A DNA stretch of 28,437 bases from the IMG/VR virus record IMGVR_UViG_3300026224_000011, positions 1 through 28,437 of that record; one strand, written 5' to 3'. Source of the stretch: a virus (Duplodnaviria; Heunggongvirae; Uroviricota; Caudoviricetes). A program made the position numbers and the translations under genes. The notes below the pieces were generated by a model. It saw nothing but the letters and a program-made list of their open reading frames with translations. It was not told the origin of the DNA and did no database searches. Below, in pieces: positions 1-28,437 of this stretch; positions within the stretch are counted from its first letter, which is position 1; the number at the start of each line of letters is the position of its first letter.

Positions 1-95
1 AGGACTGGTTGCGCGAAGTGATCGTGAAGCTTAATGACTGGCCGTCAAACCGTGTGCATGAACTGCTGCCCTGGAACTGCTCAACTGTAAAATAA
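1..95 (+). other. 3' end of an unidentified plus-strand ORF entering from upstream of the window
   Basis: Plus frame 3 is open from the window edge to TAA at 93-95 (...DWLREVIVKLNDWPSNRVHELLPWNCSTVK); the other plus frames are closed; family not recognised. Confidence 0.3.
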
Positions 96-123
96 TCCTT
101 ACGCTACGTACTTCTCGGGGCGC

Positions 124-729
124 TTACATCGGCGTGGCGCTCACGGTCAGACCACCTGCCGTGGTGGATGCTGACAGGGTGATGTCATTCCCCCAGGCAC
201 CTTTGGTCCGGGTGGTGACCGTCAGCTGAGAGGCTTCCGATTGGTATTCCCCCGTAACCAGAAGCGAAGGCGTCTGCGTCATTGCTTCCACCAGTGCCGG
301 AATGATTTTCGACGGTCCATCACCGGTTTCCACATCCACCGAAACCTGCTCACCGGCAACCCATACCGACAGTGTTCCGCTGCTGATTGCCGTACCGTTG
401 ACGGTAACTGCGCCGGTTGCTGCCTTTCCTGCGCCACTGTCTGCAATACCGATAACATCCAGTTGCAGATAGCTGTTGGCATTAATGGCCGCGCGCGCCA
501 TTGCAGCGGCCAGCGAACCGGCCCCGAAATACAAATCCGCTTCGTCTTCGGAATACACGGAAACGGCATTCAGGGGCGTGGCGGTGCCGCCTGACAGCAT
601 CGGGCCAATCACCAGAACACGCTGTTCGTTACCCGGCAGCGTGTTAACGGCCAGCCGGGTATTAAACTCAAAATGCACACCGGGCTTACGGATGCCGCCC
701 GAAATGGTGTCAAACTGAATTTCACTCAT
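124..729 (-). pseudogene. tail sheath protein (Mu gpL-like), N-terminal 201 codons only
   Basis: ATG at 729 with AGGTGG RBS; sheath-like N-terminus; TAA at 124-126, and no sheath-like continuation in any frame of 1-123. Confidence 0.45.
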
Positions 730-964
730 CGGAATCCACCTGTTTCTCTCTCTTCGCCTTCGCTTTTACCTGCACGGCGTCCTGTTCAGTCGTCACGGTG
801 GTTTCAGGCTCATCCTTCACCAGAATCAGGTCACCGTCCTGAACGGCGCGCCGGTAATAAGCGGTGTTCTCAACGGTCACCGCTTCCGTGGTGATGTATT
901 TCCGGGCGTTATCCTCCATCGGGAACTTCATCCCGGGAGCCGCCTTAACCTTCATTTTGTTCAT
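722..964 (-). CDS. small phage protein (Mu gp38-like position)
   Basis: 80-codon ORF between the gp37-like and sheath genes; its stop overlaps the sheath start; start codon uncertain. Confidence 0.4.
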   Translation of the reverse strand: MNKMKVKAAPGMKFPMEDNARKYITTEAVTVENTAYYRRAVQDGDLILVKDEPETTVTTEQDAVQVKAKAKREKQVDSDE

Positions 965-1526
965 GCTGTTGCTCTCTTAATTCATCCAGACCACAGATAT
1001 CTGCGCCGTATTGCGTACCAATTCGCAGTAAATCCGGGTCAGGGTCTGACAGCCTGCCGTGGTAGCGGTTGAAGAGGCGATCCGCTTCTGCGCCACGCTC
1101 CGGCCATTTGCCGTTCTCCAGCGCGTGCTCCACCCAGCGGGTATCGAACTCACAGGCAAACACGGACATTGCCCGCTCTGCCACGCCGGTGTTAAACAGC
1201 GTCCTGACCCGCCCGGGTTCGAAATAATCAATCTCCAGCCCCAAATCCTGACCGGTCAGCAGACGACGGACGGATTCAACCAGCTGGTTTGTCCCGACCT
1301 CATCCCGGACGGTGCCTCCCTGTCTGGCGCTCTGTTCGCTGCGGGTGTTGTAATCACCCACCACAACCACAAAGCGTCCTGTGGCAATGTATTTCCGGCG
1401 TGACGTGGAATAGCGTTCGGTTTTCACGATGCCGCCGAACGTCACCCAGGCTGCCGGAAGGCTGCGAACAATCCGGCCCGGGTCTTCATCCAGTTCACCG
1501 GCATAGGTGCGGACATCCTGCACCAT
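945..1526 (-). CDS. Mu gp37-like protein (DUF1834-like, from memory)
   Basis: 193-aa ORF following the gp36-like gene; conserved position in Mu-like head/tail joining region. Confidence 0.5.
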   Translation of the reverse strand: MVQDVRTYAGELDEDPGRIVRSLPAAWVTFGGIVKTERYSTSRRKYIATGRFVVVVGDYNTRSEQSARQGGTVRDEVGTNQLVESVRRLLTGQDLGLEIDYFEPGRVRTLFNTGVAERAMSVFACEFDTRWVEHALENGKWPERGAEADRLFNRYHGRLSDPDPDLLRIGTQYGADICGLDELREQQHEQNEG

Positions 1527-1579
1527 ATGCCCCAGACCACAGCGCAGACGCTCAACCAGCGCCCGTTCAATGTCAGTAA

Positions 1580-2011
1580 TCAGAATGCACCTCCCCGCGT
1601 GGACTCACGCCCGAACTGACGGGAGCCGGAGCGGATACGCACCTGTGACGATGACTGGATCACGCTGCCGGACGTATCCCGCCCGAGGTTGATTTGTCCT
1701 GCCGCGACTTTCTCCAGAAAGCGGATGGCGTCCCGGTAGCGCATCTGAATTTCTTCTGAGCAGATACGGTAATCGGTCGCCAGGTGATAACGGGCGATAT
1801 CGCAGCAGTAACCCACCAGAATCCCCGGGCTGTCAGGCCACGGGGTCCGGTAACGCCCCACCAGATAGCCATCAATCTGGGCACTGGCGCGCGCAAGCGC
1901 GGAGGCCAGTTTTTCTTCGTCGATGAATCCCGTCATGTCTTCATCCGTCAGTGTGCGTGCCTCGCGTTCACTGAATGCCCTGATGAACTGTTCCGGCGTG
2001 GCGTAAGACAT
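1580..2011 (-). CDS. Mu gp36-like protein (DUF1320-like, from memory)
   Basis: 143-aa ORF, ATG at 2011; position downstream of major head gene as in Mu. Confidence 0.5.
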   Translation of the reverse strand: MSYATPEQFIRAFSEREARTLTDEDMTGFIDEEKLASALARASAQIDGYLVGRYRTPWPDSPGILVGYCCDIARYHLATDYRICSEEIQMRYRDAIRFLEKVAAGQINLGRDTSGSVIQSSSQVRIRSGSRQFGRESTRGGAF

Positions 2012-2014
2012 GGG

Positions 2015-2356
2015 TTACTTCTCCTTTTTGTCCGCTTTTTGTGTTTTCTGTGCGGCGTTCAGCTGTGCGGTCAGTTCACTGACTTTCTGGCGTTCTTCTT
2101 CCAGCTGCGCTGTCAGTTCGCTGACTTTCTGACGCTCGGCATCCAGCTGTGCGGCCAGCTCATCACCCCGGGCCGCGTCGTTCTGGCCGGACGCTTTATC
2201 GCGCTCCACCACAATCAGCATGGGGTCAGCCTTCAGCACCGCCAGCTGTTCCGGGGTGAACGCATCCGCAGGCCATGCCTTCGTGGTTGCGCTGTGTGCC
2301 ACACCGCAGCGGCGAAAACCCTCACGGCGGGCGGTAATTTCAATCACCTTTTCCAT
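2015..2356 (-). CDS. coiled-coil phage protein with internal 14-aa tandem repeat
   Basis: 113-aa ORF, ATG at 2356; protein contains ERQKVSELTAQL twice; sits between major head and gp36-like genes. Confidence 0.5.
   Translation of the reverse strand: MEKVIEITARREGFRRCGVAHSATTKAWPADAFTPEQLAVLKADPMLIVVERDKASGQNDAARGDELAAQLDAERQKVSELTAQLEEERQKVSELTAQLNAAQKTQKADKKEK
2061..2165. repeat. about 2.5 copies of a 42-bp in-frame tandem repeat inside the 2015..2356 CDS
   Basis: Units at 2061-2102, 2103-2144 and partial 2145-2165 (cagctgtgcggtcagttcactgactttctggcg...). Confidence 0.8.
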
Positions 2357-2359
2357 GCA

Positions 2360-3268
2360 TTACTCCGTCGTACCATCAGAACCAAATGCCATCTGCCAGA
2401 AGCCGTAACCGCCGTTACAGCGCGCTTCGGCACCAAACAGGAACTTCTTACGCTTGAACACGTTGTCGCTGTTGTAGTCCGTCTGCTCCACAAAAACAGG
2501 CTTTTTACGTAGCTGATAAATCAGCGGTTTCACCGGTTTGGTGGTGTCAAACAGGAACCACGCAGAATCCGACGCCAGCTCCGGCATCACCAGCACTTCG
2601 GCGGTATTGCGGTACGGGTTCGGCGTGCCGTCCGGGAACTTCTCGGCGGTCATCAGGTAGTTCGCGTCATCCTCCAGCGCCGGTGGCACAACCAGCAGAT
2701 TCGGGCGAATTTTGAGGGATGCGCCTTCGTCATCTTTCAGACTACGCATGGCCGTACGGGCGGCACCGTAGGAGGCTTTCGCCTCGGCAAGCGAGCCAAC
2801 TTTGAGTTTTTTGGTGCCCCTGTTGGACACCGATTTACCGGCGACCAGGTGGTCGGTATCAAAGAACATCTGACCGTCGTAACATGGATTGATAAAACCG
2901 TTACTGATAAGGGACGCCACAATATCTGCCGGTAGCTCTGCTGCCGACTGTCCGGCTCCTTTCGCCTGAAGGGCATAGCCCATAATCTGGTCGTCCTCGA
3001 TGTCGTTACGATCGACTTCAACCGTGGCTTCCCAGTCCTTGTTACGGATGGTGTAGTTAAATGCCGCCAGTGATTTGACGACCTTGTCACCAATCCACTC
3101 GCGCATTTTCGGGAAACGACTTAACCAGCTGTAGTCGTTTTCCTTGCCGTTTGATGGCACTTCCATTGCCACCTTCTGCCAGTCAGTTGGCGACTGGTCG
3201 AAGGCTTTCTGGAAGGTGGCCTTCAGATTGATAAAAATCTGTTTGACGTTTTTAACGTTGACTAACAC
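2360..3268 (-). CDS. major head subunit (Mu gpT-like)
   Basis: ORF ...YSWLSRFPKMREWIGDK...; start placed at GTG 3266-3268, 6 nt after TAAGGAG; the ORF track start at 3310 has no RBS. Confidence 0.7.
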   Translation of the reverse strand: MLVNVKNVKQIFINLKATFQKAFDQSPTDWQKVAMEVPSNGKENDYSWLSRFPKMREWIGDKVVKSLAAFNYTIRNKDWEATVEVDRNDIEDDQIMGYALQAKGAGQSAAELPADIVASLISNGFINPCYDGQMFFDTDHLVAGKSVSNRGTKKLKVGSLAEAKASYGAARTAMRSLKDDEGASLKIRPNLLVVPPALEDDANYLMTAEKFPDGTPNPYRNTAEVLVMPELASDSAWFLFDTTKPVKPLIYQLRKKPVFVEQTDYNSDNVFKRKKFLFGAEARCNGGYGFWQMAFGSDGTTE

Positions 3269-3278
3269 GTTTTGCTCC

Positions 3279-3674
3279 TTAACTGAAATGAACCCAGACG
3301 CCATCGCCACAGATGCCGATCACTTTCCCGGCGACAGGACGGGCGCTGCTGTTGTCGGTTTTTGCCACGGTTACGCTGTCTTCCACGTAGCACAGCTTGC
3401 CGACCTGCGATTGTGTGACCGGGTCTGAGGTGCTGTTCACCATCAGAAAATCTTTGCCGCAACGCACCAGAACGGTGACATCGCCATCGCTGCCGGTGCT
3501 GTTATCCGCCCAGCCATCAGACACGCCCAGCGTAATCTGTGAGGCCGTGGCACTGGCCGGAACGGCATAACCGGATGCGTTAACGGCCACCATATGACCG
3601 CCAAAAATTTCGGTCGCAGCGGCAACCGGCACCGGGTTCAGCTCGCCGTCACGGTAGGGGGTATTGCGATCCAT
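3279..3674 (-). CDS. small head-associated protein (possible decoration/cement protein)
   Basis: 131-aa ORF, ATG at 3674 directly after the I gene stop, AGGAGA RBS; lies between the protease/scaffold and major head genes. Confidence 0.45.
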   Translation of the reverse strand: MDRNTPYRDGELNPVPVAAATEIFGGHMVAVNASGYAVPASATASQITLGVSDGWADNSTGSDGDVTVLVRCGKDFLMVNSTSDPVTQSQVGKLCYVEDSVTVAKTDNSSARPVAGKVIGICGDGVWVHFS

Positions 3675-4862
3675 TTACTCATCTCCTGCGTAATAGTCGT
3701 TTCCTGCATAACGGGCGATATCTTCTGGATCAGTGCCCATCATGGAACAAATGGCGATATCGACATCGACGTCATCGCCGGTTTTAATCTGCGCCGGGGC
3801 CGGTGACGGCGTTTTGGGTGGTTTGCCGCCGGTCTGTGTCTGACTGAGCGCAACAAGTTTCGGTGCGTTCTCCAGCCAGGACTTAAAGCCGTTGATATCG
3901 CGACCGGCGTAATCTTTCGCCCAGTCTTCCTGGGCCGGAAGCAGTCGCCCGTCAGACAGTGCCGCCTGAATCAGTGCCCCGGCTTCGGCCTCACCGGACT
4001 GTTGCGCCAGTGCGGCATAACGCCCCTGAAGTTCTTCAAAGGCAGCGAGGGAAATGTGTTTTGACGGGTCATAGGCATTGGCTGACAGGCTGGCGATTTG
4101 CTCGTCTTTCTGATTCAGCAGGGCCAGCAGACCAACAGAAGCCGCTGCCGTTCCTTTGCCACCAGAGACAGCATCAATAATTTTTTGCAGCTCTGCGCAT
4201 ACTTCCTCTGCGGTTGAGGTTTCCGGCAGCGTCAGCAGCCAGCGTAACTGCGCGAGTAAATTTGCTAATTGTTCCGGGTTCACGGTTTTGGTCTCCGTTT
4301 CAGTTGACAGACTCGCCAGACGGCTGGCCGCAGCCAGCATGACCGCGTCCATACCGTCGAGCGCAGGGGTATTGGTCAGCGCAGCGTGTAACAGCTCCAG
4401 CACTTCGCCGCGCTTGTTGTAGGCAAAAACAGGGGAAATAAACTTGTACTCACCGGCGGCAATCATGGCCGCCGCGTTCTCCGTCCACTCCACACCGGTG
4501 GCATACAGGCCCGCGCCTTCTCGCCATTCCACCTGGCTGAACCAGCCCGCCGCCGGGGCGGGCTTGCCGTTGTTTACGGCGCGCAGCGTCTGATGTTCGT
4601 AATCAATGACAAAAGGCGTGGTACGGGCTGCCACCTGCGCGACAAGCTGCGCGGCCAGTTCAGCGGTCAGCACCCATTTACCGCTTTCGACTTCATCGGT
4701 ATGTGGGCGACCATCCACCGCGCTGAACTCGCCCGCCGGAAACAGCTGGATTTCGCTGTGGGTTGCTTTAGTAATTTCGAGGCTTAATGCCGCAATGTTC
4801 AGTTTCATACGCGGCATGATGACGGAAGGGGAACACGGGGTACTGTGGAGGGTGTTCAGCAC
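3675..4862 (-). CDS. Mu I-like head protease/scaffold protein
   Basis: 395-aa ORF at the Mu I position between G and T; start uncertain (GTG 4862, ATG 4817 or ATG 4808; none has a clear RBS). Confidence 0.6.
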   Translation of the reverse strand: MLNTLHSTPCSPSVIMPRMKLNIAALSLEITKATHSEIQLFPAGEFSAVDGRPHTDEVESGKWVLTAELAAQLVAQVAARTTPFVIDYEHQTLRAVNNGKPAPAAGWFSQVEWREGAGLYATGVEWTENAAAMIAAGEYKFISPVFAYNKRGEVLELLHAALTNTPALDGMDAVMLAAASRLASLSTETETKTVNPEQLANLLAQLRWLLTLPETSTAEEVCAELQKIIDAVSGGKGTAAASVGLLALLNQKDEQIASLSANAYDPSKHISLAAFEELQGRYAALAQQSGEAEAGALIQAALSDGRLLPAQEDWAKDYAGRDINGFKSWLENAPKLVALSQTQTGGKPPKTPSPAPAQIKTGDDVDVDIAICSMMGTDPEDIARYAGNDYYAGDE

Positions 4863-4868
4863 CCTGCC
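4837..4868 (-). promoter_or_regulatory. late-operon dyad motif, copy A (GGGTGCTGAACACCC core)
   Basis: About 27 of 28 bp shared with 12861-12896; both lie at the 5' end of a late operon. Confidence 0.4.
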
Positions 4869-4900
4869 ATAACGCGAAAGGATAAAAGGGGAAATAAAAC

Positions 4901-4925
4901 CGTTTTTAAAACCCTTTTAAAAACG
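4901..4925. promoter_or_regulatory. AT-rich inverted repeat in the G-I intergenic region
   Basis: cgtttttaaaa ccc ttttaaaaacg: 11-bp perfect arms with a 3-bp spacer. Confidence 0.35.
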
Positions 4926-5016
4926 ATTCTGGCGGTATTTATGGGGTGCGGTGCTGTAATGCTCATCCGTGAGGCGTTTATGTCGTCAGAGTCGATTACA
5001 GCGCGTTTGTGGTCAT

Positions 5017-5568
5017 TCAGTCAATCACACGCGCAAAATAGCGGTTTGCGGTGTTCTCCAGCTCGTCGATGTCGTCCTGCACAAGCTGAAGGAAGGGGCG
5101 CGCGGGCATGTTGACCGTATACGCTCCGACCGTTGCGCTCTGTACAAAATTACTGTTGCGCTTTTTCACAAAGCGGGTGCTGACGCTGCCGTTTTTGTAC
5201 TGTTTAAAATACAGGTTCTGCGTCCGTGCCTGATGGCGGATTTCGCCGCCTTCGTTGTGGATACGGGCGTAACGGACGTTTGTCCCGACCGTGGCCTCGT
5301 TATTGTTAACCGCAGAGCGGATACTGGCAGCCAGTCGCCCGGACTTCTGAAGGATTTGCCCGGGGCCGCGTCGCTTCGCATAAGCCGGACTCCAGCCCAT
5401 CCATTTCGGGCGACCCTGTTGTTCAAAGTTAGTCTCAACCGCATCCAGCATGGAACCCGCAAGCGCCGTCATCAGGTCGCGCCGGTCCTTCACGGAACGA
5501 ATCAGTTTCCCCAGCGTGGTGTTATACGCGCTTAAATCAATCTTAATATCCAGTTTACCGCTGCTCAT
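5017..5568 (-). CDS. Mu G-like virion morphogenesis protein
   Basis: 183-aa ORF; ATG at 5568 overlaps the F stop (ATGA); GGAGG RBS; IHNEGG-containing morphogenesis-type sequence. Confidence 0.65.
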   Translation of the reverse strand: MSSGKLDIKIDLSAYNTTLGKLIRSVKDRRDLMTALAGSMLDAVETNFEQQGRPKWMGWSPAYAKRRGPGQILQKSGRLAASIRSAVNNNEATVGTNVRYARIHNEGGEIRHQARTQNLYFKQYKNGSVSTRFVKKRNSNFVQSATVGAYTVNMPARPFLQLVQDDIDELENTANRYFARVID

Positions 5569-6731
5569 GATGCCTCCGGTGTGTCCTGCATAACCCAGTC
5601 TGTCAGCACGTCATCCTCAACCGTCACCACCGACCAGCGGTCGCCCGACTGTAACGCATACCGCCACGCGTTGCCGTCCTGCGTGACATGCTCCGCCCGT
5701 TCGATAGTCTGCTGCATCAGCACATAGTCGGCGGCGGTCGGGGGCGCGTCTGCTGCACTGAGGCGCTTCATAACGTCAGCCGTAAGGTTTACCGTCTGCC
5801 GTGCAGCGCCCGTGGCGGCGACCTGTTCTGGTGAACGGATGGCCAGCGGATATCGCTGGCGCGCATCCAGTTCGCTGACGTTCGCCAGTCCCCGGGCAAA
5901 ATCCGGCCCGGTCAGGGTGCCGGTAACATACTGGCGGGCGCTGCGGTAATCGTATTTTTCCAGTTCCGGCTGCCATGCCACTTTGCCGGGGTTAAAACCG
6001 AAGCCCGGGTCGGCGGTATACACGGAGCCGTCCGGCATCTTCAGCCCCATTGTTCTGATGGTCTGGCCCGGCTGACCATATTCCTGTTCAACCTCAACCA
6101 GTCGCCCATCGCTGCTCTGCACCGTCAGGCCATATTTCTCCACATCAGACGCCGAACGCGCCCGGATACGGCAGCGGCATCCGTACCCGTCCGGCGCGTA
6201 GAAATACTCCCAGACCGGGTCATCCGCCCGGGCGGTAAAACCGTTCATGGCGGCGTGTTTCGGGCGGGTGTGAAGGTCCATCACCGCCACGCGCTCAAAA
6301 TAAGGCCGGTCGGCCACGTTCGCCATCTGCTGCTGATAGCGTCCGGCGTTGTAGGACGACTGAATGTTGGTATCAAATATCGTGCGCAACCGGCGCGGCG
6401 TCAGCTGCCTGCCGTGCAGTTCGCCGGTGTCCTCGTCCACAATCAGCCGTTTACCCAGCCAGCCTTTTTTCTCCAGTAACGGCTCCAGTTGTGCAGCAAA
6501 CTCCCGGAACGTCCCGCCGTCAGCCAGTGCCGCCGTCAGGCCGTCACGGATATCCTTCAGCACATCCAGTTTCAGCACACCCGCCACCGTGAACGCCCGG
6601 GCGTGTGCGATGTCCTTCACATCGTGCCAGCGGAAGCCGATAACGTATCCCTTGCTTTCGAAATACGTAATCGCTTCTTCCGGTTTCAGGGTGTACGCAT
6701 ACCCCAGGTCAACATCGTCAGCTGTCGGCAT
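5565..6731 (-). CDS. Mu F-like head morphogenesis protein
   Basis: 388-aa ORF directly after the portal gene; Mu F-like sequence and position. Confidence 0.7.
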   Translation of the reverse strand: MPTADDVDLGYAYTLKPEEAITYFESKGYVIGFRWHDVKDIAHARAFTVAGVLKLDVLKDIRDGLTAALADGGTFREFAAQLEPLLEKKGWLGKRLIVDEDTGELHGRQLTPRRLRTIFDTNIQSSYNAGRYQQQMANVADRPYFERVAVMDLHTRPKHAAMNGFTARADDPVWEYFYAPDGYGCRCRIRARSASDVEKYGLTVQSSDGRLVEVEQEYGQPGQTIRTMGLKMPDGSVYTADPGFGFNPGKVAWQPELEKYDYRSARQYVTGTLTGPDFARGLANVSELDARQRYPLAIRSPEQVAATGAARQTVNLTADVMKRLSAADAPPTAADYVLMQQTIERAEHVTQDGNAWRYALQSGDRWSVVTVEDDVLTDWVMQDTPEAS

Positions 6732-8313
6732 TCAGTCGCCCCCAGATATCCGCCACAAAGAATGCCTGTGTCAGCAACTGCCGCAGCGTGTCATCCGGCA
6801 GTTCCGGCCACGCTTCCGCCAGTACGTTCATGGCCTCGTCCGCATCCCGGCCTTCCTGTATGGCCTGCACCAGTGGGGCCACCAGTTCGTTCATCCCCTG
6901 CGCGATGGCCTCTGCCGGAAGCTCTGCCCGGTCGATGGCGCGCTGTGCCGGGTCGTCCTCCCCGTTGTCCTGCTGACTGAGTGCGACAACATTCAGCCGC
7001 TCACGCAGCTGGCTGAGGCCCGCCTGCACAGGGAGACGCTGTGCCACCGGCACCAGCACCTCTTCGCCGTCTTTCGGGGTGGGGATGCCGGTTTTTTTGC
7101 GCACCCACGACGCCGGAATATCCTTCATTCCCACACTGTTGAGCAACACGTTGACGGCTTCTGCCACACCCTTAATGTCGGCTTCCTGCTGCACATCAAA
7201 CACCAGTCGCGGAAGACGGCGTGGCGGGACATCCTGCCAGCCGTTCAGGCTGGCCATCATCTGTATCAGGCTGCTGAACATGCCGGACAGCTGGCGAGCA
7301 TCGGCGGCCAGAATGTCGTGCCGGACCTCGTTATGCACATTACCCAGCGCGTTGGTGGAGGTTTTACCGTCAGCCTGGCTGGTCAGCGTACTGCCCAGAA
7401 TCACTTTTGAGGTGGTGCGCTCCGCCCATTCCACCATCGACATGAACGCCTCCGGCCCGCCGGACGCGGCTTCCTTGAACTCGATTTCATTACCCTGCGG
7501 CAGGGCTGCCACCGCTTCATGGCCCAGATTAACCAGGGCTTCGAGAATGTTGTCCCGGTCCTCGTCACTGGTGCCCTGTGCATAGTAGGCAATGCGCGCC
7601 GGAAGGCCGTAAATCTCCAGAAATTCCGCCATATCACGCAGCGCAAAGTTTTTAAACAGATACGGCCAGACCAGTACGCGGAACAGGCCGGATGAACCCA
7701 GGAACCCCGACCGGGCGTTGTAACGGTGAACCAGCCAGCCGAACGGCCACAATGCGGAACCGTCCTTACCGTCTTCCCCACGGTTGCCGTCATCCAGCCG
7801 GAGTTCGTCATTGTGTTCCGGCAGAGTTATGAACCAGTTATGCGGGCGCAGCGTCACCGCATCCGGTAACCACGTTTTATCCACGAACGCCCAGCTGATT
7901 TCCTGACAGCTGAAGCCGTAACCGACACTGCTCATCCCGTTGAGGATGATGTCCTCCATGTCCGGGATACCGTGCAGCCATTCATCCACGGCGGCGGCCA
8001 GCTCCTTTTCTGCCTTCGAGGCATTGCGGGGCGGCTCCACCGACCAGTCCAGCGTCAGCAAGGCTTTTTTGCGCTTTTCCATCTCGGCGAACAGATGGCC
8101 ATCACGTTCTTCCATATCCGCAAACAGCATCGCCTGCGCCGGAAGATAACCGCGTTCGGCAGCTTCCAGAATGCGTGGCAGTTTTCTGATGTTCAGACCA
8201 CGGGACGGGTGGTCGGGATAAATGCGCAGCCGTTCCGCCACTCGGACCGACTGCGTGGTTTTGAGTGCCTCACGTTTCAGCGGGCGTCCGTAAATATCAA
8301 CAAGCTGTGCCAT
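6718..8313 (-). CDS. portal protein (Mu gp29/H-like)
   Basis: About 531 aa; ATG at 8311-8313 is 6 nt after GGAGG and overlaps the terminase stop (TAATG). Confidence 0.7.
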   Translation of the reverse strand: MAQLVDIYGRPLKREALKTTQSVRVAERLRIYPDHPSRGLNIRKLPRILEAAERGYLPAQAMLFADMEERDGHLFAEMEKRKKALLTLDWSVEPPRNASKAEKELAAAVDEWLHGIPDMEDIILNGMSSVGYGFSCQEISWAFVDKTWLPDAVTLRPHNWFITLPEHNDELRLDDGNRGEDGKDGSALWPFGWLVHRYNARSGFLGSSGLFRVLVWPYLFKNFALRDMAEFLEIYGLPARIAYYAQGTSDEDRDNILEALVNLGHEAVAALPQGNEIEFKEAASGGPEAFMSMVEWAERTTSKVILGSTLTSQADGKTSTNALGNVHNEVRHDILAADARQLSGMFSSLIQMMASLNGWQDVPPRRLPRLVFDVQQEADIKGVAEAVNVLLNSVGMKDIPASWVRKKTGIPTPKDGEEVLVPVAQRLPVQAGLSQLRERLNVVALSQQDNGEDDPAQRAIDRAELPAEAIAQGMNELVAPLVQAIQEGRDADEAMNVLAEAWPELPDDTLRQLLTQAFFVADIWGRLNADS

Positions 8314-15653: not shown

Positions 15654-16150
15654 TACGCACCTCCTTTGGCGTCAATATTTACAGCCTGGCAAGCCTCGTT
15701 GAGCACCCAGTCAACCGCGTCTTTCCATGCTCCGGTTTCGACTAGCGGATTCTCACACTTTACCTGTTCATAGAAACGCACTGCTTTAACTAGTCCTTCC
15801 GGTACTACCGATGCTGGCGGGGCAGCATAAAGCTCATGCATTCCATCAGGTAGCGAGTGACCTACATACTCACTGAACCCATCAACACGCATGTATCCAT
15901 CTTCAACAATGAATGACGCTACTGGCAAAGCTACCTCCCGTGCCTCCAGTTCTTCTGCCCACTCCCGAAGCCCTTCAATCTCACCATTACGAGCTATCAG
16001 ATCGCGACACAGTCTTTCGTTTTCATCCAGCAACGCCTGCACAACCTCCGGCGTAGCAGCAGCATGAAAAGCCTGTAGGTTCTGCCACGTCGTATCCCCC
16101 TTCGCGGCCACTGCCACCTCACGCAGTGCCTGATAGTTAATCTCACTCAC
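15653..16150 (-). CDS. Ea22-like family protein (tentative)
   Basis: Start placed at GTG 16148-16150, 6 nt after AAGGAGG; VSEINYQALREV... N-terminus and coiled-coil segment recall ead/Ea22-like prophage proteins. Confidence 0.4.
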   Translation of the reverse strand: MSEINYQALREVAVAAKGDTTWQNLQAFHAAATPEVVQALLDENERLCRDLIARNGEIEGLREWAEELEAREVALPVASFIVEDGYMRVDGFSEYVGHSLPDGMHELYAAPPASVVPEGLVKAVRFYEQVKCENPLVETGAWKDAVDWVLNEACQAVNIDAKGGA

Positions 16151-16239
16151 TGGTTGCCTCCTTTTTCCATATTCGGGTGCTTTTGCCAGTACCGCACACG
16201 GTTCTATCTGATTGCCATTAATTCGACACTTTAATTCAC

Positions 16240-16404
16240 TCACTTCAATTCCTCCCGACGACGTACCTGAAGTTCCAGCATTGCGGCCCGGAAATCCTGC
16301 CACCATTCCTCATCGGCAACGGGAGTGTTCCGCTCCAGCACCTTGTCCGCATCGGCAATCAGTCTGGTCAGGCTCTTATCGCTTATTCTGGTTTGCTGGT
16401 TCAC
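16240..16404 (-). CDS. small hypothetical protein
   Basis: 54-codon ORF from GTG 16402-16404, overlapping the upstream stop (GTGA); below the ORF-track size cut-off. Confidence 0.25.
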   Translation of the reverse strand: MNQQTRISDKSLTRLIADADKVLERNTPVADEEWWQDFRAAMLELQVRRREELK

Positions 16405-16625
16405 TGCGCCGCCTCCTGTTTTGCCACTTTAAACGCCCGTAACATCGGGACAGTCTTGCCGGTGATAACAGTTCTCATTAAAAGACCGCCACCGCTCTCA
16501 TGGTGCACTTCAGGGGCTACAAACAGCGCCGCATCTACAACCCGGCAATAGCGACGGAACTCCCAGAACCAGCAGGTGACAATGATTTTTGCGGTAACCC
16601 CATAGTCATAAAATTCAATATTCAT
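16401..16625 (-). CDS. hypothetical early protein
   Basis: 74-aa ORF; ATG overlaps the upstream stop (ATGA). Confidence 0.35.
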   Translation of the reverse strand: MNIEFYDYGVTAKIIVTCWFWEFRRYCRVVDAALFVAPEVHHESGGGLLMRTVITGKTVPMLRAFKVAKQEAAQ

Positions 16626-16849
16626 TTGCAGTTAAACCTTCTTTTGTGACGTTCTACGGCGGCTTTCATGGCGTTGTGCACGGTTCTTTTAATAATCCGG
16701 CGTCCCACACTGTCATAGAACCGCCACCGGGAATCCCCCGGATATTTAAGGAACTCAACCGCCGCGCTACCGTCATTCATCCTGTATTCGTGGCGTTCTC
16801 CGGGCGGCTGGTATATTGCTTCGGTAACACTGAGAAGTTTAAAAGCCAT
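16622..16849 (-). CDS. hypothetical early protein
   Basis: 75-aa ORF; ATG at 16849, 2 nt after the upstream gene stop. Confidence 0.35.
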   Translation of the reverse strand: MAFKLLSVTEAIYQPPGERHEYRMNDGSAAVEFLKYPGDSRWRFYDSVGRRIIKRTVHNAMKAAVERHKRRFNCK

Positions 16850-16851
16850 CG

Positions 16852-17568
16852 TTACACCCTCCCCAATGCCAGTGGTCTGTTGCTCTGACCATTAACCCCC
16901 TGATGCAGCCTGGCGTTTTTCCCGGCGATAAAACCGGCAGTAGCGGCAAACTCTGCACCCCGGCACGCTTTAGCTGTGCGCATATCCCCGTCGCGCAGCC
17001 CTTTCGTGCTGTGCAGGTTCTTTCTGTAAAGCTCAAGGCGACTTTTTTCTTCCGGGGAGACGTCATACACCGCAATGACATCACGGACACCAAAGACCCA
17101 GCCTTCGCAGAACTGGTCGCCACGGGCTACCCGCGTGGACGGGCCGCAACGTTTGCAGTGTTTATCCTGATATTTTTTACGTTCAGCCATCATCTGACGG
17201 GAAAGCACATCAAACGCGTATGCCGCAATTTCCGGGCGGCTGTCAGGACCATAAAAACGAACGTAACGTTTGAGTGAACCAGAAGCCCGGTATTCACCTG
17301 AGATGTAACACTCGACACCGAAGGCTTTACATACCAGGTCACACAGGATGTGCATATAACGCGGCGGCGTACTGGCATCACTCGGCGCACCCGCGCTGGC
17401 AGCTTCCTGAATGTCGAACAATTCCGCGTCGTTTTCGCTGATACCATGCTGGCGCATATAAGCCTGGGCTTTTGCAATAGCGTTAGCGGCTTCTTCCGGG
17501 CTTGATGTTCCTCTGGCAAGGCGTAACAGTTTTTTGATTTTGGCAATGTATTTGCTTTTATTTTCCAT
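16852..17568 (-). CDS. DUF2786-like phage protein (from memory)
   Basis: 238 aa; N-terminus KYIAKIKKLLRLARGTSSPEEAANAIAKAQAYM matches the DUF2786-type motif; GAGGGA RBS. Confidence 0.45.
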   Translation of the reverse strand: MENKSKYIAKIKKLLRLARGTSSPEEAANAIAKAQAYMRQHGISENDAELFDIQEAASAGAPSDASTPPRYMHILCDLVCKAFGVECYISGEYRASGSLKRYVRFYGPDSRPEIAAYAFDVLSRQMMAERKKYQDKHCKRCGPSTRVARGDQFCEGWVFGVRDVIAVYDVSPEEKSRLELYRKNLHSTKGLRDGDMRTAKACRGAEFAATAGFIAGKNARLHQGVNGQSNRPLALGRV

Positions 17569-17648
17569 AATGAATCCCTCAGATTCAGGCGTAAGCCAGC
17601 CCCGGCGGGTTTACGCCTGTTTTAAATAACAATTAAAAACAAATTAAA

Positions 17649-17840
17649 TTAATGCGCTGCTTTCAGTGTTTCGACTTTTACGAAATAAGGCTCGACATTA
17701 ATTTCAACCACACAACCACATTTAAAATCTCTGGCCGGTGCAACAGTTTTTACCACCCGACCACCACGCACCGCCTGATGTGCAATGTGCATGAAACGAG
17801 TACCAGGCGGATATAACTGATTAAAGCGTTTCGCGTTCAT
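17649..17840 (-). CDS. small hypothetical protein
   Basis: 63 aa from ATG 17840 (MNAKRFNQLYPPG...); overlaps the 3' end of the upstream gene. Confidence 0.3.
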   Translation of the reverse strand: MNAKRFNQLYPPGTRFMHIAHQAVRGGRVVKTVAPARDFKCGCVVEINVEPYFVKVETLKAAH

Positions 17841-18054
17841 GAATCGGCTTCCATCCTTTCTGGTGAGCATTGGCACAGAACTGTGCCCGGTGTTCTGCCC
17901 AGATGCGGCGCAGGGTGCTACACGGGCTTTGCGCTGCCTTACGCCACAGCTTTTCAGCCTCGGCATAATCGCCGCGTTGTTCTGCTCTGGACGCGCCCAG
18001 CGAATACGCCGCGCAACTATTTCTGGCTCTGTACTCTTTGATATCCTGATGCAT
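17821..18054 (-). CDS. small helical protein, possibly ANR-family-like regulator
   Basis: 77 aa from ATG 18054, adjacent to the upstream stop; ...GDYAEAEKLWRKAAQSP...WAEHRAQFC pattern. Confidence 0.3.
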   Translation of the reverse strand: MHQDIKEYRARNSCAAYSLGASRAEQRGDYAEAEKLWRKAAQSPCSTLRRIWAEHRAQFCANAHQKGWKPIHERETL

Positions 18055-18055
18055 G

Positions 18056-18700
18056 TTAAACCCCTGCAATATCAAGCGGGATTGCGCGGTATTCATCAGA
18101 ATCACCGACGCGCTCATACACGCGGATATAGCTTCTGCTACCAACCACCTGGACGGCTTCACCAATCAGTTTCATGGCGTTATCCCAGCGTTCCTCCGTA
18201 ATATCGAGACGACGCAGAGCCAGAACGCGACCGGTGTTGATGTTGCCTTCCTTGTCCGTGCTGAATGCCTCACTGATGATGGCCTTAATTTCAGGGCGTG
18301 CGCCTTCCGTCCAGTCAGCCAGACAGTCATCAATCAGCGCCTTCGCGGTCTGAATGCGTTCATCAAGCGCGATACGGTCCTGCATGGCGCGCTGAATCTT
18401 GTAACGCCCGTCAAAGCTGTAAAGCGTGATATTCCCTTTTTTACCGCCTTTCACAGCGCCGTATTTCTCCGCCGACAGGTCAATAAACGCCTGAATATCA
18501 CCAAACGCACGCAGTTTCAGTTCACGCAGTGAGGCGGAGGCAGCAATCACCATCTCCACCAGCTCACCGACCAGCTGCTCGCGGTCGCGGTCAATATCTT
18601 TGATAAGGCTTTCAGGTGTCATTACGCCACGGGCATCCACCCAGTAACCTTCAGGTGCCTGAGTTTTCGTGTATTGCTTAACTTTATTTTCAGTCGTCAT
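18056..18700 (-). CDS. conserved Mu-like early protein (DUF3164-like, from memory)
   Basis: 214-aa ORF, ATG at 18700; size and position typical of an early accessory gene of Mu-like phages. Confidence 0.45.
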   Translation of the reverse strand: MTTENKVKQYTKTQAPEGYWVDARGVMTPESLIKDIDRDREQLVGELVEMVIAASASLRELKLRAFGDIQAFIDLSAEKYGAVKGGKKGNITLYSFDGRYKIQRAMQDRIALDERIQTAKALIDDCLADWTEGARPEIKAIISEAFSTDKEGNINTGRVLALRRLDITEERWDNAMKLIGEAVQVVGSRSYIRVYERVGDSDEYRAIPLDIAGV

Positions 18701-18729
18701 AATTAAATTACCTCAGTGATATTTACAGA

Positions 18730-18945
18730 TTAATTTGTGTTATGTGCGCAGGGCGCAGCGTTTTCAGAAAAAATATTCACGCCGTTGTAGTCATTTCTCA
18801 GTGCTTCCTTGATAACATCATGTAATCCTGTTGCCACCTGAAACTCCCTTTCAGAAGCGCCATCCTTCAAATAACTTCCTGTAATCTGGGTTAAAACCCT
18901 GCCTTTTTCATTGGTATAGATAATTACTTCTAACTTAACCGCCAT
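18730..18945 (-). CDS. small hypothetical protein
   Basis: 71 aa from ATG 18945, 6 nt after AAAGGAG; AT-rich block. Confidence 0.4.
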   Translation of the reverse strand: MAVKLEVIIYTNEKGRVLTQITGSYLKDGASEREFQVATGLHDVIKEALRNDYNGVNIFSENAAPCAHNTN

Positions 18946-19126
18946 GTTTTTCTCCTTTGAAATCAAACGATTTAAAAATAATTTCGTTCATAAAACAGTG
19001 AGTTTTTATGATAATGTCGGAAACCTGCTCTCCCGTGACATCAGGCGGCAACTGATACGTCGCGACAGCTTTCTCCGGTTTACCAGGCCTGTCCAGGCTG
19101 AAGGTTAACTCAAGCTCTAATGACAT
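18935..19126 (-). CDS. small hypothetical protein
   Basis: 63-aa ORF; ATG at 19126 with GAGGA RBS; AT-rich block. Confidence 0.4.
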   Translation of the reverse strand: MSLELELTFSLDRPGKPEKAVATYQLPPDVTGEQVSDIIIKTHCFMNEIIFKSFDFKGEKHGG

Positions 19127-19141
19127 TTTCAGTTCCTCGTT

Positions 19142-19381
19142 TTACTGCCATACGACGGTGCAGCCGTCGATACAGGACGTTTTCACCACGCGGCGCAGGC
19201 CGCTGAATGTCTGGATGATTTCCGTTACCGGCCATACAGGACCACCCACGGGCGGGCAGGCATAAACCACAGGTAAACGGTGATGCTGCCCCGTTACACG
19301 ACCGCCAGTGGTGTGGATGGCCACACGGGCACGGGAACGGACGGCGTTAATGGTCTGCTTGTCCATCGTCTTGTTCTCCAT
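19142..19381 (-). CDS. hypothetical protein following the B gene
   Basis: 79-aa ORF whose ATG overlaps the B stop (ATGA); Cys pairs CPP...CIDGC; no family recognised. Confidence 0.3.
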   Translation of the reverse strand: MENKTMDKQTINAVRSRARVAIHTTGGRVTGQHHRLPVVYACPPVGGPVWPVTEIIQTFSGLRRVVKTSCIDGCTVVWQ

Positions 19382-20274
19382 CAGTGAATTAACATTTCTG
19401 CGAATTTATCAATGGCCTGCACACTGACCGGTGCATCGCTGATATCACAAATCCGGTACACACCGCGCGCCAGTTTGAAGAGGCGGCGGGCATTACCCAG
19501 CGAGCGTACGTAAAGCGCCTCGCTGATTTCCGGTTCTGCTGCTTCCGGCATCAGCCCGGTGGCTATCTGGTTAAAATCTTCCTGCGCCAGCGTATCGCCC
19601 AGGTTAAGCGCCAGCGCCACACGGCTGTATAACTGGGCGAACTCACCGCGACGTCCCTTGAGGTTAATCAGAAGGCGTGGCATACCCGCCAGGACAATCC
19701 CGATACCCGCTTTGTCATGCAGACGGCGCAGAACCTCCAGTGCGCGATAGGGGAGCAGTTCAGCCTCGTCCACCATCAGCAGGCGACCGGAATCACGCAG
19801 TTCTCGCACACATGCATCAATCAGTTCGTGGATATTGCCGCGAACTTTTACCCCCAGCTGGCGGCACAGCTCCTCAAGCAGTGTTCTGGCTGTATAGCCC
19901 GGGTCGGCTTCAATCAGGACCGCATCCCGGTTTCTGGCGGCGTATTCACGCAGAATCATTGTTTTGCCAAGACCTGCCGCGCCATACAGTACGCAGATTT
20001 CACATTCCAGGTGAGCATAGGCCAACACCTCCAGTCCTTTGGCAGCCATACCGGTGGCAACAAATTTCGCTTTAATACGGCGGCTGTTTTCCTTTTCCCG
20101 CTCACGGGTCACAAAGGCGAAAATGCGTTCTTCAATATCAGCCATATCGCCCTGATATTTACCCTGTAAATACTGGTTGATAACGGCGCTGCTACGACCA
20201 ATAGCACGGGCGACGTGGGTTTGCGTATAGCCGCGACGGGCCATTACGTCATTTAATTGCGTAATTAAACTCAT
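19381..20274 (-). CDS. MuB-like transposition ATPase (AAA+)
   Basis: 297 aa; N-terminal HTH-like region; Walker A GAAGLGKT; Walker B LLMVDEAE; directly downstream of the transposase. Confidence 0.8.
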   Translation of the reverse strand: MSLITQLNDVMARRGYTQTHVARAIGRSSAVINQYLQGKYQGDMADIEERIFAFVTREREKENSRRIKAKFVATGMAAKGLEVLAYAHLECEICVLYGAAGLGKTMILREYAARNRDAVLIEADPGYTARTLLEELCRQLGVKVRGNIHELIDACVRELRDSGRLLMVDEAELLPYRALEVLRRLHDKAGIGIVLAGMPRLLINLKGRRGEFAQLYSRVALALNLGDTLAQEDFNQIATGLMPEAAEPEISEALYVRSLGNARRLFKLARGVYRICDISDAPVSVQAIDKFAEMLIH

Positions 20275-20292
20275 AATTAAATACCTTTTAAA

Positions 20293-22335
20293 TTAACGGT
20301 TGTTTGTGCCGTTTTTCTTTAAATTGCGTTCGCGTTCAGATGCGAATAAATAAAGTTCTTCTTTTTCCTTTTTCTCCGGGCGCTCCAGTCCATATCCCAG
20401 ATTAAAGTCAGGCTTCTGCGTAATGGCCGGGGTAAGCTCGCGTTTAGCTTCTTCGATTTTCTGCGTGGCCCGTGCAATGCGGCCCCTGACGCGTTTCTCC
20501 AGTTTTTGCTCGATAACTGGTTTAGCGAAGGCATCAACCTTGTTACCGTTCCAGATGGCATCGCAGATATAAGAGCCATCAGCCCGCCGGACAATGACGC
20601 TGTTTGCATCATGAATATCGTAACTGACCCTGACTTCATTCCCGTGCTCTGCGGCCAGCTCATATGAGTAATAAATATTGTTGAATAACTGAATTTCCCC
20701 GCGAAATGTTTTGCGCGTCACTTCCGGTCTGAACATTTCATGCAGTTCTTCCGGCGACAGCATGTCGATTTCAGCCTTTTGCTCTTTTATCAGTTTCCGG
20801 CGATACGCTGCCGGGCTGTAATATTCGCCATCCTCTTTGCGAGGAAGGCTGCTGTGTGGCCGGTTGTTATAGCGTCTGACCTCCAGCTCTATGGCTGCCA
20901 TCAGTTGCTCAAAGGTAGGGATTTCATCCCTCGCCTTAACCTGCCGTTTTGTCAGCTCTTTCCCTTTGTGGGTGGCCTTAATGGCTGACTGCATAATCCG
21001 TTGCTGCATCATTACGGTTTCCTTGTCTGCATCCCTTGCGCAGTACGTCTGGAAACTCAGAGCCACGTCTTTGGGTATTCCTTTGTTTGCCCGTTCAATC
21101 ACCCCGCGCCCCTGCGGGTTACCTGGTATCCCCGTGTGATGTTCCACACCCAGACGGGGCAGAATCCCGGTAATATCGGCATCAAGCACCCGGTTTTTTT
21201 CGCCGCCCCCGTTATCGGAGTAATAAATCAGCGGTATCCCGTGCTGTGCCATGCCGTAACGCAACGCATCAGCAACAGCTATCACGTTCTCCGACAGGGA
21301 CAGTGACCAGCCCACAACAAAGCGTTGCCCCGCATCCATAACCAGCGTCACTTCTGGCCGGAAAATATTGCCGGTCAGGGGGTTAAACGCGGTCATTTTC
21401 ATACAGTGACCATCCCCGACCCATACCGCATTAACCGGTAATGATGTCCAGTCGCGCCGCACAAAGGGATTGAGCGAACGCCAGGCTGAACCGGTGGAGC
21501 GGAAACGCTCTTTAACAATCACCGGGACGCTGCTTAACACCCGTCTTACTGCGTGAACTGAAGGCAGTGCCGCCAGCATTCCCGCATCATTCGCGTGTTT
21601 TTCATGCCACCAGGCTGAAAACTCACGATACGCATATTCAACAGTCGGGCGCTTCCATGAGCGATAGAACATAAAGAAATCGCTCAACCACCAGACCTGC
21701 TCCCACGGTGTTCCCTTATGATGACCGGGAGCCAGTAACGCCAGTAACTGATTGGCATCACCGCGCGCCATCACCCAGCTGGAGTACCAGCTATCCAGGC
21801 TGCCGGTGCTGACACCGGTTCGCTTTCCCTGACGTGCATTTGCAGTATTCGCTGCTTCGATAATGCGGTCAGGTAACGCCCCCATGCGCACACCATCAAC
21901 GATGTGCTTTAAAGCGGCCTTCCTGGTCATTCCGGCATACTCGCGCAGCTTATGCACTTCAGTAGCCAGCAATATCCGCGCATCAGCGATGGCCTTTTGC
22001 TTGTCGGTCAGTGACTGGACTTCGCGTAATGCCAGCTCCGGGCATTTGACCATCACCTCCAGTTCATCGCGAACGGCGACGTTTTTAACTGCTTTCTGCT
22101 CAACTACGGCGGGCAGTTGTGCATCTTCCAGGACCTGATGAGTCAGGCGCTTACGTAAAACTTTCTGCGCTTCAGCGGGCAGGCAGTCGATGTGATACTC
22201 GAATGCTTTGGTGCCTTCGCGCTTGCGCTTCCATTCTGGGTGCGTCTCTGTGATCCGATTGAGCGTCCAGCGCACCCCCTGAACTGTACCGGGCAAACCA
22301 GGAAGACCGGCCAGCTCATTGGCTGAATAAAACAT
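20293..22335 (-). CDS. MuA-like DDE transposase
   Basis: 680 aa; Mu A-like size and architecture; ATG overlaps the ner stop (TAATG). Confidence 0.85.
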   Translation of the reverse strand: MFYSANELAGLPGLPGTVQGVRWTLNRITETHPEWKRKREGTKAFEYHIDCLPAEAQKVLRKRLTHQVLEDAQLPAVVEQKAVKNVAVRDELEVMVKCPELALREVQSLTDKQKAIADARILLATEVHKLREYAGMTRKAALKHIVDGVRMGALPDRIIEAANTANARQGKRTGVSTGSLDSWYSSWVMARGDANQLLALLAPGHHKGTPWEQVWWLSDFFMFYRSWKRPTVEYAYREFSAWWHEKHANDAGMLAALPSVHAVRRVLSSVPVIVKERFRSTGSAWRSLNPFVRRDWTSLPVNAVWVGDGHCMKMTAFNPLTGNIFRPEVTLVMDAGQRFVVGWSLSLSENVIAVADALRYGMAQHGIPLIYYSDNGGGEKNRVLDADITGILPRLGVEHHTGIPGNPQGRGVIERANKGIPKDVALSFQTYCARDADKETVMMQQRIMQSAIKATHKGKELTKRQVKARDEIPTFEQLMAAIELEVRRYNNRPHSSLPRKEDGEYYSPAAYRRKLIKEQKAEIDMLSPEELHEMFRPEVTRKTFRGEIQLFNNIYYSYELAAEHGNEVRVSYDIHDANSVIVRRADGSYICDAIWNGNKVDAFAKPVIEQKLEKRVRGRIARATQKIEEAKRELTPAITQKPDFNLGYGLERPEKKEKEELYLFASERERNLKKNGTNNR

Positions 22336-22571
22336 TACGCCGCCTTACTGGCATACCGGCTTGGCCAGATCTCCGCAGGTTCCACACCAATAGCATCGGC
22401 TATGATGCGTTCATATTTAGGGCATGAGCGATACAGTGCATTTTTTAAAGAGTCTTTTTTTAGACCAGCGCGTTCAGAAAGTTCACGCAATGTAAAACCT
22501 TTGGTGTGCACAGCGGCAACGATGTACTCGCGGTGCCAGTCTTTGTTCATTACTTCATTTCTAACCATCAT
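22335..22571 (-). CDS. Ner-like DNA-binding regulator
   Basis: C-terminal ...EIWPSRY... and NKDWHR match Mu Ner; start placed at ATG 22569-22571; the ORF-track extension to 22709 is rejected. Confidence 0.75.
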   Translation of the reverse strand: MMVRNEVMNKDWHREYIVAAVHTKGFTLRELSERAGLKKDSLKNALYRSCPKYERIIADAIGVEPAEIWPSRYASKAA

Positions 22572-22739
22572 TAGGTTACCCTTAAAAGTTATCCGTGCGG
22601 ATAACACCGCCGTGTTATCCCTTCGGATATAAGTATTGATCCACAAATAGAAAATTACAAGCTTTCTTTTCTTTCTTTGGTGAAAAGAAAGTCTTTTTGA
22701 AGAAAGCACATGTAAATCAACACGTTAGAAGGAAAGAAA
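22572..22739. promoter_or_regulatory. ner-c divergent control region with operator-like repeats
   Basis: Overlapping inverted repeats ttatccg tg cggataa (22589-22604) and ggataacac cgcc gtgttatcc (22599-22620); CTTTC/GAAAG repeat array 22661-22735. Confidence 0.5.
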
Positions 22740-23390
22740 ATGAGTAAACAAATCGCTGATGATTTTTCCTTTTCTCAGGATAGAAAAGAAAGCATTCAAG
22801 ACAGAATCAAACAACTGATTGGCACCAGGAGCCTGCGTAAAGCCACCTCAGACTGGGGATTACCGTACTCGACCATAAATAACTACTTTGAAAAAGGCAC
22901 GACACCTGGCCTAAATGTGGTCGCTACAATAGCAAAATTAGAGAATGTATCACTGGAATGGCTGGTCTACGGTGAGAACAGAAGTGTTCCAATGGTAGAA
23001 AAATCAAGGGTGACTACAGAAGACGTTAACCGCCCCGATACAAGTATTGTTGACGAAATACTAAGACGAGCCGCTCCAGAAGATAGAGAGCGTCTTATTG
23101 ATATGCTTTGTTGTATTGGTATCAAAGGAGTCCTGGAACGCCTACAACAACCCACCAGGCAAGCGAAACAGGCCTACAACGACCTAGACGAACAGGAGAA
23201 TGCCATCAGAAGCCTGAACATCAGGGAATCGCTAAAAGACGCCATATGTATGGCATTAGATGGTAACGAAGAAATTGACAAAGAGATTTTGCGCCGCATC
23301 GAATCTCATATACGAGCTAGGTCGCCAGGTGGTCAGACCGTTGCCACGCCGGAGCAAGAAACGAAGCCTGTAAACAAGAAATCAGCATAA
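22740..23390 (+). CDS. prophage repressor (c-like)
   Basis: 216 aa; ATG after AAGGAAAG RBS; HTH-like N-terminal region; divergent from ner as in Mu; AT-rich. Confidence 0.65.
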   Translation: MSKQIADDFSFSQDRKESIQDRIKQLIGTRSLRKATSDWGLPYSTINNYFEKGTTPGLNVVATIAKLENVSLEWLVYGENRSVPMVEKSRVTTEDVNRPDTSIVDEILRRAAPEDRERLIDMLCCIGIKGVLERLQQPTRQAKQAYNDLDEQENAIRSLNIRESLKDAICMALDGNEEIDKEILRRIESHIRARSPGGQTVATPEQETKPVNKKSA

Positions 23391-23702
23391 GCGCCTCGTT
23401 TTGGCGGGGCGTATGCTGTTAGCTAATCAGCAATAACCACAACAAAACCGAACACAACAGATGAGAACAAATTGAGGAAAACGGGCAAGGATAAAACACT
23501 TTTTAAAAGCATTTAAAACCCGTTAAGTTTGTAGCAGAACCAGATCAAAAGCGCCCAGAAAAAAGCGCAAAAAAAAGCGTTTTTGGTCATTTCTCACAAA
23601 TCCGCCCAGAATCACACTAAATCACCACACCCCGCGCCACACAAGGCTTGCAGGTTCTACCAGGCTGCACGAACTCCGCCCAGAATTGATCACCACCCCA
23701 CA
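23391..23702. repeat. prophage c-end terminal region (attL-equivalent) with candidate transposase-binding repeats
   Basis: cgcccagaa at 23552-23560 and ccgcccagaat at 23602-23612 and 23677-23687; terminal dinucleotide CA at 23701-23702. Confidence 0.55.
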
Positions 23703-24724
23703 ATCTCGGTGGGAACGCCCATCATGTTGTAGGAAACAGCGGAGAACCAGTCGAGATTGGGGAACATCTTTTTGCTCTCCCACATCACCGTTTCCAGGCG
23801 ATCGGCAATGTTGTACATCTTCAGCGAGCCGCCTTCCTGCGAGAGCTGCTTCGCCACACGCTTGATCACCTGATGGCGCGGGTCGGCGATGGTATAAACC
23901 GGATGGCCAAAACCAATCACCACTTCTTTGTTTTCCACGCGCTTGCGGATATCCGCTTCGGCTTCGTCCGGCGTTTCGTAGCGTTGCTGGATCTCCAGTG
24001 ACACTTCATTCGCCCCGCCGTGCTTCGGCCCGCGCAGTGCACCAATCGCGCCGATAATGGCTGAATACATATCAGAGCCGGTGCCCGCAATCACCCGGCT
24101 GGTAAAGGTGGAGGCGTTAAACTCATGCTCGGCGTACAGCACCAGCGAAATTTGCATCGCCTTTTCCCAACTTTGCGACGGCTTTTCACCATGCAGCAGA
24201 TGCAGGAAGTGACCGCCGATAGAGTCGTCATCGGTTTCCGGCTGGATGCGTTCGCCGTTGTGGCTGTAGTGATACCAGTAGAGAAGAATCGAACTCAGCG
24301 ACGCCAACAGTTTGTCGGCAATATCCCGCGCGCCGGAGACGGTGTGCCCCTCTTTTTCCGGCAGCGTGCAGCCGAGCGCGGAAACGCCGGTGCGCATAAC
24401 ATCCATCGGGTGCGACGCCGCAGGTAAAGCCTCCAGCACGGTACGCACGTTAGCCGGTAAACCGCGCAGGGCTTTCAGTTTCGTTTTGTAAGCGGCGAGT
24501 TCGTCACGGGTCGGCAGTTTGCCGTGGATCAGCAGATGCGCCACTTCTTCAAATTCGCAATGTTCTGCGAGATCGAGAATATCGTAGCCGCGATAGTGCA
24601 GGTCGTTGCCGCTTTTGCCTACGGTACAAAGCGCGGTGTTACCCGCCGGAACGCCAGAAAGTGCCACAGATTTTTTTGGTTTAATGACATGGGTACTGTT
24701 TTGCAGGATCGTTGTGTCGCTCAT
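23690..24724 (-). pseudogene. prpC: 2-methylcitrate synthase, C-terminally truncated by prophage insertion
   Basis: 344-aa ORF matches PrpC through ...NMMGVPTE, then IVGW-stop encoded by phage DNA; native PrpC is about 389 aa (recalled). Confidence 0.9.
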
Positions 24725-24749
24725 GTTGTCCTCGTCATTGTTATCATTT

Positions 24750-24870
24750 GTAGGGTCGAGATTGTTGTCGGATGCGACGCCATGCGTCTTATCCGACCTA
24801 CAGTTCAGTACACCTCGTAGGCCTGATAAGTCGCGTCAGCGGCGCATCAGGCATCGGTTGTCGAATACAA
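24750..24870. repeat. REP/BIME-type palindromic repeats between prpB and prpC
   Basis: ...tgtcggatgcgacgccatgcgtcttatccgacctaca... and inverted ...gtaggcctgataagtcgcgtcagcggcgcatcaggca... match the REP consensus. Confidence 0.55.
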
Positions 24871-24885
24871 CCACCAGACGTTTGT

Positions 24886-25776
24886 TTATTTCGCCTGGCT
24901 ACGGGCAAACAGGTCGTCGAGCTTCTCTTCGTACTGGTAGTAGTTGATGCTTTCGTACAACTCGTTACGGGTCTGCATGGTGTCGATCACGCTTTTCTGC
25001 GTGCCTTCCTGGCGCAGGATGTTGTAGACATGTTCAGCGGCGCGGTTCATGGCGCGGAATGCTGAAAGCGGGTACAGCGCCATTGCGACATGGGCGCTGC
25101 GTAATTCATCGGTGGTGAACAGGGGCGTGGCGCCAAATTCGGTAATGTTGGCGAGGATTGGCACCTGCACCGCATCGGCAAACTGGCGGTACATGGCGAG
25201 TTCAGTAATCGCCTCCGGGAACAGCATCTCGGCACCGGCTTCAACATAGGCTCGCGCGCGTTCGATCGCGCCGTCCAGACCTTCCACTGCCAGCGCATCG
25301 GTGCGCGCCATGATCACAAAATCAGGATCGGTTTTCGCATCCACCGCCGCGCGGATCCGATCAACCATCTCCTCTTTCGAGACGATCGCTTTGTTCGGAC
25401 GATGACCGCAGCGTTTCGCGCCGATCTGATCTTCAATATGCAATCCTGCCGCACCGGCTTTAATCATCGATTTCACAGTACGCGCCACGTTAAAGGCCGA
25501 AGAGCCAAAGCCGATATCGGCATCAACCAGCAGCGGCAGCGAGCAAACGTCGGTGATACGCCGAATATCGGTCAGCACATCATCAAGGGTAGAAATACCG
25601 AGATCGGGTAGCCCCAGCGAACCTGCCGCCACGCCACCACCGGAGAGATAAATCGCCTGATATCCGGCACGCTGCGCCAACAACGCATGGTTGGCGTTAA
25701 TGGTGCCAACAATTTGCAACGGAGTTTCTTTGGAGAGTGCGGCGCGAAACGCTTTACCTGGAGAGTGTAGAGACAT
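24886..25776 (-). CDS. prpB: 2-methylisocitrate lyase
   Basis: 296-aa ORF recognised as PrpB; upstream of prpC and divergent from prpR. Confidence 0.92.
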
Positions 25777-25822
25777 AGCCCATCCTTTGTTATCAACTTG
25801 TTATTTTCGTTGATAAACACAA

Positions 25823-25838
25823 AGCAAGGGCTATGCCA
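25823..25838 (-). promoter_or_regulatory. sigma-54 promoter of the prp operon (-24/-12)
   Basis: Minus strand reads TGGCAT-AGCCC-TTGCT, matching TGGCAC-N5-TTGCW with GG-N10-GC spacing; about 45 bp upstream of prpB. Confidence 0.6.
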
Positions 25839-25913
25839 CAATTGATAAACTCAAAATAACCAATACATTTCAATTTGTTAACAAAAACACTCTTACTTAA
25901 TCTGCAAATATGC

Positions 25914-25971
25914 GTTTCAGTTAACGTTTCAGGCAATGTTTCACCGTGTTTCATTGCAACAATTATGAAAC
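25914..25971. promoter_or_regulatory. GTTTCA repeat array (candidate PrpR enhancer sites)
   Basis: GTTTCA at 25914, 25926, 25937 and 25946, with inverted TGAAAC at 25966-25971; 80-150 bp upstream of the sigma-54 promoter. Confidence 0.4.
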
Positions 25972-26014
25972 AAGACTAAACCCAATATTCGGTTTCTTAA
26001 TTCTTTGGGGTGCT

Positions 26015-27601
26015 ATGGCACATCCACCACGGCTGAACGACGATAAACCCATTTTTTGGACGGTATCAGTGACGCGCTTGTTCGAACTGTTTCGCGATAT
26101 CAGCCTTGAGTTTAATCACCTGGCGAACATAACGCCTATCCAGCTTGGCTTTGAAAAAGCGGTGGCCTACATCCGCAAAAAACTGGCAAGTGAACGCTGC
26201 GACGCTATCATCGCCGCTGGCTCTAACGGCGCGTACCTGAAAAGCCGCCTGTCAGTGCCCGTTATTTTGATTAAACCGAGCGGCTTTGATGTGTTACAGG
26301 CGCTGGCAAAAGCCGGAAAACTTACCTCATCGATTGGCGTCGTTACTTATCAGGAAACCATTCCGGCACTGGTGGCGTTTCAAAAAACCTTTAATCTGCG
26401 TCTCGACCAACGTAGTTACATCACCGAAGAAGACGCACGCGGGCAGATTAACGAGCTAAAAGCTAGCGGCACCGAAGCCGTGGTCGGTGCCGGGCTGATT
26501 ACCGATCTGGCAGAAGAAGCCGGAATGACCGGAATTTTTATCTATTCCGCTGCCACCGTGCGCCAGGCGTTCAGCGATGCGCTGGATATGACACGCATGT
26601 CTCTAAGGCATAACGCCCAGAACACTACCCGCAACGCCCTGCGTACTCGTTACGTTTTGAGCGATATGCTTGGTCAATCGCCACAGATGGAACAAGTGCG
26701 GCAAACCATTTTGCTCTATGCCCGATCCAGTGCGGCGGTGCTGATTCAGGGAGAAACGGGAACCGGTAAAGAGCTGGCGGCTCAGGCGATACATCGGGAA
26801 TACTTTGCCTGTCATGACGCTCGCCACGGTAAAAAATCACATCCGTTTGTTGCCGTTAACTGCGGAGCGATTGCCGAATCATTGCTGGAAGCGGAGCTAT
26901 TTGGCTATGAGGAAGGGGCATTTACCGGCTCGCGACGCGGAGGTCGCGCCGGGCTGTTCGAAATTGCCCACGGCGGCACGCTGTTTCTTGATGAAATTGG
27001 CGAAATGCCGCTGCCTTTGCAGACTCGCCTGCTGCGGGTGCTGGAAGAAAAAGAGGTCACTCGCGTCGGCGGACATCAGCCTGTTCCGGTAAATGTGCGG
27101 GTCATCAGCGCCACCCACTGCAATCTGGAAGAGGATATGCAGCAAGGACGTTTTCGCCGTGATCTGTTTTATCGACTGAGTATTTTACGTCTGCAATTGC
27201 CGCCACTGCGCGAGCGGGGTGCGGATATTCTGCCGTTGGCGGAAAGCTTTTTAAAAGTGTCTCTGGCGGCGCTCTCCGCCCCATTTTCTGCTGCGTTACG
27301 CGAGGGGTTAAATACCTGCCAGGTGGTTTTATTGCACTATGAGTGGCCGGGAAATATTCGTGAACTCCGCAATATGATGGAGCGACTGGCGCTATTTTTA
27401 AGTGTGGAACCGACGCCGGATTTAACGCCGCAGTTTTTGCAACGGCTACTGCCGGAATTAGCCCACGAGTCGGCGAAAATTACCGCCTCTCCCTTGCTGA
27501 CACCCCAACAGGCACTGGAGAAATTTAATGGTGATAAAACAGCAGCGGCGAATTATTTAGGCATCAGCCGAACGACGTTCTGGCGGCGGCTGAAAAATTA
27601 A
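26015..27601 (+). CDS. prpR: sigma-54-dependent propionate catabolism activator
   Basis: 528 aa from ATG 26015 ([12 protein letters not shown]...); AAA+ sigma-54 interaction domain ([13 protein letters not shown]); C-terminal HTH. Confidence 0.92.
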
Positions 27602-27604
27602 ATT

Positions 27605-27637
27605 GCCGGATGCGGTGTGACCCCCTATCCGGCCTAC
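27605..27637. repeat. REP element downstream of prpR
   Basis: gccggatgcggtgtgaccccctatccggcctac matches the REP palindromic unit. Confidence 0.55.
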
Positions 27638-27709
27638 AAAATCATGAATTTCAATATATTGCATTCACCGATAGACGTGCACATCGGGCATATTTACATG
27701 GCTTCAGAA

Positions 27710-27985
27710 TTACTTCTTCTTATAAATATTTGCCGTGCCGTGGATCTTATTGTCAGTCTGACCGGAGGTCAGTACCAACACATCAGCACCTTTTTCATCC
27801 GCTTTTTTGATTAAATCTTCTTTTGCATCTGCAGTCGACATTTCATTACTTGTTGAAATATCACCTATTTTTTCATATTGCGATTCAACCTTTTCAAATT
27901 CCGCTTTAGTCATCAATTCAGCGGCATAGACGTTTGTGACAACAAAAGCTAACGCACCAACTAAGAGCTTAGTTCCAGTTTTCAT
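27710..27985 (-). CDS. yahO: small periplasmic protein YahO
   Basis: 91 aa from ATG 27985 (GGAG RBS); signal peptide then ...[23 protein letters not shown]...; ORF-track start at 28039 rejected. Confidence 0.85.
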
Positions 27986-28310
27986 AGGTGAACTCCATAA
28001 TGTGTGATTGGCTAATGCCCTGAAGCTAACAGTCATCATCAGGGTTGATTAATAAGTAGTTCAGCGGTTAGGAAAAATCCACAGGAAAAGAGAATATATT
28101 TGTATTGTTCTTAATGCGAACCACTCTTGTCCGACTGGTTAATAACTTTCACTGCAATTATCGCTGGTGTTATTTGAATTATTTTTTATAAAAATCTCAA
28201 ATTTTCACTCTGCCAGATATTCAATATAAAACTTACGCCACCCACATTATTTTTCTGAACAAAAAAAACAAAACAATCTATTGAGTTGATTTTTATAAGC
28301 ATTATTTGCT

Positions 28311-28437
28311 GGTGATGCTGCCAACTTACTGATTTAGTGTATGATGGTGTTTTTGAGGTGCTCCAGTGGCTTCTGTTTCTATCAGCTGTCCCTCCTGTTC
28401 AGCTACTGACGGGGTGGTGCGTAACGGCAAAAGCACC
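28311..28437 (+). mobile_element. IS1 left end (partial, runs off the window)
   Basis: GGTGATGCTGCCAACTTACTGAT inverted repeat at 28311, followed by the characteristic IS1 sequence. Confidence 0.9.
28366..28437 (+). CDS. insA: IS1 InsA, N-terminal fragment
   Basis: GTG at 28366 encodes MASVSISCPSCSATDGVVRNGKST... Confidence 0.8.
   Translation, partial: MASVSISCPSCSATDGVVRNGKST

Follow-up and report, generated by a model that had tools for sequence, protein, structure and literature searches.

Interruption of the tail-sheath gene of a Mu-like Escherichia prophage by an IS66-family insertion sequence

The closest described counterparts of the gene considered here are the tail-sheath genes of phages Mu and D108 (gpL) and of Mu-like (FluMu-type) prophages, which share the gene order gp36, gp37, DUF2635/gp38, sheath and tube. 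The assembly of contractile sheaths from their subunits depends on a conserved C-terminal core, and L amber mutants of Mu produce heads without tails. A second point of comparison is provided by the cryptic prophages of Escherichia and Shigella that have been inactivated by an insertion sequence (IS), in which, as in the present case, a single IS has hit one structural gene while the rest of the prophage looks complete. IS knock-out of prophage structural genes is commonplace. Elements of the IS66 family are characterized by 20-30-bp terminal repeats starting with GTAAGCG and by 8-bp direct repeats (PMC11946415).

The DNA analysed, a stretch of 28,437 nt which is referred to in its full length as the window, carries on its minus strand an ORF of 201 codons (124-729) that starts with ATG and ends with TAA at 124-126. 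All 201 residues of its product are identical (100%) to residues 1-201 of annotated tail sheath proteins of 473 aa, which bears out the sheath-like ORF described in the initial annotation. These full-length counterparts carry the sheath domains PF04984 and PF17482, with PF17481 (sheath domain II) recorded for some of them; on the 201-aa fragment alone the latter remained sub-threshold (24.4 bits against a cut-off of 31.4 bits). The window-type sheath can be aligned over its full length with D108 L and with the SfMu sheath at about 27-29% amino acid identity, the closest sequenced phage being the Mu-like Klebsiella phage ST405-OXA48phi1.1 (59%). Its placement also corresponds to that in a Mu-like late operon, with the DUF2635 gene (722-964) before it and a putative tube gene after it (the latter seen in L006 and L001, see below); upstream and on the same strand follow, after DUF2635 (Mu gp38-like), Mu Gp37, Mu Gp36 and the Mu-like major head protein gpT. 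Unlike Mu and D108 gpL, the sheath gene of the window is split after codon 201 by an IS, beyond which its 272 C-terminal residues are located, and it does not represent an intact, functional sheath gene.

The position of this split was defined by a megablast search of window positions 1-1000 against complete E. coli genomes, which yielded 55 long matches. Among the matches listed (55 complete E. coli genomes), sheath homology starts abruptly at window 127, the annotation underlying these matches being 'phage tail sheath C-terminal domain-containing protein'. The match in strain TUM1881 is 100% identical and belongs to an annotated sheath gene of 1422 nt (473 aa). In an alignment with the intact sheath gene, identity set in at window 127 and was absent from the positions preceding it; the intact protein, whose first 201 residues are those of the window ORF, continues beyond residue 201 as ...TVSATPM/ANGEMDPD... 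(the slash marks the split). The breakpoint at window 127 is real, and chance is no explanation for it. Stop codons are present in all three minus-strand frames of positions 1-126, in agreement with the initial annotation, which had found no continuation of the sheath beyond the TAA. It had also been right about plus-strand frame 3, which has no stop codon between the window edge and that at 93-95 and specifies an unrelated C-terminus (DWLREVIVKLNDWPSNRVHELLPWNCSTVK, followed by the stop).

Homology searches assigned this plus-strand ORF to the C-terminus of the IS66 transposase TnpC. The 30-aa peptide matched PF13817 ('IS66 C-terminal element') with E=3.9e-6 and 27.4 bits at profile positions 15-39 of 39, this score falling below the 30-bit cut-off because the window edge cuts the match. 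At the nucleotide level, positions 1-128 of the window are 98.4-98.5% identical to annotated IS66-family tnpC sequence in more than 1300 E. coli genomes. A complete related copy of 2757 bp with the organization tnpA-tnpB-tnpC is found on plasmid pNMBU-W12E19_01 (L002, 1371-4127) and is 98.4% identical to the window over the shared 128 nt; its products score above the cut-offs of the NCBIfam IS66 models, with 293 bits for TnpA (NF038385), 125.6 for TnpB (NF033819) and 463.9 for TnpC (NF033517, cut-off 180). The imperfect terminal repeats of the L002 copy were missed by a repeat finder and were located by eye and by pattern search, while a fragmented chromosomal copy (L005) gave nothing on ends or duplications. 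In the window, the right terminal inverted repeat (IRR; 97-127) begins on the minus strand with GTAAGCGCCCCG... and pairs with a left repeat (IRL) that begins with GTAAGCGCTCCG... on a partner contig, k141_4623, described below. The IRL sequence GTAAGCGCTCCGTCTGTAACG is present both on that contig and as the start of the left end of the L002 copy, and the motif GTAAGCGC opens both IS termini. The TAA of the sheath ORF (124-126) falls within the conserved IS terminus GTAAGCG, and the ORF therefore ends right after its last native codon. Among the matches of the IS end in complete E. coli genomes, no sheath/IS junction was found, all of them running on into other contexts.

Four contigs encode a protein identical to the 201-aa sheath fragment, and each of them stops inside the IS. 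Among these are AEJW01000383.1 (NCBI), which derives from Escherichia sp. TW09231 and whose 201-aa protein is WP_001290030.1, and k141_9134 (ENA sample ERZ27241745), both being 100% identical to the window. The initial annotation had left room for a sequencing frameshift; such an error, or a chimeric assembly artefact, as the cause of the premature stop could be thought of in a draft contig with repeat ends, but it is given next to no credence here, since the identical junction is present in two independent assemblies (AEJW01000383.1 and the ENA MEGAHIT contig), a reciprocal junction with duplication exists, and positions 1-127 are bona fide IS DNA instead of frame-shifted sheath sequence, by which a frameshift is excluded.

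This reciprocal junction was predicted from the intact sheath gene and the left end of the IS, on the assumption that 8 bp (ATCGGCGT) had been duplicated; after translation, two of the nine predicted junction proteins were found as exact entries in the protein collection. One is a 285-aa chimera consisting of ITRRYRRSAYTPM followed by sheath residues 202-473, in which ITRRYRRSAYTPM comprises ten residues from the IS left repeat and then TPM from the duplicated target; it corresponds exactly to UniRef UPI000493F70C of Escherichia sp. TW09231, the same strain as that of the 201-aa fragment. The other is a 273-aa form starting at Met201, and it lies on k141_4623, a contig of 15,011 nt from the same ENA sample (ERZ27241745) as k141_9134. 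Other partial sheath proteins, in the 90% clusters examined initially (P0126 and others), were rejected as plain contig-edge fragments of native sequence with no junction.

Contig k141_4623 carries the IS left end (GTAAGCGCTCC...), followed by the 8 bp ATCGGCGT and then by sheath codons 201-473. With a slash at the IS boundary, the window junction reads ...GGGGCGCTTAC / ATCGGCGT GGCGCTCACGG..., and the junction on k141_4623, in window orientation, reads ...TTCACCGTTCGCC ATCGGCGT / GTAAGCGCTCCGTCTG...; in the intact target (L001), ATCGGCGT is present in a single copy. Beyond the C-terminal part of the sheath, the tail module on this contig is intact and encompasses a putative tube gene of 124 aa, two small ORFs and the tape measure, and subsequently genes for a DNA-circularization protein, a gpP-like protein, Gp45, GP46, Baseplate_J, Gp48, tail fibre and fibre assembly. 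The role of the 124-aa gene (k141_4623/L006, also L001), which has no Pfam match, was assigned by position. In-silico removal of the IS and one 8-bp copy restored an ORF of 1422 nt, the product of which is identical to the TUM1881 sheath and to WP_247779533.1, with seven nucleotide differences, all of them protein-silent. The coordinates of the relevant features are listed in Table 1.

Table 1. Features at and around the split sheath gene (coordinates refer to the window)
Feature	Position	Strand	Remarks
Right end of IS66-family insertion sequence, inside which the window begins	1-127	+	Related copies about 2757 bp
Last 30 codons and stop of IS66 transposase TnpC	3-95	+	PF13817 DDE_Tnp_IS66_C
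Right terminal inverted repeat (IRR)	97-127	-	Minus strand GTAAGCGCCCCGAGAAGTACGTAGCGTAAGG; ends ...CGCTTAC at 127; exact match to IS end of L002
Truncated tail-sheath ORF	124-729	-	Native codons 1-201 are bases 127-729; TAA 124-126 from IS terminus
8-bp target-site duplication ATCGGCGT	128-135		Repeated at L006 141-148 (k141_4623) beside IS left end
DUF2635 (Mu gp38-like), directly upstream of sheath, intact	722-964	-	PF10948 match; full length relative to L009
Mu-like prophage, left and middle part	128-23702	-	Repressor, ner, transposases A and B, Mor, lysis, terminase, portal, head genes, gp36, gp37

Considering that excision restores an intact sheath and that the tail module lies next to the IS, a simple transposition event in which nothing was lost is indicated, and it is very probable that the tail-sheath gene was the target of an IS66-family element, whose transposition duplicated 8 bp and left a Mu-like prophage that otherwise looks intact. 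The point of entry into the sheath gene (Mu gpL type, 473 aa) would lie between codons 201 and 202, with ATCGGCGT as the duplicated target. Window 1-127 is the right end of the element, and the IS terminus GTAAGCG places a TAA in the sheath frame, ending the ORF after native residue 201; the IS genes are on the plus strand and thus antiparallel to the late genes of the prophage. The insertion is clean and probably recent, since both halves still encode intact protein.

An IS-mediated deletion or rearrangement, by which the prophage would have been truncated at the IS and its distal sheath and tail genes lost or moved, might be suspected from a window that displays a single junction, from the frequency with which adjacent deletions are mediated by IS elements, and from the finding that the site is spanned by no complete genome in the collection. 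It is nevertheless very unlikely, because the distal sheath and the full tail module adjoin the opposite IS end, with an identical 8-bp duplication and in the same sample and strain, because precise in-silico excision gives back an intact protein, and because matching duplications are not expected from deletion or inversion between two IS copies. Where the initial annotation had proposed a deletion or insertion, the insertion has been substantiated (an IS66-family element with an 8-bp duplication), and the deletion or truncation has been contradicted, as the rest of the sheath and the tail module are found beyond the IS. The sequence upstream of the window was retrieved on a separate contig only, and contains the IS left end, ATCGGCGT, sheath codons 201-473 and the tail module. 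The exact junction was found neither in GTDB species-representative genomes nor in any of 5,426 complete E. coli genomes, so that all support for transposition into the sheath gene comes from one lineage.

With respect to the element itself, three hallmarks of IS66 are present at the locus, namely the TnpC C-terminal element, terminal repeats starting with GTAAGCG and the 8-bp target duplication, a combination shared with the IS66-family elements of the tnpA-tnpB-tnpC type annotated in E. coli plasmids and chromosomes (an example being the copy at NZ_CP042885.1 46775-49531). In contrast to the complete annotated copies, the IS of the window is known from 127 nt in the window and 140 nt on the partner contig only; these visible ends are 98-99% identical to the closest IS66 copies at the nucleotide level (two and one mismatches, respectively), and the left 140 nt, which include the tnpA start, differ from the L002 copy by one mismatch. 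The stretch between both ends is presumably one IS of roughly 2.76 kb, whose interior, judging from copies that are 98-99% identical, would contain tnpA, tnpB and tnpC. The size and content of the element, as well as the linkage of both contigs, would follow from the matching duplication and from the co-occurrence of both junctions in one strain and in one sample. An element larger than one IS, with passenger genes or composed of two copies, could be accommodated between the two ends, given that the interior is unassembled, that no single contig spans the IS, and that IS66-related transposable units with passenger genes have been described (tIS66; PMC12888890). We regard this as very improbable, because a plain 2757-bp copy (tnpA-tnpB-tnpC) shares 98-99% identity with both the left 140 nt and the right 127 nt and because the contigs break about 140 nt into the IS, near the k-mer length, as expected for a multi-copy repeat.

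The points at which the contigs end are in keeping with a multi-copy repeat: k141_9134 and k141_4623 both end about 140 nt into the IS, near the assembler k-mer length (as reflected in their names, k141), and the TW09231 contig AEJW01000383.1 ends 30 nt into it. Multi-copy repeats delimit the window, a draft contig, on either side (IS66 on the left, IS1 on the right), and its start inside the IS is due to the way in which short-read assemblers end contigs within sequences of this kind. At its right end, about 28270-28437, an IS1-family element is present which is about 93% identical to IS1A/IS1B, with E. coli genomes containing ten copies of IS1 or more. Across the IS66-family element, the two contigs can be joined into one scaffold. 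Public databases already list both sheath fragments as 'partial' proteins, and in TW09231-lineage assemblies the two should be annotated as one IS-disrupted pseudogene.

As for the consequences for the phage, the prophage is likely to be defective in tail formation. The 201-aa fragment should not form a sheath, because the 272 C-terminal residues with PF04984 and PF17482 are missing, and it would accordingly be non-functional in that role. In addition, the tube, tape-measure and neighbouring genes would probably be subject to a polar effect of the insertion, which puts about 2.76 kb of untranslated IS sequence in antisense orientation ahead of them. As the transposition and head genes look intact, the prophage, once induced, would be expected to replicate, to fill heads and to yield no infectious particles; heads would be made, and functional contractile tails would be absent. 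It might be argued that the split has been kept because it is useful, with the 201-aa fragment or a tailless, transposition-competent prophage acting against superinfecting Mu-like phages or conferring another benefit on the host; the absence of further decay is the sole observation in favour of such a role, which we hold to be highly doubtful. For prophage surveys, the sequence is better scored as a complete, probably tail-defective prophage. Beyond annotation the insertion into the sheath gene has little import, the apparent truncation of the prophage being explained by the inactivation of one structural gene by IS66, a routine event.

The state of the remaining genes was assessed by matching 41 genes annotated in L009, a related prophage, against the window. 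A counterpart was detectable for 35 of them, the sheath gene being the only truncated one. Full-length matches without frame breaks were obtained for 31 genes, including those for the repressor, ner, transposases A and B, Mor, one holin, terminase and portal, as well as F, G, protease, gpT, gp36 and gp37, and three short accessory ORFs matched over most of their length (58/60, 43/57 and 74/76 residues). Six L009 genes (GH108 lysin, ead/Ea22, DUF4752 and three hypothetical ORFs) lack a counterpart in the window, which reflects the differing accessory content of the two prophages. The lysis cassette of the window (11665-12093, minus strand) encodes a 142-aa Peptidase_M15_4 protein where L009 has the GH108 lysin. 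A gene for a DNA methyltransferase of 246 aa (9955-10695, minus strand; PF01555 N6_N4_Mtase) is located between the DUF1804 gene and the large terminase gene, a position at which L009 has only about 50 nt, and it therefore looks like an added accessory gene. The two prophages are mosaic, the head protease (3675-4862) and the repressor (22740-23390) of the window being 87.8% and 80.6% identical to those of L009, respectively, as compared with 97-100% for most neighbours; the divergence of the repressor suggests a different immunity type. An Rfam scan of the whole 28,437-nt window returned no matches.

The left end of the prophage is situated at window 23702, where its minus strand begins with TGTGGGGTGG..., and the prophage sits inside prpC (2-methylcitrate synthase; 23690-24724), with homology to E. 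coli prpC beginning at 23703. The remaining prpC ORF encodes 344 aa, as opposed to 389 aa in E. coli, and its citrate-synthase domain match ends at profile position 327 of 357; the propionate catabolism operon of the host is probably disrupted. The chromosomal flank (23703-28437; prpC, prpB, prpR and yahO) is about 91.7% identical to E. coli. The proteins matching the sheath fragments are named for Escherichia sp. TW09231, which we take to be an environmental, cryptic-clade Escherichia, and the host is thus presumably not E. coli in the strict sense.

A separate break was noted in the sheath gene of a related prophage (L007, 3436-4855; Logan SRR15989181), the frame of which is interrupted after about residue 161 (...LLVTG), with the result that the same 273-aa C-terminal ORF is called there. 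This break could reflect a genuine frameshift that arose independently or, alternatively, an error in the assembly.

Follow-up and report, generated by a model that had tools for sequence, protein, structure and literature searches.

Question of a repeated dyad before the head and lysis genes

Two nearly identical short sequences lie in a Mu-like prophage, one in front of its head genes and the other in front of its lysis genes, and the question they raise is what function they serve and which factor reads them. We addressed this question in a 28,437-nucleotide stretch of DNA from a member of the Caudoviricetes (IMG/VR record IMGVR_UViG_3300026224_000011, positions 1 to 28,437; hereafter the window), in which the phage genes are on the minus strand. 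A sequence-only reading of the window had noticed the pair (copies A and B, Table 1). It described them as almost identical, with a dyad-symmetric core, and situated where Mu has its activator-dependent late promoters PI and Plys, and it proposed them as candidate binding sites for a single activator of the Mor/C family.

The description of the pair holds. In the sense of the genes copy A reads GGCAGGGTGCTGAACACCCTCCACAGTACCCC and copy B CCTGCTGGGGGTGCTGAACACCCCCAGCAGTACCCA, and a repeat search of the window (family D18) aligned 4838-4864 with 12862-12888 over a 27-nt block at 24 of 27 positions. The 15-nt core, GGGTGCTGAACACCC on the minus strand, is matched perfectly at two places in the window and no more, one upstream of the I-like protease gene and one upstream of the holin gene, which are the PI-like and Plys-like positions of a Mu-like prophage. 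With up to three mismatches allowed, six strand-matches were found in the window against 0.86 expected, a count reached by none of 100 shuffles. A longer pattern, CTGAACACCCNNNNCAGTACCC, matches twice in the near-identical full prophage L001, where 0.01 matches would be expected. The core is indeed self-complementary, with GGGTG and CACCC flanking CTGAA, and at copy B the symmetry extends into a perfect 12-bp stem (-25.7 kcal/mol, z = -5.5). As had also been noted, copy A overlaps the 5' end of the longest open reading frame of the I-like gene, which opens at GTG 4862; given the real start codons, with the protease starting at ATG 4808 and the holin at ATG 12726, both copies are non-coding. 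A scan of IMG/VR with the exact 15-mer returned mostly chance matches, and the accompanying context listing holds 12 prophage copies across 11 contigs, with two copies on one contig only.

Table 1. Features of the two putative late promoters and of the activator locus (positions in the window).
Feature	Position	Strand	Remarks
I-like head protease/scaffold gene	3675..4808	-	377 aa; Pfam Mu-like_Pro, 3.8e-98
-10-like hexamer, PI-like promoter	4816..4821	-	CATCAT; starts 39 nt past the first base of the box
Copy A	4837..4868	-	Box plus 4-8 nt upstream and CAGTACCC in the -35/spacer region
Putative activator box, PI-like late promoter	4845..4860	-	GCTGAACACCCTCCAC; same position conserved in nine relatives
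Holin gene, first of the lysis/packaging late operon	12313..12726	-	Pfam Phage_holin_8, 2.3e-21; L001 annotation agrees
-10-like hexamer, Plys-like promoter	12840..12845	-	TACCCT
Copy B	12861..12896	-	Flanks lengthen the dyad into a 12-bp perfect hairpin
Putative activator box, Plys-like late promoter	12869..12884	-	GCTGAACACCCCCAGC; matrix score 18.4
Mor/C-family activator gene	13229..13696	-	155 aa; only such gene in the window
Intrinsic-terminator-like hairpin and T-run	13233..13260	-	AAAGCCCCACCCAGGTGGGGCTTTTTGA; read directly in the sequence

A 16-bp box as the conserved unit

Searches with the activator protein led to nine related prophages, whose activators are 46-83% identical to it, in Salmonella, Xenorhabdus, Serratia, Aeromonas and others. 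Each carries GCTGAA(C/G)-CC-N-(T)CA(G/A)C, always on the sense strand, before its lysis or packaging genes and before its I gene. Judged by this comparison, what is conserved is an imperfect dyad of 16 bp, GCTGA-N6-TCAGC, whose centre lies 4.5 bp downstream of that of the GGGTG/CACCC dyad. The latter, which the sequence-only reading had taken as the core, is specific to the lineage: at copy A it is completed by nucleotides upstream of the box that include GGGT, and neither the Xenorhabdus and Serratia sites nor the third site of this phage (AAGTG...) has it. In the window the PI-like box is GCTGA-ACACCC-TCCAC, with three of five arm pairs (four of five in L001, which has TCAAC), and the Plys-like box is GCTGA-ACACCC-CCAGC, with four of five; the perfect dyad GCTGA-ACCCTC-TCAGC is reached in relatives L124 and L126. 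Because GCTGAA served to select the sites in our information-content table, these six columns cannot vary there. Just downstream of the box the two promoters have a further block in common, CAGTACCC.

We built a scoring matrix only from sites of relatives outside E. coli. On the window it returned two sites, the PI-like box at 19.1 and the Plys-like box at 18.4, and the next, unrelated match scored 10.7. On the complete prophage L001 it returned exactly three (22.9, 21.7 and 18.4; next match 11.8), before the holin gene, the protease gene and the gp46 baseplate gene. The best scores in 30 shuffles had a mean of 9.3 and a maximum of 16.0. The third site, L001 32144-32159, belongs to a promoter position that lies outside the window; the sequence-only reading had proposed looking for further copies at tail operons and had named a lack of additional copies at late operons among the findings that would refute it. 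Where the prophage is complete, one such further copy does stand before a tail/baseplate operon, so this search does not refute the proposal. A fourth site of the mom type was not found by the matrix scan of L001.

Further from this group the sequence of the box changes while its form is kept. Among 38 divergent homologues of the I gene, 20 have a dyad (at least five of six outer pairs) with its centre 43.5-44.5 nt before the ATG, and between lineages the two half-sites change together (GCGGAA/TTCCGC, CGTGAA/TTCACG, CTAAC/GTTAG, CGAAT/ATTCG). In phage SuMu, whose activator helix has diverged (CDRTAW), GTGGAAG-N-TTCCTC occurs at each of the three promoter positions and the 39-nt spacing is kept; we checked covariation of helix and half-site for SuMu, a Klebsiella phage and MP22, and both partners were in hand only for SuMu.

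The prophage family is present in 55 of 5,426 complete E. coli genomes (about 1%), including that of EPEC E2348/69, and in several other enterobacterial genera. A megablast search with 10 kb of the window against GenBank phages gave no matches, the closest phage activator is only 42% identical, and a scan of genome contigs with the activator protein gave no confirmed relative. Our search of the literature on the motif itself and on late-promoter motifs of other transposable phages found nothing relevant.

Promoter geometry

Downstream of each box is a hexamer that could serve as a -10 element. The box-only pattern gave 21 matches in 10 loci, 20 of them at lysis/packaging and I-gene intergenic positions, and in all 20 of these sites xAxxxT stands 39-44 nt from the start of the box, against a background of 5%. 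The hexamers are TACCCT, CATCAT, TACACT, TACGCT, TATTCT, TATGCT, CACAAT, CAGTAT, CAATAT and CAGACT. They are weak, and the two in the window, CATCAT and TACCCT, agree with the consensus mainly at A2 and T6. The -35 region of the PI-like promoter is AGTACC, with no -35 hexamer, and a consensus scan found no full sigma-70 promoter in 4500-5300 or 12500-13400. Two other arrangements were considered and rejected. TACCCC or TACCCA as the -10 would place the box at about -25 and is not conserved among relatives; for a sigma-E-like -35/-10 pair, inspection found no conserved element 16-17 bp past GAAC.

The centre of the box lies 31.5 bp before the -10 hexamer, which is -43.5 if the start is the seventh base past the hexamer, and the TCAxC half-site begins 28 bp before the -10. 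We predict a late-promoter consensus of GCTGA-N6-TCAGC, then 23 bp and a -10 hexamer. For the Plys-like promoter the predicted start is close to 12833, which would leave a leader of some 107 nt up to the holin ATG. In Mu, the Mor site spans 16 bp and consists of a pair of 5-bp inverted repeats on either side of a G/C-rich hexanucleotide, with its centre at -43.5 (PMC4390567). The target of Mu C is likewise an imperfect dyad of 16 bp with its centre at -43.5, and the promoters concerned possess a -10 and lack a -35 (PMC2582627).

A single Mor/C-family gene

The sequence-only reading was right that 13229-13696 encodes a lone Mor/C-family protein. The product matches Pfam PF08765 (29.1 bits against a cut-off of 24.9) and PHROG 836, 'late transcriptional activator' (9e-42), and it is the sole match when the family HMM is run on all six frames of the window. 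It has an FLGGxxFYIP motif, which it has in common with Mu C, a helix-turn-helix region (YGISDRYAWQLI) and, at its C-terminus, QVGLFD. A terminator-like hairpin (-21.2 kcal/mol, z = -2.7), which the consensus scan did not list, overlaps the gene's final codons and is probably the end of the early operon.

Taking sequence and comparison together, we put the probability at roughly four in five that the two copies are the activator-binding boxes of a Plys-like late promoter for lysis and packaging and a PI-like late promoter for the head operon, which begins with the I-like protease. The analogy with Mu and the co-occurrence of box and activator suggest that the Mor/C protein is what recognises the box; protein binding, activator dependence and the positions of the transcription start sites are likewise what we infer.

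Alternative explanations

The box could instead be read by something other than a Mor/C protein, either another phage protein or RNA polymerase itself, touching the box directly as a non-canonical upstream element. One candidate for the former would be the 95-aa product of an open reading frame at 12914-13201 (PHROG 7152, unknown function), which most relatives retain, placed between the activator gene and the first late promoter. However, no DNA-binding domain is recognisable in this protein by Pfam or PHROG, whereas the box shares the detailed geometry of the Mor and C sites known from biochemistry, and the Mor/C homologue is the sole member of its family and sits immediately upstream, as in Mu. 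We therefore regard this explanation as improbable.

It is also conceivable that the repeat acts as a hairpin in nucleic acid, be it a terminator, an attenuator, a processing site, a boxB-like antiterminator target or a cruciform, and not as a protein-binding promoter element. The stable stem at copy B, which the consensus scan lists as terminator-like on the plus (antisense) strand, would favour this, as would the retention of 11 of 12 stem pairs by several copies of the E. coli lineage. Copy A, however, folds no better than its shuffles (z = -1.07), and neither the third site (z = -0.5) nor the Xenorhabdus site (z = +1.6) has a significant fold. In L001 the left arm of copy B is swapped for unrelated sequence with the box retained, and the GGGTG/CACCC arms are missing from the L123 and L124 sites. 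The sense strand has no U-tract at the hairpin, Rfam gives no family match for it, and what is conserved in place of the stem is an asymmetric position relative to the -10 hexamer. A hairpin function is thus very unlikely.

Equally unlikely, in our estimate, is that the box is bound by a host factor of the CRP/FNR family, with the late genes answering to host physiology. CRP recognises TGTGA-N6-TCACA and FNR-type proteins TTGAT-N4-ATCAA, and CRP acts from -41.5 at class II and from -61.5 at class I promoters. GCTGA-N6-TCAGC has the 5-6-5 layout of a CRP site with TGA/TCA in common, and the box of one distant lineage, CGTGAAGCCCTTCACG, contains GTGA-N6-TCAC. Yet the box agrees with the CRP consensus at only three of five positions per half-site and falls outside the CRP/FNR class II pattern, and its inferred centre at -43.5 suits Mor/C sites and neither of the CRP positions. 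Mu and this prophage share E. coli as host but have different boxes (TTAT-N5-6-ATAA and GCTGA-N6-TCAGC); the type of box is uniform across the late promoters within each phage and differs between phage lineages, and in this prophage it is restricted to the three late-operon positions.

That the repeat is a chance match or a functionless remnant of recombination, as its two copies in the window and the recombination boundary at the flank of copy B in L001 might suggest, is effectively refuted by the comparative data, given that shuffles yield no such repeat and that the box is kept at orthologous positions in different genera, at a constant distance from the -10 hexamer.

A predicted leaderless start of the protease gene

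As putative activator-dependent late promoters the two sites are of an expected, known kind; the twist is that the protease gene seems to start at the first transcribed base. The sequence-only reading had argued from the overlap with copy A for a later start codon, at 4817 or 4808. A later start stands, and the choice falls on 4808: PGAP chooses the equivalent start in L001, and those relatives that have no in-frame ATG further upstream start at the corresponding ATG. The N-terminus MK..IAAL is conserved, whereas the stretch before the ATG diverges and is out of frame in L120 and L123. ATG 4817 was rejected: it falls within the -10 hexamer, and the same two relatives either lack it or have it out of frame.

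ATG 4808 is 7 nt past the -10. Since the start codon thus falls where transcription should begin, a leaderless mRNA is predicted, with this ATG at +1 or +2. None of GGAG, GAGG, AGGA and AAGG occurs between -20 and -4 of ATG 4808, in contrast to the holin ATG, which has an AGGAG Shine-Dalgarno sequence. The same geometry, with an ATG at the predicted start, recurs in 33 of 38 I lineages and 33 of 35 gp46 lineages, where a Shine-Dalgarno tetramer is present in only 4 of the 38 I and 6 of the 35 gp46 representatives. It is found in E. coli, Salmonella, Serratia, Xenorhabdus and Aeromonas, and in gp46 of Haemophilus SuMu and orf19a of Pseudomonas D3112-like phages. Mu lacks the leaderless arrangement: an AGGA Shine-Dalgarno sequence stands before its I ATG, and transcription from PI begins about 27 nt before that ATG if judged from the hexamer geometry, or 37 nt before it if judged from the published oligonucleotide design. 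On this pattern we lean, with odds a little better than even, towards the view that the I protease/scaffold and gp46 baseplate-wedge genes are leaderless, with the A of the ATG as the start, and that this arrangement is widely conserved in Mu-like phages and was lost in Mu. A literature search on leaderless late genes of Mu-like phages found nothing relevant.

Discussion

Our preferred explanation, that the repeats are activator boxes of late promoters, may work as follows. Each promoter would consist of the 16-bp dyad with its G/C-rich N6, a weak -10 located 39 bp from the start of the box, and no usable -35. The single Mor/C protein would be made from the early operon, which would end in the terminator over the last codons of the activator gene. 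As a dimer or a larger oligomer it would bind the dyad, whose centre would lie some 43.5 bp before the start, and in that position it would replace the -35 contact and recruit or activate sigma-70 RNA polymerase. Outside the window, the gp46 baseplate gene would be preceded by a third promoter built in the same way. Since the prophage has no separate middle promoter or second activator, this one protein appears to drive the late operons directly, and it probably runs a two-stage programme, early and late, as against the three-stage cascade of Mu.

Complexes of Mor/C-family proteins engaged in activation have been visualised only recently. The present analysis gives a concrete and testable late-promoter consensus for an uncharacterised family of Mu-like prophages, and the co-varying half-sites offer a natural specificity series for the Mor/C family. 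The late genes predicted to be leaderless would, if confirmed as such, be a feature new to this phage group. They would tie activator-dependent initiation of transcription directly to leaderless initiation of translation, and it is possible that leaderlessness holds the full-length protease low relative to the internally initiated scaffold.

The closest parallels are in Mu itself. As at the Mor site of Pm, a 5-6-5 dyad would take the place of the -35 hexamer of a sigma-70 promoter, and as in Mu a small Mor/C-family activator is encoded at the end of the early operon beside a terminator; the half-site sequence differs from that at Pm. The late promoters of Mu occupy the same map positions, at lysis and gene I, and have an imperfect dyad overlapping the -35 region (PMC2582627, PMC4461284). 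At all four of them the ATAAC half-site begins, by our count, 28 bp before the -10, so that the promoter-proximal half-site has the same position in both phages; for the dyad centre of Mu Plys our own count disagrees with the published -43.5, and we use the published figure. The lys and I promoters of Mu have a 10-bp match in common (PMC4461284), much as the two promoters here share CAGTACCC. The differences are equally clear. Mu C sites follow the consensus TTAT-N5-6-ATAA (PMC12867686), from which the GCTGA/TCAGC half-sites of this prophage depart, which points to a different specificity within the Mor/C family acting, as far as the sequences indicate, by the same mechanism. The third promoter lies between gp45 and gp46 here and inside gene N, upstream of P, in Mu, and the I mRNA of Mu has a leader and a Shine-Dalgarno sequence, unlike the ATG at the predicted +1 in this prophage.

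More distant systems show similar logic. The Ogr protein of P2 and the Delta protein of P4 are zinc-finger activators of late promoters with a dyad around -55. There too a small phage activator serves a few late promoters through a dyad upstream of a weak sigma-70 promoter, but the protein family is unrelated and both the dyad and its position differ. For the protease start the comparison is with the cI mRNA of lambda made from PRM, a leaderless message. Here as there an ATG is at or within 1 nt of the first base, predicted in our case, with no Shine-Dalgarno sequence; unlike cI, the genes concerned are structural late genes, for a protease and a baseplate wedge, which would be expressed from activator-dependent promoters in many lineages.

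Conserved sites upstream of the late operons

The window holds most of a Mu-like prophage, with its genes read on the minus strand. The same element occurs at 90-98% identity (91-97.5% by a second search) in 55 of 5,426 complete Escherichia coli genomes, including E2348/69, and a complete copy inserted in araJ of strain TUM9812 (locus L001) gives the gene map in full. Two of the 57 copies of the prophage region are plasmid-borne, on NZ_OZ547097.1 and NZ_OZ547049.1, which are ~249 kb each and not chromosomes. The ORF next after the major head protein gene (2015-2356) carries three tandem 42-bp repeats, ~80% identical, at 2053-2162 (-).

Principal features of the prophage in the window
Feature	Position	Strand
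Repressor	22740-23390	+
Transposase A	20293-22335	-
Transposase B	19381-20274	-
GemA	14131-14625	-
Mor/C-family gene	13229-13696	-
Holin-led lysis cassette	downward from 12726	
Terminase, portal, F and G homologues	in window	
I-like protease	3675-4808	-
Major head protein	in window	

Two similar stretches picked out by the sequence-only reading, copy A (4837-4868, upstream of the I-like protease gene) and copy B (12861-12896, upstream of the holin gene), are both present, with an exact 15-mer in common and 24/27 identity over the repeat block. Their coding-strand sequences are GGCAGGGTGCTGAACACCCTCCACAGTACCCC (copy A) and CCTGCTGGGGGTGCTGAACACCCCCAGCAGTACCCA (copy B). The repeat is real and non-random, and shuffled sequence did not reproduce one of this kind. 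The shared 15-mer is also self-complementary, as had been claimed.

Homologues of the Mor/C-family activator were used to retrieve the corresponding loci of relatives, namely Salmonella (activator 65% identical), an 83% relative, Xenorhabdus, Serratia, Aeromonas and a number of metagenomic or Logan contigs (53-57%). Every locus retrieved has a related box ahead of the lysis or packaging genes and another ahead of the I gene, and the part common to the relatives' boxes is GCTGAA(C/G)-(C/A)CC-N-(T/C)CA(G/A)C. The arms of GGGTG-CTGAA-CACCC, previously taken as the dyad, are not kept in relatives and this dyad does not hold as the conserved unit; the arms are absent from the Xenorhabdus sites (CGACTGCTGAACCCCCTCAA and CATCTGCTGAACCCCCTCAAC), from the Serratia I site (AAGCGCTGAACCCTCTCAGC) and from a third site within the E. 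coli prophage (TTAAGTGCTGAACACCCTCACC). The symmetry kept across sites is GCTGA-N6-TCAGC, and the box is therefore a 16-bp imperfect dyad (4845-4860 and 12869-12884, both on the minus strand), centred 4.5 bp downstream of the earlier one. Its arms pair perfectly in two relatives' loci (L124 and L126), at 4/5 positions in most sites and at 3/5 and 4/5 in the window.

A weight matrix trained on non-E. coli sites only, applied to the 40.5-kb L001 locus, gave three sites, which precede the protease gene (22.9), gp46 (21.7) and the holin gene (18.4). The next match, at 11.8, was in host DNA, and the best score in 30 shuffles averaged 9.3 with a maximum of 16.0. On the window the matrix returned the two reported sites, at 19.1 and 18.4, followed by a match at 10.7. 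For the sequence-only reading, a lack of further copies at other late operons would have counted against the proposal; one is found there: the third site, seen in L001, lies past the end of the window, with the baseplate V-like gene on one side and gp46 on the other. More than 20 IMG/VR contigs from this lineage keep it, and it recurs at an unchanged spacing in contigs further removed.

Promoter geometry

With offsets counted from 0 at the first G of GCTGAA, an xAxxxT hexamer occupies offsets 39-44 of every site. When ten loci were searched with the box pattern and no -10 requirement we obtained 21 matches, all on the sense strand, 20 of which were the intergenic sites. The hexamer was present at all 20 and absent at the single coding-region match, against a background of 5%. 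The hexamers vary (TACCCT, CATCAT, TACACT, TACGCT, TATTCT, TATGCT, CACAAT, CAGTAT, CAATAT and CAGACT), and such differences at a fixed offset show that a function is conserved, not a string. AGTACC or another non-matching sequence occupies the expected -35 position, and a consensus scan found no complete sigma-70 promoter in either late-promoter region of the window. With a transcription start placed 7 nt after the hexamer, the dyad would run from -51 to -36 and have its centre at -43.5.

Upstream of the PI-like promoter, which would serve the head operon, the G-I intergenic region contains phased A/T-rich repeats that recur every ~12 bp (4882-4933, ATAAAACCGTTTTTAAAACCCTTTTAAA). Similar GTTTAAA/TTTTTAAA runs occur at this place in all relatives, and in Mu such runs lie around the position annotated between G and I as a gyrase cut site. 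These repeats may be the counterpart of the strong gyrase site of Mu, or a UP-like or bending element.

The activator and its probable link to the box

The activator is a protein of 155 amino acids that scores above the Pfam Mor threshold, matches PHROG 836 'late transcriptional activator' (9e-42) and has FLGG..FYIP and the HTH region in common with Mu C. A family HMM run against all six reading frames found no second member in the window. Salmonella, Serratia and Aeromonas relatives likewise carry a single Mor/C gene, as does E. coli, while a Xenorhabdus locus (L123) has two paralogues in tandem (4315-4779 and 5328-5786), as with Mor and C in Mu. A single activator in the E. coli lineage points to direct switching from early to late, with no middle stage. 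A hairpin with a T-run behind it, at 13229-13260 (-), overlaps the final ten codons of the activator gene (including QVGLFD) and is probably the early operon terminator.

We infer from four observations that the box is read by this Mor/C-family activator. Mu and the present prophage, both E. coli phages, have different boxes, and the box type is uniform over all late promoters of a given phage. Across 38 divergent I-gene lineages the half-sites co-vary (GCGGAA/TTCCGC, CGTGAA/TTCACG, CTAAC/GTTAG, CGAAT/ATTCG) about a dyad centre that remains at -43.5 or -44.5, which is what a reader acting as a symmetric dimer should give. In all 80 contigs chosen on G(I/F)SDRx(G/A)W, a pattern for the activator helix, the boxes are of CTGAA type. 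In Haemophilus phage SuMu, where the helix starts CDRTAW, the lysis, I and gp46 promoters have GTGGAAG-N-TTCCTC, with the 39-nt box-to--10 spacing of the present prophage.

There is a small probability that another phage protein reads the box, for example the product of a conserved 95-aa ORF (12914-13201 (-)) that separates the activator gene from the first late promoter, but this protein has no DNA-binding signature. The ORF, which follows the early terminator, belongs to PHROG 7152 (unknown function) and its product has no Pfam match; it has a good Shine-Dalgarno sequence and neither a box nor a recognisable promoter of its own. In L001 a diverged 92-aa version replaces it, with the recombination boundary exactly at the left edge of the box. 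A host factor of CRP/FNR type is an unlikely reader, since the box follows phage lineage and has its inferred centre at -43.5. Equally unlikely is a hairpin function of the self-complementary sequence: the flanks of copy B (12867-12895) do lengthen the dyad to a perfect 12-13-bp stem, scored as terminator-like on the antisense (+) strand in a consensus scan and pairing at 11/12 in other E. coli-lineage copies, but the stem is not kept among sites, L001 lacks this left arm and has a different one, for copy A and for the third site the fold is no better than in shuffled sequence, the sense strand has no U-tract and there is no Rfam match.

The comparative evidence supports well the reading of the copies as the putative Mor/C-type activator site of the Plys-like (lysis/packaging) and PI-like late promoters. 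The sequence-only reading of the type of site and of the promoters is supported with three corrections: its dyad gives way to GCTGA-N6-TCAGC, a third site lies outside the window and the protease start is at 4808.

Predicted leaderless starts

The longest ORF of the protease gene opens at GTG 4862, within the box. A later start, at 4817 or 4808, had been proposed; the conserved N-terminus MK..IAAL begins at ATG 4808, and PGAP calls the equivalent codon in L001. We rejected ATG 4817, which lies inside the -10 hexamer (CATC-ATG) and whose equivalent is absent in one relative (L120) and out of frame in the Xenorhabdus locus L123. ATG 4808 is at offset 52, 7 nt after the hexamer, and the start is at offset 51 in other lineages and at gp46. 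No Shine-Dalgarno sequence precedes ATG 4808; the holin gene has AGGAG, its own promoter lying ~107 nt upstream.

Among representatives of 38 lineages less than 80% identical upstream, xAxxxT ends 7 or 8 nt before the I gene ATG in 33, and only four have a Shine-Dalgarno-like tetramer. For gp46, a baseplate-wedge gene, the hexamer ends at -7 to -9 in 33/35 representatives, and six of the 35 have such a tetramer. The gene start ATGGAC follows the -10-like hexamer by 6-8 nt in 33/35 diverse Mu-like lineages (L001 32144-32197; IMG/VR L130-L209), with a lineage-specific box ~51 nt upstream. Klebsiella phage ST405-OXA48phi1.1 has GTG at the gp46 start position. We therefore predict a widely conserved leaderless start for the I and gp46 genes, an arrangement of which we found no description in the literature. 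In the D3112-like Pseudomonas phage MP22 (L374 1076-1130), orf19a, the first gene after the activator, has a TTGAAG-type box, a CACGAT hexamer, 6 nt and then ATG, and the predicted design therefore reaches siphoviral transposable phages.

Comparison with Mu

The Mor site, which takes the place of the -35, is a 16-bp element with its centre at -43.5, in which two 5-bp inverted repeats enclose a G/C-rich hexanucleotide spacer (PMC4390567). The Mu C site is a 16-bp imperfect dyad with the same centre, in promoters with a -10 and no -35 (PMC2582627), and has the consensus TTAT-N5-6-ATAA (PMC12867686). In sequences taken from the Mu genome and the oligonucleotides given in PMC4461284, the -10 hexamer lies 28 bp after the start of the ATAAC half-site in all four late promoters. 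The TCA(A/G)C half-site of the prophage also starts 28 bp ahead of the -10, and the architecture is therefore the same with a different half-site sequence. The placing of the two copies at the Mu Plys and PI positions, made from the sequence alone, agrees with the genome maps. The third promoter differs, lying between the V-like gene and gp46, whereas Mu PP is inside gene N, ~390 bp before P, and the Mu gp45 and gp46 genes overlap. A hairpin comparable to the one at the end of the activator gene lies directly 3' of mor in Mu. The activator ends in K-S-P-T-Q-V-G-L-F-D, and the Q-x-G-L-F end of all close homologues is similar to QPDLF, the sliding-clamp-binding motif at the C terminus of Mu C (PMC12867686).

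The putative late promoters of the prophage belong to an already well-known class, and the newest element of our findings is the predicted leaderless start of I and gp46. Here the prophage and Mu are unlike, as the Mu PI start lies ~27 nt (from the -10 geometry) or ~37 nt (from the published oligonucleotide design) upstream of the I ATG, which has an AGGA Shine-Dalgarno sequence ahead of it.

Follow-up and report, generated by a model that had tools for sequence, protein, structure and literature searches.

A Mu-like prophage early operon of Escherichia with DUF3164 in the position of Gam and a distant homologue of Kil

The small genes that follow the transposition genes in a Mu-like prophage of Escherichia sp. 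TW09231 are, in our judgement, probably best read as an early operon of two layers, which lacks Gam, carries in the Gam slot a DUF3164 protein that would perform the function of Gam, and has directly after B a homologue of Kil that would block cell division. In phage Mu, Kil blocks host cell division and Gam protects linear phage DNA against host exonuclease; Gam has been ranked as a near-core gene in transposable phages. In itself the region is unremarkable for the early part of a Mu-like prophage, and its genes are already in the databases.

Layout of the early operon

The window (the whole stretch of 28,437 nucleotides that was analysed) shows the gene order that characterises early operons of transposable phages. 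On the minus strand lie, in this order, a Ner-like gene (phrog_769), transposase A (20293-22335; PF09299, PF02316), the transposition ATPase B (19381-20274; PF13401 AAA_22 at 6e-23, phrog_296 at 6e-103), the small genes, GemA (14131-14526; PF06252 at 2.8e-18, Mu GemA-seeded HMM at 4.7e-34) and Mor (PF08765), while a repressor (phrog_3037) is found on the plus strand, on the same upstream side as Ner, A and B. The block downstream of A and B, all of whose genes are on the minus strand, would correspond to the 'semi-essential early' part of the operon, and its transcription, judging from the gene layout, would most likely be by read-through from the early promoter over ner, A and B to gemA and mor. 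Promoter-like sites (6 seen against 11.1 expected) and terminator-like sites (14 against 11.9) do not exceed the expectation from shuffled sequence.

Ten minus-strand ORFs lie between positions 16240 and 19381, as counted approximately in the first-pass annotation, and each matches a PHROG family (E from 2e-26 to 3e-91), indicating conserved genes rather than chance ORFs. That annotation took this interval to reach from B to gemA; since gemA is located at 14131-14526, however, six further genes follow past 16240, down to 14498, and the block comprises 16 genes. From the B/Kil junction onward, the spacings within the interval are -1, +15, -11, +29, +1, -20, +80, +2, -4 and -4 nt. The description of the junctions as mostly overlapping is therefore roughly right: five of the ten overlap and five do not, with all but one at 29 nt or less. 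The 16 genes of the block are closely packed and would often be coupled in translation. PADLOC defence models gave no match among ten of the proteins.

A distant homologue of Mu Kil

The first gene of the block (19142-19381, 79 aa), which begins within the stop codon of B (1-nt overlap), has the small size (about 74-80 aa) and the position after B that are characteristic of Kil, and profile comparison identifies it as a distant homologue of Mu Kil, which the first-pass annotation had failed to recognise. The ORF matches phrog_2679 'Kil' at 8.4e-38 and phrog_2743, the family of Mu Kil itself, at 0.005; reciprocally, Mu Kil matches phrog_2679 at 9.3e-5. Alignment of the non-overlapping Kil sub-families with hhalign gives a probability of 92% (E 5.9e-7) over 58 columns that reach the C-terminus (22-79 against 15-74), and iterated HMMs arrive at identical sets of ORFs whichever seed is used (87 of 87). 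Members of the family are mostly found -31 to +36 nt after B. At about 24% identity, the window protein would, like Mu Kil, block cell division in the host. Neither a Kil nor an ANR homologue is present in the annotation of Pseudomonas phages LPB1 and JBD18, and the iterated Kil HMM found none in LPB1.

DUF3164 in the position of Gam

A gene further into the block encodes a DUF3164 protein of 214 aa (18056-18700; PF11363 at 4.6e-79 and 265 bits, cut-off 23.7, profile positions 1-193 of 194; phrog_846 at 3e-91), and it sits in the slot held by Gam in Mu-type early regions. Among 139 complete early regions, each with both B and GemA, 73 hold DUF3164 and 66 hold Gam, and none holds both (0/139), in sets that were ascertained by the presence of either protein and are phylogenetically clustered. 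Relaxed cross-searches were likewise empty (best E 0.06 and 6.5). Roseophages with DUF3164 have been reported to lack Gam (PMC5488378).

Gam is not recognisable in the region, as the first-pass annotation had noted, nor elsewhere in the window. The family (PF07352; PHROG 491, 2205 and 18351) had no match in Pfam and PHROG scans of the 22 proteins from Mor to A (the 16 block genes with A, B, GemA, Mor, phrog_5882 and phrog_7152). An HMM iterated from Mu Gam did not match the window, and the six-frame Gam HMM with filters off had no match there with an E of about 2 or less. The same six-frame search found no Gam in the complete genomes of LPB1 and JBD18. A separate homologue search with Mu Gam as query yielded no relative below 72% identity and so added no depth.

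The exchange of one protein for the other can be followed in two pairs of related Pseudomonas phages. In the genus Casadabanvirus, LPB1 (DUF3164) and D3112 (gam) share 97% identity as far as the start codon, and from 16 nt before the stop they are again alike at 95%. In Beetrevirus, JBD18 (DUF3164) and H72 (Gam) present the same pattern with flanks of 94.8% and 91.9%, so that in both D3112 and H72 Gam lies exactly at the DUF3164 position. The JBD18 cassette also includes a 63-aa gene, and that of D3112 a C-terminal phrog_1518 part, fused to the Gam part in a single 'gam' ORF. The LPB1 phrog_1518 protein, named 'host nuclease inhibitor', was considered as a second nuclease inhibitor and set aside, as the name seems to come from this D3112 ORF; the window has no phrog_1518 gene. 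The choice of DUF3164 or Gam does not track transposase type, and between Escherichia and Pseudomonas phages DUF3164 and Gam are each about 60% identical, far above A.

Taken together, the mutual exclusion and the cassette swaps suggest that DUF3164 does the job of Gam. We tentatively propose, as a reading with a little less than an even chance, that it stands in for Mu Gam in function without being homologous to it, and would shield linear phage DNA from RecBCD-type exonucleases by means of an unrelated fold.

The two proteins do not resemble each other. Alignment by hhalign gave a probability of 0.2-0.3% (0.2% with a 107-sequence DUF3164 profile), and the Ku-like fold by which a Gam protein would be known was not found for DUF3164. 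The BFVD library was uninformative in this respect, as Foldseek returned nothing from it at E≤0.001, phage DUF3164 models included. DUF3164 is mildly acidic (median pI 5.9) and Mu-type Gam near neutral, and the mechanism could therefore differ. An isoelectric point does not in itself tell whether a protein binds DNA ends or mimics DNA. No functional study was retrieved from the literature for DUF3164 or PF11363.

This lack of resemblance in sequence, fold and charge would also be expected if DUF3164 had a job unrelated to that of Gam, for instance in transposition, replication or regulation, and the exclusion reflected two alternative modules inherited as blocks; the phage would then have no end protection, or would obtain it from one of the small genes. 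It would fit such a division that DUF3164 has companions of its own, ANR, phrog_5591 and phrog_9400, which were never found in the 66 Gam loci. Roseophage virions, moreover, were found to contain DUF3164 peptides (PMC5488378), which is not known for Mu Gam. The swaps, on the other hand, are confined to one gene in LPB1/D3112, with 95-97% identity on both sides, and to DUF3164 and the 63-aa gene in JBD18/H72, so that block inheritance explains neither. Moreover, the choice cuts across transposase types, and no locus combines the two proteins even though Kil, DUF2786 and Mu gp6, gp8, gp9 and gp12 occur in both sets. We thus regard an unrelated job as rather unlikely.

Backbone and cargo

The genes of the block fall into two layers. 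The conserved backbone, which a large group of transposable phages has in common, consists of the Kil homologue after B, DUF3164, the ANR-like protein, phrog_5591, the DUF2786/DUF7168 protein and phrog_9400. The variable cargo occupies a few fixed slots; it includes an AT-rich pair that separates Kil from DUF3164, as well as small genes on the stretch from DUF2786 to gemA. In a gene-order table of more than 70 loci, dozens of those from IMG/VR repeat the order B-(Kil)-DUF3164-(ANR)-phrog_5591-DUF2786-phrog_9400-GemA.

The 77-aa ANR-family protein (17821-18054; NF033650 at 2.2e-15 and 56.2 bits, cut-off 32, profile positions 3-54 of 54) is encoded directly 3' of DUF3164 in many loci. This family of AraC negative regulators includes Aar of enteroaggregative E. 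coli; its members are small anti-activators with an additional effect on H-NS, as summarised in PMC11773190. Unlike in the setting of Aar, the gene here belongs to the conserved content of a transposable phage's early operon, and no AraC-type partner regulator was seen in the window. It is followed by a small basic protein of 63 aa (17649-17840; phrog_5591 at 3.8e-40; GC 0.45, below most neighbours), present in 39 of the 73 DUF3164 loci. The 238-aa protein at 16852-17568 (phrog_421 at 3e-71) carries, from N to C, DUF2786 (PF10979 at 5e-13, 49.1 bits, cut-off 23.9, residues 6-45) and DUF7168 (PF23771 at 6e-30, 104.1 bits, cut-off 25.5, residues 62-189), and occurs in 38 of the 73 DUF3164 loci and 9 of the 66 Gam loci. 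A second small basic protein (75 aa, 16622-16849; phrog_9400 at 1.2e-37) completes the backbone, with 30 of 73.

Within the cargo, the earlier observation of AT-rich genes at 18730-19126 is confirmed: a63 (63 aa, 18935-19126; phrog_38867 at 4e-49) and a71 (71 aa, 18730-18945; phrog_7438 at 3.5e-48, aligned from residue 8 of a longer ORF) have GC contents of 0.42 and 0.40, compared with 0.50-0.59 for most neighbours. They are found in 4 and 11 of the 73 DUF3164 loci, respectively; a63, whose listed cluster members are all Escherichia, is missing from some near-identical relatives. After phrog_9400 come a 74-aa protein (16401-16625; phrog_1001 at 1.7e-35) with an ATGA overlap of 4 nt with the preceding gene, and a 54-aa protein with a GTG start (16240-16404; phrog_14672 at 1.4e-32), again overlapping by 4 nt. 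The Ead/Ea22-like protein (15653-16306; PF13935 at 9e-13 and 49.4 bits, cut-off 27) lies largely beyond the interval in which it was first placed; the longest ORF shares 67 nt with the gene before it, and the real start is therefore probably later. Then follow a 56-aa gene (15483-15653; phrog_13831 at 7e-35), seen in the sequence to have a strong AAAGGAGG ribosome-binding site and a TAATG overlap, a 63-aa gene with ATGA overlaps at both ends (15295-15486; phrog_1380 at 4.9e-10), an acidic protein of 61 aa (15113-15298; phrog_8773 at 1.6e-46), a protein of 83 aa with an N-terminal hydrophobic segment (14857-15108; phrog_8391 at 4.9e-44) and, last before gemA, a protein of 104 aa (14498-14812; phrog_7844 at 7e-69). 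The identities first proposed for the DUF3164, DUF2786, ANR and Ea22 candidates all agree with the profile HMMs.

Relation to Mu and to other prophages

Compared with the semi-essential early region of phage Mu (AF083977, kil to gp14), the block occupies the same place and strand, after A and B and before gemA and mor, with similarly small, close-packed genes of which the first after B is of the Kil family. The content, as had been claimed, differs: only Kil, of the 11 Mu genes from B to gemA, has a counterpart in the window, and gp6-gp9, Gam, gp11-gp14 and gp54 have none. Likewise, hhalign of all window early families against all Mu early families found Kil alone. Mu lacks the DUF3164, ANR, DUF2786 and Ea22-like genes, and the transposition proteins are only 21% (A) and 32% (B) identical. 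The layout A-B-small genes-DUF3164-(DUF2786)-GemA-Mor is shared with LPB1, JBD18 and Shewanella phage MuM16-2, whose DUF3164 proteins are 42-60% identical to that of the window, although their small genes are otherwise unlike.

The near relatives of the region are prophages and not isolated phages: megablast matched none of 50,697 phage records, while 113 of 5426 E. coli genomes have a region of 93-96% identity. In E. coli and E. albertii, Mu-like prophages (e.g. NZ_CP148426.1 527544-531840 and NZ_CP196316.1 4780197-4783515) retain this identity over most of the region, with the backbone genes unchanged in kind and order; PGAP already labels the products as DUF3164, ANR, DUF2786, Ea22-like and hypothetical proteins. 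They differ from the window by whole small genes gained or lost at fixed slots, namely B/Kil, Kil/a71, phrog_5591/DUF2786 (0 to 1354 additional nt) and the positions that follow phrog_1001 and Ea22. Among these versions the window is on the compact side.

The first-pass annotation had proposed a lineage-specific mosaic of host-takeover genes without Kil or Gam counterparts, and part of this picture survives. The region is mosaic, as some small genes come and go among near-identical relatives, and 10 of the 11 Mu genes from B to gemA are without a homologue in it. Narrow distribution, moreover, is real for the AT-rich pair and for small genes downstream of DUF2786: a63, a71, phrog_1001, phrog_14672, phrog_8773 and phrog_8391 each occur in at most 11 of the 73 loci, and the members listed for the first four are nearly all from Escherichia, with a few from Salmonella. 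The proposal is nevertheless already refuted in part by the Kil homology and the conservation of the backbone, whose six genes are common well beyond the lineage (DUF3164 and DUF2786 also in Shewanella and Pseudomonas phages). The 113 E. coli genomes that carry the region also count against it, and as a whole we consider it improbable. It had named clear Gam and Kil homologues, in a gene set common to all Mu-like phages, as evidence that would overturn it, and one of the pair, Kil, is present while Gam is absent.

Lastly, it is very improbable that a true Gam homologue, diverged past recognition, is hidden in DUF3164 or a small ORF: the best Gam alignments (JBD18; hhalign), though non-significant, do coincide in one segment of DUF3164 (residues ~118-200, against Gam residues ~61-137), and missing Gam genes could be divergent, undetected ones (PMC8705779, review-type), but the profile comparison, the family scans and the six-frame search described above all speak against it.

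Implications

The Kil homologue has been missed by current annotation. The protein is labelled only 'hypothetical protein' at NCBI, and Kil is therefore wider among transposable phages than annotations suggest.

If DUF3164 does replace Gam, a second, structurally unrelated solution would exist in a large share of transposable phages, with hosts including Escherichia, Pseudomonas, Ralstonia, Burkholderia, Vibrio, Shewanella and alphaproteobacteria, and many 'Gam-less' phages would be explained. Mu Gam is in use as a DNA-end-binding tool, and an unrelated protein with its role would be of practical interest. The alternation of Gam and DUF3164 offers a concrete and cheaply testable hypothesis on a widespread protein family, which would thereby receive the first function for its approximately 1,700 sequence clusters (1665 at 50% identity in public data).

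Organization of the early region

The window contains a Mu-like transposable prophage, and the early genes make up its early operon; all genes of interest lie on the minus strand. A plus-strand repressor gene (22740-23390) faces a minus-strand Ner-like gene (22335-22709). Transposase A (20293-22335) and the AAA+ protein B (19381-20274) follow on the latter strand; a series of small genes then leads to GemA (14131-14526) and Mor (13229-13696), and an AT-rich gene whose product looks secreted (13796-14134) lies between these two. The relation to Mu is only distant, A and B being 21% and 32% identical to their Mu counterparts. From B onward the gene junctions measure -1, +15, -11, +29, +1, -20, +80, +2, -4 and -4 nt, and a scan of the early region against shuffled sequence returned no excess of promoter-like or terminator-like sites; the tight spacing and the lack of such an excess both fit a single early transcript.

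The string of small genes between B and gemA described in the first-pass annotation is real: each of the ten ORFs in 16240-19381 matches a PHROG family (E 2e-26 to 3e-91), and they are therefore conserved genes, three of them with a true start inside the longest ORF, where the family alignments begin. The interval 18730-19126 is indeed AT-rich, with a GC content of 0.40-0.42 versus 0.50-0.59 in most neighbours. The block had been taken to end at 16240, but gemA does not start there; the block reaches 14498. It holds 16 genes, since two further minus-strand genes, of 56 aa (15483-15653; phrog_13831, 7e-35) and 63 aa (15295-15486; phrog_1380, 5e-10), occupy an apparent 354-nt gap, with TAATG or ATGA overlaps with their neighbours. 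The families first proposed for these genes were recovered by profile searches, namely DUF3164 (PF11363, 4.6e-79) and DUF2786, the latter together with DUF7168, and ANR was confirmed by NF033650 (56 bits; cut-off 32). PF13935 likewise identifies the Ead/Ea22 protein, but its gene (15653-16306) lies outside the interval originally assigned to the block.

At 14799-14826, in the only sizeable gap before gemA, two perfect 12-bp inverted arms enclose a loop of 4 nt (GCAGACCAAAACATATGTTTTGGTCTGC). This repeat, which spans the start codon of the gene for the 104-aa protein (14498-14812), may serve as an operator, a terminator or an RNA element. The gene inserted between gemA and mor has a GC content of 0.38 and matches phrog_5882; its 112-aa product carries a signal-peptide-like N-terminal segment (MKKLLLLILALCFTGISHA...). 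It occurs in just 7 related loci and resembles a moron. Just downstream of it and ahead of mor lies a promoter-like TGTACA-16-TATAAT on the minus strand (13753-13726). The segment 23500-28437 is host flank, with prpR, prpB, prpC and yahN about 91.5% identical to E. coli. E. coli genomes match this segment at very many places (a median of 11 in each), which suggests that an IS or another repeated element makes up part of it. A protein identical to the window's DUF2786 protein is on record for Escherichia sp. TW09231.

A Kil homologue directly after B

No Kil homologue had been recognized between B and gemA. Judged by its sequence, however, the 79-aa ORF at 19142-19381, whose start overlaps the B stop, is distantly homologous to Mu Kil. 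Against PHROGs it gives E 8.4e-38 with phrog_2679, a family that bears the Kil annotation, and 0.005 with phrog_2743, while Mu Kil matches its own family phrog_2743 at 1.3e-42 and cross-matches phrog_2679 at 9.3e-5. Kil relatives were then gathered from 166 fetched loci and compared with hhalign as 9 non-redundant window-type and 31 Mu-type sequences, with none in common; the two profiles align over 58 columns with a probability of 92% (E 5.9e-7), and the match extends to a common C-terminal G-C-x-(I/V)-(I/V)-W-(R/Q). HMMs iterated from either the window-type or the Mu Kil seed reach the same ORFs, and most Kil-family ORFs are positioned -31 to +36 nt after B. The protein, publicly annotated as 'hypothetical', presumably has Kil activity.

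DUF3164 and Gam as alternatives

The reported lack of a Gam homologue, on the other hand, was borne out. Pfam and PHROG scans gave no Gam-family match in 22 window proteins from Mor to A, made up of A, B, GemA, Mor, phrog_5882, phrog_7152 and the products of the block's 16 genes; Mu Gam itself, as a control, matched phrog_491, phrog_18351 and phrog_2205. A 55-sequence Gam HMM likewise found no match in the six-frame translation of the entire window. BLASTP, iterated HMMs and all-against-all hhalign revealed no window counterpart of the Mu B-to-gemA genes other than Kil. Gam was once counted universal in transposable phages and has since been found in 30/47 genera (PMC8705779).

We retrieved IMG/VR loci centred on DUF3164 and on Mu-type Gam, 80 of each. 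Among the 139 loci with both B and GemA, DUF3164 is present in 73, Gam in 66 and both in none. The two families show no significant sequence similarity in direct comparison: cross-searches with HMMER filters off gave best E values of only 0.06 and 6.5, and hhalign a probability of just 0.2-0.3%. The choice between them is not bound to transposase type: 5 or 6 DUF3164 loci have A and B of Mu type, at about 53% identity, and 25 Gam loci have an A nearer to the window's. In two of the IMG/VR loci (L012 and L018), A and B are of Mu type, with about 53% identity to those of Mu, yet DUF3164, phrog_5591 and the AT-rich gene of 71 aa are present, so the DUF3164 module also occurs on Mu-type transposition backbones. 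Kil, DUF2786 and Mu gp6, gp8, gp9 and gp12 are present in DUF3164 and Gam sets alike.

Two natural cassette swaps provide the strongest evidence on DUF3164 and Gam. Within one genus of Pseudomonas phages, LPB1 and D3112 share 97% DNA identity until the slot gene's start codon, and 95% identity resumes 16 nt before the stop of that gene; LPB1 has DUF3164 in this slot, and D3112 has gam. In the B3-like group, a 63-aa gene plus DUF3164 in JBD18 stand against Gam in H72, between flanks 94.8% and 91.9% identical. The complete LPB1 and JBD18 genomes contain no Gam. Between Escherichia and Pseudomonas phages, DUF3164 is about 60% identical and so is Gam; A is about 43% identical across DUF3164 loci, a comparison biased by the choice of loci by DUF3164 similarity. 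Some roseophages with DUF3164 are also reported to be without Gam and to have DUF3164 peptides in their virions (PMC5488378).

The annotated 266-aa 'gam' of D3112 (3495-4295) consists of a Gam part (residues 4-156) and a phrog_1518/phrog_12417 part, the phrog_1518 part being a separate 93-aa gene in LPB1. The name 'host nuclease inhibitor' of PHROG 1518 probably derives from this D3112 gam.

The DUF3164 family comprises 1665 clusters at 50% identity (E <=0.001) and occurs in 209 phage records, including Ralstonia, Pseudomonas, Burkholderia, Vibrio and Shewanella phages; the literature searched assigns it no function. In an AlphaFold2 model built with 107 diverse sequences (pLDDT 91.6), a mixed sheet packs with four helices; the fold also has a beta hairpin and a helix of 45 residues. 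The family is mildly acidic, and nearly invariant positions include a G-x-K-G-N loop (86-90), W172, Y191, R193 and R197; speculatively, such residues would suit a nucleic-acid or phosphate ligand. The 90%-identity DUF3164 protein cluster also contains 77-aa ANR proteins, and the DUF2786 cluster the neighbouring 75-aa protein; this mixing appears to be an artefact of the clustering, perhaps caused by gene calls that were fused, rather than biology.

A conserved scaffold with variable cargo

The block had also been read as a mosaic specific to its lineage. Relatives at 93-96% identity are, instead, prophages in 113/5426 complete E. coli genomes; an E. albertii plasmid record also matches at this level, and no isolated phage does among the phage records searched. 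The region is of an ordinary prophage kind, sequenced and annotated before. Gene order compiled from family matches in more than 70 IMG/VR loci holding DUF3164 revealed a recurrent backbone, B-(Kil)-[slot]-DUF3164-(ANR)-phrog_5591-[slot]-DUF2786-phrog_9400-[slot]-GemA, and this recurrence argues equally against lineage specificity. Within the 73 complete DUF3164 loci, Kil is found in about 30, phrog_5591 in 39, DUF2786 in 38 and phrog_9400 in 30, with ANR in about 39 loci in all when the search was repeated with trimmed starts. The AT-rich pair between Kil and DUF3164 is far rarer (4/73 and 11/73), as are the small genes downstream of phrog_9400 (each <=8/73). The closest relatives (L001, L002, L006-L010) have the backbone in common and differ by whole-gene insertions at the slots. 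Since the backbone recurs and the whole-gene insertions fall at the slots, we describe the region as a conserved scaffold with variable cargo; 'mosaic' holds for the cargo genes, but not for the backbone. On the whole, the first-pass annotation was largely right in observation and half right in interpretation.

Proposed working of the block

In Mu, the corresponding block is transcribed from the early promoter along with ner, A and B. By analogy, the window's block would be co-transcribed with ner, A and B from an early promoter. Once the phage is induced or infects a cell, Kil would stop the host from dividing, and DUF3164 would act in Gam's role and protect linear phage DNA. A host AraC-type activator or H-NS may be the target of the ANR-like protein, as summarised for the ANR family (PMC11773190). 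Gene content, gene order, homologies, distribution and cassette swaps are direct observations; all biochemical activities in this mechanism we infer. The value of the region lies in part in a Kil homologue overlooked so far, and otherwise in a clear, testable lead to DUF3164 function.

Follow-up and report, generated by a model that had tools for sequence, protein, structure and literature searches.

The operators of transposable phage Mu are O1, O2 and O3, with the consensus CTTTTPyNPu. The O1-IHF-O2 region, which lies about 1 kb from the left end, is also the transposition enhancer, and the Mu repressor and transposase compete for the same sites by means of a homologous N-terminal domain. 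Ner turns down early transcription in both Mu and its relative D108, and the c gene, the ner gene and the 5' end of A differ together between these two phages. EnrR, the closest solved relative of the Ner protein described below, recognizes short palindromes in the form of a close-packed dimer, and the region upstream of the EnrR gene gives one of its two strongest ChIP peaks (PMC9023278). Closer relatives of the locus studied here include the Yersinia phages vB_YpM_5 and vB_YpM_6, whose published description contains no operator analysis (PMC10434027). Our search of the literature returned no operator description and no report of binding, footprints or transcripts for this phage family.

The DNA analyzed here, which we refer to as the window, is a stretch of 28.4 kb that carries most of a Mu-like transposable prophage. 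Transposase A (PF09299 and PF02316), Ner (PF13693) and an AAA+ B-like protein are encoded on its minus strand and the repressor on its plus strand (Table 1). The region of interest, 22572-22739 (168 bp), is the entire ner-c intergenic region and is situated about 1 kb from the phage left end. In five E. coli prophages, located at five different chromosomal sites, similarity to the window ends exactly past the sequence ...CCCCACA, and because these relatives all lose similarity there we placed the phage left end at 23702, where it interrupts prpC in the window. The start codons of ner (ATG 22571, minus strand) and c (ATG 22740) agree with the RefSeq annotation of near-identical prophages. By gene order, protein families and terminus, the locus has the Mu-type arrangement of a repressor gene diverging from a ner-A-B operon near the left end. 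The first-pass annotation of this DNA had described a divergent ner-c control region with the layout of Mu, and the gene order, the phage end about 1 kb away and an IHF consensus beside the c start all bear out that description. We consider it probable, from the sequence comparisons described below, that 22572-22739 is the early lysis-lysogeny control region, an operator/enhancer-type switch, of a Mu-like transposable prophage and that it has two functionally separate halves.

Table 1. Positions in the window of the genes, candidate sites and phage end discussed in the text; site functions are predicted.
Feature	Position	Strand	Description
Transposase A gene	20293..22335	-	680 aa; PF09299 and PF02316 (residues 7-140), enhancer-binding-type N-terminal Mu DNA-binding domain
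ner gene	22335..22571	-	78 aa; PF13693, E = 9e-26
Candidate Ner operator	22588..22630		Palindromes P1 22588-605 and P2 22614-30 (16-18 nt) and inner inverted repeat 22599-620
Candidate early promoter (Pe-like) for ner-A-B	22632..22660	-	-35 TTGTAA 22660..22655, 17-nt spacer, -10 AATACT 22637..22632
Oa (O2-like), candidate repressor operator	22662..22691		30-bp palindrome CTTTCTTTTC (22662-71) - N10 - GAAAAGAAAG (22682-91)
Further CTTTT/GAAAG copies	22693..22707		CTTTTTG 22693-99, AAGAAAGC 22700-07; poorly conserved
IHF-like site AATCAACACGTTA	22715..22727	+	Perfect match to consensus WATCAANNNNTTR
AAGGAAAGAAA	22729..22739	+	c ribosome-binding region and A/G-rich repeat copy; conserved in all types
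Repressor gene c	22740..23390	+	216 aa; CI-type HTH N-terminus; C-terminal half common to immunity types
Ob (O1-like), candidate operator	22766..22793		c codons 9-18; TTCCTTTTCT (22766-75) - N6 - AGAAAAGAAA (22782-91)
GCTTTCTTTTC in Ob	22793..22783	-	
Direct repeats AAAnCCGCCCAGAAT (three copies)	23547, 23598, 23672		Candidate transposase end-binding sites; repeat-family search
Phage left end	23547..23702		Terminus ...CCCCACA at 23702; loss of similarity in relatives

The Ner protein of the window belongs to the Ner family, its PF13693 (HTH_35) score being 90.1 bits against a cut-off of 25, and it is 43% identical to Mu Ner (E = 3e-19). Its best match in the PDB is EnrR (7f9h, E = 6e-17), followed by Mu Ner (1neq/1ner; E = 9e-13 for 1neq). 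It is not SfsB, since the SfsB equivalog model gave only 58 bits against a cut-off of 150. In relatives the protein is annotated as WP_000989761.1, and it is identical in all E. coli copies. A scan of the genome collection with Ner returned mostly chromosomal SfsB-like genes and only four close relatives. Upstream of distant Ner homologues (about 50% identical) the DNA is unrelated to that of the window and often has tandem palindromes of its own.

The only domain match of the repressor is to PF07022, which we take to be the HTH of proteins like the CI of coliphage 186, at residues 21-80 (27.4 bits, cut-off 22); it also matches PHROG 3037, 'transcriptional repressor' (E = 1e-59). A close solved relative was not found, the best PDB match having E = 0.14, and the domain search assigned no family to the C-terminal half. 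Comparison with Mu c gave no significant similarity, and BLASTP of the repressor against the N-terminus of the transposase of the same prophage gave no alignment. On the strength of these matches the repressor is classed as a CI-type HTH protein and not as a Mu c homologue. Over 616 aa, transposase A and MuA have 21% identity, in an alignment that pairs their N-termini. The repressor and the transposase of the window do not share the PF02316 domain: the former has PF07022 and the latter PF02316.

The region was found in 60 of 5426 complete E. coli genomes (about 1%), including EPEC E2348/69, and in IMG/VR contigs, genomes of Edwardsiella and Sodalis, and the isolated Yersinia phages vB_YpM_5 and vB_YpM_6. 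The variants were typed by the DNA-binding domain of the repressor as A (window), A2, B (E2348/69), B2, C (vB_YpM_5), C2, D, E, F and G, and percent identities were compared for Ner, residues 1-75 of the transposase, residues 1-80 of the repressor, the ner-proximal DNA and the c-proximal DNA. Between types A and B, Ner and transposase 1-75 are each 100% identical and the ner-proximal DNA is 97% identical, with repressor 1-80 at 50% and the c-proximal DNA at 61%. Types C and D show the same partition, Ner being 100%, transposase 1-75 97% and ner-proximal DNA 93% identical, with 48% for repressor 1-80 and 45% for the c-proximal DNA. In the comparison of A with A2 the identities were 91% for Ner, 69% for transposase 1-75, 82% for ner-proximal DNA, 78% for repressor 1-80 and 80% for c-proximal DNA, and in that of B with B2 they were, in the same order, 86%, 61%, 81%, 71% and 85%. 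The c-proximal DNA, including Oa, tracks the DNA-binding domain of the repressor, and the ner-proximal DNA tracks Ner and the transposase. The block that is swapped extends from about 22645 as far as roughly codon 105 of c, and the C-terminal half of the repressor is common to the types.

Together, these data support an exchangeable immunity module that comprises the DNA-binding domain of the repressor and the DNA between about 22645 and the start of c, with physical linkage contributing to the pattern. They also suggest that only the c-proximal half can define immunity specificity, because the Ner half is near-identical in E. coli prophages that have different repressors. At least two types are present in E. 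coli, with type A in 21 genomes and type B in 15. No E. coli genome had two copies of one type, and A and B occurred together in one, TUM9812, which carries an intact type-B prophage together with a type-A copy that is degraded but retains intact c and ner genes. Its double carriage is consistent with heteroimmunity and is not proof of it.

Two palindromes on the c side, Oa and Ob, are the candidate repressor operators. The arms of Oa, which abuts the -35 of the candidate early promoter, are 100% complementary. Its 9-nt arms, CTTTCTTTT and AAAAGAAAG, are invariant in all type-A relatives and in Edwardsiella type A2, and the 12 nt between them vary within type A (ACCAAAGAAA, ACCAAAGCAA, TCTAAATCAA and ACCAAAATAA). 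Type B lacks Oa despite having an identical Ner and an identical transposase N-terminus. Ob lies within c and had been overlooked in the first-pass annotation; its outer arm (15 nt) is 93% complementary to 22661-75. Every repressor type has an intragenic dyad equivalent to Ob, in which neither the length nor the sequence of the spacer is constant. The pattern CTTTTC-N(4-14)-GAAAAG has exactly two matches in the 28 kb, at 22666-87 and 22769-88, compared with 0.01 expected. In addition, five of the six AAGAAAG matches of the window fall within 22662-22792, and all three exact copies of CTTTCTTTT are in the c-side cluster.

A run of CTTTC/GAAAG repeats had been noted earlier at 22661-22735. The run is indeed present and extends about 55 nt further into c; two of its members, at 22671-75 and 22700-07, are not conserved. 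The former, the middle CTTTC, varies among phages of the same repressor type, and the latter, AAGAAAGC, is replaced in three same-type relatives (L006, L007 and L012). The copies at 22693-22707 are, judging by this variation, probably not essential sites. The predicted IHF site is flanked by the Oa and Ob palindromes, and its consensus has two matches in the whole window, one of them at 22715-27. All 13 of the variant loci examined have, at the homologous position and on the same strand, a match with no more than one mismatch. It lies 25-28 nt upstream of the c ATG in ten of these; other offsets are seen in types C, C2 and G, for which the c start calls are uncertain. The element AAGGAAAGAAA is inverted relative to 22667-78. 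As an operator specific to type B we considered a CCATATA...TATATGG inverted repeat that flanks the -35; this candidate is broken by single-sided changes in two loci, L008 and L009.

Some of the c-side elements are not specific to a repressor. A/G-rich elements of the AAAGAAA type and Ob occur in every repressor type and could, given this distribution, belong to a shared protein, the transposase, and not to the repressor. Because all of the types have them, these elements do not mark out the bases that determine specificity. An alternative reading of the locus is that the main role of the CTTTC/CTTTTC repeats on either side of the IHF site is that of a transposition enhancer for the N-terminal domain of the transposase and that the repressor reads other, type-specific bases nearby. 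We treat this as a serious possibility, if an unlikely one. The PF02316 domain of the transposase occupies residues 7-140 and its N-terminus aligns with that of MuA, and the repressor has no homology to the PF02316 domain or to Mu c. The CTTTTC core, the IHF site and an 11-mer that the window and Mu have in common in the 5' end of c (TTCTTTTCTAT, within Ob) resemble the O1-IHF-O2 region of Mu, and the segment is about 1 kb from the left end, as is the Mu enhancer. Moreover, Ob and AAAGAAA persist in types A and B, which have an identical transposase N-terminus and different repressors. However, the shared 11-mer is only marginally unusual, as 66 of 2000 shuffles do as well, and the repressor types have similar recognition helices (STINNYFEKG versus STLNNYIHKG), so that shared core half-sites are to be expected for the repressors too. 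Oa in particular follows the repressor, being present in A and A2, whose transposase N-termini are 69% identical, and absent from B, where the identity is 100%. This distribution speaks for Oa, at least, being a repressor site. The proposal that Oa-IHF-Ob is a Mu-type enhancer read by the transposase, and that the part of Mu c is now played, through overlapping sites, by an unrelated repressor of the CI type, we regard as quite unlikely on the sequence evidence.

The early promoter is expected between Oa and ner. A consensus promoter scan of 22300-23700 found no sigma-70-like site, and the candidate listed in Table 1 scores 8/12 against the consensus, which is below the threshold of the scan. 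In most variant types, the alignment places at this position hexamers that resemble a -35 and an AT-rich -10, with 17 nt between them, in forms that include TTTACA-17-AATACT, TTTACT-17-AAATAT and TTTACT-17-TATTGT. We infer the early promoter from this positional conservation only. A GATC at 22638-41 abuts the candidate -10. If the candidate is the early promoter, transcription would start at about 22625-28 and the half-sites described below would span roughly +1 to +40, a placement that corresponds to the site of Ner action in Mu and D108. Inspection of the plus strand by eye revealed no credible promoter for c; TATAAG (22628-33) and TAGAAG (22726-31) were considered and rejected as either lacking a -35 or not being conserved.

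Between the promoter-like pair and the ner start there are four alternating half-sites, TTATCC (22589-94), GGATAA (22599-604), TTATCC (22615-20) and GGATAT (22625-30). Two overlapping perfect inverted repeats had been reported near the Ner start, and both are present: GTTATCCG (22588-95) and CGGATAAC (22598-605) form a perfect 8-nt inverted repeat with a gap of 2 nt, and GGATAACAC (22599-607) and GTGTTATCC (22612-20) a perfect 9-nt inverted repeat with a gap of 4 nt that has GGATAAC in common with the first. The fourth half-site, CGGATAT at 22624-30, had escaped notice, and the region is better described as four half-sites, arranged as two tandem copies of one 16-nt palindrome spaced 26 nt from start to start. 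The motif TTATCCNNNNGGATA, allowing at most one mismatch, has five matches in the window, four of which are on the ner side; the shuffled expectation was 0.33, and none of 100 shuffles reached five.

All E. coli copies have near-identical DNA between the ner start and about 22644; a single base differs in E2348/69, whose repressor is only 50-55% identical. Half-sites of the form TTATC/GATAA persist in relatives whose Ner proteins are 91%, 86% and 73-75% identical, and their 2-4-nt centers and the bases between sites vary; for example, the center GGCG is replaced by GCAG, CGCC, ATCC or CAGC. Wherever Ner is 73-100% identical the half-sites are constant or slightly changed, irrespective of the repressor. 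In nearly all of these loci, TTATC-N6-GATAA is found 18-33 nt upstream of ner. One additional match lies elsewhere in locus L078, the exact match is absent from the L030, L079 and L080 variants, and about 130 other fetched loci yielded one match. Based on this pattern, the TTATCC-type half-sites are most likely the Ner operator, through which Ner would turn down ner-A-B. The earlier assignment of the TTATCC repeats to Ner and of the CTTTC repeats to the repressor thus fits the comparison among related prophages.

The TTATCC dyads might instead act as RNA, by folding the 5' end of the ner-A-B leader into a long stem-loop with an effect on the stability or translation of the mRNA, which we think improbable. 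A fold of -24.9 kcal/mol (z = -5.7) is predicted for the 67-nt leader; across ten variants, 87% of cells are paired and four pairs have changes in both partners, values attained by few or no shuffles. However, any alternating palindromic half-sites yield such a signal. In types C and D, of which one is represented by an isolated viable phage (vB_YpM_5), the predicted fold adopts a different register, and in the L080 variant it is no better than shuffles (z = -0.5) even though the TTATC/GATAA half-sites persist there. An Rfam search at a permissive threshold matched no family, and transcription of the whole element would depend on where the early transcript starts.

It is scarcely credible that the repeats are incidental, that is, low-complexity polypyrimidine/polypurine DNA and a chance DnaA-box-like sequence without a dedicated binding protein: the c side is A/T- and homopurine-rich and TTATCCGCA on the minus strand agrees at 8/9 positions with the DnaA box consensus TTATCCACA, but the palindromic arrangement occurs only here in the 28 kb, against expectations of 0.01 to 0.33, and its arms are conserved and its spacers variable. 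The DnaA box itself was rejected as a candidate, being a single 8/9 match whose CACA part is not kept, with relatives reading TTATCCGCG, TTATCCGTC and TTATCGGTA.

Returning to the two-part switch that we favor, we infer all of its binding, promoter function and looping; what was observed is the sequence anatomy and its conservation, the enrichment of the repeats, co-segregation and the protein families. The CI-type repressor of a lysogen would bind the CTTTCTTTT-armed Oa beside the -35 and Ob about 100 bp away in its own gene. IHF bound at its predicted site would bend the DNA between Oa and Ob such that repressor oligomers could bridge the two, and this bridging would shut the early promoter and probably autoregulate c. 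Upon induction or infection the early promoter would fire, and Ner would be made from the early transcript. Probably as two dimers or as four monomers, Ner would then bind the four TTATCC-type half-sites that separate the -10 from the ner ribosome-binding site. Bound there, it would prevent initiation at, or clearance from, the early promoter and so bring down ner-A-B, as in Mu and D108. The Oa-IHF-Ob segment may double as a transposition enhancer, given the Mu-type N-terminal domain retained by the transposase and the likeness of the CTTTTC core and IHF site to those of Mu.

This analysis provides a testable map of the switch, with its proposed operators, promoter candidate, predicted IHF site and immunity-module boundary, for a family of active Mu-like prophages that insert at many chromosomal sites, often within genes. 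The locus indicates that the operator architecture of Mu can persist when an unrelated fold takes the place of the repressor, which makes it useful for studying the co-evolution of immunity and transposition control, and the map could help to predict superinfection immunity groups from sequence. If an enhancer read by the transposase does coexist here with a CI-type repressor, immunity would be uncoupled from enhancer specificity and modules could be swapped without touching the transposase or Ner, unlike in Mu and D108. The switch is nonetheless of a well-known sort and fairly ordinary, and not a new kind of biology.

Among known systems, the locus is most extensively comparable to that of Mu. 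The predicted sites of the window follow the Mu order c, O1, IHF, O2/Pe, Ner sites, ner, with divergent c and ner-A-B about 1 kb from the left end in both, and in both an IHF consensus is a few nucleotides from the c start. CTTTTC-type repeats are on both sides of this consensus, one group being in the 5' end of c. The mapped early promoter Pe of Mu reads TTTACA-17-TATCTT in the Mu sequence, and the candidate in the window has a similar form, TTGTAA followed by a 17-nt spacer and a weak -10. The candidate Ner sites of the window are again between the candidate early promoter and ner, and the encoded proteins include a Ner homologue and a transposase with the Mu N-terminal domain.

The two loci differ in that the repressor of the window is CI-type (PF07022), and the Mu hallmark of a DNA-binding domain common to repressor and transposase is absent. 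The repeats in the window are palindromic, whereas those of Mu are mostly direct. The IHF sites have opposite orientations; the Mu site, TATCAACGCGTTA, is 17 nt from the c ATG. The TTATCC half-sites are unlike the Mu sequence in that interval. The view in the first-pass annotation that the motifs are different from those of Mu therefore holds for the Ner half-sites; it does not hold for the c side, where the CTTTTC core and the IHF site are Mu-like and the 11-mer is shared.

The Ner of the window is in the same fold family, PF13693, as Edwardsiella EnrR (PDB 7f9h/7f9i), the Ner proteins of Mu and D108, and SfsB/Nlp of E. coli. The ChIP consensus of EnrR is the AT-rich AATAAATNATTTATT, in contrast to the TTATCC-N4-GGATAA of the window. 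The repressor resembles other CI-type repressors of PF07022 in having an N-terminal HTH that scores above the Pfam gathering threshold, and it differs from them in its context, which is a transposable phage and not a P2/186-like one. Lastly, the isolated and viable Yersinia phages vB_YpM_5 and vB_YpM_6 (Muvirus; PMC10434027) have the control-region plan of the window in its type C version, which matches the IMG/VR locus L018 at all but a few bases. Compared with the window, their repressor is 41% and their transposase 45% identical, the ner region is 74% identical at the DNA level, the c-proximal DNA is different, and one TTATCC half-site is remodelled.

Oa, the candidate repressor palindrome next to the early promoter -35 in the window, was absent from type B of the variants sorted by repressor DNA-binding domain (L004, the E2348/69 prophage), in which an inverted repeat flanked the promoter -35. 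A 29-nt dyad in type D (L024 2377-2436) was analogous to this repeat, and the two may be type-specific operators. However, L008 and L009 had changes on one side only of the type B inverted repeat, which disrupt it. At Ob, the second palindrome, which lies inside the repressor gene c, conservation of the DNA site is confounded with conservation of the protein, as the arms of Ob are made of codons for (D)FSF...(K/G)KES, a peptide at the N-terminus of the repressor that was kept across most repressor types (window 22740-22800 and homologous loci).

Sequence features of the phage left end, early promoter, ner leader and type B promoter.
Feature	Position	Sequence	Remark
Phage left terminus	window, ending at 23702	...CCCCACA	
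15-nt direct repeats (three)	window 23547, 23598, 23672	AAAnCCGCCCAGAAT	
Terminator-like hairpins, both strands, overlapping	window 23551-23584	GCGCTTTTTT... / AAAAGCGC...	
Dam site	window 22638-22641	GATC	abuts putative early promoter -10
ner leader motif	window 22575-22582	GGTTACCC	overlaps ner ribosome-binding site
Type B inverted repeat	L004 842-855 and 900-913	CCATATATAGCCCA / TGGTCTTTATATGG	flanks promoter -35

The GATC at the putative early promoter -10 was retained in nine of the ten variant types despite differing adjacent bases, and in L079 it was retained beside a different -10. Through this site, methylation state may be tied to early transcription. The motif in the ner leader corresponded to a GTTATCC half-site with one mismatch, and types C and D had GGATAAA at the equivalent position; it may represent a fifth, weak Ner half-site. 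Downstream, the transposase start codon overlapped the ner stop codon in an ATGA-type junction (window 22335-22338), annotated likewise in all E. coli relatives, which suggests that the two genes are translationally coupled. At loci encoding Ner proteins of approximately 50% identity (L042, L051, L053 and others), the DNA upstream of the gene was unrelated, often with two tandem palindromes directly before the gene (e.g., AGCTCTAAAGAGCT and TAGCTCAATCGAGCTA in L053). A two-dyad plan may be general to autoregulation in the Ner family.

One chromosome, that of E. coli TUM9812 (NZ_CP128926.1; loci L159 and L160), contained both an intact type B prophage and a degraded type A copy, the latter with a truncated transposase and intact c and ner. 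The AVS0151 and STEC316 genomes had a second ner-region copy that was neither type A nor type B.

The prophage split prpC (2-methylcitrate synthase), whose ORF (window 23690-24724, minus strand) ran from host sequence into phage DNA, with the C-terminal end ...GVPTEIVGW*. Near-identical prophages elsewhere were in or adjoining ycgB, mhpT, eutC, araJ and agaF, as well as the tail genes of another prophage, indicating that insertion sites are many, different and apparently unselective.

Terminator-like hairpins were observed approximately 160 nt 3' of c, overlapping in place with one of the left-end repeats. The three repeats themselves, near the left terminus, look like transposase end-binding sites and are candidate analogues of L1-L3.

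Follow-up and report, generated by a model that had tools for sequence, protein, structure and literature searches.

Phage Mu (Muvirus mu, NC_000929.1) has a left end with the gene order repressor, ner, A and B, in which A and B encode a DDE transposase and its AAA+ partner, and its ends read TG...CA with three sites at each (L1 set apart from L2-L3, R1-R2 adjacent). Its head genes include those for the portal, F, protease I and gpT, and its genome of ~36-39 kb inserts into many genes. The Mu c-type repressor shares a DNA-binding domain with the transposase N-terminus, and Mu-type elements do not excise precisely and generate adjacent deletions and inversions. Virion DNA of transposable phages is flanked by variable host sequence, a product of headful packaging from integrated copies. 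Mu duplicates 5 bp of its target and B3 6 bp, and transposable prophages are recognised by a '5/6 bp duplication' (PMC8705779). A 4-bp scar is already on record in the database for a related Mu-like phage, the E. coli transposable prophage Mu_JNE122137 inside the Stx1a phage Stx1_JNE122137, for which GenBank LC727895.1 annotates a 4-bp duplication (AGAG) that was confirmed here from the sequence. By transposase, the isolates nearest to the prophage considered below are Pseudomonas phage VW-6B (49 per cent identity), Yersinia phage vB_YpM_Tongde (46 per cent) and Klebsiella phage ST405-OXA48phi1.1 (45 per cent), followed by Mannheimia phage 3927AP2 (40.5 per cent) and Haemophilus phage SuMu (40 per cent); all of these align over the full length of the transposase, fall in the same MuA-type clade and are Mu-like transposable myoviruses.

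The window (the whole stretch of DNA that was analysed, 28,437 nt) appears to be an entire contig bounded by an IS66-family end and IS1, since the longest contig on record for the truncated PrpC has exactly this length. It contains the left part of a Mu-like prophage joined to an interrupted prpC gene; in the lineage that led to Escherichia sp. TW09231, a member of cryptic clade III, a Mu-like phage very likely integrated by DDE transposition into prpC codon 341. The prophage and its early genes are placed as follows:

127-23702, minus strand: left 23.6 kb of a Mu-like prophage, early region to head genes (88-92 per cent coverage at ~95 per cent identity in 38 complete E. coli genomes)
19381-20274, minus strand: MuB-type AAA+ ATPase, 297 aa, directly downstream of the transposase (Pfam AAA_22 and TniB)
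20293-22335, minus strand: MuA-type DDE transposase, 680 aa (Pfam HTH_Tnp_Mu_1, E 3.8e-10; Mu-transpos_C, E 5.7e-17; rve below cut-off)
22335-22571, minus strand: Ner-like early regulator, 78 aa (237-nt CDS), as annotated at the same place in relatives; the longest open reading frame extends to 22709
22740-23390, plus strand: CI-type HTH repressor, 216 aa (Pfam Phage_CI_repr), reading toward the phage left end

Early and late genes of the prophage are transcribed on the minus strand, and the gene order from the terminus, with the repressor pointing outward and ner, A and B following inward, is that of the Mu left end. The transposase combines a Mu end-binding N-terminal domain with a Mu C-terminal domain and is adjoined by the MuB-type AAA+ ATPase, both of which are expected of a Mu-like phage; its putative catalytic residues D308, D334 and E414 align to D269/D336/E392 of MuA. 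The long Ner-like open reading frame (22335-22709) has a Pfam HTH_35 match of the winged-helix type at residues 57-122, and to the left of B the minus strand carries Pfam matches to Portal_Mu, Phage_Mu_F, Mu-like_Pro (protease I) and Mu-like_gpT (the major head protein). The left-end gene order, the DDE transposase with its AAA+ partner, the TG...CA ends with three sites each, the insertion into many genes, the head genes and the genome size given above for Mu are common to Mu and the family to which this prophage belongs.

The proteins are nevertheless distant from those of Mu: identity to MuA is only 21 per cent for the transposase (616 aa aligned), and identity to Mu B is 32 per cent for the B protein (214 aa aligned). 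Although the repressor gene is transcribed toward the left end in both phages, the window repressor is of the CI type and is not a homologue of Mu c, to which it has no significant similarity. Mu also differs in leaving a 5-bp duplication, against 4 bp in the window family, and the window prophage has a DNA methyltransferase gene upstream of terL. A megablast comparison with 50,697 phage records matched neither Mu nor D108 nor SfMu, and the nucleotide relatedness, 5-bp duplication and Mu c-type repressor expected of the genus Muvirus are all absent. Mu_JNE122137, the described prophage with a 4-bp duplication, has a transposase 44 per cent identical to that of the window but is of a different lineage: its end repeats are of the GGTATCAAA type, its right terminus is ...TA rather than ...CA, and megablast finds no similarity between the two.

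The methyltransferase gene (N6_N4_Mtase) lies at 9955-10695 on the minus strand, between a DUF1804 gene and terL. It is found in most relatives and is absent from the copy in strain 47-1826, and is therefore variable cargo. Among the 50,697 records of isolated phages the only nucleotide-level match is an ead/Ea22-like segment of ~200 bp at 15452-15668, which has 87-90 per cent identity with phiV10, P1, Stx and further lambdoid phages and indicates module exchange in the semi-essential early region.

The left terminus carries an array of repeats of the kind expected for transposase binding:

23553-23702, minus strand: attL, comprising three TTCTGGGC cores (minus strand) and the terminal CA
23678-23685, minus strand: L1 core, 18-25 nt from the end
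23604-23611, minus strand: L2 core, 92-99 nt inward from the terminus
23553-23560, minus strand: L3 core, 143-150 nt inward from the terminus

The preliminary description had reported a phage-type sequence that ends in CA and bears three repeats within 150 bp of that end. The terminus does read ...CCCCACA, with the terminal dinucleotide CA at 23701-23702. The count of three stands for the 8-mer core GCCCAGAA, which occurs five times on the plus strand of the 28.4-kb window, three of these within 150 bp of the phage terminus; for the full 10/11-mer it does not, as only two copies of CCGCCCAGAAT are exact (23602-23612 and 23676-23686) and the third repeat, around 23551-23561 with its core at 23553-23560, is the variant GCGCCCAGAAA.

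At the attR of related prophages the cores lie 18-25 and 40-47 nt from the end, with an inverted core at 67-74, so that the first site is equidistant (18-25 nt) from the left terminus here and from the right terminus of the relatives, a recurrence well beyond chance. The left end in the window reads TGTGGGG... on the minus strand and the right ends of relatives read TGTAAC..., the ends being of the 5'-TG...CA-3' form, with asymmetric left and right arrays of putative transposase-binding repeats. The arrangement of the cores resembles L1-L3 and R1-R3 of Mu.

Two terminator-like hairpins at 23551-23584 overlap the L3 site. One of them, on the minus strand at 23568-23551 and followed by a T-rich tail, could block read-through from prpBC into the prophage; five terminator-like sites were found where 3.0 were expected, and they may be due to chance.

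This prophage is one of a family that is common in E. coli though little studied. In total 38 complete E. coli genomes match the 23.7-kb phage part over at least 80 per cent of its length at ~95 per cent identity, and among the matches listed every related prophage ends at query base 23702. Those genomes annotate a Mu transposase, terL, a DUF935 portal, a protease and gpT, and the exact transposase protein is present on 22 contigs. Among them are the copies in eutC of EPEC E2348/69 (NC_011601.1) and in ycgB of strain M8; 36 further genomes make up the rest. All share with the window copy the terminus, the cores and the gene order, and their transposase and B protein are equal in length to its own. 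They occupy other insertion sites, in E. coli rather than clade III hosts, and only the window copy has its sheath gene interrupted by an IS66-family element. The semi-essential region and the tail-fibre end hold accessory genes that vary among copies of the family.

Seven complete relatives, 35.2-39.0 kb in length and with ends TGTAACTTCGCG...CCCCACA, were examined at their insertion sites. These were seven different sites (ycgB, eutC, hyfB, ypdF, a molybdopterin oxidoreductase gene and two genes of other prophages), and the flanking repeats were CATT, AGTG, GATG, AGCG, CAAA, CAAG and TTCG, a 4-bp target duplication in every case (7/7). For four of the relatives the empty site was checked in K-12, where exactly 4 bp are common to both flanks. 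The relatives thus integrate at many sites, leaving a short target duplication and showing no attachment-site specificity. A 5-bp duplication concealed by shifted termini was considered and rejected, since no shift gives a 5-bp match in the seven relatives and the overlap at the empty sites is exactly 4 bp. It follows that the repeat to be expected at prpC is not the 5-bp ATCTC proposed in the preliminary description but its first four bases:

23703-23706, no strand: ATCT, predicted copy of the target duplication, corresponding to sense-strand nt 1019-1022 of prpC (expectation taken from 7/7 relatives)

Within the library of papers searched, none was found on this prophage family or on 4-bp duplication by Mu-like phages. 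The family probably represents an uncharacterised lineage of Escherichia transposable phages, marked by a CI-type repressor, a transposase 21 per cent identical to MuA and a transpososome with an apparent 4-nt stagger. Because the family leaves 4 bp, pipelines that delimit transposable prophages by a 5- or 6-bp duplication will place its borders wrongly, although such prophages are common in E. coli. The event in prpC is an ordinary insertion of a known prophage type, the 4-bp duplication of the family being its sole mildly unusual point.

The prpRBCDE propionate catabolism locus comprises a divergent prpR and a single operon of prpB, prpC, prpD and prpE with a sigma-54 promoter. On the other side of the terminus the window holds the following part of it, with only the 5' 87 per cent of prpC; prpD and prpE lie beyond the contig:

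23703-24724, minus strand: prpC', the first 1022 of 1170 nt; the frame runs 13 nt into the phage end, to a stop codon at 23690-23692
24886-25776, minus strand: prpB, methylisocitrate lyase, 296 aa, intact (open reading frame; Pfam PEP_mutase/ICL on the identical gene of the ERR273781 contig; homology to annotated E. coli prpB)
25823-25838, minus strand: sigma-54-type promoter motif TGGCAT-N5-TTGCT upstream of prpB, read from the sequence
26015-27601, plus strand: prpR, sigma-54 activator, 528 aa, intact (Pfam PrpR_N, Sigma54_activat and HTH_8 on identical ERR273781 sequence)

A three-way DNA alignment of the window, an uninterrupted prpC and the end of the E. coli M8 prophage places the exact break between phage and prpC at 23702/23703, with prpC homology from 23703 rightward and homology to the M8 Mu-like prophage up to 23702. 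In the same alignment, the M8 match that runs 15 nt beyond the junction proved to be a chance similarity of the two flanks. The minus-strand open reading frame at 23690-24724 translates to 344 aa, and 339 of its first 340 residues are identical to PrpC of E. coli strain 7/2 (389 aa), the sole difference being Q191 versus H. After ...GVPTE the window reads IVGW and a stop, where the reference protein goes on with MFTPLFVIARVTGW...; prpC is retained as nt 1-1022, the break falls inside codon 341, and the last 49 residues of E. coli PrpC are lost. The initial reading of this locus, a PrpC match as far as ...GVPTE followed by IVGW-stop with the switch at 23702/23703, is borne out by the translation and by alignment to E. 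coli PrpC and to the uninterrupted gene, and the related prophages end at the same base. Its attribution of the interruption to a Mu-type end is likewise supported by the Pfam domains, the gene order, the TG...CA terminus with its repeated sites and the near-identical prophages in other genes.

The junction is not confined to one assembly. A separately assembled contig from ERR273781 has the same junction with one mismatch over 4,818 nt, so that it is not an artefact of a single assembly, and an ENA contig of 29,652 nt also carries it. It was found in none of 5,426 genomes. On the phage side the ERR273781 contig extends for 210 bp and then stops, and its single mismatch (A/C at 23498) lies 5 nt from that edge; the mismatch and the contig edge at 23493-23498 could reflect a graph branch, if that genome has another copy of the phage end with a slightly different sequence.

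In the mechanism that we propose, the transposase would bind the L1-L3 and R1-R3 sites and the CA 3'-OH ends would be joined to target phosphates staggered by 4 nt, after which repair would duplicate ATCT (23703-23706). An uninterrupted prpC of clade III (E. ruysiae) is predicted to read ...GAACATCTCGG... at the target site, and the other end of the insertion is predicted as ...AAACGCGAAGTTACA joined to AGATGTTCAC... (in shorter form, ...GAAGTTACA joined to AGATGTTCAC...), beyond which prpC codons 341-389 and then prpD and prpE would follow. At least 35 kb of prophage plus IS would then lie between the sigma-54 promoter and the two latter genes, cutting them off from it, and a later insertion of an IS66-family element in the tail-sheath gene would have crippled the prophage.

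The two edges of the contig and the sheath gene bear on that last step:

1-126, plus strand: 3' end of an IS66-family element, with the transposase C-terminus ...ELLPWNCSTVK* and the terminal inverted repeat
124-729, minus strand: truncated tail-sheath gene, 201 aa against 473 by alignment to the 473-aa sheath of relatives, its stop codon supplied by the IS66 end
28311-28437, plus strand: left end of IS1, at the right contig edge downstream of yahO, with many matches per E. coli genome

In 1,340 E. coli genomes, features named 'IS66 family transposase' match bases 1-126 at 98.4 per cent, related prophages align only from base 127, and contigs of this lineage all stop at the same IS66 end. The segment at 28311-28437 we take to be an IS1 terminus. 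Where the window has this IS1 the ERR273781 contig has an empty site, and as the same prpC junction occurs both with and without IS1, at least two non-identical genomes or subpopulations share the insertion. The break in the sheath gene probably leaves the prophage tail-defective and unable to form infectious particles; the repressor, transposase and B genes look intact. Since Mu-type excision is imprecise, the prpC mutation should be effectively fixed, and the element probably persists as a fixed mutation, no longer as an active phage.

The host can be assigned from both halves of the window. The truncated sheath, the transposase and the repressor proteins all carry names from Escherichia sp. 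TW09231, the 201-aa sheath product being identical to a 'hypothetical protein, partial [Escherichia sp. TW09231]'. AEJW is listed as TW09231, a cryptic clade III strain that came from a Michigan freshwater beach (PMC7716201). The chromosomal part (window 23703-27964) is 94.9 per cent identical to E. coli in prpC and 89.7 per cent in prpB-prpR-yahO, values that fit cryptic Escherichia clade III, and the prophage is ~95 per cent identical to the E. coli copies.

The main competitor to simple insertion is a rearrangement, mediated by transposition or by an IS, of which the junction would mark only one edge, with the 3' end of prpC and prpDE deleted or placed elsewhere and no target duplication formed; it could be an adjacent deletion or inversion from Mu-type replicative transposition, or a deletion that began at the IS66 element within the prophage. 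Adjacent deletions and inversions are within the repertoire of Mu-type elements, the contig stops at the IS66 end inside the prophage so that the prophage only presumably continues beyond it, and the right junction was not recovered by pattern scans, by look-up of junction open reading frames or by a homology search with a chimeric query. The pattern scans carry no weight either way: the predicted right junction (with a 4- or 5-bp duplication) and the known left junction were both absent from genome_contigs, metagenome_contigs and viral_contigs, and as these collections lack even the left junction, the source genome is absent from them and the right-junction scans are uninformative. Exact look-up of ten candidate right-junction open reading frames found only the bare 49-aa PrpC remainder, and the chimeric phage-end/PrpC query returned PrpC fragments only, none with a phage-derived N-terminus. 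All seven relatives, on the other hand, are simple insertions with intact 4-bp duplications, and a related prophage that has an IS66-family insertion in its tape-measure gene keeps both of its ends. A rearrangement therefore seems unlikely, though it deserves more weight than the two remaining readings.

One of these makes the junction an assembly chimera between a prophage contig end and prpC, as might be suspected of a draft short-read assembly that is repeat-rich and has IS elements at both contig edges. The same junction in the ERR273781 contig, which lacks IS1, and in the ENA contig of 29,652 nt speaks against this, as does the coincidence of the break with a conserved phage terminus common to 38 genomes, and such a chimera is highly improbable. 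The other supposes no insertion at all, the PrpC of this lineage naturally ending ...EIVGW with ordinary chromosome alongside. The open reading frame itself is the sole point in its favour, and the preliminary description had named a reference PrpC with that ending as one observation that would overturn its reading. E. coli PrpC instead continues for 49 further conserved residues through which every solved homologue aligns, and the DNA left of 23702 is 95-98 per cent identical to Mu-like prophages at other loci. The three-way alignment, the family terminus at 23702 and the comparison with reference PrpC together rule out a natural ...EIVGW end, to which we assign next to no credence. Insertion of the Mu-like phage into prpC codon 341 is thus retained as the preferred reading.

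The Pfam Citrate_synt match on the truncated PrpC spans profile positions 2-327 of 357, and the protein does not have a complete citrate-synthase fold with its C-terminal segment. Solved citrate and methylcitrate synthases, Salmonella PrpC (3o8j) among them, all align through the lost region, to residue 388. The C-terminal helices that are lost carry two substrate-binding arginines in citrate synthases (the R in ARVTGW and the R in IIRPS), and by this comparison the truncated PrpC should be inactive; the 344-aa 'PrpC' is best annotated as the product of a pseudogene. The prpB promoter is sigma-54/PrpR dependent in the prp operon of E. coli and Salmonella, and phage promoters could in principle drive prpDE. 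The methylcitrate cycle has presumably been lost in the strain, and the insertion predicts no growth on propionate and possible sensitivity to it. The locus is a natural case of a transposable phage inactivating a gene by insertion, here in a clade of environmental Escherichia.

The 49-aa PrpC remainder found by exact look-up was also considered as evidence of the right junction and was set aside, as it is explained by an independent nonsense allele in E. coli. A 339-aa PrpC ending ...GVPT (the E340* allele) occurs on 23 E. coli contigs, and a 49-aa open reading frame starting at M341 of PrpC on 26. The E340* stop is one codon from the insertion in the window, which is taken as coincidence, yet loss of prpC recurs.
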